Counted from the first letter of the stretch, positions 1-64,000 are shown. The stretch is DNA of 64,000 nt from Gemmatimonadota bacterium (GCA_039586095.1 JBDHLB010000015.1:2349-66348); one strand, 5' to 3'. Made by a program: numbers and translations. The notes: generated by a model not told the origin, from the letters alone.

Positions 1-15
1 GAGGCCATGAGTCGC

Positions 16-621
16 CTAGCGCCTCAGCTCTGCCGGGAAGGGCAGGGCATGCGTGTGGCGGATTTTGGTGACACGCCCGGGATGTACGTACGCGAGCAGC
101 TGATTGTTTAGGATCACGTCCTGCGTATCGCGGTCGACGCGCAGCCGCACATCCTGATGCACGCGCGCGGTGATGACCTCTCCAGTGACCAATCGAGTTC
201 TGCCGAAGCCGTCAACGATCTTCAGCAGCTCGCACTCCAGGTGTAGGTACGCGTCCCTGAGCAGCACGGCGTCCCCCCTGGTGGCCGGGACGGTCGGCAA
301 CGATTCGAGCACCTCACTGTCGTGCTCGTCGCAGCGGAACGAGGATGCAACGGCCACCTGCACGACCTGCTCGGGCCGAGGATAGCTGACCGTGAAGAAA
401 CCCTCGCGCTCGGCGTTCCGGTACGTCGGATGAGTCGGTGTGCACACGAAGCCGAAGTAGTTCTCCCATCCCAGCGGGGTAACGAGGTTGTTGGGCGCCA
501 GATTGGGCCGTCCGTCCTCGTCGCGCGTGCCGATCAGAACGAAGGGGAGAACGAGGGGAAAGCGGTCCCAGATCGAGTACTCGACCTCGAGTTCGACATA
601 ATCGGCCAGAGGATCAGGCAT
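16..621 (-). CDS. Flavin reductase (DIM6/NTAB) family protein
   Basis: Motifs VLIGTRDEDGRPNLAP, HPTYRNAEREGFTVS, LHLECEL and LVTGEV fit the FMN-binding split-barrel family. Confidence 0.75.
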   Translation of the reverse strand: MPDPLADYVELEVEYSIWDRFPLVLPFVLIGTRDEDGRPNLAPNNLVTPLGWENYFGFVCTPTHPTYRNAEREGFFTVSYPRPEQVVQVAVASSFRCDEHDSEVLESLPTVPATRGDAVLLRDAYLHLECELLKIVDGFGRTRLVTGEVITARVHQDVRLRVDRDTQDVILNNQLLAYVHPGRVTKIRHTHALPFPAELRR

Positions 622-739
622 TGGATAACCCGCGGTCGCGTTCGGGTCGACAGAGCCGGGGGCGTCGGGCCACGTTCGAATCTACGCCGGCTCGACGGAC
701 GCAGCGATACCGCATTCGCTCGGCACGGCGCGACGCGAT

Positions 740-2062
740 TCAGGCGGCTCTTGCTCCCCTGAGCCGCTGGACGGCTCCGACGCCCGCACGAGCCGAAAGC
801 AGCATGAGTGCGGTGATCAGCACGGCCGACGAGAGGCACCACACGCAGACCGCGCCGATGACGAACGGCTCCAGGAACGTCAGGTAGGCGGAAAAGGCGG
901 TGCCCGCGAGGGCGAACAGGAAGAACCCTGCGGTCCCGATGTCGGAAGCGGGTCTCTCGCCCACTCTCGCAACCACCCAGGCCCCCAGCAGGAGCAAGTA
1001 GCCGATCACACCCACGATTCCTACCGGGATCAACCCGAACACTCTCGCGTACGGGCTATGCTGCACGGCGTTGCAGTCGCCTACCGGCCCGCAGACCGCG
1101 CTTGCGCCCTGCGTCTCGACGTAGGCCATGTAAGCCGCGATTCCGATGCCCACGAACAGGAGAATGGGAATCACCAGCCCGGGCATCCCAGCGTCCTGCC
1201 GCCGCCGCGCCACGGTCGCAACACCGGCAAGGCCTGCGAGCATGCCGAGCAGGATGACGATCGCGAGGCCGTTGCCCACCGGATCTCTACCGAGCCGCTC
1301 AGCGAGCCCTAGAGGATGTACAGCGAGCGAGTTGAGATATTGCTCCGCCGCCCCCACCTGGTCGTATGACGGCTTCGACCTGTACACCGCTGGTTCGGGC
1401 TCGGTCTCGGCCGCGGACTCCTGGACTGTCGGCGGTGCGGCGGGACGCTCTTCGGCTCCCGGCTGATCGCCGCCCGGCGGCTCGACGGTCGCCAGGTCAG
1501 GCTCGACTTCCCTCTCGCTCTCTGCTTCCACCACACCCGCCGCATCCCGCGCTGGCGCGAGTGCAACAACGTCGGTCAGCCCGGGGATCGACGGCCAATC
1601 CGCACCGCCCTCAACCAGCCCCTGCGCAATCAGGCCGGGCAGGTCACGCGGGATCTCTACCGACCCCACGAGCACGTGCTCTGCAAACACGAGCTGGGGG
1701 ACTCCCCTCCGGTTTTCGGGGATGGCGAATCGTGCAATCGAGCTCTCGTAGAGCTCACCACCCAGACCGCGGGACACATCGACGAGCAACAGTCGAAAAC
1801 GGTCGTTCCACACGAGGTGAGCGATCAGAGGCTCGGCCCCTCCGCCCTCCAACGATTGTACCTGAGGCTGGCCGCCAAACTGTGCGAAGATGTGCGGCAG
1901 GTCTTCGTTGATCACCTGATGGCAGTGGGGGCAGGTCGGCGAATAGAAGAGCACGGCGCGCACAACCGGCTCTTCGACAGGCGTGCTCGCCGGACTCGGC
2001 GCCGGGCCTCGCCAGGCCAGCGAGAGAACGAGCACCCCCAGAGCTGCTGCAAGACGCTTCAT
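740..2062 (-). CDS. Thioredoxin-fold domain fused to vitamin K epoxide reductase (VKOR) domain
   Basis: Signal peptide MKRLAAALGVLVLSLAW, then FYSPTCPHCH and GVP (Trx fold), an acidic Pro/Glu linker, and TM helices with CGPVGDC, SPYA and CVWC (VKOR). Confidence 0.85.
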   Translation of the reverse strand: MKRLAAALGVLVLSLAWRGPAPSPASTPVEEPVVRAVLFYSPTCPHCHQVINEDLPHIFAQFGGQPQVQSLEGGGAEPLIAHLVWNDRFRLLLVDVSRGLGGELYESSIARFAIPENRRGVPQLVFAEHVLVGSVEIPRDLPGLIAQGLVEGGADWPSIPGLTDVVALAPARDAAGVVEAESEREVEPDLATVEPPGGDQPGAEERPAAPPTVQESAAETEPEPAVYRSKPSYDQVGAAEQYLNSLAVHPLGLAERLGRDPVGNGLAIVILLGMLAGLAGVATVARRRQDAGMPGLVIPILLFVGIGIAAYMAYVETQGASAVCGPVGDCNAVQHSPYARVFGLIPVGIVGVIGYLLLLGAWVVARVGERPASDIGTAGFFLFALAGTAFSAYLTFLEPFVIGAVCVWCLSSAVLITALMLLSARAGVGAVQRLRGARAA

Positions 2063-2133
2063 GGAATCCACTGCAGGACTTTCATGGCTCGTGCACGGTC
2101 CCGCTGGTCGTGCCTACACTGGACGGGGCGTCG

Positions 2134-2329
2134 AGCGCCCCCGCCGTTTCCCCCGGTACCCGCCAGAACGACCACCTCCCGACCACGTGAATCGCCCTCC
2201 AGGAAGCGCGCGTTTCGAACTTCGTTCTCCATCATCTGGATGAGCTGGATGTGGAGTCCTCGATCATCGCTCGCTCGACCTCTACCAACTGTTCGGTCGT
2301 CAGGTGGGGACGTCACGGCGGTCCTTCAT
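2134..2329 (-). pseudogene. NAD(P)H-hydrate epimerase (YjeF_N/NnrE) 5' remnant
   Basis: Read across three frames: MKDRRDVP / HLTTEQLVEVERAMIED / HIQLIQMMENEVRNARFLEGDSRGREVVVLAGTGGNGGGA. This matches the YjeF_N MEN and VxVLxGxGxNGG motifs. Two frameshifts; the 3' part is missing. Confidence 0.75.
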
Positions 2330-2680
2330 GTGGCTATCCCATGGTTCAAACGTCCGGCACTTTCCGCCAAACGACAATGGGCGTTGTTCGGTGTCCAGAC
2401 CGGCAATTGTGAGGAGCCCATCCATGCCCAAACAGCCTCCGGACGATCGGTTGCCGGGAAACCGTTCGCAAGTATCTATATAGACAACGAGACCTCATGT
2501 GAATTATCGGCAAGAGATCCGCCGGTTCGGCCGTCTATCGCGGACATGGCCAGGGCACACCCGACCTCACGTGATCTGCAACGGGACGGGGTCGCGGGTG
2601 GGTGGGGCACGGGTACCCTCCGCTCACGGTGATCCAAGGCTCAGCGATCGAGGCGATACCCTTTGTGAGTCGGGTGAGCC

Positions 2681-3049
2681 ATGCGTACAATGAAGCGGCG
2701 AATTGCCTCTAACGCGGGGGACTCAGTGAGAGATTATGAGGCCTATTGTACGGCCTGCGGCACGCGAGTCGTCGTCAGCCTCGACACGCCGCCCGACGGC
2801 CCGATCGACCTCGCCGGTGTCGATTGCCTGGACAAGGTGGTCTCCTGCGAGAAGATGGAGTGCCCGCTCGTCGACATCACTCCCGACAACTTGCCGAACC
2901 GGCTCGAGTTCCTACCGGCCCAGCTCCAGGGTGGTCGCGAGCGCGGCATGCAGGAGAGCGCGGACCTCGTGGAGCGTGCGCGGTCTACCTCCGTCAGGCT
3001 CCAAACCGAACGAAGACCCCGAGATCACCCCGATGACGAGGGTGCTTGA
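2681..3049 (+). CDS. Small Cys-rich hypothetical protein (putative metal-binding)
   Basis: YCTAC plus CLD...SCEKMECP; start uncertain (2681/2690/2723). Confidence 0.6.
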   Translation: MRTMKRRIASNAGDSVRDYEAYCTACGTRVVVSLDTPPDGPIDLAGVDCLDKVVSCEKMECPLVDITPDNLPNRLEFLPAQLQGGRERGMQESADLVERARSTSVRLQTERRPRDHPDDEGA

Positions 3050-3164
3050 GTTGTGGCTTCTGGGGCTGCCAGGGTCGGCCCCCATCCAGATAGCCAGCTC
3101 CGGGGGCGGGGCGTACTGTTAGGCAGCCCCAGGGCAGCGCGACCCTCTTGCCGAGGCAACCTGC

Positions 3165-4652
3165 ATGAAGCGACGGCAGCCCAACCTGCTCGACCAGCTG
3201 GCGCCGGGAGCGGACGACGGCGACGCTGCGTTGCAGCTGGAGGACGGGTCACGTGTCGCGGTCATCGGGGGAGGACCCGCCGGCTCCCTGTTCTCATTCT
3301 TCCTGCTCAAGATGGCCGAGGCGATCGACCTCGAGGTCGACCTCGAGATCTACGAACCGCGCTCGTTCGAGCGCTGCGGCCCTGCCGGCTGTAACCACTG
3401 CGGCGGGATCGTGTCGGAGTCCCTGGTCCAGATCCTCGCCACCGAGGGCGTCAACCTCCCACCCAGCGTCGTCCAGCGTGGGATCGAGTCCTACGTGGTC
3501 CACATGGACGTCGGCAGCGTAACGATCCAAAGCCCGGTCGGCGAACAACGGATTGCGGCGCTCTACCGTGGGAACGGCCCACGGGAGGGCGGCACTCTGC
3601 CGTGGGACTCGTTCGACGCGTACCTGCAGGGGATCGCGACGGAGCGGGGCGCCCGCGTCGTTCGAAAGCTCGTCACAGGAGTGGAGTGGGAGGATGGCCG
3701 GCCGAGCCTGGTTGACGCGGACGGGCGTGCTCGGCAATACGACCTCGTCGCGGTCGCGGCGGGCGTGAACAGCAACTTTTTCGATCTGCTGGAGATCGAG
3801 TCCGAGGCCCCACGGGCGCCGCGCACCACCCGCACCTACATCTGCGAGTTTCGTTTCGGCCGCGAGACGATCGAGCGCGTGCTCGGCAACTCGATGCACG
3901 TCTTCCTGCTCGACCTGCCTCGACTCGAGTTCGCGGCCATCATTCCCAAGGGTGAGTTCGTGACCCTGTGCTTGCTGGGCGAGGAGCTGGATCAGGAGCT
4001 CATCCAGGCTTTTCTGGGTTCACCGGTTGTCCAGCGCTGCTTCCCGGAGGAGTCGGTACCGGCGGTGTGCAGCTGCGCGCCGCTCATCAACATGGGAGGT
4101 GCCCGCCGACCGTTCGGCGATCGGGTTGTGCTGATCGGCGACTCCGGTGTGACGCGTCTCTACAAGGATGGCATTGGGGCCGCCTACCGAACTGCGAAGG
4201 CAGCAGCCGCGACGGCTGTCTTCCAGGGGATCTCGGCCGAAGCGTTTCGGCGACACTACTGGCCCGCCTGCCGCGCGATCGCGCGCGACAATGCGATCGG
4301 GAAGGGTCTGTTCGCCGCAACGACCTTCCTCAAGCACATCCGTCTCACACGGCGTGCCATACTCCGCATGACGCAGCGGGAGCAGAAGAAGGCGAACGGC
4401 GCACGCCACATGAGCTCGCTCCTATGGAACATGTTCACGGGAAGCGCCCCGTATCGTGAGATCTTCGTGGGTGCCTTGCACCCGGGTTTCATCGGCGGTC
4501 TGCTCTGGAATCTCGCGCTCGGTGCTAGGTCGGCCGGCGCGAGTGAGCCAGCGCGTCCTTGCGAAGGCGCCAATGCGCGAGGCGAGGAGCCCGCGGACAC
4601 GGAGGGCACGGAGGCGGACGCAGAAATCGGAGACGAGTTGATCCATGCGTAA
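3165..4652 (+). CDS. FAD-dependent oxidoreductase, geranylgeranyl-reductase-like
   Basis: VAVIGGGPAGS Rossmann motif, GCNHCGG, LIGDSG...YKDGIGAA; overlaps the next gene by 8 bp. Confidence 0.8.
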   Translation: MKRRQPNLLDQLAPGADDGDAALQLEDGSRVAVIGGGPAGSLFSFFLLKMAEAIDLEVDLEIYEPRSFERCGPAGCNHCGGIVSESLVQILATEGVNLPPSVVQRGIESYVVHMDVGSVTIQSPVGEQRIAALYRGNGPREGGTLPWDSFDAYLQGIATERGARVVRKLVTGVEWEDGRPSLVDADGRARQYDLVAVAAGVNSNFFDLLEIESEAPRAPRTTRTYICEFRFGRETIERVLGNSMHVFLLDLPRLEFAAIIPKGEFVTLCLLGEELDQELIQAFLGSPVVQRCFPEESVPAVCSCAPLINMGGARRPFGDRVVLIGDSGVTRLYKDGIGAAYRTAKAAAATAVFQGISAEAFRRHYWPACRAIARDNAIGKGLFAATTFLKHIRLTRRAILRMTQREQKKANGARHMSSLLWNMFTGSAPYREIFVGALHPGFIGGLLWNLALGARSAGASEPARPCEGANARGEEPADTEGTEADAEIGDELIHA

Positions 4653-5040
4653 GGGAGCGCTCGGCAAGCGATACGCGGACGGTGAGCCCATCGTGACGCA
4701 GGGCGAGATGGGCGACTGCATGTACGTCGTTCAGGGGGGTGAAGTGGAGGTCGTGCAGACGACCAATAACGGCGAGCAGCGCCTGGCCGTGCTCGCGCCC
4801 GGCGACTTCTTCGGAGAGATGGCGATCTTCGAGAAGGAGGTGCGTTCGGCCACCGTGCGCGCGCTCGGAGAGGCGCGCGTGCTGAAGGTGGACAAGAAGA
4901 CGCTTCTGCGCCGAATCAAGGAGGATCCGCTGCTAGCCGTCAACATCCTGCAGGCGATGTCTGGGCGTATCCGCGGCCTGAACGCCGAGGTCGCACGGAC
5001 CCGTGCCGGATCACCGGGCGCTGGCTCGGGAAGAGGCTAG
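4645..5040 (+). CDS. Stand-alone cyclic nucleotide-binding domain protein
   Basis: IVTQGEMGDCMYVVQGGEVEV, GDFFGEMAIF, RSATVRA; no HTH domain. Confidence 0.9.
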   Translation: MRKGALGKRYADGEPIVTQGEMGDCMYVVQGGEVEVVQTTNNGEQRLAVLAPGDFFGEMAIFEKEVRSATVRALGEARVLKVDKKTLLRRIKEDPLLAVNILQAMSGRIRGLNAEVARTRAGSPGAGSGRG

Positions 5041-6760
5041 GGCGTTGGTCGAGGCACGTTCGGGCGGTGACACGTCGCAAGAGCACGCTTGGGCACCCGA
5101 CGCCGGGGGCGTCACCGATGTCGGCGAGGCTGCCGGCGCCACACCCGAGCTCCCGCGCTTCGAGCCGCGACAGGTTGAGAAGCAGGCGCCCTGCCAGGGA
5201 GGGTGTCCGAACAGCGGCGATATCCGGGGCTGGATCGGGACCGTAGCCCAGCGTCACAAGCTCGGCCTGTCGCGGGAGGAGGCCTACACCCGCGCCTGGC
5301 GCATGATCACCGACGTTAACCCGTTCCCCAGCGTACTGGGACGGGTATGTCCCCACCCGTGCGAGTCGCACTGCAACCGCTCCGAGAAGGACGGTTCGGT
5401 AGCGATCAACGCGATGGAGCGGTTTCTCGGCGACTGGGCTATCGAGAATTCGATTCCGCTCGCCTCGCTCGAGGCCGGGCGGCAGCCCGAGTCGATCGGG
5501 GTGATCGGCGCCGGGCCATCGGGCCTCTCTTTCGCCTACCAGATGGCCCGACGCGGGTATCGGGTGACGGTCTACGAGCGCCGGGCCGAGCCGGGAGGGA
5601 TGCTGCGTCACGGAATCCCCGACTACCGCCTGCCGCCCGAAGTGCTGGAGGCCGAGATCCGGCGGATCGTGGACCTGGGTGTGGAGATCCGGCTGAACAC
5701 TGCGATCGGTCGCGACGTCATGCTGGAGGAGCTTCGCGACCTCCATCCCATCCTCTTCCTCGGCATCGGGGCCCAGAAGGGGCGTCGACTCGGCGTGCCG
5801 GGCGAAGAGGGCCCCGGCGTTTGGAGCGGCACCGACTACCTCGATAGGGTGAACCACCACAAGCCCGTGAGTCTGGGTGAGCAGGTGGTCGTCGTAGGCG
5901 GGGGCAACACGGCTGTCGATGCGGCCCGTACCGCCCGCCGATCGGGGGCCGAGGTGACGCTCCTCTACCGCCGCACGCGTGCCGAGATGCCGGCGACTCC
6001 CGGCGAGGTCGAAGAAGCGATCGCGGAGGGTGTGGCGCTCGAGTTCCTGGCTGCTCCGGTGGAGTTGGAACGGTTGAACGGAGGACTCGAGACAGTGGTC
6101 GTACAGCGTATGCAGCTGGGTGAGCCCGACGAGTCGGGGCGTCGACGCCCCCTGCCGATCGAGGGATCGGAGTACCGCGTGCCGGCCGACTCGCTCATCG
6201 CGGCGGTTTCGCAAGAGCCCGAGTGGGATGGCCTCGACGCGCTCGATCTCGGAGACCACTGGCCGGAGGCAGACGAGAGTGGTGTGGTGATCGACGGCGT
6301 GTACGCTGGCGGGGATGTGCTCGGTCTGGGAATCGCCGGCATGGCGATCGCCCACGGCCGACGGGCAGCCGAAGCGGTGCATGCCCGTCTGCGTGGTCTT
6401 CCCCCGCCTCCGCCGGAGTCCCGGGAGACGGTCGGCGCAGATAACATCCTGATGGAGCTGCACGAGGAGAAGCCTCCCGCGCTCCCGCTCCACCTGTCGC
6501 CCGAGGAAGGGCTCGCGCATCCGGAAGCGGAAGTGAGTAGGGGGATCACGGAGACGGCGTTCCTGGAAGAGGCCGAGCGCTGCTTCTCGTGTGGGATGTG
6601 CTACGGCTGCCAGCACTGCTGGATGTATTGTACACCGGGGTGCTTCACGAAGGTCGAGGAGTCACGACCGGGGGTCTACTTCACGCTCTCGCTGGACGAG
6701 TGTGAGAAATGCGGCAAGTGCATCGAGGTGTGTCCGTGCGGCTTTCTGGAGGTTTCCTGA
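5003..6760 (+). CDS. dsrL: DsrL-like (DsrL-2 type) NAD(P)H-dependent iron-sulfur flavoprotein, GltD superfamily with C-terminal ferredoxin
   Basis: PCQGGCP..DIRGW, NPFPSVLGRVCPHPCESHCNR, GAGPSG, GGGNTAVD, LYRRTR, EAERCFSCGMCYGCQHCWMYC and CEKCGKCIEVCPCG. The GltD+ferredoxin architecture is certain; the DsrL assignment and the start are less so. Confidence 0.6.
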   Translation: MPDHRALAREEARALVEARSGGDTSQEHAWAPDAGGVTDVGEAAGATPELPRFEPRQVEKQAPCQGGCPNSGDIRGWIGTVAQRHKLGLSREEAYTRAWRMITDVNPFPSVLGRVCPHPCESHCNRSEKDGSVAINAMERFLGDWAIENSIPLASLEAGRQPESIGVIGAGPSGLSFAYQMARRGYRVTVYERRAEPGGMLRHGIPDYRLPPEVLEAEIRRIVDLGVEIRLNTAIGRDVMLEELRDLHPILFLGIGAQKGRRLGVPGEEGPGVWSGTDYLDRVNHHKPVSLGEQVVVVGGGNTAVDAARTARRSGAEVTLLYRRTRAEMPATPGEVEEAIAEGVALEFLAAPVELERLNGGLETVVVQRMQLGEPDESGRRRPLPIEGSEYRVPADSLIAAVSQEPEWDGLDALDLGDHWPEADESGVVIDGVYAGGDVLGLGIAGMAIAHGRRAAEAVHARLRGLPPPPPESRETVGADNILMELHEEKPPALPLHLSPEEGLAHPEAEVSRGITETAFLEEAERCFSCGMCYGCQHCWMYCTPGCFTKVEESRPGVYFTLSLDECEKCGKCIEVCPCGFLEVS

Positions 6761-6790
6761 GCCTGGCGTTGAGCCGCCGCTGAGTTCGTC

Positions 6791-9700
6791 CTACACCGAG
6801 TCCACAGCGGTCGGAGTCTTCTCCGGCTTCACCGGAGCTCCCACACCCAAAATCTCGGGGTTCGGATCCACCGTGAGGAAGTGGCGGCGCGCCTCCGGGT
6901 CCGGAATGCGATAAGCCTTCTCCCGCACGATGTCCCGGGCTTCCTCGAGCAGGGATTCGGCTTCTTCGGCCCGCCCCAGCGCGGCTACCGCCCGTGCACG
7001 GGCCCACACGACGGCCTCCTCCGGTCCCTGGATGCTCCCGTGACGCCGCATCCGACGGAGCGCGGTCATGGACAGTCGGTCAGCCCCGTCTGTGTCTCCG
7101 CGTTCGAGCGCCAGTTCCGTCTGCCGCGCCCGCGCAAGAATGTCGATGTGCACGAGTCCGGTGCGCGCAGACAGCTCCCGGGCCTTCGCCGCCCAACGTT
7201 CTGCCTCTTCTCCCTCTGCGAGCTCGGACAGAGAGAGCCAAGTGCGGGCTTCCAGCGCCGGTCGGCCCGCCTCGTGCGCCCGCTCGGCTGCGCTCAGCAA
7301 CAGCGTGCGGGCCTCCTCCGATTTCCCGGCCGCCGCAAGAACGAATCCGAGCGTCATCTCGCCCGTAGCCGCCGCCGATACCGTGTCGAGTTGACCTGCC
7401 AGCTCCAGCGCTTCGCGGGCCGATGCCTCGGCCGACTCGTACAGACCGAGCCAGCGGAGCGCCGTCGCACGATGGGCGAGGACGCGGAGCTCCATCATGC
7501 GATGCCCGTGCTCACGCGCCCGCTGCAGCACCTCGTCGAAGTAGTCGAGCGACCGCCAGAAGTCGTCCAGGTCGACTTCGACCAGGCCCAGCCGATCCAG
7601 AAGCTCGAGCTCCGCCCACCGATCCCCGGCCGCCTGATGGAGCGGCAGGGCGGCCTCGTAATGTGACCGGGCGGTCGGGTAGTCGCCCCACAGGTGAGCG
7701 ACGCGGCCAAGCAAGGAGTGCAAAGCGCCCAACGGGCCCGATCCGTCGGCCTCGCGCACGAGCTCCAGGGCACGAGCACCTTCTCGCTTCGCCGCGGCCA
7801 GCTTGCCGCGTGCGAGAAGCGCGCGAGCGTAACGATAACCGGCTTCCGCCCTGCTTTCCGGATCCCCTCGAAGATCGGCCAGTTTGCGGAGCTCCTTCAC
7901 TACCTCCTCCCACCGTTCGCTATCCCCCATTGCTGCGACGACGTCCTCCGTAATGCAGAGGAGCGCGAACCGCTCGTCGTCTTCCTGGGAAGCCGCGTAG
8001 GCGCGCTCCAACAGGTCCAGCGCGTCCGGGAGCGCGCCCTGAGCTCTCGCCCGCATCGCGGCTCGCTCCAGGTAGGGCGCGGCCAGCGGTCGATGGGTCG
8101 AGCGCTCGTAGTGGAAGGCGATAAGCTCATCGGACTCGGACGAGCGGGCCGGCAACTGCCTCTCGAGCCACCGCGCGACACCCCCGTGGAGCTCGGCCCG
8201 CAGACCGCGAAGGAGCCCCTGGTAGGCGACCTCCTGTAAGAGCAGGTTCTCGAACCTGTACTCCCGCTCGCCGTCGACCACGGACTCGGGGAGCGACTTC
8301 ACGATTTCCCCCTGCAGCAGCTCCTCCAGCTCGGCATCCACCGGCTGCTGCGCCAGCACATCGGCGAGCACGCCCGACCAGAAGTGACGGCCCACGATCG
8401 AGGCGTACTGCAGCACCCGCTTGGTGGAGGAGCTGAGCCCGTCGATTCGGGTGCTGAGCAGGCTCTCCACCGTGTCCGGGATCTCGACCCCGGATAGATC
8501 GCCGGTCGCCTGCCACACTCCGTCCTCCGAGTGGATCAGCCCACGATCGGCGAGCGACTTCAGCATCTCCTCAAGGAACAACGGGTTGCCCTCGGCGTGC
8601 TCCAGCGTCCGGCCGACAAAGGGAGCCGGAAGACCGTGCTCCCCGAGCACGGCATCGATAAACGCACGAGATTCGTCCCTGGAAAGCGGGGGAACCTGCA
8701 TCTGCTCCGGTAAGCTCTCCAGAAGTCTTGCCAGCCGCGTCTCGCTCGGCAGGGGTGTGCGCGTGACCAGAACCAGGAACACCGGCGACCGCGGAAGCCG
8801 AGCGGGCAGGGAGGCGAGCAGGTCGAGCGTGGCTTGATCGGCCCAGTGCAGATCTTCGAGGACGAGTATGCGCGGCTCCGCGGCTCCGATGTCGAGCGCC
8901 CGCACGGCCGCATCGGCCACGCGCGCTCGGATCTCCGGAGAGCCGTATCCGACCAGCTCCGGCAACCCCGAGGCCGGCGAACCGAGCGCGACGGCGAGAG
9001 CCGCCTGTTCCTCCTGACTCCAGGAAAGGCCGGCTCGCTCGACGAGTGACTGCGCGACCTCCGCGGGCTCCCGGTCAGCAAGCTCGCCATGAAGGTTGCG
9101 GAGCAGCTCGGCGATAGTCTCCCACGGCGTGCTGCTGGCGTACGGATAGCTGCGGCCGAAGGTAACGTGCTCAGGGGGGACACGCTCGGACTCGAGCAAC
9201 TCGAGCACGAGTCGCGACTTCCCGATCCCCGGCGGACCGTGGACGAGGCAGTACCGCACGTCGCCGCCCTGCACGCCGGTCCAGTGAGCGCGCAGGGTGC
9301 CCAGCTCGGCGTCGCGTCCGATGAACGGGGTACGGCGTCCGCCGAAGCCGCGTTGACGTCCCCGCTCGGGCCGGAGGCCCATGACCTTCCGGGCTACGAC
9401 AGGTGCCTGCTTCCCTCGGACCCGGAGGGTCTGCTCGTCTCCGAATTCGAAGATATGCCTCGTTGGCTCGAACGTCGTGCTGCCGACCAGAATATCGCCG
9501 GGCTCGCAGGCGGTCTGCAGACGGGAAGCCACGTTCACGGTGTCCCCGACCGCCGTGTAGTTGCGAGCTCCACCGCCGGAGAACACCCCCGTGACCACGG
9601 GGCCAGTGTTGATGCCGATCCGCAGCTGGAGTGGCCCCCCCGATTCGGCGAACTCCGCTCCCGCCTCCTGCCACCACCGATGCAAGGAGGTGTGCATGTC

Positions 9701-10141
9701 GAGCGCGGCACGGATGGCCCGCTCTTCCTCGTTTTCATACGCGACGGGAGCCCCGAACAGGGCCATGACGCAGTCGCCGATGAACTTGTCGACGAAGCCA
9801 CCCCAGCGCGTCACGCTCTCGCACAATGGATCGAGACAGCGGGCCACGAACTGGCGAACGCGCTCCGGATCCAGCTGTTCGGTGAGCGAGGTAAAGCCCG
9901 ACAGGTCGGCGAAGAGGACGGTGATGATCCTGCGGTCCGCCTCCGCCACGGTGCCCAGCTCGGCACCACAGTCTGCGCAGAAGCGCGACCGGACCGGATT
10001 CCACGTCTGACACGCCGGGCATGCCGCCCCGTGTACCTCCGACAGCGGCGCGCCACACGCAGGACAGTAACGAGCACGCCGGGGGGCACCGGCGCCGCAC
10101 GCCGAGCAGCTCGCAGATCGCTCCCGATTCAGACGCTGCAT
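6791..10141 (-). CDS. Class III adenylate/guanylate cyclase with zinc ribbons, AAA/STAND ATPase and TPR repeats
   Basis: Four CxxC; LFADLSGFT, DKFIGDCVMALFG, GDTVNVASRL; Walker A GPPGIGKS, LEDLHWAD, GNPLFLEE; helical repeats at the C-terminus. Confidence 0.9.
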   Translation of the reverse strand: MQRLNRERSASCSACGAGAPRRARYCPACGAPLSEVHGAACPACQTWNPVRSRFCADCGAELGTVAEADRRIITVLFADLSGFTSLTEQLDPERVRQFVARCLDPLCESVTRWGGFVDKFIGDCVMALFGAPVAYENEEERAIRAALDMHTSLHRWWQEAGAEFAESGGPLQLRIGINTGPVVTGVFSGGGARNYTAVGDTVNVASRLQTACEPGDILVGSTTFEPTRHIFEFGDEQTLRVRGKQAPVVARKVMGLRPERGRQRGFGGRRTPFIGRDAELGTLRAHWTGVQGGDVRYCLVHGPPGIGKSRLVLELLESERVPPEHVTFGRSYPYASSTPWETIAELLRNLHGELADREPAEVAQSLVERAGLSWSQEEQAALAVALGSPASGLPELVGYGSPEIRARVADAAVRALDIGAAEPRILVLEDLHWADQATLDLLASLPARLPRSPVFLVLVTRTPLPSETRLARLLESLPEQMQVPPLSRDESRAFIDAVLGEHGLPAPFVGRTLEHAEGNPLFLEEMLKSLADRGLIHSEDGVWQATGDLSGVEIPDTVESLLSTRIDGLSSSTKRVLQYASIVGRHFWSGVLADVLAQQPVDAELEELLQGEIVKSLPESVVDGEREYRFENLLLQEVAYQGLLRGLRAELHGGVARWLERQLPARSSESDELIAFHYERSTHRPLAAPYLERAAMRARAQGALPDALDLLERAYAASQEDDERFALLCITEDVVAAMGDSERWEEVVKELRKLADLRGDPESRAEAGYRYARALLARGKLAAAKREGARALELVREADGSGPLGALHSLLGRVAHLWGDYPTARSHYEAALPLHQAAGDRWAELELLDRLGLVEVDLDDFWRSLDYFDEVLQRAREHGHRMMELRVLAHRATALRWLGLYESAEASAREALELAGQLDTVSAAATGEMTLGFVLAAAGKSEEARTLLLSAAERAHEAGRPALEARTWLSLSELAEGEEAERWAAKARELSARTGLVHIDILARARQTELALERGDTDGADRLSMTALRRMRRHGSIQGPEEAVVWARARAVAALGRAEEAESLLEEARDIVREKAYRIPDPEARRHFLTVDPNPEILGVGAPVKPEKTPTAVDSV

Positions 10142-10332
10142 CTGGAGCGCTCCTCAAGGCCGGCGGCGGGTGGCTGGAGTGACGATACGGTGCGCATGCA
10201 TTCACGATATCGTCCAGCCACTGGATCGTCACTCCCTCGATGCCTACTTCGCATTCGTGCCGGTGGTATGCAGAGTCCTCCAAGCTCAAACCGGGCGTGA
10301 CGCGAGCCGGTCGCGTGGTGTAGCTTCGCTCC

Positions 10333-11793
10333 GTGGCAGCGACGAAGGGGCTGAACGGAAGGGAAAGACGAGTGTCAGACATCGCTTCTCTTCACCGCGT
10401 CCTTCCGACGCGCGTGATCGTTGGACTGGCGCTGGTGCTGGGCTGCGGGCAGCCTGTCGACCGGACGCACGATACCCCGCCTGCCGGGCTCCGCTCAGAG
10501 GCGGCCGCCCGCCTCGCGGACCACGTGGTGCTGATCTCGATCGACGGACTGCGGCCCGAGTTCTACCTGGAGGACCACCGGCCCACACCCAACCTGCAGC
10601 AGATGCGGCGCGACGGAGCCCATGCCCGACAGGTGCGGACCGTGTTCCCCAGCGTCACGTATCCGACGCATACCACGATGATCACGGGCGCGATGCCAGC
10701 GCGTCACGGGATCCTGCAGAACGAGCCGTTCGAGCCCGAAGGTCCGACGGGCCGCTGGTACTGGGAGGCCGACTCGATCCGTGTGCCCACGCTGTGGGAC
10801 GCCGTTCGGGAGGCCGGGGGCACCACGGCCGCGGTGAGCTGGCCGGTCAGCGTGGGTGCTCCGGTGGACTGGCTGCTTCCAGAGATCTGGCCTCTTGATC
10901 GCGAGGTCGACCCGATCGAGCCCATCCGTCGTCTGACTCGACCGCCGGGACTGTTCGAAGAGCTGGAGCGCGAGGCGACCGGCCGGCTGACCGGCGACAA
11001 CTTCACGAACCTGCACATTACACGGGACGATCGCGTCGGGGCGATCGGGGCCTACCTGCTCGAGCGCTACCAGCCGACCCTCACCGCCGTGCACCTGATC
11101 AGCGTCGACCACTTCCAACACGATGAGGGGAGAGAGCACGATCTCGTGGCCCGGGCTCTCGGCGCGGCGGACCGCGCGGTCGGCCAGATCCGGGAGGCGG
11201 CGGAGCGCGCTGGAATTTTGGATCGAACCGCCTTCGTGATCACGGGTGACCACGGTTTCGTGAGCGTGGACACCCGGCTCGCGCCCAACGTCTGGTTGGT
11301 CGAGGCGGGACTCCGGGATGCGGCGCCGGATCGTGGGAGCTGGCGCGCTACCTTCCACCGGTCCGGAGGGGCGGCTTTTCTCATCCTGCGCGATGAGGAG
11401 GACAGAGAGGCAGAGGCAATGGTGCGCGAGCTTCTCGAGGCTATTCCGACCCGGCTCGGGGAGCTGTTTCGGGTGGTGGAACGGGACGAGCTGACGCGGA
11501 TCGGTGCCGACCTGCGCGCTCCTTTGGCGCTTACCGCCGCCCCCGGTGTCGCCTTCACGGGCTCGGCCGATGGGCCGCTGCTGCGCCCGGGCTGGGGGGC
11601 CACGCACGGCCATTTTCCGGATGACTACCCGGAGATCTTCACAGGCCTGGTCGCATGGGGCGCGGGCGTGCGAGGTGGTGCGACGCTTCAGCGTATCGGA
11701 ACGGAGGACGTTGCGCCCCTGATCGCGGCGTTGCTCGGGCTGGACTTCGACGCTCCGGACGGAGGGCTTCCCGCCGGTCTGTTGCAGCCCTGA
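10333..11793 (+). CDS. Type I phosphodiesterase / nucleotide pyrophosphatase lipoprotein (alkaline phosphatase superfamily)
   Basis: LISIDGLR, FPSVTYPTHTT, VDHFQH, TGDHG, THG; lipobox VLGC; start may be ~10372. Confidence 0.88.
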   Translation: MAATKGLNGRERRVSDIASLHRVLPTRVIVGLALVLGCGQPVDRTHDTPPAGLRSEAAARLADHVVLISIDGLRPEFYLEDHRPTPNLQQMRRDGAHARQVRTVFPSVTYPTHTTMITGAMPARHGILQNEPFEPEGPTGRWYWEADSIRVPTLWDAVREAGGTTAAVSWPVSVGAPVDWLLPEIWPLDREVDPIEPIRRLTRPPGLFEELEREATGRLTGDNFTNLHITRDDRVGAIGAYLLERYQPTLTAVHLISVDHFQHDEGREHDLVARALGAADRAVGQIREAAERAGILDRTAFVITGDHGFVSVDTRLAPNVWLVEAGLRDAAPDRGSWRATFHRSGGAAFLILRDEEDREAEAMVRELLEAIPTRLGELFRVVERDELTRIGADLRAPLALTAAPGVAFTGSADGPLLRPGWGATHGHFPDDYPEIFTGLVAWGAGVRGGATLQRIGTEDVAPLIAALLGLDFDAPDGGLPAGLLQP

Positions 11794-11901
11794 CCGACCG
11801 CGAAAGCGAGCCTCCCCGAGCCGGTCCAGGGCCTCGTGGTCAGGGAGAGTCCGGTCTGCGCCATGCAAGAGGTGGGGAATCCCCCGCGGCTTGCATGAAG
11901 G

Positions 11902-12717
11902 CTAGCCTGCCAGACGGGCCGCGGGTCCGAAGCGCTCGCGTTCCCCGGGCGGTTGGGCACGCGCCCGGTAGTCCGCGGCCGCCTCTACAAAGGACCGCAT
12001 CAGTCCCCTCGTGCGCCCGTCACGGACCAGCAGCGTCTCCGGGTGCCACTGGACGGCGAGGCAGTAGCCGGTTCCCGGCCGCTCGACGGCCTCCACCAGG
12101 CCATCCGGCGCGTGGGCCACGGCACGAAGGTTTCCTCCCAGTTCGCAGATTCCCTGGTGGTGCATGCTGTTCACCGCAATCCTGGCCGCGCCGTATACCT
12201 GCTTCAGCCGCGAGCCCGACGCGATCTGTATCTCGTGAGCCAGGTAGTCTCGCGCGTGCCCGTCCTCCGGGAAATAATCGTGCTTGATGGATCCGGGCCG
12301 CAGCGCGCGAACGTCCTGATGCAACGACCCGCCCAAAGCCACGTTGATCACCTGCAGACCGCGGCAGGCCCCGAAGATCGGCAGCCCGTCTTCCAGAGCC
12401 CAGCGAATCAGTTGCTGCTCCACCAGGTCTCGCGCCTCGTCCGCCGGCCCGGAGCGCGGGTCGGTCGCCTGCCGGTAGAGGCCCGGAGCGACATCGGCAC
12501 CGCCGGCCAGAAACAGTCCATCAAGGTGCGCATATGTATCACGCAACGCGGCAGGGTCGTCGGTAAGGAGGGGAAGCAGAAACGGGGTGGCCCCGGCCGG
12601 CACCAGCGCTCGCACATACCGTTGAGGCAGCGTCCACGAATCGGGCAGGAGCTCTCCGTCCTGCTCCATCGCCCTCTGCGTTCGGGTCGGTATCCCTACG
12701 ACCGGGCGTGCATTCAT
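11902..12717 (-). CDS. Gamma-glutamyl-gamma-aminobutyrate hydrolase family (peptidase C26, PuuD-like)
   Basis: GGADV, GACRGLQ, VNSMHHQ, VQWHPE (class I glutamine amidotransferase triad). Confidence 0.88.
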   Translation of the reverse strand: MNARPVVGIPTRTQRAMEQDGELLPDSWTLPQRYVRALVPAGATPFLLPLLTDDPAALRDTYAHLDGLFLAGGADVAPGLYRQATDPRSGPADEARDLVEQQLIRWALEDGLPIFGACRGLQVINVALGGSLHQDVRALRPGSIKHDYFPEDGHARDYLAHEIQIASGSRLKQVYGAARIAVNSMHHQGICELGGNLRAVAHAPDGLVEAVERPGTGYCLAVQWHPETLLVRDGRTRGLMRSFVEAAADYRARAQPPGERERFGPAARLAG

Positions 12718-12812
12718 CGACCCCTCATCCCTCACGCTCCCCACAGCGCACGATGTGTCCAGCGTCACTCGGCGCCGGACGGCGTCCCAACCGGTCCCGT
12801 CCCTCTGGTTCG

Positions 12813-12828
12813 CGCAAGCGACGTGCCC
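12813..12828 (-). promoter_or_regulatory. Putative sigma-54 (-24/-12) promoter for the C26 hydrolase
   Basis: Minus strand reads GGGCACGTCGCTTGCG against consensus TGGCACG-N4-TTGCW; ~95 bp upstream of ATG 12717. Confidence 0.5.
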
Positions 12829-12977
12829 GTCCGGGACAAACCGACGCTACGCAACGAGAGCTGGCCCAGGGAGTCCGGAGATGGGCGGCCTTCGATCGCC
12901 CGAGCCGGCGCGCGTCCCGTGGCGTGTGGCGAGAGACTCCGGCCGAACTGCACGATCGGCCGGGCAGAATGAAAGTC

Positions 12978-13010
12978 CGGTAGGGGCCGGGCCAGCGCCG
13001 GCCCCTACCG
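12978..13010 (-). terminator. Stem-loop downstream of gdh
   Basis: Perfect 13-bp inverted repeat CGGTAGGGGCCGG-N7-CCGGCCCCTACCG just after the gdh stop, followed by a short U-rich tract on the minus strand. Confidence 0.6.
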
Positions 13011-13016
13011 ACCGAC

Positions 13017-14417
13017 CTACGGCCAGATGCCGCGCTGCAGGGTGACGTCCGCGACGCGCCGGACCGCCAGGATATAGGCGGCCGTCCGCAGATCCACTGG
13101 TGCGAGCTCAAGCTCCGAGCCGGTTATCTTTCGGGCTCTGGCCTCGATCTCGGGCAGCGACCCGTTGATCTCCTCCTGCTTGTCGATCACGGCGTCGGTG
13201 GCCCTGCGCATCTTTCGCTGCAGCTTCGCGTTCACCTCGCCTTCGTCCCACTGTTCGTTTTCGATGTTCTGGACCCACTCGTAGTAGCTGACCGTCACGC
13301 CACCCGCGTTGGCCAGGATGTCGGGCAGCACCGGGATTCCCTTGCTGAACAGGATCCGGTCGGCGGTCGGTGTCGTCGGTCCGTTGGCTGCTTCGATCAC
13401 GATGCGTGCCCGAACCGCATCGGCGTTGTCGGCCCGAATCTGGTTCTCGAGCGCGGCCGGAATCAGAATGTCGCACTCCAGAGCCATCAGCTCGTCGTTG
13501 TCGATGGTCTCCGTGCCCGCGAGACCGACGACCGATCCGGTCTCGGCCTTATGAGCGATCGCCGCATCCGGGTCCAGCCCGTCCGGTGCGTATACGGCGC
13601 CTCGGGAGTCGCTGACCGCGAGAATCCGGGCCCCGGCTTCCGCGTAGAGCTGCGAGGCGATCGCACCTGCGTTTCCATACCCCTGGACGACGATGGTCGC
13701 TTCCTTGACGGAATCGAGTCCCTCGACGATCCCGCGCGACAGCGCCTGCTGAGTCGCGAAGAGACAGCCCCGGGCCGTAGCCTCGCGGCGGCCGTAAGAG
13801 CCGCCGATGTCCAGCGGCTTCCCGGTCACGACCGGGAGGTTGTTCTGACCCGGATGCATCATGTCGTACGTGTCGTAGATCCACGCCATCGTCCCGGCGT
13901 TCGTGTTCACGTCAGGAGCCGGGATGTCCGTGTGGGGTCCGATGTTGGAGCCGAGCTCGGCGATAAAGCGCCGCGTGATCTTGCGGAGGTCTTCCAGATC
14001 GAGCTGCTTCGGGTCGCAGACGACGCCGCCCTTGGCACCGGCAAACGGGACGCCGAGCACCGCACACTTCCACGTCATCCAGGCAGCCAGCGCTTTGACT
14101 TCGTCCTGCGTGACGTCCGGGTGGTAACGGATGCCGCCCTTGCCCGGTCCCCGTGCCCTGTTGTGGAGGACTCGGTATCCGGTAAAGTTCCGGACGGTTC
14201 CGTCCTGCATCTGAATGGGAAACTCGACGGTCACGACGCGGTCCGGGTGCACGAGCCACTCGATGAGCCCCGACTCCAGTTCGGGGATGTACCGAGCGGC
14301 GTTGTCGAACTGTTGCTCCGCGATGTGAAACGGGTTCAGATCTTCCGTCGATGGTTCTGCGGTGGCGGTTGCAGTGGCAATGCCGCCGCCGACAACCTCG
14401 GTATCGATACTGGTCAT
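13017..14417 (-). CDS. gdhA: Glutamate dehydrogenase (Glu/Leu/Phe/Val dehydrogenase family)
   Basis: GPGKGGIRYHP, GAKGG, DIPAPDVNT, TGKPLDIGGSYGRREATARG, QGYGNAG, EAANGP, PDILANAGGVTVSYYEW. Confidence 0.9.
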   Translation of the reverse strand: MTSIDTEVVGGGIATATATAEPSTEDLNPFHIAEQQFDNAARYIPELESGLIEWLVHPDRVVTVEFPIQMQDGTVRNFTGYRVLHNRARGPGKGGIRYHPDVTQDEVKALAAWMTWKCAVLGVPFAGAKGGVVCDPKQLDLEDLRKITRRFIAELGSNIGPHTDIPAPDVNTNAGTMAWIYDTYDMMHPGQNNLPVVTGKPLDIGGSYGRREATARGCLFATQQALSRGIVEGLDSVKEATIVVQGYGNAGAIASQLYAEAGARILAVSDSRGAVYAPDGLDPDAAIAHKAETGSVVGLAGTETIDNDELMALECDILIPAALENQIRADNADAVRARIVIEAANGPTTPTADRILFSKGIPVLPDILANAGGVTVSYYEWVQNIENEQWDEGEVNAKLQRKMRRATDAVIDKQEEINGSLPEIEARARKITGSELELAPVDLRTAAYILAVRRVADVTLQRGIWP

Positions 14418-14632
14418 GACATTCACATCCGTATTGAAAGCCCGTTGAAAGCTGACACGACACTCGCCCGAATGATGGCCGAAGCCGCGACTCGCGGCGC
14501 GACCGGAGCCCCGTCCGAGACGCCAATGCTTGCCGGCAAGATAACCGCCTCCAAACTCCTGTGGCACGGGGTGCCGGTGTCGCCCGCGGCGAGCCGCCGG
14601 GAGCCTTCGCGGCGCGACGCGAGGTGCGGACC

Positions 14633-15133
14633 ATGAGCGAGCAGGCCGTAATATTCGAACGTCTGGCGGAGGACGCGAAGCCCCCGGAGCGTGCGACGCG
14701 CCATTCGGCCGGGTACGACATCCGGGCCCATCTGGCGTGCGGATCGGTGAAGGTGATCCGAGCAGCCGGTAGGGCGGTCGAAGAAGTCGTTCCCGACCCT
14801 GGGCTCCGTCTCGAACCCGGCGATCGAGCGCTCATTCCGACCGGTTTCAAGGCACGGCTTCCCGAGGGGGTCGAGGGCCAGATCCGCATTCGCTCTTCGG
14901 TTGCCTGGAAGAAGGGGTTGATCGTGCCCAACGCGCCCGGCACCATCGATGCGGATTATCCGGACGAGTGGTTCGTACTGGTGCAGAACGCGTCGACCGC
15001 ACCCCAGACGGTCGCGCACGGCGAACGAATCGCCCAGCTGGTTCTCAACCGCTATGAGCTGCTGCCCTGGTTCGAGGGGGAGGTCGGTGTGAGCTCGGAC
15101 CGGGTCGGGGGGATCGGCAGCACCAACGAATGA
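14633..15133 (+). CDS. dut: dUTP diphosphatase
   Basis: SAGYDI, QIRIRSS, NAPGTIDADY, ERIAQLV, RVGGIGST. Confidence 0.92.
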   Translation: MSEQAVIFERLAEDAKPPERATRHSAGYDIRAHLACGSVKVIRAAGRAVEEVVPDPGLRLEPGDRALIPTGFKARLPEGVEGQIRIRSSVAWKKGLIVPNAPGTIDADYPDEWFVLVQNASTAPQTVAHGERIAQLVLNRYELLPWFEGEVGVSSDRVGGIGSTNE

Positions 15134-15969
15134 CGGCTCACACCATGCAGAAGCGTACCGTGTTCTTCGTATCGGACGAGACCGGGGTCACCGCCGAGAC
15201 GCTCGGCCGCGGTCTGCTGACTCAGTTTGACCGCCTCGACTTCCGTCCCGTGACCGTTCCGTTCGTCTCCACTCCCGAGAAGGCGCGTGAGACTGTGAGG
15301 GCGATCGATCGAGCGGCACAGGAGGACGGCCAGAGGCCGCTCGTCTTCAGCACGCTGGTCCACGATGAGGTGCGGGAGGTGATCGGCGGCGCCAACGGGT
15401 TCTGCGTGGACCTTTTTGATACTTTCATCGAGCCGCTGGAGACGGAGCTCGATCTGCCGTCCGCCCACGCGATCGGGCTCGCACACGGCATGTCGGATAC
15501 GACCACCTACTACCAGCGAATCGAGGCGACCAATTTCGCGCTCGCGCACGACGACGGCGTTCGACCTTGGGAGTACGCGGAATCGGATGTCGTCCTCGTC
15601 GGAGTGTCGCGCTCCGGCAAGACACCGACCTCGCTCTACCTGGCCCTTCAGTACGGGATCTTTGCCGCCAACTCGCCGCTCACCGAGGAGTATTGCAGAG
15701 ATCGCAGACTTCCCGATTCTCTCCTCGGGCACCGCGACAAGCTGTACGGCCTGACCCTCACCTTCGATCGTCTGCTGCAGATCCGGCGAGAACGACTTCC
15801 CGGTACGCGCTACGCGTCGCCGGAGCAGATCCGCTTCGAGCTGGACGCGGCGGCCGAATTGTTCGACAAATACGGAATACCGTGCATCGACACGACGCAG
15901 AGCTCGGTCGAGGAGATCGCGAGCACGATCCTCAACCGGACCGGGCTACAACGTCGATCATGGGGCTAG
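15130..15969 (+). CDS. ppsR: PEP synthase / pyruvate,water dikinase regulatory protein (kinase-pyrophosphorylase, DUF299)
   Basis: VFFVSDETGVTAETLG, FALAHDDG, GVSRSGKTPTSLYLA, SVEEIA; ATGA overlap with dut. Confidence 0.9.
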   Translation: MTAHTMQKRTVFFVSDETGVTAETLGRGLLTQFDRLDFRPVTVPFVSTPEKARETVRAIDRAAQEDGQRPLVFSTLVHDEVREVIGGANGFCVDLFDTFIEPLETELDLPSAHAIGLAHGMSDTTTYYQRIEATNFALAHDDGVRPWEYAESDVVLVGVSRSGKTPTSLYLALQYGIFAANSPLTEEYCRDRRLPDSLLGHRDKLYGLTLTFDRLLQIRRERLPGTRYASPEQIRFELDAAAELFDKYGIPCIDTTQSSVEEIASTILNRTGLQRRSWG

Positions 15970-17276
15970 AGCTGGCTCAATACGATCCCCAGAATGTCGA
16001 CGGCTGCGTCGGCGTCCGCTTCGGAGAACACGAGCGAGGGCCGGAAGCGCACCGAGCGCGGACCGCAAGAGAGGGTCGCGAAGCCGGCCTCCCAACACCG
16101 GGTTCGCAGCGCCGCACGCGCTTCGCGATCAGGCATGTCGAACGCGAGCATGAGGCCGCGGCCGCGCACGTTGCTCACCGCGGAGTGCTCTCTCTGCAGG
16201 CGCAGAAGGCCGTGCCGGAATCGCTCCCCGACACGCGCCGCCTTCTCGACGAGCTCCTCCGCCTCGATGATCTGTAGATAGCGGGCACAGCGGACCATAT
16301 CGACGAGGTTCCCGCCCCACGTCGAATTGATGCGGGAGGAGACGCGAAACACGTTGCCCTCCACTTCGTCGATGCGCCCCGAGGCCATGATCCCGCACAC
16401 CTGCGTCTTCTTGCCGAAGGCCACGATATCGGGGCTCATGCCCATCTGCTGGAATGCCCACATCGAACCCGTGGCACCCATGCCGGTCTGCACTTCGTCG
16501 AACAGAAGGAGGGCGTCGAAACGATCGGCGTACTCCCTCAGCCTCTGCAGGAACTCGGGTCGGAAGTGGTTGTCACCGCCCTCTCCCTGAATCGGCTCGA
16601 TCAGGATTCCGGCGATGCCATGAGGATCGGCGGCAAAGGCCGCTTCGATCTCGCTGCACGCCTCCGCCTCGGCCGCGACGACGGCGTCCTCGTCGAACGG
16701 GAAACGGATCTTCGGATTGGAGACGCGCGGCCAGGCGAACTTCGGGAAATCCGCGATCTTGACAGGTTCCGTGTTCGTGACCGAGAGCGTGTAGCCGCTC
16801 CTGCCGTGGAAGGCCTCACGAAAGTGCAGGATCTTGTCCGCCCCTCCCTCGACGCCGGCCACCCGATTCCGCTTCGCCTTCCAGTCGAACGCGGTCTTCA
16901 TCGCGTTCTCCACCGCCAACGCGCCACCGGCGATGAAGAACAGATGCGGAAACTCGTCGGGCACGGCGATCTGCCGAAACGTGTTCACGAAGGCAGCGAA
17001 CTCCCGGCTGTACACGTCGGAATTCGCCGGATTGGCAACCGCTGCACGGAGGAGAGACTCGCGAAAGCCGGCTTCCTCCATCATCGGGTGATTGTGACCG
17101 ACGGGCAGCGTGGCGAAGTACGTGTAGCAGTCGAGGTACTCCTTGCCGGTCAGCGCATCCACCATCACGGAGCCGCTGGATCTCTCGAGATCGATGACGA
17201 TGTGGAAGCCGTCGACCAAAATGTTGCTCTCCAGAATCGGAAAGACCTGGTCGTCGGGCACGGTGATTTCGGACAT
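15966..17276 (-). CDS. lat: L-lysine 6-transaminase (class III PLP aminotransferase)
   Basis: GALAVENAMKTAFDWK, AFHGRSGYTLS, EPIQGEGGD, DEVQTG, FGKKTQVCG, RINSTWGG. Confidence 0.9.
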   Translation of the reverse strand: MSEITVPDDQVFPILESNILVDGFHIVIDLERSSGSVMVDALTGKEYLDCYTYFATLPVGHNHPMMEEAGFRESLLRAAVANPANSDVYSREFAAFVNTFRQIAVPDEFPHLFFIAGGALAVENAMKTAFDWKAKRNRVAGVEGGADKILHFREAFHGRSGYTLSVTNTEPVKIADFPKFAWPRVSNPKIRFPFDEDAVVAAEAEACSEIEAAFAADPHGIAGILIEPIQGEGGDNHFRPEFLQRLREYADRFDALLLFDEVQTGMGATGSMWAFQQMGMSPDIVAFGKKTQVCGIMASGRIDEVEGNVFRVSSRINSTWGGNLVDMVRCARYLQIIEAEELVEKAARVGERFRHGLLRLQREHSAVSNVRGRGLMLAFDMPDREARAALRTRCWEAGFATLSCGPRSVRFRPSLVFSEADADAAVDILGIVLSQL

Positions 17277-17503
17277 ATTCCTCTCGGCTTTGCCGTTCGA
17301 ATGCATGAATCTCGCGGACCCGGCTACGCTGGCCGCTGCGGTGGGCTCTCGCAAGGCTTCGCGTGGCCCAGACCGGAGGCGCGGGCCGGAGTTGCGCGGA
17401 TCCAGCCGTCTCACGAGTGTGCGAACGCCGGTGAAGGCGCCTCGGTCGCGCCGGCGATCCGTGCGTATCTGGACGACATTTAGGGAGATCTGAGGAGCGC
17501 CCG

Positions 17504-18157
17504 ATGAGCTTGCGATCGAACCTCCGGGCTTTGTTCACCCTGGGGCGTGGGGTCTTCAAGGGCATCACGACCCTGACGGCGGGTGACGACCCCATCGCCT
17601 TCTTTGGCGAGTGGTTTGAGGAGGCGAAGGAGTCGGGGCTCTTTCTGCCGGAGAGCGCGTGTCTGGCCACGGCGAGCCCGGATGGCGTTCCTTCCGGACG
17701 GATGGTGCTGCTCAAGGCCGTCGACGAGCGCGGTTTCGTGTTCTACACCAACTACGAAAGTCGGAAGGGCGAGGAGCTCGCCGCGAACCCCAAGGCCAGC
17801 CTGGTCTTCTACTGGGGGGTGCTGGAGCGGCAGGTTCGTGTCGAAGGCACGGTCGAGAAGGTGAGCACCGAAGAGTCGGAGGCTTACTTCTCGACCCGTC
17901 CGCGCGGCAGCCAGATCGGCGCGTGGGCCTCAGACCAGAGCCGGCCGTTGGAAAGCCGCGAGGCGCTGGAGCGGCGCTTCGAGGAACACGAAGCGCGCTT
18001 TCGAGGCGAAGGGGTCCCTCTCCCTCCCTACTGGGGCGGGTACCGGCTGCGTCCCGACTGGATCGAGTTCTGGCAGGGACGTGCCAACCGGCTGCACGAC
18101 CGCCTTGCATACGGCCGCTCGGACACGGGGTGGACCGTCACCCGTCTCTCCCCCTGA
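17504..18157 (+). CDS. pdxH: Pyridoxine/pyridoxamine 5'-phosphate oxidase
   Basis: [46 protein letters not shown]. Confidence 0.95.
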
Positions 18158-18264
18158 CGCCCCCTGACGCACTGTCCGTTCGCTGCCATGCGCCGCCTCG
18201 GAGCCTATCTTGTAATTTGACGAGCCTTGGAGCACCTGGATGCGACTCGACCGGGGAGCCCACC

Positions 18265-18438
18265 ATGAACGAGACGGACGTCGAACGAGCGCTCTCCCTC
18301 CTCGAAGGGATGCACGGGCTGCTGGAGAGGATCGAGGCGAGGCTGGAGGAGCTGTCGCGAGAGAACGACCTTCAGCGTGAAACGCTGGACACCATGCTCG
18401 TGAACCTGATGGAGCTGGCGGACCGGGTCGCGAAATAG
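18265..18438 (+). CDS. Small coiled-coil hypothetical protein (57 aa)
   Basis: GGGGAG RBS, then MNETDVERALSLLEGMHGLLERIEARLEEL... with heptad leucines. Confidence 0.55.
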   Translation: MNETDVERALSLLEGMHGLLERIEARLEELSRENDLQRETLDTMLVNLMELADRVAK

Positions 18439-18493
18439 CCCGGCGGCATCTTCCTTCCCTTCCGTCGTTTCCTGCGAAGCGGCCGGCGGCCGT

Positions 18494-19303
18494 CTAGGAC
18501 GACCGCCTCGCCTCGATGAAGGAACGGATCCGGTCCATCTCTTCCTGCGTCAGCGGCTCGAGGCCCATGACCGGCATGGTGCCGTTCATGCGCAGCAGGA
18601 TCCCGTCCCATTCTTCCGGTGTGTGAGCGTTCGGCGACGGAGGCTCGTGACAGGCCGCGCACTTCGCCATGAAGAAATCGGTGTCGGGGCCTTCACCCAG
18701 CTCGCCCGGCTGCGCAATCGGCATCGCGTGCGCCTGCAGGTACGCGATCATACTGTCCACGTCGGCGGGGGGCGGCTCGACCGACGCGGTCATGCCCGCC
18801 ATCGCGAACTCGCTGCCGACCAGCTCGGTCAGCAGGGGGCCGCCCATCCGGTTTCGCAGCGTCTGTGCTCGCATCAGCATACGCCGCACGAGTTGTGGCC
18901 ACTCGGCCGCGCTGTGCTGCTGAGGTGCGGCCATCCAGTGACACTGGGTGCAGTACGCCTGAAGCAGACCGGCGCTGCGGGACTCGGGCTCGGGCAGGTT
19001 CTCGCGAGTATAGCCGGGCGGCGGGAGTCCCGGACCGAGAGACGACACCATCCGCCATCTCTGAGTCCGGCTCAACGCGCCTGCCGGCAGACCGCCCAGC
19101 TCCACCAACACGCTGTCGAGCGTCTGCAGCGTGAGCTCCGGGCCGGCCTCCTCCGTCTGGGCGCCGCAGGCCGCCCAGGAAAGGGCAGCCAGGGCCAGCA
19201 CTGTCACCACGGCGGCGACTGTGAGGCCGCTGGAGACGCGTGACGACGTGCCGTTCACGTGATCGAGCTCTCGATGACCCTCAAGGCGTGACCGCGCGAG
19301 CAT
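18494..19303 (-). CDS. Diheme c-type cytochrome, probable lipoprotein
   Basis: Two repeats: YCTQCH..PQQHSAAEW..RRM and KCAACH..PNAHTPEEW..LRM; hydrophobic leader ending WAAC. Confidence 0.8.
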   Translation of the reverse strand: MLARSRLEGHRELDHVNGTSSRVSSGLTVAAVVTVLALAALSWAACGAQTEEAGPELTLQTLDSVLVELGGLPAGALSRTQRWRMVSSLGPGLPPPGYTRENLPEPESRSAGLLQAYCTQCHWMAAPQQHSAAEWPQLVRRMLMRAQTLRNRMGGPLLTELVGSEFAMAGMTASVEPPPADVDSMIAYLQAHAMPIAQPGELGEGPDTDFFMAKCAACHEPPSPNAHTPEEWDGILLRMNGTMPVMGLEPLTQEEMDRIRSFIEARRSS

Positions 19304-19427
19304 GTATGAATCCTCCCGATGTGTGATCCGCGAGTGATGGTCTTTCCTGCCAGAGTATAGGTGCTCCGGCGCGTGCTGTCTCCCCGTCTATCTCCCCGCC
19401 CGGGGCGAAGCGCGGGGAACGGCTCGA

Positions 19428-20546
19428 TCAGGCCCCCAACCGCTCCGGGTTGAGCTCCTCCAGTTCGGGCAGCACGAAGCGGCCGTCCTTTCTCACCAGT
19501 CGGTCGTCGAAATACATCTCGCCGCCGCCCCTCTCCGGGGTCTGTATCAGCACCAGGTCCCAGTGTACCTGGCTCCGGTTCCCGTTGAAGGCCACCTCGT
19601 AGGCATTGCCCGGCGTGAGATGGATGCTGCCGGCGATCTTCTCGTCGAACAGGATGTCCTTCATGGGCTCCGTGATGTAAGGGTTGAAGCCGATCGCGAA
19701 TTCGCCCACGTAGCGTGCCCCTTCGTCGGAGTCGAGCACGCGGTTGAGGTGCTCGGTGTCGTTGCTGGTAGCGTCGACGATCTTCCCGTCCCGGAACTCG
19801 AGACGGACGTTCTCGTGCGTCACTCCCTGGTACAGCGTCTCGGTGTTGAACTGAATGGCACCGTTGACGCTGTCGCGCACGGGGGCCGTGAACACCTCGC
19901 CATCCGGGATATTGCGCTTACCGTCGCACTCCACGGCCGGGATGCCGCCAATGCGAAACTCGAGCTCGGTGCCCGGGCTGACGAGACGCACACGGTCGGT
20001 TTGCTCGACCAGGTCGCGGAGCGGCTCCATGGCTTCCGACATTCTCGCGTAGTCGAGCGTGCACACGCGGAAGAAGAAATCCTCGAACGCCTCCGTCGAT
20101 TTCCCCGCGAGCTGGGCCATCGCCGGGCTTGGCCAGCGCAGCACCGTCCACCGTTTCTGGTCTACCCGCAAATCGATGTGGACACGCTTCCACACGGTAC
20201 GGTCGTACAAATCCATCTCCTCTGACGGGACGTCGGACAGTTCGGAGACGTTGTCGCTTCCACGGATTCCGAGGTACGCGTCGACGCCCTTCATGGCCGT
20301 TTCCTCGGCGTCTGCCCACAGGGACAACTGACTTTCCGACGCGTTCAGAAGGAGCTCTCGAACGATCGACTGGCTCTTCAGCCATACGAGCGGGGAGGCG
20401 CCGGCGCGGTACGTCCGGCGAACGAGCTCGCGCGTGAAGGCCTCCGGAATGTCGATCGCCTCGATCAACACCTTTTCGCCGGATGTGAGCTCGAGCGAGT
20501 AATCGATCAGCGTGTCTGCGAGCTTCGCGTATCGGCTGTCTGCCAT
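19428..20546 (-). CDS. Aminopeptidase, M29 family (AmpS/AmpT type)
   Basis: NIPDGEVFTAP, GEFAIG, ILFDEKI, HLTPG, SQVHWD. Confidence 0.9.
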   Translation of the reverse strand: MADSRYAKLADTLIDYSLELTSGEKVLIEAIDIPEAFTRELVRRTYRAGASPLVWLKSQSIVRELLLNASESQLSLWADAEETAMKGVDAYLGIRGSDNVSELSDVPSEEMDLYDRTVWKRVHIDLRVDQKRWTVLRWPSPAMAQLAGKSTEAFEDFFFRVCTLDYARMSEAMEPLRDLVEQTDRVRLVSPGTELEFRIGGIPAVECDGKRNIPDGEVFTAPVRDSVNGAIQFNTETLYQGVTHENVRLEFRDGKIVDATSNDTEHLNRVLDSDEGARYVGEFAIGFNPYITEPMKDILFDEKIAGSIHLTPGNAYEVAFNGNRSQVHWDLVLIQTPERGGGEMYFDDRLVRKDGRFVLPELEELNPERLGA

Positions 20547-20713
20547 GGCATTCTCATCTTCGTTGGGCGCTTGGTGATCACGTAGTAACGTGCTACTCTG
20601 ATCGAGCTCGTGTCCCCGCGCGCCCTGCAGCGGGGACGTGCCCGAAGAACACAACCTACACTCCGAGATCCGGAAGAGGAGAGGCGGTTGGATTCAGCTC
20701 GAGGGAAGCCAGC

Positions 20714-22447
<1,734 letters not shown>

Positions 22448-22485
22448 CCGTATGGGCAGCACACCCGCACGCTGAGGGTAGTGAG

Positions 22486-22968
22486 ATGAAGCTCTTCGGG
22501 TACGCGATCATCACGATCGGCTTCCTCGGGGCGGCCTTCGAGACTGTCCGCCAGGTGGAGGGTGTGAACACGGCCGTCTTTCTCGTGTGGCTCGCGCTAG
22601 GCATAGTTGGCGTGATCACCGCCCGGCTCGCGGTACGACGCGAGGCTACCGACGAGGTTCGGCTGACGGCCAACATCGGGACGCTCGAGACCAGCTTGAA
22701 GGGCATCGTGGCCGCGTCCGAGTGGCTCGAGGCCGAGAAAAGCAACATCAACGTGTACGATCTGCGTCACCGAATCGACGAGCGCTTCCCCGAGCCCCTC
22801 ACCGAGTTCGTCGACGCCCGGGAGAGCATCGCCCACACGTACGGGTTGCAGGCATACTCGGAGGTCATGAACCGCTTCGCCGCCGGGGAGCGTTATCTGA
22901 ATCGTGTCTGGTCGGCGTCGACCGATGGCTACGGCGTCCTCTCCCTGACGGCCCCGCGAAGGTCCTGA
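22486..22968 (+). CDS. Hypothetical membrane-anchored protein (2 N-terminal TM helices), possibly C-terminally truncated
   Basis: GAGG RBS, MKLFGYAIITIG..., helical domain ending ERYLNRVWSASTDGY. Confidence 0.7.
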   Translation: MKLFGYAIITIGFLGAAFETVRQVEGVNTAVFLVWLALGIVGVITARLAVRREATDEVRLTANIGTLETSLKGIVAASEWLEAEKSNINVYDLRHRIDERFPEPLTEFVDARESIAHTYGLQAYSEVMNRFAAGERYLNRVWSASTDGYGVLSLTAPRRS

Positions 22969-23061
22969 CCCCCTAAACGACTCTGAGCCATTGGTGTATG
23001 TTACGAGTGCCTGCCGACGCGGAACCGCCTCGAGCGGATACCCCGAGCAGCGGGGGATCGC

Positions 23062-25245
23062 ATGAGTGATATCGACACGAAGAACCCAGACATCCCGGGT
23101 ATCTCCGGGGATCGCGATACTCTGCAAGACCTGGCAACCGCCCTCGAGGGTCGATACGCGATTCGAGAGGAGATCGGCAGGGGTGCGACGGGTGTCGTCT
23201 ATCTGGCGGAAGACCTGAAGCATCACCGCCCCGTCGCCGTGAAAATGGTCCGCCGGGACCTGTCGACCGCGCTGGCCGCCGATCGATTCCTGCGCGAGAT
23301 CGAGATCGCCGCCACGCTGAGACATCCTCACATTCTGCCCATTCACGACTCCGGTCGAGCCGGCGATCTGCTCTACTACGTCATGCCTTTTGTTGAGGGT
23401 GAAGCGCTGCGCACACGCCTGGATCGTGAGGGCCCGCTTCCCATCGAGGATGCGGTGACCATTGCCCGCGAGGTAGCAGGGGCGCTGGACTACGCGCATC
23501 GGCGCGAAGTCGTGCACCGAGACGTGAAGCCCGAGAACATCCTTTTGGAGGAAGGGCACGCTGTCGTGGTCGATTTCGGTGTGGCGCGCGGTATCGGCGC
23601 GGCTTCGATTCAGGACCTTACGGCAAGCGGCATGGCGGTAGGCACGCCGGCCTACATGAGTCCGGAACAGGCGTGTGGCTCGGCCATAGTGGACGGCCGC
23701 AGCGACCTGTATTCGCTGGCCTGCCTGATGTACGAGATGTTGACGGGGCAGCCACCTTTCCTCGGTGCCGACGCGAGGTCCGTGCTCGCGCGTCACCTGC
23801 TCGACGACGTCCCCCCTTTAACGACGCTACGGCGGGACGTGCCGCTCCACATACGCCAGGCGCTCAAGCGAGCGATGCAGAAGACGGCAGCGGATCGCTT
23901 CCAGACGGTGCAGGAGTTCGGCGAAGCCCTGGCCGCACCCGATGCGGAGCGGGACGAGACGGCCCTGCGATCCCTTGCCGTCCTGCCGTTCGATAACCTG
24001 AGCGGGCTCCCTGACGACGAGTATCTGAGCGATGGACTGACGGAGGAGCTGATCAACGCCCTCTCCAAGCTGGAGGGGCTGAGCGTGGTCTCGCGCACGG
24101 CCGTGTACGCTCTGAAGGAGTCGACCGGGGACGTTCAGGAGATCGCCGAGCGATTGAATGTGGGGTCGGTCCTGGAGGGAAGCGTTCGTCGCGCCGGCAG
24201 CCGGCTCAGAGTCATGGCGAGACTGATCGATGTCGCCGACGGATACAACCGCTGGTCCGAACGTTACGACCGCGAGATGTCCGACGTTTTCGCGATCCAG
24301 GATGAGATCACCGACAACATCGTGCGCGCGTTGAGGGTGATTCTGAGCGACGCGGAGCGTCAGGCGCTGGCGCGAGTCCCGACGGCCGATATCGGCGCGT
24401 ACGAGCAGTACCTGCGCGGCAGACAGTACTTCCATCACCGGCGAAAGAAGAGCCTGGAGTTCGCCCGTGAGATGTTCTACCGAGCGATCGAGATCGATCC
24501 GGACTTCGCGCTCGCACACGCCGGCGTGGCGGACTGCTGCTCGCTGCTCGTGCACTGGTACGGCGAGACGGATGAGGCAACGCTCGCAGAGGCTGAGGCG
24601 GCGAGTCAGAAAGCGCTCGAGCTGAACCCCGATCTCCCGGAGGGTCACGCGGCCCGCGGGATCGTCTTGTGGCAGATGGGACAGCTGGACGAGTCGGAGG
24701 CGGAGTTTGCGACCGCGATACGTTTGGATCCACGCCAGTTCAACGCGCGCTACTTCCACGCCCGCCAGTGCTATGAGCAAGGTCGTCTGGAGGAAGCGGT
24801 TCGCCTGTTCGAGGAAGCGAGCGACGTACGTGACGATCACGAGGCGCGATACTTCGCTGCCCAGACGTACACCGCCCTCGAGCGACCCGACGACGCCGAT
24901 GCCGCCTACCGCCGGGCGCTTCCGGTGATCGAGAAGCATCTCGCGCTCAACCCGGACGACGCGCGCGCCGTAACAATGGGAGCCGTCTGTCTCAGTCGCC
25001 TGGGCCACCGAACGGCGGGGCTCGAGTGGGCAGAGCGGGCCCACTCGATCGATCCGGAAGACGGGGCCATCGCCTACAACGTGGCCTGCCTCTATGCACT
25101 CGAGGGCGAGGTCGACAAGGCGCTCGACTTTCTGGAAGCGGCCGTCGGCGCTGGCTTCGGGAACCGTGACTGGATGGAGCACGATCCGGATCTGGAGAGC
25201 TTGCGGGAGCATCCTCGCTTCCAGGCGCTGCCGTGGAGGCAATAG
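23062..25245 (+). CDS. Ser/Thr protein kinase with TolB-like N-domain and TPR repeats
   Basis: IGRGATGVVY, VAVK, HRDVKPEN, DFG, GTPAYMSPE; SLAVLPFDNLS..YLSDGLTEELI; YNVACLYA. Confidence 0.93.
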   Translation: MSDIDTKNPDIPGISGDRDTLQDLATALEGRYAIREEIGRGATGVVYLAEDLKHHRPVAVKMVRRDLSTALAADRFLREIEIAATLRHPHILPIHDSGRAGDLLYYVMPFVEGEALRTRLDREGPLPIEDAVTIAREVAGALDYAHRREVVHRDVKPENILLEEGHAVVVDFGVARGIGAASIQDLTASGMAVGTPAYMSPEQACGSAIVDGRSDLYSLACLMYEMLTGQPPFLGADARSVLARHLLDDVPPLTTLRRDVPLHIRQALKRAMQKTAADRFQTVQEFGEALAAPDAERDETALRSLAVLPFDNLSGLPDDEYLSDGLTEELINALSKLEGLSVVSRTAVYALKESTGDVQEIAERLNVGSVLEGSVRRAGSRLRVMARLIDVADGYNRWSERYDREMSDVFAIQDEITDNIVRALRVILSDAERQALARVPTADIGAYEQYLRGRQYFHHRRKKSLEFAREMFYRAIEIDPDFALAHAGVADCCSLLVHWYGETDEATLAEAEAASQKALELNPDLPEGHAARGIVLWQMGQLDESEAEFATAIRLDPRQFNARYFHARQCYEQGRLEEAVRLFEEASDVRDDHEARYFAAQTYTALERPDDADAAYRRALPVIEKHLALNPDDARAVTMGAVCLSRLGHRTAGLEWAERAHSIDPEDGAIAYNVACLYALEGEVDKALDFLEAAVGAGFGNRDWMEHDPDLESLREHPRFQALPWRQ

Positions 25246-25297
25246 CCGACCGAGCGCGTACATGGTGCCCACCGCCACGACAGGAGAGGAGGTAGCC

Positions 25298-27058
25298 GTG
25301 AAACGCGGTTCCGCGACTTGGAGATCTGCTACGCTCATGTCCGTCACGACGTTGCTGGCGCCGGGCTGGATCGCCTGCGGTGCGTCCGAAGAGGTGTCGA
25401 GCCGTGTGGAGTTTGCGGTACGCTTCGACTCGGCCGTGGTCGAGCGGCCCGTGGATGGCCGTGTCGTTCTCATCCTGGCGACCGACGAGGAGCGTGAACC
25501 GCGATTTCAGGTCGGACCGGGTCTGGGTGCGCCTCAGGTCTTCGGCATCGATGTGGAGGGACTGGCGCCGGGAGACGAGGCCGTGATCGGCGGCGACGTG
25601 TTCGGGTTCCCCAGGACGAGCCTGTCCGAGGTGCCACCGGGCGAGTACGTCCTGCAGGCCGTGCTCCACATGTACGAGACGTTCCAGCTGGCCAGCGGCG
25701 ACACGGTGAAGCTGCCGATGGACCGCGGGGAAGGGCAGCACTGGAATCGAGCGCCCGGCAACCTGTACAGCACGCCGCGCCGGGTCCGGGTCGACCCGTC
25801 CGGGTCCGGGCGCATCGAGATCACGCTGGACCAGGTCATTCCCCCGATCGAGCCTCCCGAGGACACGAAGTACGTGCGCCATGTCCAAATCCAGAGTGAT
25901 CTGCTCACCGAGTTCTGGGGTCGTCCGATGTACCTCGGAGCCCACGTGCTTCTCCCCGAAGGCTTCGATGAGCACCCGGAAGCTCGCTATCCGTTGATGG
26001 TCTTCCACGGCCACTTCCCGTACGACTTCGGTGGCTTCCGCACGGAGCCGCCGGATCCTGACCTCGAGTGCGAGTACAACGCCCGCTTCGACGTCGAGTG
26101 CTACAACCGTTTCGTGCAGCAGGAGGCGTACGACTTCTACCAGCGCTGGACCAGTGACGACTTCCCCCGCTTCCTCATCATCGAGATCCAGCACGCCAAC
26201 CCGTACTACGACGACTCCTATGCCGTGAACTCGGCGAACCTGGGTCCGTACGGGGACGCCATCACTTACGAGCTCATCCCGTACATCGAGAGAGAGTTTC
26301 GGGGCATCGGTGAGGGTTGGGCGCGTTTCCTTTACGGCGGATCCACCGGCGGCTGGGAGGCGCTGGCCGTTCAGGTCTTCTATCCCGACGAGTACAACGG
26401 GACCTTCGCCGCCTGTCCCGATCCGATCGACTTCCGGGCCTACATGCTGATCGACATCTACGAGGACGAGAACGCCTACCACGACCGGGGGCCTTTCAAG
26501 CAGATCGAACGCCCCGCCCACCGCGACTGGCTGGGTGAGGTCGACATCACGATCGAGGACTACAACCACATGGAGCTGGTCCTGGGCACGAAGAACCGCT
26601 CCGGCGATCAGTTCGACATCTGGGAAGCGGTCTACTCGCCCATGGGGGACGACGGCTACCCGAGACGTCTGTGGGACAAGCGGACAGGAGATATCGACCC
26701 CGAAGTGGCTGCGTACTGGAGAGAGAACTACGACCTGCGGCACATCATGGAACGCGACTGGGCGACCCTGGGGCCGAAGCTGGAGGGCAAGGTCCACATC
26801 TACGTCGGGGATATGGACAACTACTACCTGAACAACGCCGTGTACCTGGCCGAGGAGTTTCTCGAGGGTACGACCGATCCCTACTACGCCGGAGAGGTCG
26901 ACTACGGGGACCGGGCCGAGCACTGTTGGAACGGCGACCAGGAGAACCCGAACCATGTTTCCCGGCTTCGCTACAACACGATGTATGTGCCGAAAACTCT
27001 CGAGCGCATGTGGAAGACGGCCCCGCCCGGCGCCGACCTCACGAGCTGGCGGTACTGA
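25298..27058 (+). CDS. Secreted alpha/beta hydrolase (putative esterase)
   Basis: GGAGG RBS with GTG start; VLLPEGF..HPEARYP, nucleophile elbow GGSTGG, VGDMDNYYL, AEHCW. Confidence 0.75.
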   Translation: MKRGSATWRSATLMSVTTLLAPGWIACGASEEVSSRVEFAVRFDSAVVERPVDGRVVLILATDEEREPRFQVGPGLGAPQVFGIDVEGLAPGDEAVIGGDVFGFPRTSLSEVPPGEYVLQAVLHMYETFQLASGDTVKLPMDRGEGQHWNRAPGNLYSTPRRVRVDPSGSGRIEITLDQVIPPIEPPEDTKYVRHVQIQSDLLTEFWGRPMYLGAHVLLPEGFDEHPEARYPLMVFHGHFPYDFGGFRTEPPDPDLECEYNARFDVECYNRFVQQEAYDFYQRWTSDDFPRFLIIEIQHANPYYDDSYAVNSANLGPYGDAITYELIPYIEREFRGIGEGWARFLYGGSTGGWEALAVQVFYPDEYNGTFAACPDPIDFRAYMLIDIYEDENAYHDRGPFKQIERPAHRDWLGEVDITIEDYNHMELVLGTKNRSGDQFDIWEAVYSPMGDDGYPRRLWDKRTGDIDPEVAAYWRENYDLRHIMERDWATLGPKLEGKVHIYVGDMDNYYLNNAVYLAEEFLEGTTDPYYAGEVDYGDRAEHCWNGDQENPNHVSRLRYNTMYVPKTLERMWKTAPPGADLTSWRY

Positions 27059-27244
27059 GCGCCAGCCGGACCCCGCGCCTCGCGGCCGACTGACGAACTA
27101 GGCGCGGCCGCGCTGCGGGCACAGCCCGTGACGGGCTTCGCATTCTTTTCACAATCTGACGAAAAGGTTGCGCGGATCGGGCGGCGACCCGGCCCCGCGA
27201 TCGTGGCGCAACGCTATCACGGGCGAGGTCGCCGAGCCCCGTGG

Positions 27245-27257
27245 TTGCAAGGACTTG
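27245..27257 (+). promoter_or_regulatory. Possible IHF-like site
   Basis: TTGCAAGGACTTG against WATCAANNNNTTR (2 mismatches), ~60 bp upstream of the candidate sigma-54 promoter. Confidence 0.3.
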
Positions 27258-27318
27258 TACGCACCTTCCCTCCATGTGATTTGGAGAGTGCCGCCGCTGC
27301 TGTGACGCCGGGCGCGCG

Positions 27319-27334
27319 TGGCATACCGACTGCT
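27319..27334 (+). promoter_or_regulatory. Putative sigma-54 promoter of the rml operon
   Basis: TGGCATACCGACTGCT has the GG-N10-GC spacing; an AAGGA RBS follows ~25 bp downstream. Confidence 0.5.
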
Positions 27335-27372
27335 TCCCTTTCCCTCGGGCTGGGAAAGGACCAATTGGGATC

Positions 27373-27468
27373 TTGAACCGGACGGTACTCGTGACGGGTG
27401 GAGCCGAATTCATCGGCTCGGCTCTCATCGGCACATACGGAGGGGAGCGTCTGGGGGTCGTCGCATGA
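27373..27468 (+). pseudogene. rfbB: dTDP-glucose 4,6-dehydratase (rmlB/rfbB) remnant with an internal deletion
   Basis: 31-aa frame LNRTVLVTGGAEFIGSALI-GTYGGERLGVVA*: RmlB-type N-terminus (GxxGxxG mutated to GGAEFIG) joined to an RmlB-type C-terminus (YxGERLG); its TGA overlaps the rfbA ATG. Confidence 0.75.
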
Positions 27469-28409
27469 CGGATACGGCTGTCGGCGGGCTCGCCAAACGT
27501 GCGGGCGGACGGAAGCCGAAGAGCGCGACGGCTCGCAGGGGAATACTCCTGGCCGGCGGCTCGGGCACCCGGCTGTATCCGTTGACCCGAGTCGTCAGCA
27601 AGCAGCTGCTGGCCGTCTACGACAAGCCGCTCGTCTGCTACCCGCTGTCAACGCTCATGCTGGCCAACATCCGGGACGTGCTCGTGATCACGACGCCCGG
27701 TGACACAGCGCTGTTCCAGAATCTGCTCGGCGACGGATCCCAGTGGGGAATCCGTCTTTCGTACGCCGTGCAGCGGACGCCCGATGGCATCGCGCAAGCG
27801 CTCCTCATCGCGAAGGAGCATCTGGCGGGTCAGCCATCCGCGCTCGTGCTCGGCGACAGCATCTTCTACGGCCACGGCCTGACGGAACGCCTCCAGTCGG
27901 CTGCAGCGACGCCGGACGGAGCCACGCTGTTCGGCTACCGTGTGCGGGACCCTGAACGGTACGGAGTGGCAGAGTTCGGCGAGGACGGGCAGATAGTCGG
28001 GTTGGAAGAAAAGCCCGAGCTCCCGCGGTCCAACTACGCCGTGACGGGTCTCTATTTCTACGACGGACGGGCAGCCGACCTGGCGGCCGAACTCCGGCCT
28101 TCTGCGCGAGGCGAGCTCGAGATCACCGATCTGAACCGACGATATCTGGAGCTTGGCCAGCTGCGTCTCGAGTGCCTGGGGCGTGGTGACGCGTGGCTGG
28201 ACACCGGTACACCGGGCTCCCTTCTGGAGGCCGCGAACTTCATCCGCACCATGGAGGAACGACAGGGTCTGAAGATCGCTTGCCTGGAGGAGGTTGCCTA
28301 TCGCATGGGCTTCATCGACCTGCAAGGCCTCGAGCGTGCCGCCTGTCCATACGGCGATTCCGCGTATGGCCGCTATATCCGCGAGCTCATCAGGAACGAG
28401 GCGACCTGA
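27465..28409 (+). CDS. rfbA: Glucose-1-phosphate thymidylyltransferase (RmlA)
   Basis: GILLAGGSGTRLYP, SKQLL.VYDKP, EEKP, SARGELEITD, WLDTGT. Confidence 0.93.
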   Translation: MTDTAVGGLAKRAGGRKPKSATARRGILLAGGSGTRLYPLTRVVSKQLLAVYDKPLVCYPLSTLMLANIRDVLVITTPGDTALFQNLLGDGSQWGIRLSYAVQRTPDGIAQALLIAKEHLAGQPSALVLGDSIFYGHGLTERLQSAAATPDGATLFGYRVRDPERYGVAEFGEDGQIVGLEEKPELPRSNYAVTGLYFYDGRAADLAAELRPSARGELEITDLNRRYLELGQLRLECLGRGDAWLDTGTPGSLLEAANFIRTMEERQGLKIACLEEVAYRMGFIDLQGLERAACPYGDSAYGRYIRELIRNEAT

Positions 28410-28428
28410 CGGTGGGCGAGGCGGACTG

Positions 28429-28650
28429 GTGCACTGCCGGACCTATGACGAACTGCCGAATCCCATTCTGATAGAACGGGACCTGCGCGAGAACGATCGG
28501 GGCAGGTTCGTCGAGACTCGGCATGAGCAGAAATACCGCGATCGCGGGCTAGGAGTCCGATTCGTGCTGGCGTACAGCTCGCACTCGCGGCACAGGGTGA
28601 GAGCTTCGAGAACCTGAGAGAACGTGCGCTGCTGCCTGAGTATCGAGTCG
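28429..28650 (+). pseudogene. rfbC: dTDP-4-dehydrorhamnose 3,5-epimerase (rmlC/rfbC) remnant
   Basis: ELPNPILIERDLRENDRGRFVETRHEQKY..GLGVRFVLAYSSHSRHRV is a degenerate RmlC N-terminus, with a stop at 28617. SFENLRERALLPEY in another frame resembles an RmlC C-terminus. Lies between rfbA and rfbD. Confidence 0.7.
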
Positions 28651-28670
28651 AATCAAGGGGGGGTGGGGAC

Positions 28671-29594
28671 GTGGTGACGCTGCTGACTGGCCGGACGGGC
28701 CAGCTTGGACGGGCGCTCGCGCCTCGGCTGTCGGAATTCGGACCCGTCGTGGCGCCGCCACGCGCAGAACTGGATCTGACCGACGCCGGCGCGATCGCGC
28801 GAGTGATGCGACGGGTACAGCCCGATCTGATCGTCAACGTGGCCGCCTACACCGCCGTCGACAGAGCGGAAACCGAGCGCGATGTGGCGTTGGCGACGAA
28901 CAGCCGGGCGCCAGGGATGCTCGCCCGCGAGGCCGTGCGTCACGGGACCGCCGTCGTTCACTTCTCGACCGATTACGTCTTCGATGGTGCGAAGGAAGGT
29001 GCCTACGAGGAGACGGATGAACCGGCTCCGCTCAGCTGGTATGGAGAGACCAAACTCGCCGGAGAGCGCGCCGTGCAGCGATCCGGGGCGCCTTATCTCA
29101 TCTTCCGCCTGAGCTGGGTATACAGTCTCCGCGGCCCGAGCTTTCTGCGCACGATGCTGCGGCTGTTCGCCGAGCAGGATGTCATCCGGGTCGTCGATGA
29201 TCAGCACGGCAGCCCGACTTGGTCTTCCGCGATTGCCGAGGGTGTGGTGGCCGCCGTGGAGCGGACGACCCGGTCTTCGGGTGGCGTGGCGGCCGGAGTC
29301 CGGGCAGTGCAGGGGACCTATCACCTCAGCGCTGCCGGACGAACCACCTGGTATGGCTTCGCCTCCCGTATTCTCGAGTACGCCCGTTCTTCGCCGGCAG
29401 TGGGTCACAGTCTCGCGACTCGGATCGATCCGATCTCGTCCGAGCGGTACCCGCTTCCCGCCCCCAGACCGCAAAACAGCGTGCTGGCGAACCGCCGATT
29501 CCGAGACACGTTCGGCCTTTCGCTCCCGAGTTGGGACGACCAGTTGGAGGATTGCCTGTCAGAGCTCTCCAAAGCCGCCGTCGCCGTCGCCTGA
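28671..29594 (+). CDS. rfbD: dTDP-4-dehydrorhamnose reductase (RmlD)
   Basis: TGRTGQLG, AAYTAVDRAE, HFSTDYVFDG, YGETK, DQHGSPT, APRPQNSVL. Confidence 0.92.
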   Translation: MVTLLTGRTGQLGRALAPRLSEFGPVVAPPRAELDLTDAGAIARVMRRVQPDLIVNVAAYTAVDRAETERDVALATNSRAPGMLAREAVRHGTAVVHFSTDYVFDGAKEGAYEETDEPAPLSWYGETKLAGERAVQRSGAPYLIFRLSWVYSLRGPSFLRTMLRLFAEQDVIRVVDDQHGSPTWSSAIAEGVVAAVERTTRSSGGVAAGVRAVQGTYHLSAAGRTTWYGFASRILEYARSSPAVGHSLATRIDPISSERYPLPAPRPQNSVLANRRFRDTFGLSLPSWDDQLEDCLSELSKAAVAVA

Positions 29595-29684
29595 GCGCGC
29601 CGGTCTTGCGGCATGAAGTCGTGCGACGTATCGGAGGGATAGAACGCCTTCTCAGTTCCGCAGAGAGCCACGCGGGAGATTCCC

Positions 29685-30362
29685 ATGCGTACGCACGCTC
29701 TCATGACCTTCGTCGGTCTGGCCGTGGGGGCCGGCTGCCTCCCTAAACCGGGCCCGCTCGAAGATCCGATGGCCGAGCATTTCGGTCGGGCGAAGATGGT
29801 ACACACGTCCGTTATGTACGGTGATCTGGCACTCGCCCGCGATGCGGCTCGAGGGCTGGCATCGGGTCCTGAGCCGGGTGGTCTGCCTCCAGGCTCCGAG
29901 CCCTTCATCCTCGAGTTGAGAGAGGCAGCGGCCTCGGCGGCAATGGCACAGGACTTCGCGGGTGCTGCACTTGCGGCCGGCTGGATGGCCCGCACGTGCG
30001 GCGAGTGTCACCAGGCGCAGCACGTCGAGCTGAAGCCGGGCGTCTCGTCTCGACCCGAGGGGCCGAGAGAGCTCACGGCCCACATGCAGCGTTACCGGTG
30101 GGCCGTGGACAGAATGTGGGAGGGGGTGATCGGCCCTTCCGAGGCTTCATGGGCCGCAGCCCTCGCGGTCCTCGAGAGCGAGCCGCCGGACGTCACCGAA
30201 CTGGTCGATCGAGGGGTCGGGTATGCGGCGGCGCTGGCTCAGCGCGTCCCCGAGCTCGCCCGCGAAGGACGATCGGCGGGCGACGTGAGCCCACGCTCGG
30301 AGGTGTTCGGGCAACTCCTGGCCGCGTGTGCCGACTGCCACGAGCAGGCGCGCGACTGGTAG
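29685..30362 (+). CDS. Diheme c-type cytochrome lipoprotein (helical, cytochrome c'-like halves), paralog A
   Basis: Lipobox GAGC; CGECH and CADCH each at the end of a helical half; WAVDRMWEG. Confidence 0.75.
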   Translation: MRTHALMTFVGLAVGAGCLPKPGPLEDPMAEHFGRAKMVHTSVMYGDLALARDAARGLASGPEPGGLPPGSEPFILELREAAASAAMAQDFAGAALAAGWMARTCGECHQAQHVELKPGVSSRPEGPRELTAHMQRYRWAVDRMWEGVIGPSEASWAAALAVLESEPPDVTELVDRGVGYAAALAQRVPELAREGRSAGDVSPRSEVFGQLLAACADCHEQARDW

Positions 30363-30372
30363 AAGCACGCGG

Positions 30373-31359
30373 CTACGGCGGCGGATCGTTGGTCGTCGCC
30401 AGCTCCAGGCCCACGTGAAACAGCATCTTCGCGACACGCGCCGTCTTGTCGAAATCGATGAGATCCGCCTCGTCGAACGGGGTATGGTACTGCGTGTGAA
30501 GTCCGCTGTGGAAGAAGAGCGCGGGGACGCCCAACCGGATAAACGCCCACTGGTCGGATCGTCGGATCAGGTTCTGGCCGGGCCACAGGTCTCCGGTCAC
30601 GCTCAGGCCGAGCTCCGGATGGCGGTCGCCGACGGTCTCGGCGAGGCCGCCGATCTCCTCGGATGAGCGCAGAGCCGCGATGCTGCTTGGATCGTTTCGG
30701 CCCACCATGTCCATGTTCACGTTGGCGACGGTGCTTTCGATCGGGAAGGTCGGATTGTCCGTGTAGTGGAAGGCACCCAGCAGGCCGAGTTCCTCCGCGC
30801 TGAGCGCGATGAATACCAGGGACCGACGTGGCCGGGTGTCCAGCGTGGCAAACGCCTCCGCGAGCTCGAGCAGTACCGCCGTACCGGACGCGTTGTCGTC
30901 CGCGCCGTTGTAGATGGAGTCGCCGTCCACCTCGAGCCCGGTGCCGAGGTGATCCATGTGGGCGGTGAAGATCACGTACTCGTCCCGCAGTCCCGGGTCG
31001 GAGCCTTCCAGCCAGCCGATCGTGTTCACGGCGTCGCGGGACTCGACGAGATCGAAACGCTGAAAGAACCCCTCCGTGCCTCCCGGCTGAAGACCCGCGT
31101 CCGCGAAGCGAGACGCGACGTACTCGGCGGTGCTCTCGAGCCCGGGGCTCGGAGTCCTCCGGCCCTGCATCGAATCGTGTGCGATCGTCTCGATGTCCGC
31201 TCGAACGTCCTCGAAGGTGATGCTGGCTATGGCCAGTTCGACCTGGGACGGCGGCGGGGCGATGGGGTCGGACGATTCGCACGCGACCGCGATGAGCAAC
31301 AGGGCCGCGAAGACGGCCGTCCTGGAGCGACCTCGTCGATCTTCGTTTGCGTTTCGCAA
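30373..31359 (-). CDS. M28 family metallopeptidase lipoprotein
   Basis: Lipobox AVAC; TAHMDH, NGADDNASG, AEELGLLG, NMDMVGR, RSDQ, YHTPFD. Confidence 0.9.
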   Translation of the reverse strand: MRNANEDRRGRSRTAVFAALLLIAVACESSDPIAPPPSQVELAIASITFEDVRADIETIAHDSMQGRRTPSPGLESTAEYVASRFADAGLQPGGTEGFFQRFDLVESRDAVNTIGWLEGSDPGLRDEYVIFTAHMDHLGTGLEVDGDSIYNGADDNASGTAVLLELAEAFATLDTRPRRSLVFIALSAEELGLLGAFHYTDNPTFPIESTVANVNMDMVGRNDPSSIAALRSSEEIGGLAETVGDRHPELGLSVTGDLWPGQNLIRRSDQWAFIRLGVPALFFHSGLHTQYHTPFDEADLIDFDKTARVAKMLFHVGLELATTNDPPP

Positions 31360-31550
31360 CCCTCTCGACTCCCGTTGTCGCGATTGCCTGAGCTCGCCGG
31401 CTGCGAGCGCGTCACCGGGCTGGTATGCGGCCGGCGGCGGAGCGTTCCCGGCGACCCCGGCCGGGCGCCGGGGGTGGACCGGACGCCACCGCGATCCTTA
31501 AGTTCCGTAAGTACCTTGAACAGCGTACGAAAAGGGAGATGGGGGGTTCG

Positions 31551-32234
31551 ATGAATCGCCGGTTTCTGCTGCTCAGCGTGCTGGTTACGGTGCTGCCTTC
31601 CGGCTGTGCGAAGTCCGACGTGCCACCTGTCATGGCCGCCCACTTTACCGAAGGCAACATGGTGCATACCGCGCTCGTCTTCGGGAATCTGGACGAAGCG
31701 AAAGTGCGTGCGCGAGCCCTGGCGGAGACGAGGACGCCCGACGATCTGCCCGATGGCTCGGAACCGTTCATGGATCAGATGCGGATGGCCGCCGCCAGCG
31801 TGGCCGATGCGTGGGTTCCCGAAGGCGCTGCCGTGGCGTCGGGCGAAGTGGCGAGCGCCTGCGGCTCGTGCCACGGCATGTTCGACGCGGGGCCGCAGGT
31901 CGGGCTGGTGTGGGACCCATCCCCTGGCGACGATGCGATCCAGCACATGGATCGCCACCGTTGGGCCGTGGACCGAATGTGGGACGGTCTGATGATCCCG
32001 TCAGACGAATGGTGGGCACGCGGGACGGAAGTGCTACGCGAGGAGCCTCTAGAAGAGCATGTCGTGTCGTCGATGGGAGGCGATAAAGTGGCGCTGGCCG
32101 CCGCACGCGAGGTGCACGAGCTCGGACATGTAGGCCGCGGTCTCACCGATCCGGTGAAACGGGCCGAACTGTATGGGATGGTGATGGCCAAGTGCGTCGA
32201 CTGTCACCAGCGGACGAGAGATACGGAGGATTGA
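31551..32234 (+). CDS. Diheme c-type cytochrome lipoprotein, paralog B
   Basis: Leader ending PSGC; CGSCH and CVDCH; shares MVHT, GSEPF and RWAVDRMW.G with the 29685 protein. Confidence 0.75.
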   Translation: MNRRFLLLSVLVTVLPSGCAKSDVPPVMAAHFTEGNMVHTALVFGNLDEAKVRARALAETRTPDDLPDGSEPFMDQMRMAAASVADAWVPEGAAVASGEVASACGSCHGMFDAGPQVGLVWDPSPGDDAIQHMDRHRWAVDRMWDGLMIPSDEWWARGTEVLREEPLEEHVVSSMGGDKVALAAAREVHELGHVGRGLTDPVKRAELYGMVMAKCVDCHQRTRDTED

Positions 32235-32270
32235 TCGTCCTCCCCGCCTGCGTCGATTTGGCCCTCGCGA

Positions 32271-32697
32271 CTACTCCCGGACCGTAAAACGAACGGTATC
32301 GGCGACCGGCGGCTGTAGCGGCACGTGCAAGTTGTCTCCCGGCACCGCGATGATGCGGTGTTCACGCGGGTCGAGTCCCGTCACCGTGACCTCCGTCTCG
32401 CCGCCACCGAGGTGTAGTATCTCGGGCCCGGCCGGGATCGGGATGTCCCACGCGGTTACGTCTTGATCGATGGACGCGTGGTGGTGCGCGGTGTCGCGTC
32501 GCATCTCCGCGGCCGGCGCGATCTCGATGCCCTCTGCGGCCAGCCGGATCTGAACCGATGTGCTCAGGACTGCCACTCGGACGGAGGGCCCCAGAACCTC
32601 GACGGTACCGGGGGAGCGCGTCGCCAGCGCACCCCGTCGCGATATACCGGGCGGGTATTCCCACCGGAGCTAGCCGGCGATTCTTGATTTGGCACAT
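32271..32697 (-). pseudogene. DUF4399-family lipoprotein, frameshifted
   Basis: Domain AHHH..ID, LHLGGGETE, HRIIAVPGDNLH in the 32271-32576 frame. The leader MCQIKNRR...ATGCAGDALP lies in another frame, offset at a 5-nt homopolymer (32610-32614). Confidence 0.6.
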
Positions 32698-32929
32698 ACT
32701 TCCGGCCCTCCTGCTGGCACGCCGACGACCGAGTGCTATGTGCCAGGCTCTGCGTTCGGCGCTTCGGAAGACAGGTCGAGGCCACTTCTGGCAGGGCCGG
32801 CGGCGGGCAGCTGGCATCGCACACGTCGAATCCTTCTTCTAGTTTCAGACCTTCTGGTTTCAGAGCCACGGCTCCCTCGAGATGCCGGCGCTCCGACCGA
32901 CCCAACACTGGCTCATGAGGGATGACGTC

Positions 32930-34168
32930 ATGCCAGACCCGAAACAACGCTCGATCGCTACCGGTATCATGGGCCAGCGTCCTTGTCGCGTGCTCCGGGG
33001 AATGTGGTTCGTGACCGGCGTTGCGCTGGCAGGAGCCGGCTGCGCCGAGCTGCAGGACGCGACCGCGACACGGGCGTATATTGAGCGGCTCGGGGTCGAC
33101 ACGACGGCGCTGGAGGTCTTCACGCGCTCGGCCGAGCGGATCGAGGGCACGGTCGTGGCGCGAAGTCCGATCACACGGGTCGCGCACTACGCCGCCACGC
33201 TGCGTCCGGACGGATCGGTCTCGAGCCTGGCGGTCGATTTCGAGACGCCCGCCACAAATCCGGACGGGCCGCCCGCCTACCGGCTCCAGGTCACACTGGG
33301 CGCGGACAGCGCCACGATCATGACCATGCGCGGCGATAGAGTCGACACGTCGCGGGTCGCGGTTCCGCCCGGCACGGTGCCAACGGCCGGCCGCGTCAAC
33401 CTGCCGGTCGGGCTGTGGGAGCATGTCACGCGACTCGCGACTGCGGCAGGATCCGACGAGTACCCGTTCGGCGTGCTGCTGGCCCAGGGCCAGGCGAGCC
33501 CCAACGCGGTCCAGCGGGTCGGCGCAGATACGGTAGCCACCAGCTTCTTCGGCAGCCCGATGCTGGTGGAGGTCGACGCGGAGGGACAGATCCTCGGTAT
33601 TACTGGCCGGGAGACGACCTTCAAGATCGACGTCGAACCGGTGACCGACGTCGAGTTCGAGGACTTGAACCGGATGGCGGCGGAGTTCGCCGCCCGTGAC
33701 GCGGCGGGCGAGGGGATGGGCGTGGCGTCCCCGGAGGCGACGGTACAGGTCGAGTCCGGTGGAGCGAAGTTCACGATCCTCTACAGCCAGCCCGCGATGC
33801 GGGGCCGCGAGATCTGGGGCGGCCTCGTCGGATACGATACCGTATGGCGCACGGGGGCCAACGCGGCCACGCATCTTGCGATCTCGCGCGATGTGCGGAT
33901 CGGCGAGGTCGAGGTGCCGGCCGGAAACTACACGCTGTGGACTGCGTTCACACCCCAGAGCGCGACGTTGATCATCAACGAGCAGACCAACATCTGGGGC
34001 ACGGACTACGACGAGTCGTTCGACCTCGCGCGCGTGCCGATGGCGATGGAGATGCTCGATGAACCGCTCGAGCGCTTCACCATCGACGTGCTGCCCACGA
34101 CAGCCGGGGCTGTTCTGCAGTTGAGCTGGGATCGAACTCGGTACTCGGTGCCACTGGTGGTGCGGTGA
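32930..34168 (+). CDS. DUF2911 domain lipoprotein
   Basis: C-terminal YSQPAMRGREIWGGLV.Y..VWRTGANAAT and VPAGNYTLW; lipobox GAGC; start uncertain. Confidence 0.8.
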   Translation: MPDPKQRSIATGIMGQRPCRVLRGMWFVTGVALAGAGCAELQDATATRAYIERLGVDTTALEVFTRSAERIEGTVVARSPITRVAHYAATLRPDGSVSSLAVDFETPATNPDGPPAYRLQVTLGADSATIMTMRGDRVDTSRVAVPPGTVPTAGRVNLPVGLWEHVTRLATAAGSDEYPFGVLLAQGQASPNAVQRVGADTVATSFFGSPMLVEVDAEGQILGITGRETTFKIDVEPVTDVEFEDLNRMAAEFAARDAAGEGMGVASPEATVQVESGGAKFTILYSQPAMRGREIWGGLVGYDTVWRTGANAATHLAISRDVRIGEVEVPAGNYTLWTAFTPQSATLIINEQTNIWGTDYDESFDLARVPMAMEMLDEPLERFTIDVLPTTAGAVLQLSWDRTRYSVPLVVR

Positions 34169-35760
34169 CCAAGGGCGCGAGTGGACGGCTTGTCGTCGGG
34201 CTCTGGCTGCTCGCAGCGGCGCTCCCGCCGGCGCCCGCCCTGGGGCAGGCGGACGGACTGAGTCGGAAGGAGATCGACCGCCTCGCCGCGCTGGAGGAGC
34301 CCGCGGCGATTCGGACGTTCCGCGACTTCCTGCGACTGCCCAACGACGCGCGCTTTCCCGATGACATCAGACGCGTGATCGAATGGTTGGAGCGTGCCTT
34401 CGAGGAGAGAGGTTTCACGACCCGCCGTCTGCCCACGCGCGGGAACGAGCTGCTGCTGGCCGAGCGTCACACGCCCGGTGCGGAGCGCACCGCTCTGATC
34501 TATCTGCAGGCGGATGGACAACCGGTCGACCCGGCCGCGTGGGATCAGGAAAGTCCGTGGAAACCGGTGCTCAAAGCACCCGCGGGAAGTGGTGAGTGGC
34601 AGCCGATCCCGTGGGAACGTCTGAGCGGGGGCAATGCGAGCGACCGCGATCCCGAGTGGCGGATTTTCGCACGCTCTTCATCCGATTCGAAGGGTCCGGT
34701 CGTCCAGTTCCTTTCGAGCGTGAGCGCGCTGAATGCCGCGGGCATCCTGCCCACCGTTCACTTGAAGGTCATCGTGGACACGGAGGAAGAGCTGGGCTCG
34801 CCACCACTCCCGGATGCGGTGGAGCGTTTCCGCGAGGATCTCGCGGCCGACATGCTCGTGATCTTCGACGGCCCTCCACACGCTTCCGGCCAGCCCACGC
34901 TTTCGTTTGGCGCGCGCGGCATCGCGACGATCACGCTCACGGTGTACGGGCCGCGCACGCCACAGCACAGCGGCCACTACGGAAACTACGTGCCGAACCC
35001 GGCCGTCCGGCTGGCTCGCATTCTCGCGTCCATGAAGGACGAGCACGGCCGGGTTACGATACCCGGCTACTACGACGGTGTGAAGCTCGATGAGACAACG
35101 CGGGCCGTGCTCGCGCAGGTGCCCGACGACGCGATCGCGCTCCAGCGAGCCATGGGGATCGGCGGGGCCGACTCTGTGGCCGGCTCGCTTCAGGAGGCGC
35201 TCCAGTACCCGTCCCTGAACGTTCGTGGGCTGCGGGCCGGCTGGGTGGGCGAGCAGGCGCGCACGATCATTCCTTCCGAGGCGACGGCCGAGATCGATGT
35301 CCGCCTGGTCCGGGAGAGCGATCCGGACGGGTTGATCCGCAGCGTACGCCGTCACATCGAAGGGCTCGGCTATCACCTTGTCGATGCCGTACCCACGGCA
35401 GAGGAGAGAGCCCGGTACCCGCGGCTGGCCCGCTTCGAGCACGAGGTTTCGTATGGAGCCTTCCGGACCGAGTTCGATTCCGAACCGGGTCGCTGGCTGA
35501 ACGCCGCGCTGGCCAACCTGTTCGGGAAGGAGCCGATCCGCATTCGTACGATGGGCGGCTCGATTCCGATCAGTCCCTTCGTCAGCGCGCTCGAGGTGCC
35601 GGCCGTCATTGTCCCCACGGTGAATCCGGACAACAACCAACACAGTCCCAACGAGAATCTGCGGCTCGGGGATTTTCTGGGCGGTCTTCGGACCATGATC
35701 GCTGTCCTGACCCAGCCGCTACCCGAACGGAATCCGTCGGGCCAGGGAGGTGGACGTTGA
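34165..35760 (+). CDS. Secreted M20/M25/M40 family metallo-hydrolase
   Basis: QADGQPVD, ARSSSDSKG, DTEEELGS, HSGHYG, QHSPNENL. Confidence 0.88.
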   Translation: MTKGASGRLVVGLWLLAAALPPAPALGQADGLSRKEIDRLAALEEPAAIRTFRDFLRLPNDARFPDDIRRVIEWLERAFEERGFTTRRLPTRGNELLLAERHTPGAERTALIYLQADGQPVDPAAWDQESPWKPVLKAPAGSGEWQPIPWERLSGGNASDRDPEWRIFARSSSDSKGPVVQFLSSVSALNAAGILPTVHLKVIVDTEEELGSPPLPDAVERFREDLAADMLVIFDGPPHASGQPTLSFGARGIATITLTVYGPRTPQHSGHYGNYVPNPAVRLARILASMKDEHGRVTIPGYYDGVKLDETTRAVLAQVPDDAIALQRAMGIGGADSVAGSLQEALQYPSLNVRGLRAGWVGEQARTIIPSEATAEIDVRLVRESDPDGLIRSVRRHIEGLGYHLVDAVPTAEERARYPRLARFEHEVSYGAFRTEFDSEPGRWLNAALANLFGKEPIRIRTMGGSIPISPFVSALEVPAVIVPTVNPDNNQHSPNENLRLGDFLGGLRTMIAVLTQPLPERNPSGQGGGR

Positions 35761-37727
35761 TCATACGCCGACGCGGCACGGGAATTTGGCAACGAGGCTC
35801 CATGCGGGTCGGAGTCTCGGTGGCTCTAGCCCTGTTTGGAGGAGCCTGCGGCGGAGGGCAGGCCGCCCGCGCCCAGGAGGACGGAGAGTTCAGGCCCGCG
35901 GACCGATACGACAAGTCCGAGTACCGGATCGCCATGCGCGACGGTACCGAGCTGTTCACCGCGGTCTACGTTCCGAAGGATCGGAGTCGCACCTACCCGA
36001 TCATGCTCCGGCGCACTCCGTACAGCTGCCGGCCCTATGGGCAGCGTGGGTTCCCGCAGCGCATCGGCCCGTCCCGCTACATGGAGGAGGAAGGATACAT
36101 CTTCGTCTGCCAGGACGTGCGCGGGCGGTACATGTCGGAAGGTCTGTACGACAACATGCGACCGCACGTGCCCGGGGAGGCGGGCATCGATGAATCGTCG
36201 GACACGTACGACACGATCGAGTGGTTGCTGGAGAACGTGGAAGCAAACAACGGCAAGGTCGGCATGTGGGGGATCTCCTACCCGGGCTTCTACGCCGCCG
36301 CCGCCCTTCCGGAGGCTCACCCGGCTCTGGCGGCCTCCTCGCCCCAGGCGCCGATCGCCGACTTCTTCTTCGACGACTTCCACCACCACGGCGCCTACTT
36401 TCTGAGCTACTTCCTGATCACGCCGGTGTTCGGCTACCAGAAGGCCGAACCGACACCGAACCGGTGGTACCCGATGATCCGACCGGAGACCCGGGACGGC
36501 TATGCCTTCTATATGGATCTGGGCCCGCTGTCGAACGCGAGCCGATACTACGGTGAGGACAACTTCTTCTGGCAACAGCTCGTCGAGCACCCGAACTACG
36601 ACGAGTTCTGGCAGCGGCGCAGCATCCTCCCACACCTCACCGATGTGGATCACGCCGTGATGACGGTCGGAGGCTGGTTCGACGCCGAGGATCTGTACGG
36701 CCCGCTCAACATCTACCGCACGCTGGAGGCCGAGAACTCGGGGACGTTCAACGTGCTGGTCATGGGACCGTGGAGCCATGGCGGGTGGTCGCGTGCACGG
36801 TCCCCCCACATGGTGGGCAACATCACGTTCGGAGAGGACATCTCTGGCTGGTACCAGCGCGAGGTCGAAGCACCATTCTTCCGGCACTTCCTGAAAGGCG
36901 AGGGGAGCCCACCCGACTTCGAGGCGCTGGTGTTCGACACCGGCCGCAAGGAGTGGCAAAGTTTCGACGCCTGGCCCCCAGCGGCGGCCGCCACGCAGCG
37001 CCTCTACCTGCGAGGCGGAAAGAGGCTGACGACGGAACCGCCGTCAGGTCGGGAAAGTGAAGCTGGTGCGGAGAGCGAGACGGCCGAAAGGCGGAGTGAG
37101 CCGACCGAGGGCCGCTATACGGAATACGTGAGCGATCCGGACGAGCCGGTGCCGTATACGGAGGCGACACGGATCGTGTTCACGCCACGTCTCTACATGA
37201 CGGAGGACCAGCGTTTTGCGGGCCGGCGACCCGATGTGATCGAGTTTCAGACGGAGGTGCTGGAGGAAGAGCTGACCCTCGCCGGCGATCTGCTCGCCCA
37301 TCTGGCGGTGTCGACAACCGGCACAGACTCGGACTGGGTCGTGAAGCTGATCGACGTGTATCCGCCGGACGAGCCAAACGAGCCCAGCACGCCGGATGGC
37401 GTCGAACTGGGCGGATACGAGCAGATGGTGCGCTCGGAGGTGATCCGTGGCCGGTTCCGCAACAGCTACGAGACGCCCGAGCCGTTCGTTCCGAATGAGG
37501 TCACGACCGTGCGCCTCCCGCTGCAGGACGTGTACCACACCTTCAAGGCGGGGCATCGATTGATGGTGCAGATCCAGAGCACCTGGTTTCCTCTGATCGA
37601 TCGCAACCCGCAGACGTTCGTGCCGAACATCTTCAAGGCCACGGAGGGAGATTTCGCCGCGGCGACTCAGCGCGTGTATCATTCGGCCAGGCATGCCAGC
37701 TTTCTGGAGATGAAGGTGCTGCGCTAG
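35757..37727 (+). CDS. CocE/NonD family hydrolase (peptidase S15; glutaryl-7-ACA-acylase-like)
   Basis: MRDGTEL, RTPY, QDVRGRYMSEG, WGISYPG, GWFDAED, GPWSHG, WFPLIDRNPQ. Confidence 0.92.
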   Translation: MIIRRRGTGIWQRGSMRVGVSVALALFGGACGGGQAARAQEDGEFRPADRYDKSEYRIAMRDGTELFTAVYVPKDRSRTYPIMLRRTPYSCRPYGQRGFPQRIGPSRYMEEEGYIFVCQDVRGRYMSEGLYDNMRPHVPGEAGIDESSDTYDTIEWLLENVEANNGKVGMWGISYPGFYAAAALPEAHPALAASSPQAPIADFFFDDFHHHGAYFLSYFLITPVFGYQKAEPTPNRWYPMIRPETRDGYAFYMDLGPLSNASRYYGEDNFFWQQLVEHPNYDEFWQRRSILPHLTDVDHAVMTVGGWFDAEDLYGPLNIYRTLEAENSGTFNVLVMGPWSHGGWSRARSPHMVGNITFGEDISGWYQREVEAPFFRHFLKGEGSPPDFEALVFDTGRKEWQSFDAWPPAAAATQRLYLRGGKRLTTEPPSGRESEAGAESETAERRSEPTEGRYTEYVSDPDEPVPYTEATRIVFTPRLYMTEDQRFAGRRPDVIEFQTEVLEEELTLAGDLLAHLAVSTTGTDSDWVVKLIDVYPPDEPNEPSTPDGVELGGYEQMVRSEVIRGRFRNSYETPEPFVPNEVTTVRLPLQDVYHTFKAGHRLMVQIQSTWFPLIDRNPQTFVPNIFKATEGDFAAATQRVYHSARHASFLEMKVLR

Positions 37728-37892
37728 GCGGGACCGCGGGCGGAAGCCGGGTGACCTCGGCCTCCCCAACGTGCTTCTCTTGTTGTAATATCGCGCGTGC
37801 TCCAGATTGCAGGATTGAAACTGAAACGGGGCAAAGACGCTGGGGAGCCGGGGCATCGGCGCACGTCCGACGACACGAGCAAGGAGTAGACG

Positions 37893-38351
37893 ATGGCGGA
37901 GCAGGCCAGCGATCGGATCCAGGTAAACCTTCGGTGGATCCAGATCCTAGATAAGATGGAACCGTTCTTCAAGGAAAAGGGCGAGTTCCGGTTCTATCCG
38001 CGAGTGTCCAGCGACAATCGTGGCGGAATCGTGCAGGAGAAGCAGATCCCCGAACAGGGGTTCTGGGCGATCTCCGACCATCCCGCATGGAACAAGGTGG
38101 ACGTGAATCGCGTGATCTTCGAGGGCGAGGTCGACGATCACCTGATCGTGGAGCTGTTCGGCGAGGAACTCGATTCTCTGACGGCCAACGACCAGCTCGA
38201 CCATTACCGGCGTGAGTTCACGGGGCCGGTGGCATCGATGCTCGGCTGGTACGCACCGGGCGAGGACATTCCGGAGGAGGGCGACAGCGAAGCGCGCGAT
38301 CCGGAGAACATGCCCAAGTGGCGGGTCTGCTACACGATCGAGCGCGCCTGA
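37893..38351 (+). CDS. Hypothetical protein (predicted beta-rich, possibly C2-like)
   Basis: AAGGAG RBS, own terminator, typical codon usage. Confidence 0.7.
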   Translation: MAEQASDRIQVNLRWIQILDKMEPFFKEKGEFRFYPRVSSDNRGGIVQEKQIPEQGFWAISDHPAWNKVDVNRVIFEGEVDDHLIVELFGEELDSLTANDQLDHYRREFTGPVASMLGWYAPGEDIPEEGDSEARDPENMPKWRVCYTIERA

Positions 38352-38375
38352 GCGCGGTCCTGCCCCCGGTTTCCA

Positions 38376-38409
38376 AGGGGCGGCCCCGGCGGCCGCCTCT
38401 TTTTTCTTT
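38376..38409 (+). terminator. Rho-independent terminator
   Basis: AGGGGCGGCC-CCGGC-GGCCGCCTCT followed by TTTTTCTTT. Confidence 0.8.
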
Positions 38410-38457
38410 CGGTCCGATCCGCGTATCGATGCCCCGTCGCATGGACGCTGAAGCCTG

Positions 38458-40266
38458 ATGCAGTACTCCTCCTCCGTCCAGGATGTGTCGGAGCTCGCCG
38501 CTGCCTTTCTGCAGACGGGTGTGACGCTGGGCATAGCCCTCATATGTTTCTACCTCTACAGGCGTTACCGGCGAGGCTACTTCGGGTTCTGGGCCTTTGC
38601 CTGGCTCCTTTATGCGATCCGCCTGGGCGTGATCATCGGGTTTCTACTCACCGAGCAGCGGCAGCTTCTGTACTGGCACCAGGTGTTCACTGGGTGGACG
38701 GCCCTGGTTCTGCTTGCTGCCGCGCTCGCCTTCTCCCAACAGATCCGGTGGCGGGCGTGGCACGGCGTGCTGCTCGCCTTTCCGCCCGTGTGGTCGTACG
38801 TGGCCATTTACAGGATGGACGACTTTCTTCTGGCGGCCGGTCCCGCCGTGGCGTTCCTGAGTGCGGCGGCGGCCTGGACGGCCTGGGTGTTCTGGCGCCA
38901 CCACCGGAGCGTGGGATCCAAGCCCGCTGCCCTCATGGCGTGGGCGTTCCTGCTGTGGAGCCTGCACCACCTCGACTATCCGTTCTTGAGAGCCCGCGGC
39001 GCCTGGAATCCATGGGGGTACTATCTCGACATCATCTTCGTGCTGGCCGTTGGAGGCGGGATTCTCCTGCTTGTCGTCGAGGACCAGCGTCGCGGGCTGG
39101 GAGTGCTCTCGGCCCTTTCCGGCGACCTTCAGCGGAGCGGCCGGCTCACTGATCTGATTCGAGCGTTGCTCGAGAGGCCGCTCACGCTTCCCGCCGTTTC
39201 GGGGAGCGCGTTGTATCGGCGGGACACGGGTGTGTCGCACGCGAGCGGGAGTTGCGCGGACTGGGTCGAAGGCGCGCTACCGAACGATGCGAACCAAGCC
39301 GTTCGAGATGTCATGGAGCGCGGCCATCCGCAGGTGCTGCGGGGACACGCCTCCCGACCGGGGAGGGGCGACCGGCCTGGCTATACGGCGGCGCTACCGG
39401 TGTTCAACGGATCGGTCGTAGATGGTGCCCTTCTGGTGGTGGGCAGGTCCAGGGATCCGTTCGCGGTGCTGGACGAAGACTTCCTGATCGCGCTGGGGCA
39501 CCAGGTCGGGGCCGCCCTGGCGCACGCCGATCTCTATCAGCGTCTCGAGGACAGAACCGCCGATCTCGAGCGTCTCGCCGCGCGGATGGTGCAGCAGCAC
39601 GAGGAAGAACGAGGGCGCGTGGCACGCGAGCTCCATGACGAGACGGCGCAGATCCTGGCCGCACTCCGGCTGCAGCTCGGGATGGTCCGTGAACAGGGAG
39701 CGCCGGAGCAGGCGGAATCGATCGACCGTGCGCTAGACCTGATCGATTCGGGAATTGGAGGCATTCGACGTGTGGCCAGCGCGTTGCGGCCGTCCCTGCT
39801 CGATGATCTGGGTCTTGTTCCGGCGCTGCGGGCGATCGCCTCGGAATTCGCCGAGCGGACGTCGATCGAGACCCGCTTTCGCGAGTCCCTCCACGAGCTT
39901 GATCTTCCACCGGATGCCGAACTGGCCCTGTTCCGCGCCCTGCAAGAGGGACTCGTCAACGTCGCGCGCCACTCCGGGGCGACGTCGGTCGACATAGCAC
40001 TCGAGCAGACGGAAGAGGGGCTTCGGCTGGTCGTGCAGGATAACGGACACGGTCCGGGAGCGGCCCCGGTAGAGACGTCGGACAATCGATCGGCCGGCAG
40101 GCCGACCGAGCTCCCGGCCGCCGCGACGGCGGGGAATGGCGACCGCCAGGTGGGGCTGGTCGGGATGAAGGAGCGGATGCTGCGATTCGGTGGTGATGTT
40201 AGACTCTCGTCTCGACCGGACGGAGGGACGTCGCTCGAAGTGCGGCTGCCGCTGGAGGTGGAGTGA
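38458..40266 (+). CDS. Membrane sensor histidine kinase (HisKA_3) with ~7 TM helices and a GAF-like domain
   Basis: EERGRVARELHDETAQ, LRPSLLDDLGL, QEGLVNVARHS, DNGHG, GLVGMKER. Confidence 0.92.
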   Translation: MQYSSSVQDVSELAAAFLQTGVTLGIALICFYLYRRYRRGYFGFWAFAWLLYAIRLGVIIGFLLTEQRQLLYWHQVFTGWTALVLLAAALAFSQQIRWRAWHGVLLAFPPVWSYVAIYRMDDFLLAAGPAVAFLSAAAAWTAWVFWRHHRSVGSKPAALMAWAFLLWSLHHLDYPFLRARGAWNPWGYYLDIIFVLAVGGGILLLVVEDQRRGLGVLSALSGDLQRSGRLTDLIRALLERPLTLPAVSGSALYRRDTGVSHASGSCADWVEGALPNDANQAVRDVMERGHPQVLRGHASRPGRGDRPGYTAALPVFNGSVVDGALLVVGRSRDPFAVLDEDFLIALGHQVGAALAHADLYQRLEDRTADLERLAARMVQQHEEERGRVARELHDETAQILAALRLQLGMVREQGAPEQAESIDRALDLIDSGIGGIRRVASALRPSLLDDLGLVPALRAIASEFAERTSIETRFRESLHELDLPPDAELALFRALQEGLVNVARHSGATSVDIALEQTEEGLRLVVQDNGHGPGAAPVETSDNRSAGRPTELPAAATAGNGDRQVGLVGMKERMLRFGGDVRLSSRPDGGTSLEVRLPLEVE

Positions 40267-40934
40267 GGCTCGTGCATTCCGAATCGATTCGCGTGCTGAT
40301 CGTCGACGATCACGCCCTGGTGCGGGAGGGCGTTCGGCGCGTGCTGGAGGAAGACGGCAGCTTTGACGTCGTGAGGGAAGCGGCCGACGGCGAGGAAGCT
40401 CTCGCCGCGCTGCGCGACGAAACGATCGACGTGGCGCTGATCGACATATCGATGCCGGGCACCTCGGGGCTCGAGCTCGTGCGCGAGATCCGTCAGCTGG
40501 ATCTTCCCGTGCGCACGCTGGTTCTCAGCATGCACGACAAGCCGGAATATGTGGAGCGGGCCGTGGAAGCGGGCGCGGATGGCTATCTGCTCAAGGACGA
40601 AGCGGGTCCTGCCGAGCTGCGATCCGCGGTCCGAGCCGTGCAGTCCGGGCATTCCGCGTTCAGCCCTCGGGTCACACGAAGACTGGCGACCGCGCTCCAG
40701 GAGCAGCGCGGTCGGTCGATCGCGCTGGCCCGGCTCACGGGTCGCGAGCGGCAGATCCTGCGCCTGGTCGCGCGCGGGCTCACGAGCAGGCAGATCGGGC
40801 AGGACCTGCGGATCAGTCCCCGGACCGTCGAGACACACCGTCAGAACATCATGCGCAAGCTCGAGGTCAGAAACGTGGCGGGTCTGACCCGTGTCGCGCT
40901 TCATCTGGGTCTCCTGGACGAGGGTTCTGCGTAG
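40263..40934 (+). CDS. NarL/LuxR family response regulator
   Basis: IVDDHALVREG, DISMPG, GYLLK, LTGRERQIL, ISPRTVETHR; GTGA overlap with the kinase. Confidence 0.95.
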   Translation: MRLVHSESIRVLIVDDHALVREGVRRVLEEDGSFDVVREAADGEEALAALRDETIDVALIDISMPGTSGLELVREIRQLDLPVRTLVLSMHDKPEYVERAVEAGADGYLLKDEAGPAELRSAVRAVQSGHSAFSPRVTRRLATALQEQRGRSIALARLTGRERQILRLVARGLTSRQIGQDLRISPRTVETHRQNIMRKLEVRNVAGLTRVALHLGLLDEGSA

Positions 40935-41082
40935 ATCTGCGTACGATTCGTCCGTAAGGCCGCTAATTTTCCTTTTTCCTCACCACGCTACCCTTCCCGG
41001 TGGAGAATCCTATCACCGAGCCTGACGAGCTCTACGGAGCAAGCCGCTCGGTGCCTCGATAGAACGGAGGAGGCGTGCCCAG

Positions 41083-43314
41083 ATGATTCCCGTCCATCTT
41101 ATGCGCAAAACCACGGGCGGCGCTTTGCTGCTCCTGTCGCTGCTTGCGGCCTCGGGCCAGGCGCAGGAGCCGCGGCAACCAGCCGCCGATTCCGCCGCGG
41201 CCGATACCGTGCCCGAACCGGTGTATGTCCTGCGGCCTCTCAACGTCACGGCGACCCGAACCGAGAAGAACATCTTCCTGACGGCCGCACCGGTTTCCGT
41301 GGTCGAGCAGGAGCTGATCCTCGAACTCGTGCCAAACACGGGGGCGGATCTCCTGCGCGATCTTCCGGGTGTGGACGTGAACGGGGTCGGAACGAACCAG
41401 ACCCGTCCGATCATCCGGGGGCAGCGAGGGCAGCGCATCCTGCTGCTCGAGGACGATATTCGGCTGAACAACTCCCGCCGACAGCAGGACTTCGGCGAGA
41501 TCCCGGCCATCGTCGACATCAAGGAGGTGGCTCAGGTCGAGGTCGTGCGTGGACCGGCCTCCGTGTTGTACGGAAGCGACGCGATCGGCGGTGTGATCAA
41601 TCTGCGCACGAACGAAGTGCCACCGCTGTCGGGCGGTGATCAAGTGGGCGGCAGCGCGAAGTACTCGTTCCGAACCGCCGGCAATCAGCACCGACCCACC
41701 GTGACCCTGTTCGGGCGGACCGGAGGTCTCGGCTTCCGGTTCAGCGGCCAGTACAGAGACACGGAGCCTTACGAGGCGCCCTCCGGTTCCTTCGGAAACA
41801 TCAGCCTCGATGACAATGTGGTGGTCCAGGATACGGGCGTTCGGGACCGCAACTTCAGCGCGCTGCTCGACTACGCGTTCTCTCCCACGCATCGAGTGTT
41901 CGGACGTCTCGGTCTCTATTCTGCGGACGAGACGGGCTTCGGCTTCGTGCGAGGCGAGGACCTCGGCGTCGAGGACGCCACCTCCATCGAGCTCCGCTAC
42001 CCGGACCAGAAGGTGGACAAGCAGACTCTGGGATACCGGGGGCGCGATCTGGGCTGGACCGTGGTCGACCGTCTGGACGTGACCGCCTACCGGATGAACA
42101 ATGAGCGCGAGTTCACCACGGATGTGTTCATTCCCGGCTCCCTCGTGTTCGGTCCCATGGCTCCGCCGGGCTCCGGGATCGTTTCCCAGTCGGAGAATTT
42201 CACCGATCTCGAGACGCTCGGATTTCGGATCGAGGCGGCGAAGGTGATCAGCGAGAATGCGCTGCTGACGTACGGTGTAGACTTCTCCCACGACGACTCC
42301 GAAAACACCGACTTCCTGCGCCAGGGTGTCGTGGGTCTCGGTCCCCCGAGCTTCGAAGAGAGCGACGTTCCGAACGTCCCGAACGCGACCTACCAACGGC
42401 TCGGCGTGTTCGCGCAGGGTGATCTCCAGCTGGCCGATCCCGTGTCTCTGATCGTCGGGGCCCGCTTCCAGGATGTACGGTCGCAGACCGAGGACACGCC
42501 GGGCCTGGAAGATCTTCCGCCGACCGAGCATGACGACCAGACCGTGGTCGCGGCGGCCAACCTGCTCGTGGAGGTGATCCCCGAGCTCAACATTGTGGCG
42601 GCCGTCGGCCGGGCGTTCCGTGCGCCCAACATCATCGAGCTCTACTTCGACGGTGTGACGGCAGAGGGCTCGGGCTTTCTGAGCCGCAACCCGGATCTCA
42701 AGGCCGAGAAGAGCCTCAACTTTGACCTGGGCCTCAAGTTCCGGAAGGGCAGGGTGGGGGCCGAAGCCTACTACTTCCGCAACGAGATCACCGACGGGAT
42801 CCGGCTGCTCGACACGGGCGAGATGGTGGGGCCGTTCCCCGAGTTCCAGAACGTGAACATCGACAAGCTGCGCTTTCAGGGTGTGGAGATCGCCGCGGAT
42901 GTGATGCCGGTGGATGGATTGACGCTCCGGGGGAGTTTCAGCCATGTCGACTCGAAGGACGTGACCAACCCGGTAAACCCGATCGGTGACACGTACTCGA
43001 GCAAGTTTGTGGCAAACGCGGCCTACCGGGATCCCGGCGGCCGATTCTGGGCCTCGTACAACCTGCGGCACCAGGGCGAGCAGAAGGACATCGACGTAGG
43101 GTTTCAGAACGCGGTCGGTGACGTCATTCCTGCGTTCACGGTACACGACGTTCGCGGCGGTGTGCGTCTGTTCGAGTTCGGCTCGACGTCGCACAGCCTG
43201 AGCCTGGCGGTCGAAAATCTCACCAACGAGCTGTACGCGGAAGTGTCGAACGCGACCTTCTTCCGGCCCGAGCCGAAGCGCACGCTGCTCTTGAGCTGGG
43301 TGACGTCGTTCTGA
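41083..43314 (+). CDS. TonB-dependent receptor
   Basis: Signal peptide, VTATRTE, plug motif VEVVRGPASVLYGSDAIGGVIN, FRAP...NPDLKAE, ENLTNELY, terminal F. Confidence 0.95.
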   Translation: MIPVHLMRKTTGGALLLLSLLAASGQAQEPRQPAADSAAADTVPEPVYVLRPLNVTATRTEKNIFLTAAPVSVVEQELILELVPNTGADLLRDLPGVDVNGVGTNQTRPIIRGQRGQRILLLEDDIRLNNSRRQQDFGEIPAIVDIKEVAQVEVVRGPASVLYGSDAIGGVINLRTNEVPPLSGGDQVGGSAKYSFRTAGNQHRPTVTLFGRTGGLGFRFSGQYRDTEPYEAPSGSFGNISLDDNVVVQDTGVRDRNFSALLDYAFSPTHRVFGRLGLYSADETGFGFVRGEDLGVEDATSIELRYPDQKVDKQTLGYRGRDLGWTVVDRLDVTAYRMNNEREFTTDVFIPGSLVFGPMAPPGSGIVSQSENFTDLETLGFRIEAAKVISENALLTYGVDFSHDDSENTDFLRQGVVGLGPPSFEESDVPNVPNATYQRLGVFAQGDLQLADPVSLIVGARFQDVRSQTEDTPGLEDLPPTEHDDQTVVAAANLLVEVIPELNIVAAVGRAFRAPNIIELYFDGVTAEGSGFLSRNPDLKAEKSLNFDLGLKFRKGRVGAEAYYFRNEITDGIRLLDTGEMVGPFPEFQNVNIDKLRFQGVEIAADVMPVDGLTLRGSFSHVDSKDVTNPVNPIGDTYSSKFVANAAYRDPGGRFWASYNLRHQGEQKDIDVGFQNAVGDVIPAFTVHDVRGGVRLFEFGSTSHSLSLAVENLTNELYAEVSNATFFRPEPKRTLLLSWVTSF

Positions 43315-43341
43315 GCAGGTCACTTTGATGAGATCTTTCTG

Positions 43342-44070
43342 ATGCGGACCTTCGTCCATTATGTGCCGATCGCCACGACGTTCTTCGCGATCTGGTTCGG
43401 CTGGATCGTACTCAGCCGGTATCGGGAGCGGCGCTCCGGGCCCCACCTCCTGTGGTGGGGCATCGGTCTGCTCATGTATGGAGTCGGCACGGCCACCGAA
43501 TCTCTGACGACTCTGTTCGGCTGGCAGGAAAGCGTGTTCCGCACATGGTACATCTCGGGCGCTCTGCTCGGCGGGGCGCCTCTCGCGCAGGGCACCGTGT
43601 ACCTGCTCATGAAACGCAAGACGGCCGATCGTCTCACAATCGCCCTGCTCACCGTCGTGGCCATTGCCGCCACCTTCGTGCTGCTCACGCCCATCGATTT
43701 CGCGGCGGTCGAGTCGCACCGGCTGTCGGGCCGGGTGATGGAGTGGAGCTGGGTGCGGGCCTTTAGCCCATTCATCAACCTGTATGCCGCGACGCTCCTC
43801 GTCGGAGGTGCCGTCTACTCGGCGGTCAAGTTCCGTGGGCTTGAGGGCATGCGGCACCGGGTGATCGGCAACGTGCTCATCGCGGTCGGAGCCCTGCTGC
43901 CGGGGATCGGGGGTTCGTTCACCCGCTTCGGTCACGTGGAGGTGCTGTACGTGACGGAGATCCTCGGCATCATCCTCATCTACCTGGGCTACAAGTACAA
44001 CGTGTCCAGTGGTGTCGTGACCCGGCCGGAGGCCGCGGCCGATACGGCCACACAGGCCACACCTGCCTGA
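43342..44070 (+). CDS. Uncharacterised ~7TM membrane protein
   Basis: Multiple hydrophobic segments (HLLWWGIGLLMYG, WYISGALLGGAPLAQG, GNVLIAVGALLPGIGG); 27 bp after the TonB receptor. Confidence 0.8.
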   Translation: MRTFVHYVPIATTFFAIWFGWIVLSRYRERRSGPHLLWWGIGLLMYGVGTATESLTTLFGWQESVFRTWYISGALLGGAPLAQGTVYLLMKRKTADRLTIALLTVVAIAATFVLLTPIDFAAVESHRLSGRVMEWSWVRAFSPFINLYAATLLVGGAVYSAVKFRGLEGMRHRVIGNVLIAVGALLPGIGGSFTRFGHVEVLYVTEILGIILIYLGYKYNVSSGVVTRPEAAADTATQATPA

Positions 44071-44075
44071 AGGCA

Positions 44076-44100
44076 TCGAGGCCGCGGGTGCCGGCCTCGA
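44076..44100 (+). terminator. Stem-loop after the TonB receptor operon
   Basis: TCGAGGCCG-N7-CGGCCTCGA; no U-tract. Confidence 0.45.
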
Positions 44101-44128
44101 CGGCCACAGCTCCACCCACGGCCCATGT

Positions 44129-44161
44129 TGCTCCATCTCATACATAGAATGAGATGGAGCA
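44129..44161. repeat. Perfect 13-bp inverted repeat (candidate operator)
   Basis: TGCTCCATCTCAT-ACATAGA-ATGAGATGGAGCA in a relatively AT-rich intergenic region. Confidence 0.8.
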
Positions 44162-44317
44162 CGATAACCCGTTTAGCTGTATTGCGTTTGACATGCTGAC
44201 CACTTCCCGTCGATTGTAGCCTCCCCCTCCGGCTGATATTGTGCCGGGGTCGCAGGCGGAGGCCACGACAAGCTCGTCGTGGCTTCCCCAAAGCTCTGCC
44301 ACGCGAGGACGGATACG

Positions 44318-44725
44318 GTGACAGCCACGGGCTCCCCCCCGCCTCCGGTCCAGCCGCAGCTGCGGGCGCTCGCCGAGACGTTCGTCCCGGAGATCGCGGG
44401 TTCCGATCCGAACGAGTGGCGCGAAGTGCTCGGGATCATCGATCAGGCACTCGGCCGCCAGACACACGCCGTCCGCCGTCAGCTGTTACTGTTCGCCGGC
44501 GTCCTCGACTGGTTGCCCGTCCTGCGCCACGGCCGTCGCTTTCGTTCGCTCGATCCGGAGCGCCGGCTCCGATTTCTTCAAGCCCTCCAGGATTCCCGAC
44601 TCGTGCTGCTTCGACGCGGAGTGTGGGGGCTGCGCACGCTGACCTTCATGGGCTACTACGCTCGCCCCGCTGCCTACTCGGAGATCGATTACGGGGCACA
44701 CCCCGACGGGTGGGAACGGCCATGA
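44318..44725 (+). CDS. Gluconate 2-dehydrogenase subunit 3-like small protein
   Basis: LRALAETFVP, RFRSLDPERRLRFL, GLRTLTFMGYY, IDYG; ATGA overlap with the GMC gene. Confidence 0.7.
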   Translation: MTATGSPPPPVQPQLRALAETFVPEIAGSDPNEWREVLGIIDQALGRQTHAVRRQLLLFAGVLDWLPVLRHGRRFRSLDPERRLRFLQALQDSRLVLLRRGVWGLRTLTFMGYYARPAAYSEIDYGAHPDGWERP

Positions 44726-46266
44726 TCGAGCGCTCGTACGACGTCGTGATCGTGGGCTCGGGCGCCGGCGGCGGCACCGTGGCCGCCGAACTCGTACCGC
44801 TGGTGGCGGACGGCCGCAGGGTCCTTCTTCTCGAGCAAGGAGCTCGGCTCGAACCCGCCGAGTTCACCGGACGTGAAATCGAGATGGCCGACGCGCTCTA
44901 CGAAGAGGGGGGAGCGGTTCTGACAGGCGATGGAACGATGACGCTGGCCCTGGGCCGCACCTACGGCGGCTCCACGTCGGTGTACACGGGAACATCTCTT
45001 GTTGTCCCGGAACGTGTGATTCGAAGCTGGGCTGTACCGGATCTCGAGTATGAAGACGTTCGAAGCCGGTCAGCCAAGTACGCCGCTCAGAACAACGTTC
45101 ATCTTCTGCCGCCCGAGGAGATCAACGAGAACAACCGGCTGTTTGTGGAGGGCTGCACCGGGATCGGTCTCGTGGCCGAGCAGTTTCCCGTCAACGTGAA
45201 GGGCTGCCGAGGCTCCAGTCTGTGCAACCTCGGTTGCCCGAACCAGGCGAAGCAGGGAACGGATCGAGTGCAACTGCCCGCCGCCGAGCGGGGCGGCGTG
45301 GAGATCGTGACGCGGGCCGAGGTGGTTCGAGTAGAGGAGCGAGCTCTCGTCGTGAGGGTCCGCTCAACGCGAGAGGGCGACAAGGGCGGGCCATCCGAGT
45401 GGGCGCCAGGCGAGTACCGCGTGAAGGCCGGGATCGTGGTGGTGGCCGGGGGATCGATCGGAAGCTCAGCCCTGCTGCTGCGTTCACGGCTGCCCGCAGA
45501 GCTGCGGCGGCTGGGCGAGGGCTTCACATGCCACCCCGCGCACATCCTCGTGGCCGAGCACCCCAGCGAGATCACGAACGATGTGGGTCACCCCAAGAGC
45601 TTTTATCTGGATCGGGCCGAGCAGGAGGGCTACGTGCTGGAGACGTGCATGTACTTCCCATTCGTCACGGCCAAGAACCTCACCGGATTCGGTCCGGACC
45701 ACAGTCGGTTGATGCGGGCGTTCCGGCGACTGCAGATGATCCTGGTACTGGCCTGCGATCGCGCGGTGCCGGGGAACCGGATCACGGTGGACCGGGCCGG
45801 CCGACCCGTCGTCCACTACCGCTTCACACCACAGGTGGTTACGGCGCTCGTGCAGGCCACACGCACGTCGGCCCGGATCTTCTTTGCGGCCGGTGCAGAA
45901 CGGGTGCATGCGCCATCGGCCAACCCTCCTCTGCTGGAGGCGCGGGACGCCGAGCGAGTGAACGCGCTCATCGATGAGCGCCACTTCCTGCCCGGCAAGA
46001 TCTCGGTGTCGGCCGCCCATCTGATGGGGGGATGCGGGATGGGGTCCGGTCCGCGAGACTCCGTCACGGACGCATGGGGTCGTGTGCACGGCCTCCCGTG
46101 GCTTCGGGTCGCGGATTCGAGCCTGTTTGTCGATGCGCTACAGATCAATCCGTACCTGACCGTCATGGCGCTGGCGGACCGGGTGGCCGAGAAGATCCGC
46201 TATGAGGCGGCGGATCTGCTGGACGGGTGGCAGGCTGGAGACACTGGCGCGCCGGACGCCGTCTGA
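44722..46266 (+). CDS. GMC family FAD oxidoreductase
   Basis: DVVIVGSGAGGG, GRTYGGSTSVY, GCRGSSLCNLGCP, AHLMGGCGMG, VADSSLF, INPYLTVMALADR. Confidence 0.9.
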   Translation: MIERSYDVVIVGSGAGGGTVAAELVPLVADGRRVLLLEQGARLEPAEFTGREIEMADALYEEGGAVLTGDGTMTLALGRTYGGSTSVYTGTSLVVPERVIRSWAVPDLEYEDVRSRSAKYAAQNNVHLLPPEEINENNRLFVEGCTGIGLVAEQFPVNVKGCRGSSLCNLGCPNQAKQGTDRVQLPAAERGGVEIVTRAEVVRVEERALVVRVRSTREGDKGGPSEWAPGEYRVKAGIVVVAGGSIGSSALLLRSRLPAELRRLGEGFTCHPAHILVAEHPSEITNDVGHPKSFYLDRAEQEGYVLETCMYFPFVTAKNLTGFGPDHSRLMRAFRRLQMILVLACDRAVPGNRITVDRAGRPVVHYRFTPQVVTALVQATRTSARIFFAAGAERVHAPSANPPLLEARDAERVNALIDERHFLPGKISVSAAHLMGGCGMGSGPRDSVTDAWGRVHGLPWLRVADSSLFVDALQINPYLTVMALADRVAEKIRYEAADLLDGWQAGDTGAPDAV

Positions 46267-46338
46267 GCGCGATCAAGGGCCGAGGGTGACCGTTTTGACC
46301 AGGTGGACCGGGTGGACGCAGTCGATCGGAGGCGATGC

Positions 46339-48090
46339 ATGAGAGAAAGCGGCGGACGCGCCGTGGTCCGCGCTCTGGAAGACGAGGGAGTGCCGTTCAC
46401 GTTCGGGATTCCCGGCACACACAACATCGAGCTGTACGATGCCCTGGGCGAGTCGGAAGCGGTCACGCCCGTGCTCGTGACCGACGAGCAGAGTGCATCC
46501 TTCATGGCCGACGCCGTCTGGCGGTCGTCCGGCAAGATCGCGTGCGTGAACGTCGTACCCGGCGCCGGACTCACCCACGCCCTCTCCGGGATCGCCGAAG
46601 CGTACATGGACAACGTGGCCATGCTCGTGCTCGGCTGCGGGATCCGCGCCGACACGGGTCTCGCGTACCAGCTCCACGACATCGATCAGATGACCCTCGC
46701 CGCCCCGGTCACCAAGGCCCAGCTTCGGCCCGAGAAGGGGGAAGACCTCTACGCCGTGGTCCGGCAGGCGTGTGCGATCGCCCGAGCAGGCGCCCCAGGG
46801 CCCGTGTTCGTCGAAGTGCCTGCCGACCTGTATCTGATCCCGCACGCGACGGCCGAACTCGACCCGCAAGCTTGGGCGCCGATCGCACCGCCCGACGTGG
46901 ACCCGGACGACGTCGAGGAGGTGGCCCGCATCCTGATGGCGGCGGAGAGGACCCTGTTGTACCTGGGGCTTGGGGCCGCCGCAGCAGGAACCGAAGCCCT
47001 CGTCCGCCTGGCCGAGACCCTCGAGGGGCCGGTCGCGACCACATTTCAGGGCAAGGGCGTGTTCCCCGAGAGCCACCCGCTGTGGTTGTGGCCTGGCTTC
47101 GGGGATGCCGCGCCCAAGTTCGTGCGGGATGTGGTGAGACACTGCGACGCGACGTTGGCCGTCGGATGCCGGTTCAGCGAGGTGGCCACAGGGAGCTACG
47201 GGATCGAACCACCCCGTCCCCTGATCCACGTGGACATCGAGCCGGAGGTCCTGGGTCGCAACTTCGAGACCGATCTCGAAGTGACCGCGGATGCGACGAC
47301 CTTCGTCTCGCTGTTGGTAGAGCGGTTGGCCACCTCGGGCGCGGGCGGCCGGAATCCAGAGTTCCGCACGCAGCTCTTTCAGGGCCACCAGAAAGTGATC
47401 GACCGGTGGCTGGGAATGAAGCTACGCGAGCGCCCGCGTGACGGGGGTGTCTCTCCCCCGCGCCTTCTGAAGGCCCTGCAGACCCGCTTCGGGCCGGAAG
47501 CGATCTTCACCACGGACAGCGGCAACGGGACGTTTCTCGGTGTGGAATGCCTGCGGCTGGATGCACCCGGCCACTTTTTGGCGCCCGTCGACTACTCGTG
47601 CATGGGATACAGCGTTCCCGCGGCCATCGGTGCGGCGCTCGCCTGTGAGGAGAGCCAGGCGATCGCTCTGGCCGGGGACGGCGCGTTCCTGATGACCGGT
47701 CTCGAGTTGCTTACCGCAGCCGGACGCGGGCTCCCGGTGCTGGTGCTGGTGCTCCGCGACCGGGAACTGGCCCAGATCGCACAGTTCCAGAACGTCGCGC
47801 TGGGTCGCAAGGTAGCGAGCGAGTTGCCCGACTACGACCTGGCGACGGTGTGCCGCGGCCTCGGCGTGGAGTGCATTGCGTTGGGATCCGACGAAGAGAT
47901 CGGCGCGGCGCTCGAGGGTGCCCATGCCGTCCTACGCGAGGGTCGGCCCGCTGTGGTCGACGTGGCGATCGACTATTCGCGCAAGACGTACTTCACGCGC
48001 GGTGTGGTGAGAACGAACCTGCTGCGCCTGCCCTGGCGGGAACGACTTCGCATGGTGGGCCGGGGGCTGGCGCGCCGGGTCACTGGCTGA
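46339..48090 (+). CDS. Thiamine pyrophosphate-dependent enzyme (acetolactate synthase-like family)
   Basis: FGIPGTHN, DEQSASFMAD, GAGLTHAL, PGPVFVEVP, MGYSVPAAIGA, GDGAFLM. Confidence 0.9.
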   Translation: MRESGGRAVVRALEDEGVPFTFGIPGTHNIELYDALGESEAVTPVLVTDEQSASFMADAVWRSSGKIACVNVVPGAGLTHALSGIAEAYMDNVAMLVLGCGIRADTGLAYQLHDIDQMTLAAPVTKAQLRPEKGEDLYAVVRQACAIARAGAPGPVFVEVPADLYLIPHATAELDPQAWAPIAPPDVDPDDVEEVARILMAAERTLLYLGLGAAAAGTEALVRLAETLEGPVATTFQGKGVFPESHPLWLWPGFGDAAPKFVRDVVRHCDATLAVGCRFSEVATGSYGIEPPRPLIHVDIEPEVLGRNFETDLEVTADATTFVSLLVERLATSGAGGRNPEFRTQLFQGHQKVIDRWLGMKLRERPRDGGVSPPRLLKALQTRFGPEAIFTTDSGNGTFLGVECLRLDAPGHFLAPVDYSCMGYSVPAAIGAALACEESQAIALAGDGAFLMTGLELLTAAGRGLPVLVLVLRDRELAQIAQFQNVALGRKVASELPDYDLATVCRGLGVECIALGSDEEIGAALEGAHAVLREGRPAVVDVAIDYSRKTYFTRGVVRTNLLRLPWRERLRMVGRGLARRVTG

Positions 48091-48145
48091 CGGCGGGCCG
48101 CCATCGCTAGCGGCCTGCGTTGGCCGAGTCTGTCGTGACGAAACG

Positions 48146-48664
48146 CTAGCGGCAGTCGTCGCTGAACAGGTCGACGTCCGCAGTCAGCTCGCCGTTCGCG
48201 TTGATTGTCGTGTGCGTGACCGCATGCACGAGCTGGTTGTTGCCGGGCCCCTGTCCGATGATGCGGAAGTTGTTCACCTCCGTGGCCACGATGGGATAGC
48301 CGCTGCCGGACACGTTCTGGGTCGATCGCGTCACGCCCGTCCCGCGAAACTTCGTTCCGGTCGTGCGCCCGACGCCCCCCACCCCCATCGGTTGAAAATG
48401 GAAGGACGCATGGAAGCCGCCGTTTCCGTCCGGCGCGACACGGACCCGCACGTGAAGCGTGCCGGCCAGGTCGACGATTTCGCCCGAGTTGCACACGATG
48501 GCGATTCCGGAGAACGGTTCTTTGACGCTGGTGGCCGCCACATCGCTCGCCGTGGCCACTTCCGGCACGAATAGACCTTCCGGACTGCGGGTGCCCTGAT
48601 CGCAGCCCAGAAGGAAGGCTGCCACCGCAGCCACGGATGCTACCCAGGTCGCACGAGACCGCAT
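48146..48664 (-). CDS. Hypothetical lipoprotein
   Basis: GGAGGAG RBS; MRSRATWVASVAAVAAFLLGC; beta-rich mature region with two Cys. Confidence 0.7.
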   Translation of the reverse strand: MRSRATWVASVAAVAAFLLGCDQGTRSPEGLFVPEVATASDVAATSVKEPFSGIAIVCNSGEIVDLAGTLHVRVRVAPDGNGGFHASFHFQPMGVGGVGRTTGTKFRGTGVTRSTQNVSGSGYPIVATEVNNFRIIGQGPGNNQLVHAVTHTTINANGELTADVDLFSDDCR

Positions 48665-48847
48665 CGCTCCTCCGTCGTTCGAACTGTGTGGGCGTCGTCC
48701 GACACCGTCTGATCGCGATGGGGGGACGCGCCCAACATGCAAGACCGAGTCGGATATGGGAAGGCGGCCGTCTGTCACCGGAACCGCGAAGGCGTAGCTG
48801 AAACCCGACTTGCTCCTTAGTATCCAAAGGACGCAGGAGGCTGCGCA

Positions 48848-50467
48848 GTGACGACGGTGCCCAGTGAAGCCGGCACGGGCGGCGTCCCGAAAACGGCGCT
48901 CTTCCGCACCAGCGCCACGCTCGAACAGGAGTTCCGGGACCTCCTCCTCCGGCGGTCACGCCTCATCTTTGTGCTCGGTCTCGCGATCAGCGTGGTGATG
49001 ATCGGCGTGGCCCGCCTCGTCATCGTTCAGCCCAACCTCTTCTTGGAGAGCCTCGGTCTCGCGCGCGCCGAATGGGCGTTCGATGCGCTTCACCTGCTTT
49101 CGTTCGCTCTCGCCCTCGCTTCCACATTCGTCGGTAACCCCACGGCGGAGCGTCTGGAAGGGACCGTGCTGGCGACTATCGCGCTGAACGTGGTCGTCGG
49201 ACACTTCAGCATGGGGGGAACGCTGGACCCCGACTACCCACCCGCTCTCGGCGCGGCTCTGATGCTCTTCGTCCCGGCTGCGGTGATCCCCTGGCGGACA
49301 CGCTATCAGATCTGGCTCGGCGTGGTGACGGTCCTCGCCTTCGTGCTTGCGCACGCGCTTGCCTACTCGCTCTCGTCGTGGGGTGCCTCGTATTGGGCCG
49401 CGGCGGGGGGCACGGAGGCGTTTCGCGACAGTCTTGTCATCACGTCACTGGGGCTGGCCATCCTCGCCGGCACGTCCGTGCTCGTGACCGACACGCTCTA
49501 CAGCATGCGCAAGCGGACCCAGCAGGCGCGGATACTCGGCAGCTATCTGGTACGACGGGAGATCGGCCGCGGGGGCATGGGCAGAGTCTACGTCGCACAG
49601 CATGCCATGATGGTTCGTCCGGCGGCTGTGAAGGTTCTCGACCGGGGCGGCGGGCTTACGGAAGAGGCGCTCGCCCGTTTCGAGCGCGAAGTGCAACTGT
49701 CCTCGAGGCTGACGCACCCGAATACGATTACGATCTATGACTACGGGCGTGCGGCCGACAACACGTTCTACTACGCGATGGAGCTGCTGGAGGGCCAGGA
49801 CCTCGAGAAGCTCGTACGCCAGTACGGCCCGGTTCCGGCCGAGCGGGCGGGGTATCTGCTCATGCAGGTATGCGGCTCACTGGCCGAGGCTCACGACCGC
49901 GGGATCGTACACCGCGATCTGAAGCCTTCCAACATCTTCGTGACGAATCAGGGCTGTATCTGCGACTTCGTGAAGGTGCTGGACTTCGGCATCGCGAAGC
50001 AGCTCGAGGTGGAAGGTGAGGGCGAGATCACGAGGGCGGGCTTCGTGGTAGGTACGCCGATGTACATGGCACCGGAGTCGGCGTTGTGCCCGGAGCGAGT
50101 CGACGCCCGGACCGACATCTACAGTCTCGGCGCCGTGGCGTATTGGATGCTGACCGGCAAGCCGCCGTTCACCGAGGATTCGCCCCTCGCGATCATCGCG
50201 AGTCACCTCCGCTCGATTCCCATTCCGCCCTCTGAGCTGGCGGAGGAGGAGGTTCCGCCGGCCCTGGACGCGGTTGTACTGAGATGTCTCGAGAAGGAGC
50301 CCGAAGATCGCTTCGCGTCGGCGCGCGAGTTGAAGCACGCCTTGGGAAGAATCACGTACGGGCAGCCATGGACGGCGGAGCGAGCAGGGCAGTGGTGGGT
50401 GACGCATCGTCCGGAAGAAGCGCCGCCCGGATTCGCGATCGAGACCCCACCGGACCCCTTCGTCTGA
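48848..50467 (+). CDS. Membrane-bound Ser/Thr protein kinase
   Basis: AGGAGG RBS; ~6 N-terminal TM helices; IGRGGMGRVY, AAVK, HRDLKPSN, DFG, GTPMYMAPE. Confidence 0.93.
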   Translation: MTTVPSEAGTGGVPKTALFRTSATLEQEFRDLLLRRSRLIFVLGLAISVVMIGVARLVIVQPNLFLESLGLARAEWAFDALHLLSFALALASTFVGNPTAERLEGTVLATIALNVVVGHFSMGGTLDPDYPPALGAALMLFVPAAVIPWRTRYQIWLGVVTVLAFVLAHALAYSLSSWGASYWAAAGGTEAFRDSLVITSLGLAILAGTSVLVTDTLYSMRKRTQQARILGSYLVRREIGRGGMGRVYVAQHAMMVRPAAVKVLDRGGGLTEEALARFEREVQLSSRLTHPNTITIYDYGRAADNTFYYAMELLEGQDLEKLVRQYGPVPAERAGYLLMQVCGSLAEAHDRGIVHRDLKPSNIFVTNQGCICDFVKVLDFGIAKQLEVEGEGEITRAGFVVGTPMYMAPESALCPERVDARTDIYSLGAVAYWMLTGKPPFTEDSPLAIIASHLRSIPIPPSELAEEEVPPALDAVVLRCLEKEPEDRFASARELKHALGRITYGQPWTAERAGQWWVTHRPEEAPPGFAIETPPDPFV

Positions 50468-50481
50468 GTGCCGGCGATACC

Positions 50482-51372
50482 ATGAATTCCGGCCGCCGCC
50501 TGGCGCTGGTCGCTCTTTTCCTGACGTTCGCGTGTCCTCTCTCGGGAGCCGCCCAGGCCGTCCCTGTTGTCGGCCTCGATGTGGCACTGCGCACCAGAAG
50601 CGTGTGGCGTGGCATCACCCGACACGACAGCCCGGTACTGCAAACGGATGCTCTTCTCAGCTACTGGAGTCGGGAGCTGAGCGTCACGGCAGGCGCGTGG
50701 GGCAACATTGCCTTCTCCGCCGCTGACTCGAGCGGCGTGGGTTTCGGACAGGAGTTTCTGGGCGAGTCCAACGTCTGGTTAGAGCTGGCAGGCACTGTCG
50801 GGCCCGCGCTGCTATCGGGCGGATGGATAGGGCGCTTTTTCAGGACGGAAGGTGCGGTGGGGCCCGCCGCCGACCTGACAAACACGCACGAGCTGTACGT
50901 TAGGGTGGAGTTCCCGACGCTCCCGGTGCTGGCTCCGCGCCTCGCGATCTATCACGACATCGATGCGGTGCGGGGAGTCTACCTGGAGCCCGGGCTTACG
51001 GTTCGGGTCCCTGTGTGGGCCGGCCTTCTGTTTCCCGCAGGATCGCTCCGGCTGGGGGCCGCGGCGGGTGTCAGCTTCGGGCAGGCGCTCGATCGCGAGA
51101 CCGCAGGAACCGACGGGCTCGGATACTACGCCGGATCGGGGCTGACCCACCTGGACTTCTCGGCGGAGATAACGGTCGGACGCATCCCTCTGGGCGTCTT
51201 CGATGCGGCGGTACACCTGGAGCTGCTGCACGTCCAGTTCAACCGGGATCCAGGAACGAAGCTCACGGACGCTCAAGGCGAAGAGCGAGACGTCAACGTG
51301 TGGGTTGGCGTCGTGGTCAGCCTGCTGGGTCCGCAGTGCCGGCCGGCAGATCGGATCTGCGCGCATGAGTAG
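50482..51372 (+). CDS. Putative outer-membrane beta-barrel protein (TorF-like)
   Basis: Signal peptide, RSVWRGITR..PVLQ, GAWGN, alternating amphipathic strands. Confidence 0.55.
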   Translation: MNSGRRLALVALFLTFACPLSGAAQAVPVVGLDVALRTRSVWRGITRHDSPVLQTDALLSYWSRELSVTAGAWGNIAFSAADSSGVGFGQEFLGESNVWLELAGTVGPALLSGGWIGRFFRTEGAVGPAADLTNTHELYVRVEFPTLPVLAPRLAIYHDIDAVRGVYLEPGLTVRVPVWAGLLFPAGSLRLGAAAGVSFGQALDRETAGTDGLGYYAGSGLTHLDFSAEITVGRIPLGVFDAAVHLELLHVQFNRDPGTKLTDAQGEERDVNVWVGVVVSLLGPQCRPADRICAHE

Positions 51373-53491
51373 GCAGACGGGGGCGTGCTCGCGGGCGGCC
51401 TTCCTCCTTGTCGCTCTGAGCGCAGCGTCGGCGGCAGGATGCGCCTCCACGCCCCAAGCCGTGCCTCTCCCGACCCCTCGGTCGCCACCTCCGGTCCCTC
51501 GACCGGGCGATGGTCTGCGCGCTGGCTTCGCCAGGGTCGACATTACACCGCCGCCCGGCATGGGCGTCGCGGGAATCTCTTTCGAAGGGCAGCAGATTGC
51601 CGGCTTCCGACATCGACTGTACGCGCGGGCAATGCTTCTCGAGGATGCTCGCGGAGAGCGCATCGCCTTCGTGGTCGTGGATCTTTTGAACGTCGCACCC
51701 CAACTGCATCGACGAACGGCCGAGCTGCTCGCAGCAGCCGGCACCGGTATCGGCGCGGATCGACTGCTGGTCGCGGCGACACACACGCACGCCGCTCCCG
51801 GCAACTTCTACGAGGTGCGGCAATACAACGAGAGCGCCACACCGGTCTCGGGCTATGACGCCGCGTGGGTCGACTTCCTCGTCCGTCGGTTTGCGAAGGC
51901 CGTCAAACTCGCACACGACGATCTTCAGCCGGCTCGTGCCGCCTGGGGAGCCATCCGCGTGCCGGGGGTCACGCGCAACCGAAGCTACGGGGCCTTTCTC
52001 CGGAATCCCGAGCCGCGGCCCGGGACCGTGGACGATACGCTCCGGATGCTCAGGGTAGACCAGTGTCCAGGTGATCGTGCAACCTGTCGGGCCAGGGGCG
52101 CCTTCAGCGTGTTCGCCGTGCATGGCACCGGCAACACGGCGGTGACCGACCTGATGGATGGGGACGTGCAGTCTCTCGTGGCGCGAGGCGTGGAGCGCCA
52201 CATGGACTCGATCAACGCTCCCGACCGTCAGGAGGGTTTCCAGCTGGGGTCCGTTCACCTGTTCGCCAACGGAGCCTCGGGCGACGTCTCGCCCGTCTAC
52301 GACCCCGACAGCCGCTGTCAAACGCATCAGCGGTACGAGCTGGGCCGGAGGCCCGGAGGACCGCGCACGCCACCCGCGCCGGAGGAATGGCGCATCCCCG
52401 AGGATGCCGTCACACACTGTCGACGGCTGGCTCGTGCCTCCATGCAGCGTGTCGGGGATATCCTCACGCGGGCAGCCAGCGCCCTGTACGACTCGCTGGG
52501 AACCAGGCTCTCGGCGACTCTGCGGGTCGAGCGAGCCTTTACGACTTTGCATTTGAAAGAGGTCGACGGGTCCTATCCGCTCTGCCGGGACCCGCTGACG
52601 GGAACGGCCAGCTGGGGCGGTTCGGAAGATGCCCGCACTCGCCTGCACGAATGGAAGTTCCTGGGGCTCATCTCCTCGGGGATCGAGGAGGGGGCCGTCT
52701 CCCTGCGCGTCGGCGATAACTCCACTCGCTGTCATGGGGCCAAGAAGATCGGGCTGGGCGGACTTCAGAGGCTGTTCGTCGGCGAGCACGGCTTTCCGGA
52801 GTACGCGCAGTTATCCATGGTACGGGTCGGCTCGACGCTTCTCTCCGCTGTGCCGTGGGAGATCACTACGGCGCTGGGCGCGCGCATCAAACGAGAAGTG
52901 AAGGAGACCGGGCCCGGCGGGATCGAGCACGTCGCGATCGTGAGCCTGACCAACGGATACGTTCAGTACGCCACGACGCCTGAGGAGTATGCCGCTCAAC
53001 ATTACGAGGGAGGATCGACGATCTACGGGCCCAACACGGCGCCGCTCATACAGGACCGGCTCGTCATGCTCGCCTCGAGCCTGCGCCAGGGTGCTCCGAT
53101 GGTCCACGTCGGAGAGCTGCTCGCCTACCCGGGGCCGACGCGCACGTACCTGCGACCGCGCACCGCCGGTCCGCCGCCGGAGAGAATCGACCGGCGCATC
53201 GAATCGCTCGTGTGCTCCGGCGGGTGGCTGACCGCGAGCTGGATCGATCTGCACCCGGGTCGGCTCGTGCCGGCGGACGGTCAGCTTCTGGAAATCCGGG
53301 TTGACGGTCGAGCCGTCGCGTGGGACGATCACCGCCACGTCGAGGTGCGCGCCACGAAGGACAGGGGATCGAGCGGGTACGAGTGGGAGGTTCACTGGAC
53401 ACCGATAGAATGGCCTGAGGGCCGTCCGGAGCTCGTGCTCCTGGCCCGGCCGGGATTGGACGAGGTGCGCGGCCTCTGCCCCGGAGACTAA
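51365..53491 (+). CDS. Neutral/alkaline ceramidase family lipoprotein
   Basis: DITPP, RLYARA, ATHTHAAP, NRS, FAVHGT, GDVSP, PWEITT, YATTPEEYAAQHYEG; lipobox AAGC. Confidence 0.85.
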   Translation: MSRQTGACSRAAFLLVALSAASAAGCASTPQAVPLPTPRSPPPVPRPGDGLRAGFARVDITPPPGMGVAGISFEGQQIAGFRHRLYARAMLLEDARGERIAFVVVDLLNVAPQLHRRTAELLAAAGTGIGADRLLVAATHTHAAPGNFYEVRQYNESATPVSGYDAAWVDFLVRRFAKAVKLAHDDLQPARAAWGAIRVPGVTRNRSYGAFLRNPEPRPGTVDDTLRMLRVDQCPGDRATCRARGAFSVFAVHGTGNTAVTDLMDGDVQSLVARGVERHMDSINAPDRQEGFQLGSVHLFANGASGDVSPVYDPDSRCQTHQRYELGRRPGGPRTPPAPEEWRIPEDAVTHCRRLARASMQRVGDILTRAASALYDSLGTRLSATLRVERAFTTLHLKEVDGSYPLCRDPLTGTASWGGSEDARTRLHEWKFLGLISSGIEEGAVSLRVGDNSTRCHGAKKIGLGGLQRLFVGEHGFPEYAQLSMVRVGSTLLSAVPWEITTALGARIKREVKETGPGGIEHVAIVSLTNGYVQYATTPEEYAAQHYEGGSTIYGPNTAPLIQDRLVMLASSLRQGAPMVHVGELLAYPGPTRTYLRPRTAGPPPERIDRRIESLVCSGGWLTASWIDLHPGRLVPADGQLLEIRVDGRAVAWDDHRHVEVRATKDRGSSGYEWEVHWTPIEWPEGRPELVLLARPGLDEVRGLCPGD

Positions 53492-53547
53492 GCCGCCAGG
53501 TCGGGCAGTCGATTCAGTCGGTGAGCGTCAGCAAGAGAGGATCCGAA

Positions 53548-54357
53548 ATGACGAACCACATATGCGTGACGTGCGGCGTCCAATACGCCGAGTCGGAAGA
53601 GCCGCCCGATCACTGCGCGATCTGCGAGGATGAGCGGCAGTACGTGGGATGGAACGGCCAGCAGTGGACGACCCTGGCGGAGCTGCGGGTCACTCATCGC
53701 AATCGGTTCGTCGAGATGGAAGATGATCTGTTTCGGATCGGGACCGTGCCTCACTTCGGGATCGCCCAGCACGCCTACCTCGTGCGCTCGCCTTCCGGCA
53801 ACGTTCTGTGGGATTGTGTGTCGCTGGTCGACGAGCCGACGATCGAAGAAGTGAACGAGCACGGCGGCATTTCAGCGATCGCCATCTCGCACCCGCATTA
53901 CTACGCGTCGATGGTGGACTGGAGTCGCGCCTTTGGCCGCGCGCCCATTTACCTGCACGCCGCCGATCGGGAGTGGGTCATGCGACCCGACAGCGCCCTC
54001 GTCCCGTGGGACGGTGAGAGCCACGAACTGTGGGACGGGCTGACACTCGTTCACGCTGGCGGACATTTCGCCGGGGGCGCGATGCTTCACTGGCCCGACG
54101 GGGCCGACGGGAAGGGCGTCCTGCTCCCGGGCGACATCATTCAGGTCGTTCATGATCGACAATGGGTAAGCTGGATGTACAGCTATCCCAACCTTATTCC
54201 GCTGGCAGCATCGGAGGTGCGACGCGTCGTTGACGCGGTCGAGCCGTACGATTTCGATCGTATTTACAGCCCGTGGGCAGAGCGCATCGTGATGGGCAAT
54301 GCGAAAGAGGTTGTCAGACGATCGGCGGACCGCTACCTGAAAGCCCTGAAAGGCTAG
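53548..54357 (+). CDS. MBL-fold metallo-hydrolase with N-terminal Zn-finger-like motif
   Basis: ICVTCG..CAICEDERQY, ISHPHYY, GGHF, SYPNLIPL. Confidence 0.85.
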   Translation: MTNHICVTCGVQYAESEEPPDHCAICEDERQYVGWNGQQWTTLAELRVTHRNRFVEMEDDLFRIGTVPHFGIAQHAYLVRSPSGNVLWDCVSLVDEPTIEEVNEHGGISAIAISHPHYYASMVDWSRAFGRAPIYLHAADREWVMRPDSALVPWDGESHELWDGLTLVHAGGHFAGGAMLHWPDGADGKGVLLPGDIIQVVHDRQWVSWMYSYPNLIPLAASEVRRVVDAVEPYDFDRIYSPWAERIVMGNAKEVVRRSADRYLKALKG

Positions 54358-54391
54358 AGTGATCGAATGCTGAGGAGAGTGGAGAGGGTCG

Positions 54392-55708
54392 ATGGGTCGT
54401 AGACGGGTCGTGATCATGGGAGCCGCAGGTCGCGATTTCCACAACTTCAACTGCCTGTTCCGCGACGACGAGCGATACGATGTCGTCGCGTTCACTGCGA
54501 CGCAGATCCCGGGAATCGAAGACCGGACGTACCCTCACAGCCTCGCAGGGCCCCTGTATCCCGACGGTGTGCCGATCGAGCCCGAGGAAGAGCTCGAGGA
54601 GATCATCCACCGCCACGGGGTCGACGAAGTATGGTTCTCCTACTCGGACGTGTCGCACGACTACGTGATGCACAAGGCGAGTCAGGTGATCGCCTGGGGC
54701 GCGCACTTCGGCGTGTGCTCGACCGGGGCCACGATGCTGCAGGCGTCGAAACCCGTCATCGCCGTCACGGCAGTGCGGACGGGGGCAGGGAAATCACAGA
54801 CCAGCCGATACCTGGCCCGCATCCTCCGCACGCTGAACAAGCAGGTGGTCACCGTGCGACACCCCATGCCGTACGGCGAGCTGGCCCGGCAGGCCTGCCA
54901 GCGCTTCGCCACCTACGAAGATCTCGATGAGCACGACACCACGATCGAAGAACGCGAGGAATACCAGCCGCACATCGACAACGGATTCATCGTATACGCA
55001 GGAGTCGATTACCACAGGATCCTCGAGGAGGCCGAAAAAGAGGCCGAAGTGATCCTGTGGGACGGCGGGAACAACGACACGCCATTCTTCAAGCCGGACC
55101 TTCAGATCACGCTGGTGGATCCGCACCGACCCGGACACGAGCTTCGCTACTTCCCGGGGGAGACGAACTTTCGGCTCGCTGACGTGATCGTGGTGAACAA
55201 GGTCGAGACGGCGGAGCCGGGAAATGTGGAGCAGGTACTGTCGAACATCCGCGAGCACAATCCCGGGGCCCGGGTGATCCAGTGTCGGTCGACCATCACG
55301 GTCGAGCATCCGGAGCTGATCCAGGGCAAGCGGGCGCTGGTGGTGGAGGACGGCCCGACCCTCACACACGGCGGAATGGACGTGGGAGCGGGCTGGTACG
55401 GGGCCCAGCGGGCTGGGGCCGCCGAAATCGTGGACGCCCGACCACACGCGGTCGGTTCGATTCGCGAGACGTACGCTGCGTATCCGAACGCCGCCAAGAT
55501 TCTGCCGGCCATGGGCTACGGCGACGAGCAGATCAGCGAGCTCGCGGCGACGATCGACGCGACCCCGGCTGACGTCGTCGTCGTCGGGACGCCGATCGAT
55601 CTGGGCCGGATTCTGGAGGTCAACAAGCCGATGGTGCGAGTACGCTACGAGCTCGAAGAACGGGAGCCGGGCGGGCTCGAAACGGCGGTGCGGGAGGTGC
55701 TGGAATAG
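54392..55708 (+). CDS. P-loop protein of the cyclic 2,3-diphosphoglycerate synthetase-like family; candidate arginine synthetase (ArcE)
   Basis: GAAGRDFHNFN, AFTATQIP, RTGAGKSQT, RHPMPYG, TIEEREEY, WDGGNND, EDGPTLTHGGM, LPAMGY. Confidence 0.8.
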   Translation: MGRRRVVIMGAAGRDFHNFNCLFRDDERYDVVAFTATQIPGIEDRTYPHSLAGPLYPDGVPIEPEEELEEIIHRHGVDEVWFSYSDVSHDYVMHKASQVIAWGAHFGVCSTGATMLQASKPVIAVTAVRTGAGKSQTSRYLARILRTLNKQVVTVRHPMPYGELARQACQRFATYEDLDEHDTTIEEREEYQPHIDNGFIVYAGVDYHRILEEAEKEAEVILWDGGNNDTPFFKPDLQITLVDPHRPGHELRYFPGETNFRLADVIVVNKVETAEPGNVEQVLSNIREHNPGARVIQCRSTITVEHPELIQGKRALVVEDGPTLTHGGMDVGAGWYGAQRAGAAEIVDARPHAVGSIRETYAAYPNAAKILPAMGYGDEQISELAATIDATPADVVVVGTPIDLGRILEVNKPMVRVRYELEEREPGGLETAVREVLE

Positions 55709-55779
55709 GGCCGCGAGCATATCCTGTCCGGAACGAGTCTCGGATATAGATCCAAACTAGCGCAGGGGAGGACGTTTGA

Positions 55780-56514
55780 ATGTCGTATACGGGAGCATGC
55801 CACGGTCGGATCGATCTGGGCCCGCTCTCCGACGAGGTGCGGGACCGGTTGGCCCGACTTCCGGGAGAGTGGCTGGAGTACGATCCGACCCTGGGCGGAG
55901 TGGTAGTTCGCCACGTGCAGCCGACCGAGTCACCCGTACTCCTGAGCACGGCGAGCGAGCTGGTTCGCTTTTTGTCGGAGATCCCCTTCGACGAGCAGAC
56001 GAAGGTCCCGGGTGGTGACCTCTTCGTGCACCTGGAAGAGACGGGCCAGCTGGTTCGCCTTCGCGTCGAAGCGGGAGGAACGCTCCACATCCACTGGGCC
56101 CACCCCGAGTACGCCGGGGCGAAGAAGCGCCCGTACGACGGGCACGAAATCGCGATCGAGGCCTGGGAGCACCGCCTGAACGGCAGTGCCAGCCTCACCG
56201 CCTCGGAAGCCGAGGCGGCCGCCGACGCGCTCCAGACCCTCGCCGACACGTTCGAGGGTCTGTATCCGGAGGGAGATTTCTGCGCAACGGCCGAGGAGAC
56301 GGGACTCGTCCGCATCGACATGCGCGATGTGAACCTCGACGCCCGTCTGCTGGTGGATCGGCTCCAGGCGCTGGCCCAGCCGCGTACACTCAACGGCCGA
56401 ATCGACGTGAGCTCGTTCGGGGATGCGGCGCCGGAGCACCTCGTTCGCCTCTCCTTCGAGAGCGGCAAGACGTGGGTCCAGCATCCGTTGCTGTGGTCCG
56501 AGGCCTCGGCCTGA
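55780..56514 (+). CDS. Hypothetical protein
   Basis: GGAGG RBS, 244-aa ORF ending 1 bp before the acyl-CoA dehydrogenase. Confidence 0.7.
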   Translation: MSYTGACHGRIDLGPLSDEVRDRLARLPGEWLEYDPTLGGVVVRHVQPTESPVLLSTASELVRFLSEIPFDEQTKVPGGDLFVHLEETGQLVRLRVEAGGTLHIHWAHPEYAGAKKRPYDGHEIAIEAWEHRLNGSASLTASEAEAAADALQTLADTFEGLYPEGDFCATAEETGLVRIDMRDVNLDARLLVDRLQALAQPRTLNGRIDVSSFGDAAPEHLVRLSFESGKTWVQHPLLWSEASA

Positions 56515-56515
56515 C

Positions 56516-57709
56516 ATGCTGAACTACTTCCTGACGGAGGAGCAGGAGGCCATCCGGGACCTGGCCAGGACCCTGGCAGAGAACGAAATCCAGCCGGTGG
56601 CCGCCGAGTACGACCGGTCCGGCGAGTTTCCTTGGCCGGTGGTCGAGAAGATGGCCGAAGCCGACCTGTTCGGCGTGTTCATCGACGAGGAGTACGGTGG
56701 CTTCGCGGGCGACTCCCGCACGATGAACATGGTTCTCGTGACGGAGGAGCTGTCCAAGGCCTGTGGCGGGATCGCCCTCGCCTTCGCCAGTACGGCGCTT
56801 GGTGCCATCCCGATCATTCTGGCGGCCAGCGACGACGTGAAGCGTCGATTCCTTCCCGACATCGCGACCGGCAAGCGGCTCGCGGGCTTCGCCCTGACGG
56901 AGCCGCAGGCCGGCTCGGACGCGGGCGGCATCCGCACCACGGCGATCCGGGACGGCGACCACTATGTGCTGAACGGGCTCAAGCAGTGGATCACCAACGG
57001 GGGAGAGGCGGAGATCTACACGGTGATCGCGCTCACCGACCCGACGAAGGGCCCCCGCGGTGCCTCGTGCTTCGTCGTCGAGAAGGACACGCCCGGCTTC
57101 CTGTTTGGCAAGAAGGAAGACAAGATGGGAATTCGGGCGTCGGCTACGTGCGAGCTCATCTTCGACGATTGCCGGGTGCCCGCCGAGAACCTGGTCGGGC
57201 GCCAGGGCACGGGTTTCATTACGGCGATGCGAACGTTCGACGCCTCCAGGCCGGGCGTGGCGGCCCAGGCGGTCGGCATGGCGCAGGGCGCGCTGGATCT
57301 GGCGGTAGATTGGGCCATAGCGCGTCGGCAGTTCGGTTCCCCCGTCTCTTCGTTCCAGGGTCTGCGATTCATGCTGGCCGATATGGCCACGCGGGTGGAG
57401 TCCGCTCGCGCGCTCGTGTACGCGGTGGCCCGGCACATCGACGCGGCGCCCAAGGAGCGCCCCACGATCTATTCGGCGATGTCCAAGCTCTTCGCATCCG
57501 AAATCGCGATGAAGGTGACCACCGACGCCGTGCAGGTGTTCGGCGGCTCCGGGTACATGAAGGACTACCCGATCGAGAAGTACATGCGGGACGCGAAGAT
57601 TACCCAGATCTACGAAGGGACCAGCCAGATCCAGCGGGAGGAGATCAGCAAGATCCTGGTCGGGGAGCACATCGCCGGTCACGGCAAGATCGACCACCAG
57701 GCCGGGTGA
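56516..57709 (+). CDS. Acyl-CoA dehydrogenase (short-chain/butyryl-CoA type)
   Basis: FALTEPQAGSD, KQWITNG, KMGIRAS, RRQFG, QVFGGSGY, RDAKITQIYEGTSQIQR. Confidence 0.95.
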   Translation: MLNYFLTEEQEAIRDLARTLAENEIQPVAAEYDRSGEFPWPVVEKMAEADLFGVFIDEEYGGFAGDSRTMNMVLVTEELSKACGGIALAFASTALGAIPIILAASDDVKRRFLPDIATGKRLAGFALTEPQAGSDAGGIRTTAIRDGDHYVLNGLKQWITNGGEAEIYTVIALTDPTKGPRGASCFVVEKDTPGFLFGKKEDKMGIRASATCELIFDDCRVPAENLVGRQGTGFITAMRTFDASRPGVAAQAVGMAQGALDLAVDWAIARRQFGSPVSSFQGLRFMLADMATRVESARALVYAVARHIDAAPKERPTIYSAMSKLFASEIAMKVTTDAVQVFGGSGYMKDYPIEKYMRDAKITQIYEGTSQIQREEISKILVGEHIAGHGKIDHQAG

Positions 57710-58182
57710 GCGGATCCGCTCTGGTGGCTCCTCCGAAACCTCTCTTCTGGACCCTCGCCCTATGGGTGTTCTGCGCCTGCGGAGGTCGCATGCCGGAGGA
57801 TCTGGGCGTCACCGAGGGACGCCTGTCCGCCTGTCCGGCGACGCCGAATTGCGTGTCCTCCCAGGCCGACTGGAGCGACGCGCGGCACTACGTGGCGGCC
57901 CTGCCGCTCGTCGACGGTGTCGAAGCGTCTCGTGACCGGCTGCTCGCGATCCTGGAAGAGTTGCCCCGAACGCGCATCGAACGCCGCGAGCCCGCGTACC
58001 TGCACGTTACGTTTCGTTCGGCGCTGTTTCGCTTCGTCGACGATGTGGAGTTTCTGATCGTCGACTCGACTCGCGCAATTCACGTTCGCTCCGCATCGCG
58101 CCTCGGGCGCGGCGACCTGGGTGTAAACCGGCGTCGGGTCGAAGAGATCCGGCGGCGATTGGAGAACACGCCGCGCCCGTGA
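57706..58182 (+). CDS. DUF1499 domain protein
   Basis: CPATPNCVSSQ, FRFVDDVEF, RSASRLGRGDLGVNRRR. Confidence 0.9.
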   Translation: MSGSALVAPPKPLFWTLALWVFCACGGRMPEDLGVTEGRLSACPATPNCVSSQADWSDARHYVAALPLVDGVEASRDRLLAILEELPRTRIERREPAYLHVTFRSALFRFVDDVEFLIVDSTRAIHVRSASRLGRGDLGVNRRRVEEIRRRLENTPRP

Positions 58183-58315
58183 TTGTCCCGTTGAATCGCG
58201 GTCATGCGGTCGTGCCGTCCGCTGCTCGCGTGGCCCCGTGCAGGGAGCACGTCGAAGCACAAGACCCCGAGAGGATGAATCTCCACAGAAATCCCCAGAA
58301 GATGCTGGCAAGATC

Positions 58316-60484
58316 ATGAAGATGGCTCTTCACCTACCGCTTCGCCGCAGTGTCGGCGCTGTCGCTGCGATGACTCTCATTACCGCTCTTCCGTTCGAGA
58401 AGTCGGTCGGCACCGACGGGTGGTCGACTGCCGGAGTGGCGTCCGCGTATGCCGCACAGCAAGACGGCGGCCCTCTGACGCCCGACGACGTGGCCAGGAT
58501 TCGAGGCGTGGGTCAGGTCGTCGTGTCGCCGACAGGAGACCACGTCGCGTTCACGCTCTCGGTACCACGGATGCCGTTCGAGGACGAGGATGGCCCGGCT
58601 TGGAGCGAGCTGCACGTGCTCGACGTGGAGTCCGGCGAGACGCGAACCTTTGTGGGCGGCCAGGTGAACGTGGCCGGGCTCGGTTGGGCACCCGACGGAG
58701 CAGCGATCACCTACCTGGCGCGACGCCCGGGCGACGACCGACGCTCGCTCTACGTCATTCCGTTGGCGGGTGGCGAATCCACGAAGCTGCTCGAGCACGA
58801 GACGAGCCTCCGTTCGTATTCGCTGAGCCCCGACGGCCAGCGCGTCGCGTTTCTGGCCACCGAGCCTGCGAATCCCCGCCTTTCCGAGCTGGCGAAGCTG
58901 GGGGTGAAGACCGAGGTCTACGAGGAGGAACTGCCCTTCTCCCGCGTATGGATCGCGCCCGTGGACCTGACGGGCGAAGCGACGGCGACAGGCCTTGCTC
59001 GCCTCCTGCCGATCGACGGCAACGCGAGCGATGTGGAGTGGGCGCCGAGCGGCGAGCGGCTGGCCGTGGTCGTTGCCCCGACGCCGCTGGTGGATGACTC
59101 GTACATGCGTAAGCGGATCCGGATCGTCGATGCGCAGAGCGGCACTGTCCTCGCTCGTATCGAGAACCCGGGCAAGCTGGGACAGGTCGCGTGGAGCCCG
59201 GACGGCGAGCACCTGGGCATGATCTCCGCCGAGGACATCAACGATCCGAGCGAAGGTCGTCTGATGGTCGTGCCGGCTCGTGGTGGCGAGCTCATCGATC
59301 TGATCCCCGGCTTCGAGGGGCACGTGAACGTCCTGCACTGGCAGGACGAGGGCACCGTCCTCTATCTGGCCGCAGAGGGCGTGTACACGACCCTTGGCGA
59401 GGTGTCGGTGGACGGCTCCGAGCGGCGCACTCTCATCGAGCCGGGCGGTACGACCCTGAGCGGTCTCAGCGTCTCACGGGACGGCCGTACCATGGCGTTC
59501 GCCGGTGATACCCCGCTGCATCCCCGCGAAGTGTTCGTGGCGCGCTTTGGCGGTCGGCCGACCCGCATGACCGACAGCAATCCATGGCTCGCGTCCCGCA
59601 GGTTGGCGCCGCAGCAAAGGGTCGAATGGGAGGCCCGGGACGGCCTGCGTGTCGAAGGGCTGTTGATCCGTCCGCTCGACGAGCAAGAGGGAGAGCGCTA
59701 CCCGCTGATCGTCAGCGTGCACGGGGGGCCGGAGTCGCACTACGACCAGGGGTGGTTGACCGCGTATTCGATGCCGGGTCAGGTGGCAGCGGGTCGTGGC
59801 TTCGCCGTCTTCTACCCGAACTATCGGGCCAGCACGGGCCGTGGGGTCGCGTTCAGCAAGATGGACCACAAGGACACGGCGGGTGGTGAGTTCGACGACA
59901 TCGTCGACGGAGTAGACCATCTGATCGAACTGGGTCTGGTGGATGGGGACAGGGTCGGTGTCACGGGTGGATCATACGGCGGGTACGCGACCGCGTGGCT
60001 CACTACACGGTACAGCGACCGCTTCGCGGCCGGGGTGATGTTCGTAGGTATCAGCAACCAGATCTCGAAGGTGGGCACGAGTGATATCCCCGACGAGATG
60101 TATCTGGTTCACCAGCGCCTGCGACCCTGGGACGATTGGGAGTTCTTCCTGGAGCGGAGCCCGATCTACTGGGCAGGTCAGTCCCGCACGCCTCTGCTCA
60201 TCGCCCACGGCAAGGAAGATCCCCGAGTGCACCCCGGGCAGTCGATGGAGATGTACCGGAACCTGAAGCTGCGTGGGGAGGCGCCCGTACGGCTCATCTT
60301 CTATCCGGGTGAGGGACACGGGAACCGAAACGCGGCGGCTCGCTACGACTACAGCCTGCGTCAGCTCCGCTGGATGGAGCATTACCTGATGGGGCCCGGC
60401 GGCGAGAAGCCCTCCTTCGAAATCGAGTATCCGCTCGAGAAGAAGGAACAAGAGCCGGAGAAGGTCACGGCCGCTCGCAACTGA
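58316..60484 (+). CDS. S9 family peptidase (dipeptidyl/acylaminoacyl peptidase) with beta-propeller
   Basis: WSPDG repeats, VHGGPE, PNYRAS, GGSYGG, EDPRV, EGHG. Confidence 0.93.
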   Translation: MKMALHLPLRRSVGAVAAMTLITALPFEKSVGTDGWSTAGVASAYAAQQDGGPLTPDDVARIRGVGQVVVSPTGDHVAFTLSVPRMPFEDEDGPAWSELHVLDVESGETRTFVGGQVNVAGLGWAPDGAAITYLARRPGDDRRSLYVIPLAGGESTKLLEHETSLRSYSLSPDGQRVAFLATEPANPRLSELAKLGVKTEVYEEELPFSRVWIAPVDLTGEATATGLARLLPIDGNASDVEWAPSGERLAVVVAPTPLVDDSYMRKRIRIVDAQSGTVLARIENPGKLGQVAWSPDGEHLGMISAEDINDPSEGRLMVVPARGGELIDLIPGFEGHVNVLHWQDEGTVLYLAAEGVYTTLGEVSVDGSERRTLIEPGGTTLSGLSVSRDGRTMAFAGDTPLHPREVFVARFGGRPTRMTDSNPWLASRRLAPQQRVEWEARDGLRVEGLLIRPLDEQEGERYPLIVSVHGGPESHYDQGWLTAYSMPGQVAAGRGFAVFYPNYRASTGRGVAFSKMDHKDTAGGEFDDIVDGVDHLIELGLVDGDRVGVTGGSYGGYATAWLTTRYSDRFAAGVMFVGISNQISKVGTSDIPDEMYLVHQRLRPWDDWEFFLERSPIYWAGQSRTPLLIAHGKEDPRVHPGQSMEMYRNLKLRGEAPVRLIFYPGEGHGNRNAAARYDYSLRQLRWMEHYLMGPGGEKPSFEIEYPLEKKEQEPEKVTAARN

Positions 60485-60523
60485 CGATTCCGACCCGGGC
60501 GAGGCCCGGCCGGGAAGCGATTC

Positions 60524-61219
60524 TCAGGCCGGGCCTGCGTCTGTGGCCACCGGGCCACCCGCCGAGGCAGGGTCCGGTTCGATGGCCTCAAGCAGTGCCT
60601 GGAGCGCTTCCACTTCGTCCGCATTCACCGCGTGCGGCGCACCGGGGTAGATCCGAGTGTCCACCGTCGCTCCCATCCGGCCGAGCGCCTCCTCCGTCTC
60701 ACGCACCCGCCACAGCGGTATGTGCGGATCCACGTCACTGCAACCGAGAAAGGCCGGAGTCCCGCTCAGGGCGCTCTCGCCGTTCCAGCGCGTTGCGGGC
60801 GGTCCGATCAGACCCGCGCTCAGCCCGGCCAGCGCTCCGTAATGGCGAGGGTTACGCGCGGCGAACTCGAGTGCCAGGCAGCCGCCCTGAGAGAACCCGA
60901 TCAGGACCGTGCGCTCGGGAGAGACGGACGTCCGCTGAATCGAGGCCAACAATTCCTCGAGCATCCGCAGCGCCGAGTTTAGGTACGGTTGATTGTGTTC
61001 GATCGGCGCCAGAAACGAGTACGGGTACCACGAACCTCGCGCCGCCTGCGGCGCGAGGAAGGCCGTCGGCGGTAAGGCACCGAGGTCGAGTGCGTCGCTC
61101 AGGGTGAGAATGTCGTCCGCCGAAGCGCCGCGGCCGTGGAGAAGCACCACGGCGATGCGGGCCTCGGGGAGCGGAGCTCCCCGGGTCGCCACTGGCTGGC
61201 CCGCGTGCGCGTGGCTCAT
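60524..61219 (-). CDS. Phospholipase/carboxylesterase family protein
   Basis: LLHGRGA, WYPYSF, GFSQGG, SDVDPHIP, PHAVN. Confidence 0.88.
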   Translation of the reverse strand: MSHAHAGQPVATRGAPLPEARIAVVLLHGRGASADDILTLSDALDLGALPPTAFLAPQAARGSWYPYSFLAPIEHNQPYLNSALRMLEELLASIQRTSVSPERTVLIGFSQGGCLALEFAARNPRHYGALAGLSAGLIGPPATRWNGESALSGTPAFLGCSDVDPHIPLWRVRETEEALGRMGATVDTRIYPGAPHAVNADEVEALQALLEAIEPDPASAGGPVATDAGPA

Positions 61220-62301
61220 ACGACCGGTACGGTCGGGAGCTCCGACAGCTGCTGCTCGATCGTCACTCTGTCCCGCTCCAGCCACTCGGGCAGCTTCAGC
61301 GCGCGGCCGAGCTCTCCGGGGGGCTCGTCCACGGCAAAGCCCGGTCCATCCGTCGCGATCTCGCACAACAGCCCATCCGGCGCCTGAAAGTAGATGCTCT
61401 GGAAGTAGCTGCGGTCCAAAACCGGCGTGACCTGGACGCCCAGCTCAAGGAGGTGCTCGCGCCACGCGAGCTGTTCCTCTGCGTTGGCCGCCCGAAAGGC
61501 GATATGATGCGTCTGGCCCGTCCCGCCGCGGGCCCGGAGCGTCGAACCCTCCCACCCGAACAGCGTGAGCGAGCTGTGGGGTGCGACCGTCCGGCCGTCG
61601 TACGATGCCCAGAAGTAATGAAGCATCTTCGCATCGTCCCGGTTGATCGTCTTCTTTACCAGCCGAAGTCCCAGCGACGACTCATAAAACTCGCCGGCAC
61701 GCTCGAGGTCGTCCGTTATGGCCGAGATGTGATGGATCCCTGTCAGCGCCATGTCAGCCGAGATCTCCGGCACCGGCTCCGGGTGAGTCAGCTTCGCGAT
61801 CGCTGCCTCGTCACGCTCGCCGCGCAGCTGCGAGCCGGGTGGGGTCAGGAGCTCGCGGCCCAGAGCATGCCCGGGCTCGTCCACGGCGTAGCCGGGTCCG
61901 GCCGTGGCGATCTCGAGGATCTGACCATCCGGGTCGGCAAAATAGATACTCCGAAAATAGCTGCGGTCGTACGGACCGGTTACTCCCACGCCCGCGTCCA
62001 TTAGCCGGCGCTTCCACTTCAACTGCGCCTCCTCGCTACCGACTCCAAGCGCCAGATGGTGGACGCCGCCCACCCCCCAACGGCCACGGGGCAGTCCCGC
62101 CCATTCGAAGAAGGTGAGGAGCGTGCCGGGCGTACCCTCCGCGTCGCCGAAGTACAGGTGGTAAGCGCTCGGGTCATCGAAGTTGACGGTCTTCTTAACC
62201 AGGCCGAAACCCAGTACATCGCGGTAGAACTGCAGCGTTCGGGCCGCGTCGCCCGATACCATCGTGATGTGGTGGAAGCCGGTCGTTACGAGTGGTTTCA
62301 T
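61216..62301 (-). CDS. VOC-family ring-cleaving dioxygenase (MhqO/PcpA-like)
   Basis: Duplicated GxHHIT..KKTVNFD..YHLYF..LTFF..DRSYFxSIYF..EIAT modules; coupled to the esterase. Confidence 0.88.
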   Translation of the reverse strand: MKPLVTTGFHHITMVSGDAARTLQFYRDVLGFGLVKKTVNFDDPSAYHLYFGDAEGTPGTLLTFFEWAGLPRGRWGVGGVHHLALGVGSEEAQLKWKRRLMDAGVGVTGPYDRSYFRSIYFADPDGQILEIATAGPGYAVDEPGHALGRELLTPPGSQLRGERDEAAIAKLTHPEPVPEISADMALTGIHHISAITDDLERAGEFYESSLGLRLVKKTINRDDAKMLHYFWASYDGRTVAPHSSLTLFGWEGSTLRARGGTGQTHHIAFRAANAEEQLAWREHLLELGVQVTPVLDRSYFQSIYFQAPDGLLCEIATDGPGFAVDEPPGELGRALKLPEWLERDRVTIEQQLSELPTVPVV

Positions 62302-62484
62302 GTCGCAAGCTCACTGGTGCTGTCACAGCGTATGTCGAGCCGTTCGTTGGCGGCGTGATCGCGTTGCCACTCCCACACTCACGCGGCCGTCAGGTTCCCG
62401 CATCGCGGCCTGGTACGGGGAGCGACCGGAGGGCCGCTTCCGTCGACCCTTCCCATGGACCCGGTGGAGCACCATTGTCGATGC

Positions 62485-62853
62485 ATGATGCGAAACCGCC
62501 GGGGCCGCACTACGTATAGGGGGCTGACGCTGTATGAGGGGCTGACGCTCCTGTGGATCGCGGGGTCGGCCGTGGCTTGCGGCGCGCCCGCCCAAAGAAC
62601 GCCGGACACGCAGAGCCAAGCGGAGGAGAACGTGCAGGCCGATATGAGTGCGGTGCAGAAGCGCCTCACGGAGATCGTGATGGCTCGACCCGGTGTCGTC
62701 GGCATCGGCCAGAGCCTGTGCGGGGGAAACCCCTGTTTCCGCGTCTACGTGTCGAAGCTCACGCCCGAGCTCCAAAGGCGAATTCCGAAGCGCTTCGAAG
62801 GTATCGCCGTGGAGGTCGTGGAATCCGGGGATTTCCGCGCTCAGGATCGGTAG
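62485..62853 (+). CDS. Small hypothetical lipoprotein
   Basis: Lipobox AVAC; PGVVGIG..CGGNPCFRVYV..IPKRFEGIAVEVVESG. Confidence 0.6.
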   Translation: MMRNRRGRTTYRGLTLYEGLTLLWIAGSAVACGAPAQRTPDTQSQAEENVQADMSAVQKRLTEIVMARPGVVGIGQSLCGGNPCFRVYVSKLTPELQRRIPKRFEGIAVEVVESGDFRAQDR

Positions 62854-62989
62854 CAGCCCCCTCGGAGGTCGAATGGTTGAGCCCTGTCGGGTAAATGCCC
62901 GACAGGGCTCGGCGTTCGAAGGATTTCGGATCACGGGGTCCTCCGAACGCGCCGGTCGTGGATCGACCGGATCTGTCACCCGAGCGAGC

Positions 62990-63421
62990 TCAAGCGCTCC
63001 TTGCCAGGATGTCGCGGATCTCGCCGAGCAGGACTTCCTCTCTCGTCGGCTCGGGCGGAGCGGCCGGGGCCTCTTCTTCCTGCCTTTTCATCTTGTTGAA
63101 GCTGCGCACGACCATGAAGACGGCGAACGCCACGATCAGGAAGCTGATGACGCTGTTGATGAAGATGCCCCAGTTCATCGTAACGGCGCCGGCTTCCTGC
63201 GCCGCAGCCAGCGTTGCGTAGGGCCCGACCGGATCACCGTCCCTCAGTACGGCGAACAGCTCGGCGAAGTCCACGCCGCCGAGCGCCAGCCCGATCGGCG
63301 GCATGATGATGTCATTCACCAGTGAAGTGACGATGGTGGCAAACGCGGCACCGATGATGATACCGACCGCCATGTCGAGCATGTTGCCCTTAATGGCGAA
63401 CTCCTTGAACTCCTTCAGCAT
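62990..63421 (-). CDS. mscL: Large-conductance mechanosensitive channel
   Basis: GGAGG RBS; [46 protein letters not shown]. Confidence 0.97.
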
Positions 63422-63599
63422 GTTCGACCTCCTGTAGAGGGGACCGCGACTCCGCACCCACTCGCCGCGCACTCCGGCCACAACGGATCCAGGGCTGGAG
63501 ACGGGGTTGGCACGTACTGTCGAGACCAGTGCAATATACTGGGTCAAATTGGAGGACAACGGGAGAGGTGAAAGAGTCACGTGCCCCGTCCGCACGTCC

Positions 63600-63971
63600 C
63601 GTCGATCTAACCTGTTCGTGATCGGAATCATGGCGATCGGGCAACTCAAGATCGATACGGACATCGTTCGCCTGGTCACGACGGCGGGGCTGGCCGGCAT
63701 GGCCCTGGCCTTAAGGTTGTCGTTCGGCCTCGGGTCACGCGACGTCACACGGAACGTCACAGATGGATTCTACGCCCGTACGACGTTTCTCATCGGCGAG
63801 GAAATGGAGGTGTTGTGCGAGCGGGGCACGCTCAGCTCCATCACCCCGACACAGACGATCCTCGAGAGAGACGGCCACCGGATCGCGGCCGCCAGAAGCG
63901 TGTTGCTCCTAGAGCGTCGAGCAGTAATCATCGCGCGGAGAACTGCGCATCATCGCGCAGCCGACAGATAG
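63600..63971 (+). pseudogene. Small-conductance mechanosensitive channel (MscS/CmpX-like) fragment
   Basis: [36 protein letters not shown]...IGEEMEV..GTLSSITPTQTIL; N-terminal TM region absent and no clear RBS/start; boundaries approximate. Confidence 0.55.
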
Positions 63972-64000
63972 AGCCGACCAAGACGTACACACGAAGGAGG

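Follow-up and report, generated by a model that had tools for sequence, protein, structure and literature searches.

Three adjoining genes in a 64,000-nucleotide stretch of Gemmatimonadota DNA (GCA_039586095.1 JBDHLB010000015.1:2349-66348, hereafter the window) probably encode a redox module in which an offshoot of DsrL has been recruited as NADPH-driven donor to a four-cysteine flavoenzyme under cyclic-nucleotide control. We favour this reading because the trio is conserved, its components occur as fusions, a complex model docks the cyclic-nucleotide-binding (cNMP) protein on the flavoprotein, no dsrA was matched in the window genome and the DsrL-like proteins form a clade of their own beside DsrL. 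A preliminary description of the locus had left two options, a dsrL displaced within a dissimilatory sulfur metabolism or a DsrL recruited to a GGR-like enzyme under cNMP control. It is the second that gene order, fusions, phylogeny and complex model support.

Organisation and conservation of the module

The four open reading frames first described are found at the positions given in Table 1, the trio genes being real and overlapping, and the motifs quoted from them (GCNHCGG, YRR and the C-terminal CFSCGMCYGCQHCWMYC...CEKCGKCIEVCPCG) are all present in the translations. The flavoprotein and cNMP genes overlap by 8 nt, and the DsrL-like gene may start either at GTG 5003, which gives a 38-nt overlap with the cNMP gene, or at TTG 5045, 4 nt past the cNMP stop and with a GAAGAGG ribosome-binding site ahead. 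RNA-library contigs from two studies cover portions of each of the three genes and one of them crosses the cNMP/DsrL-like junction, which lends the module weak support.

Table 1. Position of genes, domains and motifs in the window.
Feature	Position	Strand	Basis
Small Cys-rich ORF, 122 aa	2681..3049	+	Codon-position GC, third-position-biased differences
Putative catalytic flavoprotein, GGR/FixC (PHBH-type) fold, 495 aa	3165..4652	+	GG-red-SF 36.2 bits, AF2 model, fold matches
GCNHCGG motif, residues 75-81	3387..3407	+	C76 and C79 invariant
C-x-C motif (C302, C304), then invariant P306	4068..4076	+	Invariant columns, ortholog alignment
Minimal cyclic-nucleotide-binding protein, 131 aa, beta-barrel and C-helix	4645..5040	+	PF00027 88.5 bits
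Phosphate-binding cassette FGEMAIFEKEVRSAT, residues 56-70	4810..4854	+	Conserved cassette residues
DsrL-like, putatively NAD(P)H-oxidising Fe-S flavoprotein, 585 aa	5003..6760	+	NF009410 508.5 bits, own clade
N-terminal Fe-S domain, Fer4_20, residues 60-150	5180..5452	+	Pfam; C64, C68, C116, C120 and C124 invariant
YRR motif, NAD(P) domain, residues 322-324	5966..5974	+	Alignment
C-terminal ferredoxin domain, two [4Fe-4S] motifs	6578..6757	+	Fer4_7 at 533-580
Zinc-ribbon, class III nucleotide cyclase, AAA_16 (STAND), TPR protein; convergent gene	6791..10141	-	Pfam

The trio was compared across 72 related loci from Gemmatimonadota (32), Gammaproteobacteria (22), Actinomycetota (11), Verrucomicrobiota (2), Desulfobacterota (1) and Acidobacteriota (1), with three unplaced. 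The cNMP gene follows the flavoprotein gene in all 62 loci whose downstream DNA extends to 450 nt or more, and the DsrL-like gene comes next in 47 of the 49 with at least 2400 nt more; five metagenome loci have an identical trio context. Gene order is fixed and the proteins are 55-90% identical between phyla, and this check of the neighbourhood found a trio conserved in several phyla. The Cys-rich ORF that precedes it is probably a real, lineage-specific gene, because its GC at the three codon positions (0.67/0.49/0.76) is similar to that of neighbour genes and its differences from locus L001 (21/7/43 at codon positions 1/2/3) are biased to the third position. It has no match in Pfam, NCBIfam or PADLOC and, being present in 1/72 loci, lies outside the conserved unit; the ORF noticed earlier thus stands as a gene but not as part of the module.

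Fusions exist for every pair of components. They are known from protein records, and although some could be gene-calling errors over overlapping genes, the best 120 longer relatives of the cNMP protein include 111 flavoprotein-cNMP fusions (96 with a single cNMP domain and 15 with two) and three cNMP fusions to a DsrL-like protein; P0271 and P0272 join the flavoprotein to the DsrL-like protein. The sensor described as stand-alone is indeed a separate gene here, but it is a split-off version of a domain that mostly occurs in one polypeptide with the flavoenzyme. Neither partner of the flavoprotein is obligatory, since L055 and L064 have flavoprotein and cNMP genes with no adjoining DsrL-like gene, and P0271 and P0272 have no cNMP domain.

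The four-cysteine flavoprotein and its possible substrate

The first protein of the trio appears to be the catalytic one and belongs to an uncharacterised family whose hallmark is a set of four invariant cysteines (GC-x2-CGG and C-x-C-x-P). The GCNHCGG motif is invariant in 49/49 aligned orthologs, the pattern C-x2-C-(G/A)-G is retained in 40/40 fused relatives of 27-60% identity, and so is the C-x-C motif in 40/40 distant fused relatives. Pfam and NCBIfam gave only weak matches, to DAO and, over the full length (E 5.3e-9), to GG-red-SF, where the score of 36.2 bits compares with a cut-off of 158.8; the family profile found no sequence match among solved structures (best E 0.012). Of 8000 candidates scored, 5545 are relatives at E<=0.001, and these are named only 'hypothetical' or 'flavin-dependent dehydrogenase'.

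The AF2 model (pLDDT 72.3) has its lowest confidence around both Cys motifs, with 10-residue block means of 54 (71-80), 65 (291-300) and 66 (301-310). Its top fold matches are the geranylgeranyl reductase Ta0516 (3oz2; Z 24.3, rmsd 3.6 across 343 residues), EtfC/FixC of EtfABCX (7koe_G, Z 23.8) and the geranylgeranyl reductase SaGGR (3atq, Z 22.3), in a series of Z values from 24.3 to about 20 that leaves GGR/FixC unseparated from halogenases and monooxygenases; Foldseek ranked halogenases first. The label GGR-like holds at the level of the fold and not beyond it. In common with GGRs the protein has GxGxxG and, around 40 residues on, a C-G-G motif. However, it has RLEFAAIIPKG in place of PxxYxWxFP, the cavity motif of GGRs, and the C-x2-C/C-x-C tetrad, YRGxGPR and xRxYK(D/N)GI are additional to what GGRs have.

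In EtfABCX, a two-[4Fe-4S] ferredoxin module (EtfX/FixX) passes electrons to the GGR-fold flavoprotein, which reduces quinone. The logic of the trio may be analogous, with a ferredoxin module feeding a GGR-fold flavoprotein, but ETF subunits are missing, a cNMP-binding subunit is added, and the ferredoxin module is here the tethered C-terminal domain of the DsrL-like protein. Remoter four-cysteine family members (P0288, P0309 and others) occur as fusions with NDH-2-type NADH dehydrogenase domains, and the accessible part of PMC10821996 describes loci in which ferredoxin genes accompany GGR paralogs, and ferredoxin-type reduction of GGRs. A role of the flavoprotein as electron acceptor fits its family because of these NDH-2 fusions and of the ferredoxin-type reduction of its fold relatives.

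What would the module act on? Hints of a lipophilic substrate come from SRPBCC or DUF2867 genes, which stand beside or inside the operon in 41/72 loci (29 of Polyketide_cyc2 type, 12 of DUF2867 type), and from fusions of DUF2867 to every component: DsrL-like (P0124), flavoprotein (P0273-P0276) and cNMP (P0386). From these and the NDH-2 associations we tentatively suggest a quinone or isoprenoid compound. The same module might instead reduce sulfur compounds or disulfides, which we consider unlikely: the C-x2-C by the flavin would act as a redox-active disulfide, receiving NADPH electrons via the DsrL-like subunit, and the target a persulfide, a polysulfide or a protein or low-molecular-weight disulfide, in a Dsr-independent function inherited along with DsrL. 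Such chemistry would suit the invariant C76-x2-C79, which by sequence spacing lies in the loop of the GGR flavin-proximal cysteine (accessible part of PMC10821996), an electron donor descended from, or sister to, DsrL, and the origin of the sequencing runs with window DNA and all five RNA runs in sediment, seawater or soil metagenomes. However, the lipid-binding SRPBCC/DUF2867 partners and the NDH-2 fusions favour the lipophilic substrate, isoprenoid and quinone enzymes are the best fold matches, and no dsrEFH or rhodanese-type sulfur-carrier genes are prominent among the conserved neighbour clusters.

The DsrL-like protein as putative electron donor

The architecture reported for the last protein, with an N-terminal Fe-S region, FAD and NAD(P) domains, YRR and a C-terminal ferredoxin, is borne out by Pfam (Fer4_20, Pyr_redox_2 at 166-451 and Fer4_7), with a linker some 60 residues long leading to the ferredoxin domain. 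In 44 aligned trio and DsrL sequences its C527, C530, C533, C536, C539 and C543 are invariant, and C567, C570, C573 and C577 at least 90% conserved. The accessible part of Loffler et al. (2020, PMC7596348) links YRR to NADP(H) use in DsrL-2; nevertheless, YRR is invariant in 44/44 of these sequences and fails here as the DsrL-2 marker for which it had been taken.

The trio proteins form their own clade (support 100/99), which is either the sister group of dsrAB-linked DsrL or lies within it, and both are grouped with 99/97 support with the POR-linked paralogs outside; FastTree agrees. Identity to the window protein is 52-89% for trio copies, 39-56% for dsrAB-linked DsrL, 34% for gammaproteobacterial dsr-cluster DsrL and 33-41% for POR-linked proteins, whose NsoC/KGOR-alpha-type clades are listed in PMC10134865. 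POR-linked paralogs of the window genome itself are 30-37% identical, and the one put in the trees (C42) was placed in another clade. The phylogeny suggested as a check thus groups the protein neither with GltD nor with 2-oxoacid-oxidoreductase-linked paralogs. With NF009410 it scores just under the cut-off of 516; 10/10 trio-type proteins are below this cut-off, whereas 8/8 tested dsrAB-linked DsrLs pass; it is also under the cut-offs of TIGR01316 (307.5 vs 471.75) and TIGR01317 (164 vs 447.7). Overall, it appears to be an offshoot of DsrL.

The closest known system is DsrL type 2, the NADP(H):acceptor oxidoreductase partner of DsrAB. The trio proteins are a separate clade, the one nearest to dsrAB-adjacent DsrLs, with which the window protein shares 46-56% identity. 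Trio protein and DsrL type 2 have, in the same order, an N-terminal two-cluster domain, FAD with an embedded NAD(P) domain, a linker and a two-[4Fe-4S] ferredoxin; both carry YRR, and their NAD(P) domain is short, lacking an insert of some 32 residues. In true DsrL, the C-terminal ferredoxin domain serves the DsrAB sulfite reductase; the DsrL-like protein is instead wired genetically, and in certain organisms fused, to the flavoprotein and the cNMP domain.

Its closest solved relatives are 9bov_A (4.3e-106), 9n5u_A and 8oh5_C, followed by NfnB (5jca_L, 3e-80) and GltD (2vdc_G, 4e-57), and the Fe-S plus FAD/NAD(P) core is common to it, the NfnB/GltD family and POR-linked GltD-like subunits. The closest of these being GltD-like modules of bifurcating Nfn/Stn-type enzymes, and EtfC, the flavoprotein's second-best fold match, coming from the bifurcating EtfABCX, the trio could be imagined as a flavin-based bifurcating or confurcating complex. 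The NfnB-like FAD would then divide the NADPH electron pair, one electron going downhill to the four-cysteine flavoprotein and a high-potential substrate, the other uphill to an acceptor of low potential by way of the ferredoxin domain. We judge this very unlikely, as the loci hold no conserved gene for a second low-potential partner and bifurcation by DsrL is not reported in the accessible part of PMC7596348.

The option of a displaced dsrL, that is, a genuine DsrL for DsrAB encoded elsewhere with two unrelated genes upstream, is close to refuted. It could draw on the DsrL domain architecture, YRR, the identity to dsrAB-adjacent DsrLs and the incompleteness of the window genome, a MAG. However, neither dsrA nor dsrB had a match in this MAG and aprA was not found there (32 bits at most); dsrA over the cut-off was found in 0/30 genomes of its family, including a same-genus genome 91% complete, and in just 2/50 trio-bearing genomes (not found in the other 48). 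Moreover, besides the trio, or its flavoprotein, G042 and G099 each encode a distinct DsrL that is linked to dsrAB; in G042, one of the two dsrA-positive trio genomes, this is a dsr-cluster DsrL besides the trio copy. The split at the NF009410 cut-off and the fusions to flavoprotein and cNMP domain also speak against this option. The statement that the locus is without dsrAB holds as far as a MAG of 85.65% completeness allows, which leaves the absence from this single genome unproven.

Predicted cyclic-nucleotide control

The cNMP protein has PKG and PKA CNB domains as its closest solved relatives. Among 36 orthologs its phosphate-binding cassette keeps F56, G57, E58, R67 and A69 without exception, with S68 and T70 at 90% conservation or more, and the pattern is also intact across 65 ortholog sequences. 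PF00027 and the canonical cassette are common to this protein and CRP/PKA-type CNB domains; its predicted output, by contrast, is a flavoenzyme, fused to the domain in most relatives. Domain searches found no output domain (DNA-binding/helix-turn-helix, kinase or channel) in the protein.

In the complex model it is placed against the flavoprotein with an ipSAE of 0.61, compared with 0.41 for the best control, a margin of exactly the required 0.20. This mark was reached by 116/157 solved complexes vs 2/215 mismatched pairs, counts that hold only roughly because of the custom alignments and the riding ligand in the model. Three runs share at least 86% of contacts, with a partner pLDDT of at least 79, and the modelled interface comprises residues 4-8, 28-31, 52-55 and 80-101 of the cNMP protein and 86-106, 125-131 and 342-371 of the flavoprotein. 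Model and fusions suggest a role for the cNMP protein as regulatory subunit of the flavoprotein.

In the window lineage, the neighbouring class III cyclase is a candidate source of the nucleotide. Eleven loci carry one of its orthologs alongside the trio, and the cyclase domain occurs in 25/32 Gemmatimonadota, 1/22 gammaproteobacterial and 0/11 actinomycetotal loci; this neighbourhood, seen just in Gemmatimonadota, could be inherited synteny. Hardly credible is a Pycsar-like anti-phage system, in which infection would raise a cyclase product and the cNMP protein would activate a toxic redox effector: the cyclase matches Pycsar cyclase models (PDLC00734, 89.2 bits) and the cNMP protein that part of Pycsar effectors which binds the nucleotide (46 bits), but these matches are limited to shared domains, no TIR or membrane effector domain was found, the cyclase is missing from nearly all gammaproteobacterial and actinomycetotal loci, and identity between phyla with fixed order is, in our judgement, unlike fast-evolving defence islands.

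Proposed mechanism

We propose that the three genes encode a single enzyme system, and at the level of the module we hold the following scheme to be likely. At its FAD the DsrL-like subunit would oxidise NAD(P)H, NADPH being the likeliest form, and pass single electrons to the two N-terminal [4Fe-4S] clusters and on to the tethered C-terminal two-cluster ferredoxin domain. This domain would then deliver them to the four-cysteine GGR/FixC-fold flavoprotein, the acceptor in place of DsrAB, where the chemistry would take place. The 131-aa cNMP protein would be seated on the flavoprotein and make its activity dependent on cAMP or cGMP, supplied in the window lineage probably by the neighbouring cyclase. 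The substrate is most readily pictured, with the reserve expressed above, as a lipophilic compound, quinone or isoprenoid, located at the membrane. We found no paper on members of the module, and the trio represents a widespread, unstudied enzyme set of sediment bacteria.

Results

Genes of the window

The four open reading frames put forward in the preliminary description were all recovered and are listed with the other features discussed here in the table below. Three of them, encoding a four-cysteine flavoprotein, a cyclic nucleotide (cNMP)-binding protein and a DsrL-like protein, form what we call the trio. The flavoprotein and cNMP genes overlap by 8 nt, and the DsrL-like gene starts either at GTG 5003 or at TTG 5045, the latter being 4 bases past the cNMP stop and downstream of a GAAGAGG site. 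A promoter scan found one sigma-70-like site against 0.3 expected, and a terminator scan found no convincing terminator past 6760. The small Cys-rich ORF, noted at first as preceding the trio, has gene-like GC contents by codon position and differs from its single relative mostly at third positions; it does exist, but it was set aside because it is seen in just 1 of 72 related loci. Contigs from RNA libraries (4 libraries of 2 studies) match parts of all three trio genes with at least 99% identity. One of them bridges the cNMP/DsrL-like junction and another runs from the 3′ end of the small ORF into the flavoprotein gene. Because their depth is 2–3 and DNA carry-over is possible, with parts of the stretch uncovered, these contigs are only a hint of trio expression. 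Position 3251 is A in the window and G in the RNA-library contigs of three runs, which is probably strain variation. Upstream of the trio, the product of a minus-strand gene, conserved in one of the related loci (L001), resembles a fusion of thiol oxidoreductase and VKOR.

Features of the window, of its genome and of related loci
Feature	Location	Length	Description
VKOR-domain gene	740-2071 (-)	443 aa	C-terminal VKOR domain (80.8 bits), long N-terminal part with CPHC motif
Sigma-70-like site	2663-2691		
Small Cys-rich ORF	2681-3049		
RNA-library contig	2975-3303		small ORF into flavoprotein gene
Flavoprotein gene	3165-4652	495 aa	weak family matches only: GG-red-SF 36.2 bits (cut-off 158.8), DAO 20.3 bits
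cNMP gene	4645-5040	131 aa	PF00027 88.5 bits (cut-off 27.5), without DNA-binding part
RNA-library contig	4946-5118		cNMP/DsrL-like junction
DsrL-like gene	5003-6760	585 aa	Fer4_20, Pyr_redox_2, C-terminal Fer4_7; best NCBIfam NF009410/PRK12771
Cyclase gene	6791-10141 (-)	1116 aa	double zinc ribbon, class III adenylate/guanylate cyclase, AAA_16 (STAND), TPR
DsrL-like paralog, own genome	C42:44617-46938	773 aa	POR-gamma fusion, beside porA/porB-like genes
DsrL-like paralog, own genome	C76:47260-49095	611 aa	near KorB-like gene
DsrL-like paralog, own genome	C46:4123-6654	843 aa	N-terminus like 2Fe-2S ferredoxin (by sequence), near putative 2-hydroxyacyl-CoA dehydratase components
SDR-DUF2867 cluster, own genome (L181)	C61:7639-12399		SDR-DUF2867 protein, amine-oxidase-type flavoprotein, DUF1295 (steroid-reductase-like) membrane protein, cyclopropane-fatty-acid-synthase-like methyltransferase
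Permuted trio, one metagenome contig	L102:3008-6492		order cNMP, flavoprotein, DsrL-like
Split DsrL-like genes, long-read-derived MAG contigs	L026:9836-11448; L036:9834-11459		two or three frames
DsrL of the G042 dsr cluster	L079:16120-17931		long NAD(P)-domain insert typical of DsrL-1A, plus YRR
Gemmatimonadota genome G099 (L091)	C91:137159-138478		dsrAB-DsrL cluster and four-cysteine flavoprotein copy (53% identity)

The trio is a conserved unit

A flavoprotein query against one genome per species returned 72 loci, every one from MAGs, with 54–85% identity to the window protein. They belong to Gemmatimonadota (32), Gammaproteobacteria (22, of Lysobacterales/Xanthomonadales, Woeseiaceae and Chromatiales), Actinomycetota (11), Verrucomicrobiota (2), Desulfobacterota (1) and Acidobacteriota (1), with 3 unplaced. 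By tblastn, from which the locus counts are taken (the greedy ORF caller swapped some true genes for antisense shadow ORFs, in clusters 6, 14, 15 and 20), the cNMP gene comes next after the flavoprotein gene in 62/62 loci with at least 450 nt downstream, and the DsrL-like gene follows in 47 of the 49 that extend 2400 nt or more beyond this; L055 and L064 are the two exceptions and L036 is fragmented. The neighbourhood conservation proposed earlier as a check is thus borne out, the order being kept across phyla. Five additional metagenome loci share the trio context, one of them (L102) in a permuted order. The split DsrL-like genes of two loci are either pseudogenes or indel errors. Among 401 Gemmatimonadota genomes, close orthologs of the flavoprotein (53% identity or more) number 14 and more distant ones 9, and it is present in 5/30 genomes of the window's own family. 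Because of this patchiness and of the 55–70% identity between phyla, the trio looks like a mobile accessory module. Its carriers are MAGs labelled Gemmatimonadota, Woeseiaceae/Lysobacterales, Acidimicrobiia and others, with isolate names of a sediment type.

The components are also joined by natural fusions, whose domain order matches the gene order. These fused proteins, drawn from many clusters and more than one source, were judged from protein records, so that a part of them may be artefacts of gene calling. The flavoprotein was found directly joined to a DsrL-like protein twice (P0271, P0272), both times without the cNMP domain, as well as four SDR + DUF2867 + flavoprotein fusions (P0273-P0276) and about 30 fusions of flavoprotein relatives, at 27–43% identity, to NDH-2-type or other FAD domains. 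The best 120 longer relatives of the cNMP protein comprise 96 flavoprotein + cNMP and 15 flavoprotein + cNMP + cNMP proteins, 3 cNMP + DsrL-like proteins, 3 cNMP tandems and 3 others. The sensor had been described as stand-alone: it is indeed a separate gene here, but since most longer relatives are flavoprotein fusions, it is usually the C-terminal domain of the flavoenzyme and the window carries a split form. One flavoprotein + cNMP fusion, P0342 (697 aa), has an additional C-terminal PilZ domain (48.3 bits), which hints at c-di-GMP as a possible second input.

The DsrL-like protein

Is the third protein a DsrL? According to the DsrL description in PMC7596348, the domain order of this protein is an N-terminal two-[4Fe-4S] part, an FAD Rossmann fold with an embedded NAD(P) Rossmann fold, a linker of about 100 residues and a C-terminal two-[4Fe-4S] ferredoxin. 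The window protein has all these domains in order (Fer4_20 60-150, Pyr_redox_2 166-451, Pyr_redox 295-342, Fer4_7 533-580) with conserved Cys ligands, and its linker of ~60 residues equals that of the aligned dsrAB-linked DsrLs. As in DsrL, there is no linkage to pyruvate/ketoisovalerate:ferredoxin oxidoreductase genes: the neighbours are the flavoprotein, cNMP and cyclase genes, and the paralogs linked to 2-oxoacid:ferredoxin oxidoreductase (POR) genes in the same genome lie on other contigs. The three own-genome paralogs (two POR/KOR-linked, one 2Fe-2S-fused) are 30–37% identical to the window protein, and the Gemmatimonadota DsrLs encoded directly after dsrAB are 46–48% identical. A metagenome scan with the SRPBCC-DsrL-like fusion P0124 gave 80 context-labelled loci, with matches from about residue 143-190, and did not recover the fusion itself; at these loci identity to the window protein is 52–59% in trio contexts, 45–56% in dsrAB-linked ones, 39–43% for a second dsrAB type and 33–41% in POR-linked contexts. 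The curated cut-off of NF009410 (516) parts the groups, with 10/10 trio-type proteins below it (508.5 for the window protein, 458–508 for the other nine) and 8/8 dsrAB-linked proteins above it (563–696).

Phylogenetic placement, which had been suggested as a check, grouped the trio proteins with dsrAB-linked DsrL. With FastTree (202 rows) the trio proteins form one clade (99) beside the dsrAB-linked proteins within a 99-supported clade. With IQ-TREE (59 rows) the trio clade has 100/99 support and its grouping with the dsrAB-linked proteins 99/97; here the trio is nested with the main dsrABL group (99/99), apart from gammaproteobacterial DsrL and the second dsrAB type, and the dsrAB-linked rows form one clade in 0/200 bootstrap trees. 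A single dsrAB-linked clade remained compatible with the data in AU tests (p 0.164 for the careful tree, p 0.60 for a 104-row quick tree), and the 104-row quick free tree nested the trio, yet the constrained tree had the higher likelihood. DsrL is the nearest relative of the trio proteins, and the trio clade may be either sister to dsrAB-linked DsrL or nested in it.

The window protein carries Y322, R323 and R324 and a NAD(P) domain without long insert, which is the DsrL-2 pattern. By the published rule YRR marks DsrL-2 only, and PMC7596348 ties YRR to NADP(H). The motif had been read as a DsrL-2 mark: its presence stands, but it is non-discriminating, being invariant in 44/44 aligned sequences including an insert-bearing one, and here it points to an NADP(H)-type pocket and not to DsrL-2. 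That insert-bearing DsrL, from the G042 dsr cluster, conflicts with the published YRR rule.

The difference from DsrL as defined in PMC7596348, whose host has dsrAB, lies in the genome. One of the two readings first offered was a displaced dsrL of sulfur metabolism, the other a DsrL recruited to the flavoenzyme. The earlier statement that dsrAB is missing holds as far as this 85.65%-complete MAG goes, in which neither dsrA (TIGR02064) nor dsrB (TIGR02066) has a match and aprA gives only a 32-bit partial match. A DsrC/TusE-family protein and ATP sulfurylase are present; both families also match in non-dissimilatory control genomes. Over its cut-off, dsrA was found in 7/401 Gemmatimonadota, in 0/30 genomes of the window's family, a same-genus genome (91% complete) included, and in 2 of the 50 trio-carrying genomes searched (50 of the 72 loci). 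One of these two, G042, encodes, besides a trio copy with 59% identity to the window protein, a DsrL in a dsr cluster with 34%. Since a Gemmatimonadota genome, G099, has both a dsrAB-DsrL cluster and the four-cysteine flavoprotein, the Dsr system and this flavoprotein can coexist.

The four-cysteine flavoprotein

The AlphaFold model of the flavoprotein (49 sequences) has a mean pLDDT of 72.3; the Cys-bearing stretches are among its less confident parts (block means 54–66), and among internal stretches confidence is lowest at 114-143. In a comparison with 48,161 chains, VIA-align placed the geranylgeranyl reductase (GGR)-like Ta0516 first (3oz2, Z 24.3, rmsd 3.6, 343 aligned), followed by EtfC/FixC of EtfABCX (7koe_G, Z 23.8), a brominase (22.4), a tetracycline destructase (22.4) and SaGGR (3atq, 22.3), with many group-A flavoenzymes down to Z 17. 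Foldseek against the PDB put flavin halogenases first, with TM about 0.5. VIA-align was preferred because Foldseek was not discriminating, although VIA-align itself is tied, halogenases and monooxygenases lying within 2–4 Z units of the top. The fold is therefore certain, whereas the subfamily is only suggested.

Against the GGR family TIGR02032 the flavoprotein stays under the cut-off (E 5.3e-9), with a match that covers HMM positions 3-296 of 297. The FAD motif GxGxxG is present as GGGPAG at residues 35-40. PMC10821996 describes in SaGGR a flavin-proximal catalytic Cys47, which is essential; sequence spacing and model secondary structure would place C79-G-G in the strand 2/next-helix loop, the site of that cysteine. 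The catalytic-cavity motif of GGR given in the same source, PxxYxWxFP, is not kept: in our reading of the sequence the corresponding stretch would be PRLEFAAIIPKG, without Y and W and with only the terminal xP left. The family profile has no significant match among PDB sequences (best E 0.012). Its signature, GP-x-GC-x2-C-(G/A)-G, (Y/F)RG-x-GP, (I/V)PKG, C-x-C-x-P and GD-x3-(S/T)R-x-YK(D/N)GI, is invariant in 49 orthologs and persists in 40 fused relatives as low as 27% identity, and is the family's own. The family is large (5545 matches among 8000 candidates scored); database names are 'hypothetical protein' or 'flavin-dependent dehydrogenase', and the ESM Atlas holds unnamed or generically named clusters only.

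The cNMP sensor and the cyclase

The phosphate-binding cassette of the sensor (F56, G57, E58 ... R67, S68, A69, T70) is conserved in 65 orthologs, and the nearest solved sequences are the CNB domains of PKG and PKA. Unlike CRP/FNR transcription factors, the sensor ends after the C-helix, without a C-terminal helix-turn-helix, and it matches only positions 26-136 of 214 of the CRP model (51 bits, cut-off 266).

A complex with cAMP was modelled from the cNMP protein, flavoprotein residues 28-455 and residues 58-465 of the DsrL-like protein (its body), the ferredoxin domain being left out for size. Its score of 0.61 (runs 0.63, 0.57, 0.61), against 0.41 for the best control, passes the tool's mark, which is reached by 116/157 solved complexes and 2/215 mismatched pairs; the margin of 0.20 just equals the one required, and the calibration is approximate (own alignments, riding ligand). 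The runs share 86% or more of their contacts, with a partner pLDDT of 79 or more. Every confident contact is with the flavoprotein, namely with its helix 86-106, which immediately follows the C-x2-C loop, and with residues 125-131 and 342-371; on the sensor, residues 4-8, 28-31, 52-55 (beside the cassette) and C-helix 80-101 take part. The cNMP protein made no confident contact with the DsrL-like body in this model, which is not counted against such contacts. The model is in line with flavoprotein + cNMP being the prevailing kind of fusion.

The cyclase gene is convergent with the trio. Its best NCBIfam match is a TOMM kinase/cyclase fusion model (253.7 bits, cut-off 705.75), and 11 Gemmatimonadota loci have an ortholog (55–89% identity) beside the trio. 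Class III cyclase genes are found in 25/32 gemmatimonadotal, 1/22 gammaproteobacterial and 0/11 actinomycetotal loci, and because they are nearly confined to Gemmatimonadota the signal source would be lineage-specific. A Pycsar defence system, which pairs a cyclase with an effector made of a cNMP-binding domain and a TIR or membrane domain, was considered and rejected: PADLOC gave domain-level matches only (cyclases and effector nucleotide-binding parts), with no TIR or transmembrane effector part.

An optional fourth component

A divergent Polyketide_cyc2-type SRPBCC gene adjoins the flavoprotein gene in 29 loci (Gammaproteobacteria 19/22, Gemmatimonadota 9/32, Desulfobacterota 1/1). In six Gemmatimonadota loci a DUF2867 gene separates the cNMP gene from the DsrL-like gene, and in six actinomycetotal ones such a gene adjoins the trio; DUF2867 is also fused to each component, namely the DsrL-like protein (P0124), the flavoprotein (P0273-P0276) and the cNMP domain (P0386). 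The window operon itself has no SRPBCC/DUF2867 gene. Elsewhere in the genome, the SDR-DUF2867 cluster looks like a lipid-modifying set that has DUF2867 in common with the module.

Discussion

A literature search found no paper on this gene set, and we rate the trio as known kinds of parts (an electron-input protein of the DsrL family, a flavoenzyme of GGR fold and a CNB domain) in an undescribed combination. A model of how they may work together is proposed. NAD(P)H would reduce the FAD of the DsrL-like subunit, whose Fe-S chain would carry the electrons on to the ferredoxin domain tethered at its C-terminus. This domain would reduce the FAD of the four-cysteine flavoprotein, and perhaps a Cys-bound centre too, and the flavoprotein would in turn reduce the substrate, being gated throughout by the cNMP subunit. 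NADPH would be the preferred donor, given the YRR motif and its link to NADP(H) in PMC7596348. The analysis demonstrates the parts, how they are conserved, their linkage in the genome and through fusion, and the lack of DsrAB, whereas the direction in which electrons flow, the preference for NADPH, the gating and the substrate are inferences.

What is the substrate? A lipophilic quinone or isoprenoid is favoured because SRPBCC/DUF2867 proteins accompany the module, distant members are fused to NDH-2, and GGR and EtfC are the best fold matches. A serious rival is a sulfur compound or disulfide, on which the C-x2-C of the flavoprotein would act. We consider it possible, if rather doubtful, that this is the first described redox enzyme family whose catalytic flavoprotein has a dedicated cNMP-binding domain or subunit, with a DsrL captured from the machinery of dissimilatory sulfite reductase to inject electrons from NADPH, and that, together with a SRPBCC/DUF2867 lipid-binding partner, it reduces a membrane quinone or saturates an isoprenoid chain. 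If so, in uncultured bacteria of sediments, from several phyla, cAMP signalling would act directly to retune the redox or lipid chemistry of the membrane; trio proteins would also be counted as DsrL in metagenome surveys, inflating the inferred sulfur-cycling potential.

The three genes should be co-expressible, which makes the trio directly testable. A metabolic redox enzyme under direct cNMP control by a dedicated binding domain, and not through transcription, would be unusual for bacteria. The flavoproteins make up a large family with an invariant C-x2-C/C-x-C tetrad, accompanied by or fused to an NAD(P)H-oxidising partner. DsrL serves as a marker of Dsr-based sulfur metabolism, and here a sister or offshoot clade, 46–56% identical to true DsrL, operates without DsrAB. 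Annotation by homology only could therefore mislabel its carriers as sulfur cyclers, while the NF009410 cut-off together with gene context tells the two groups apart.
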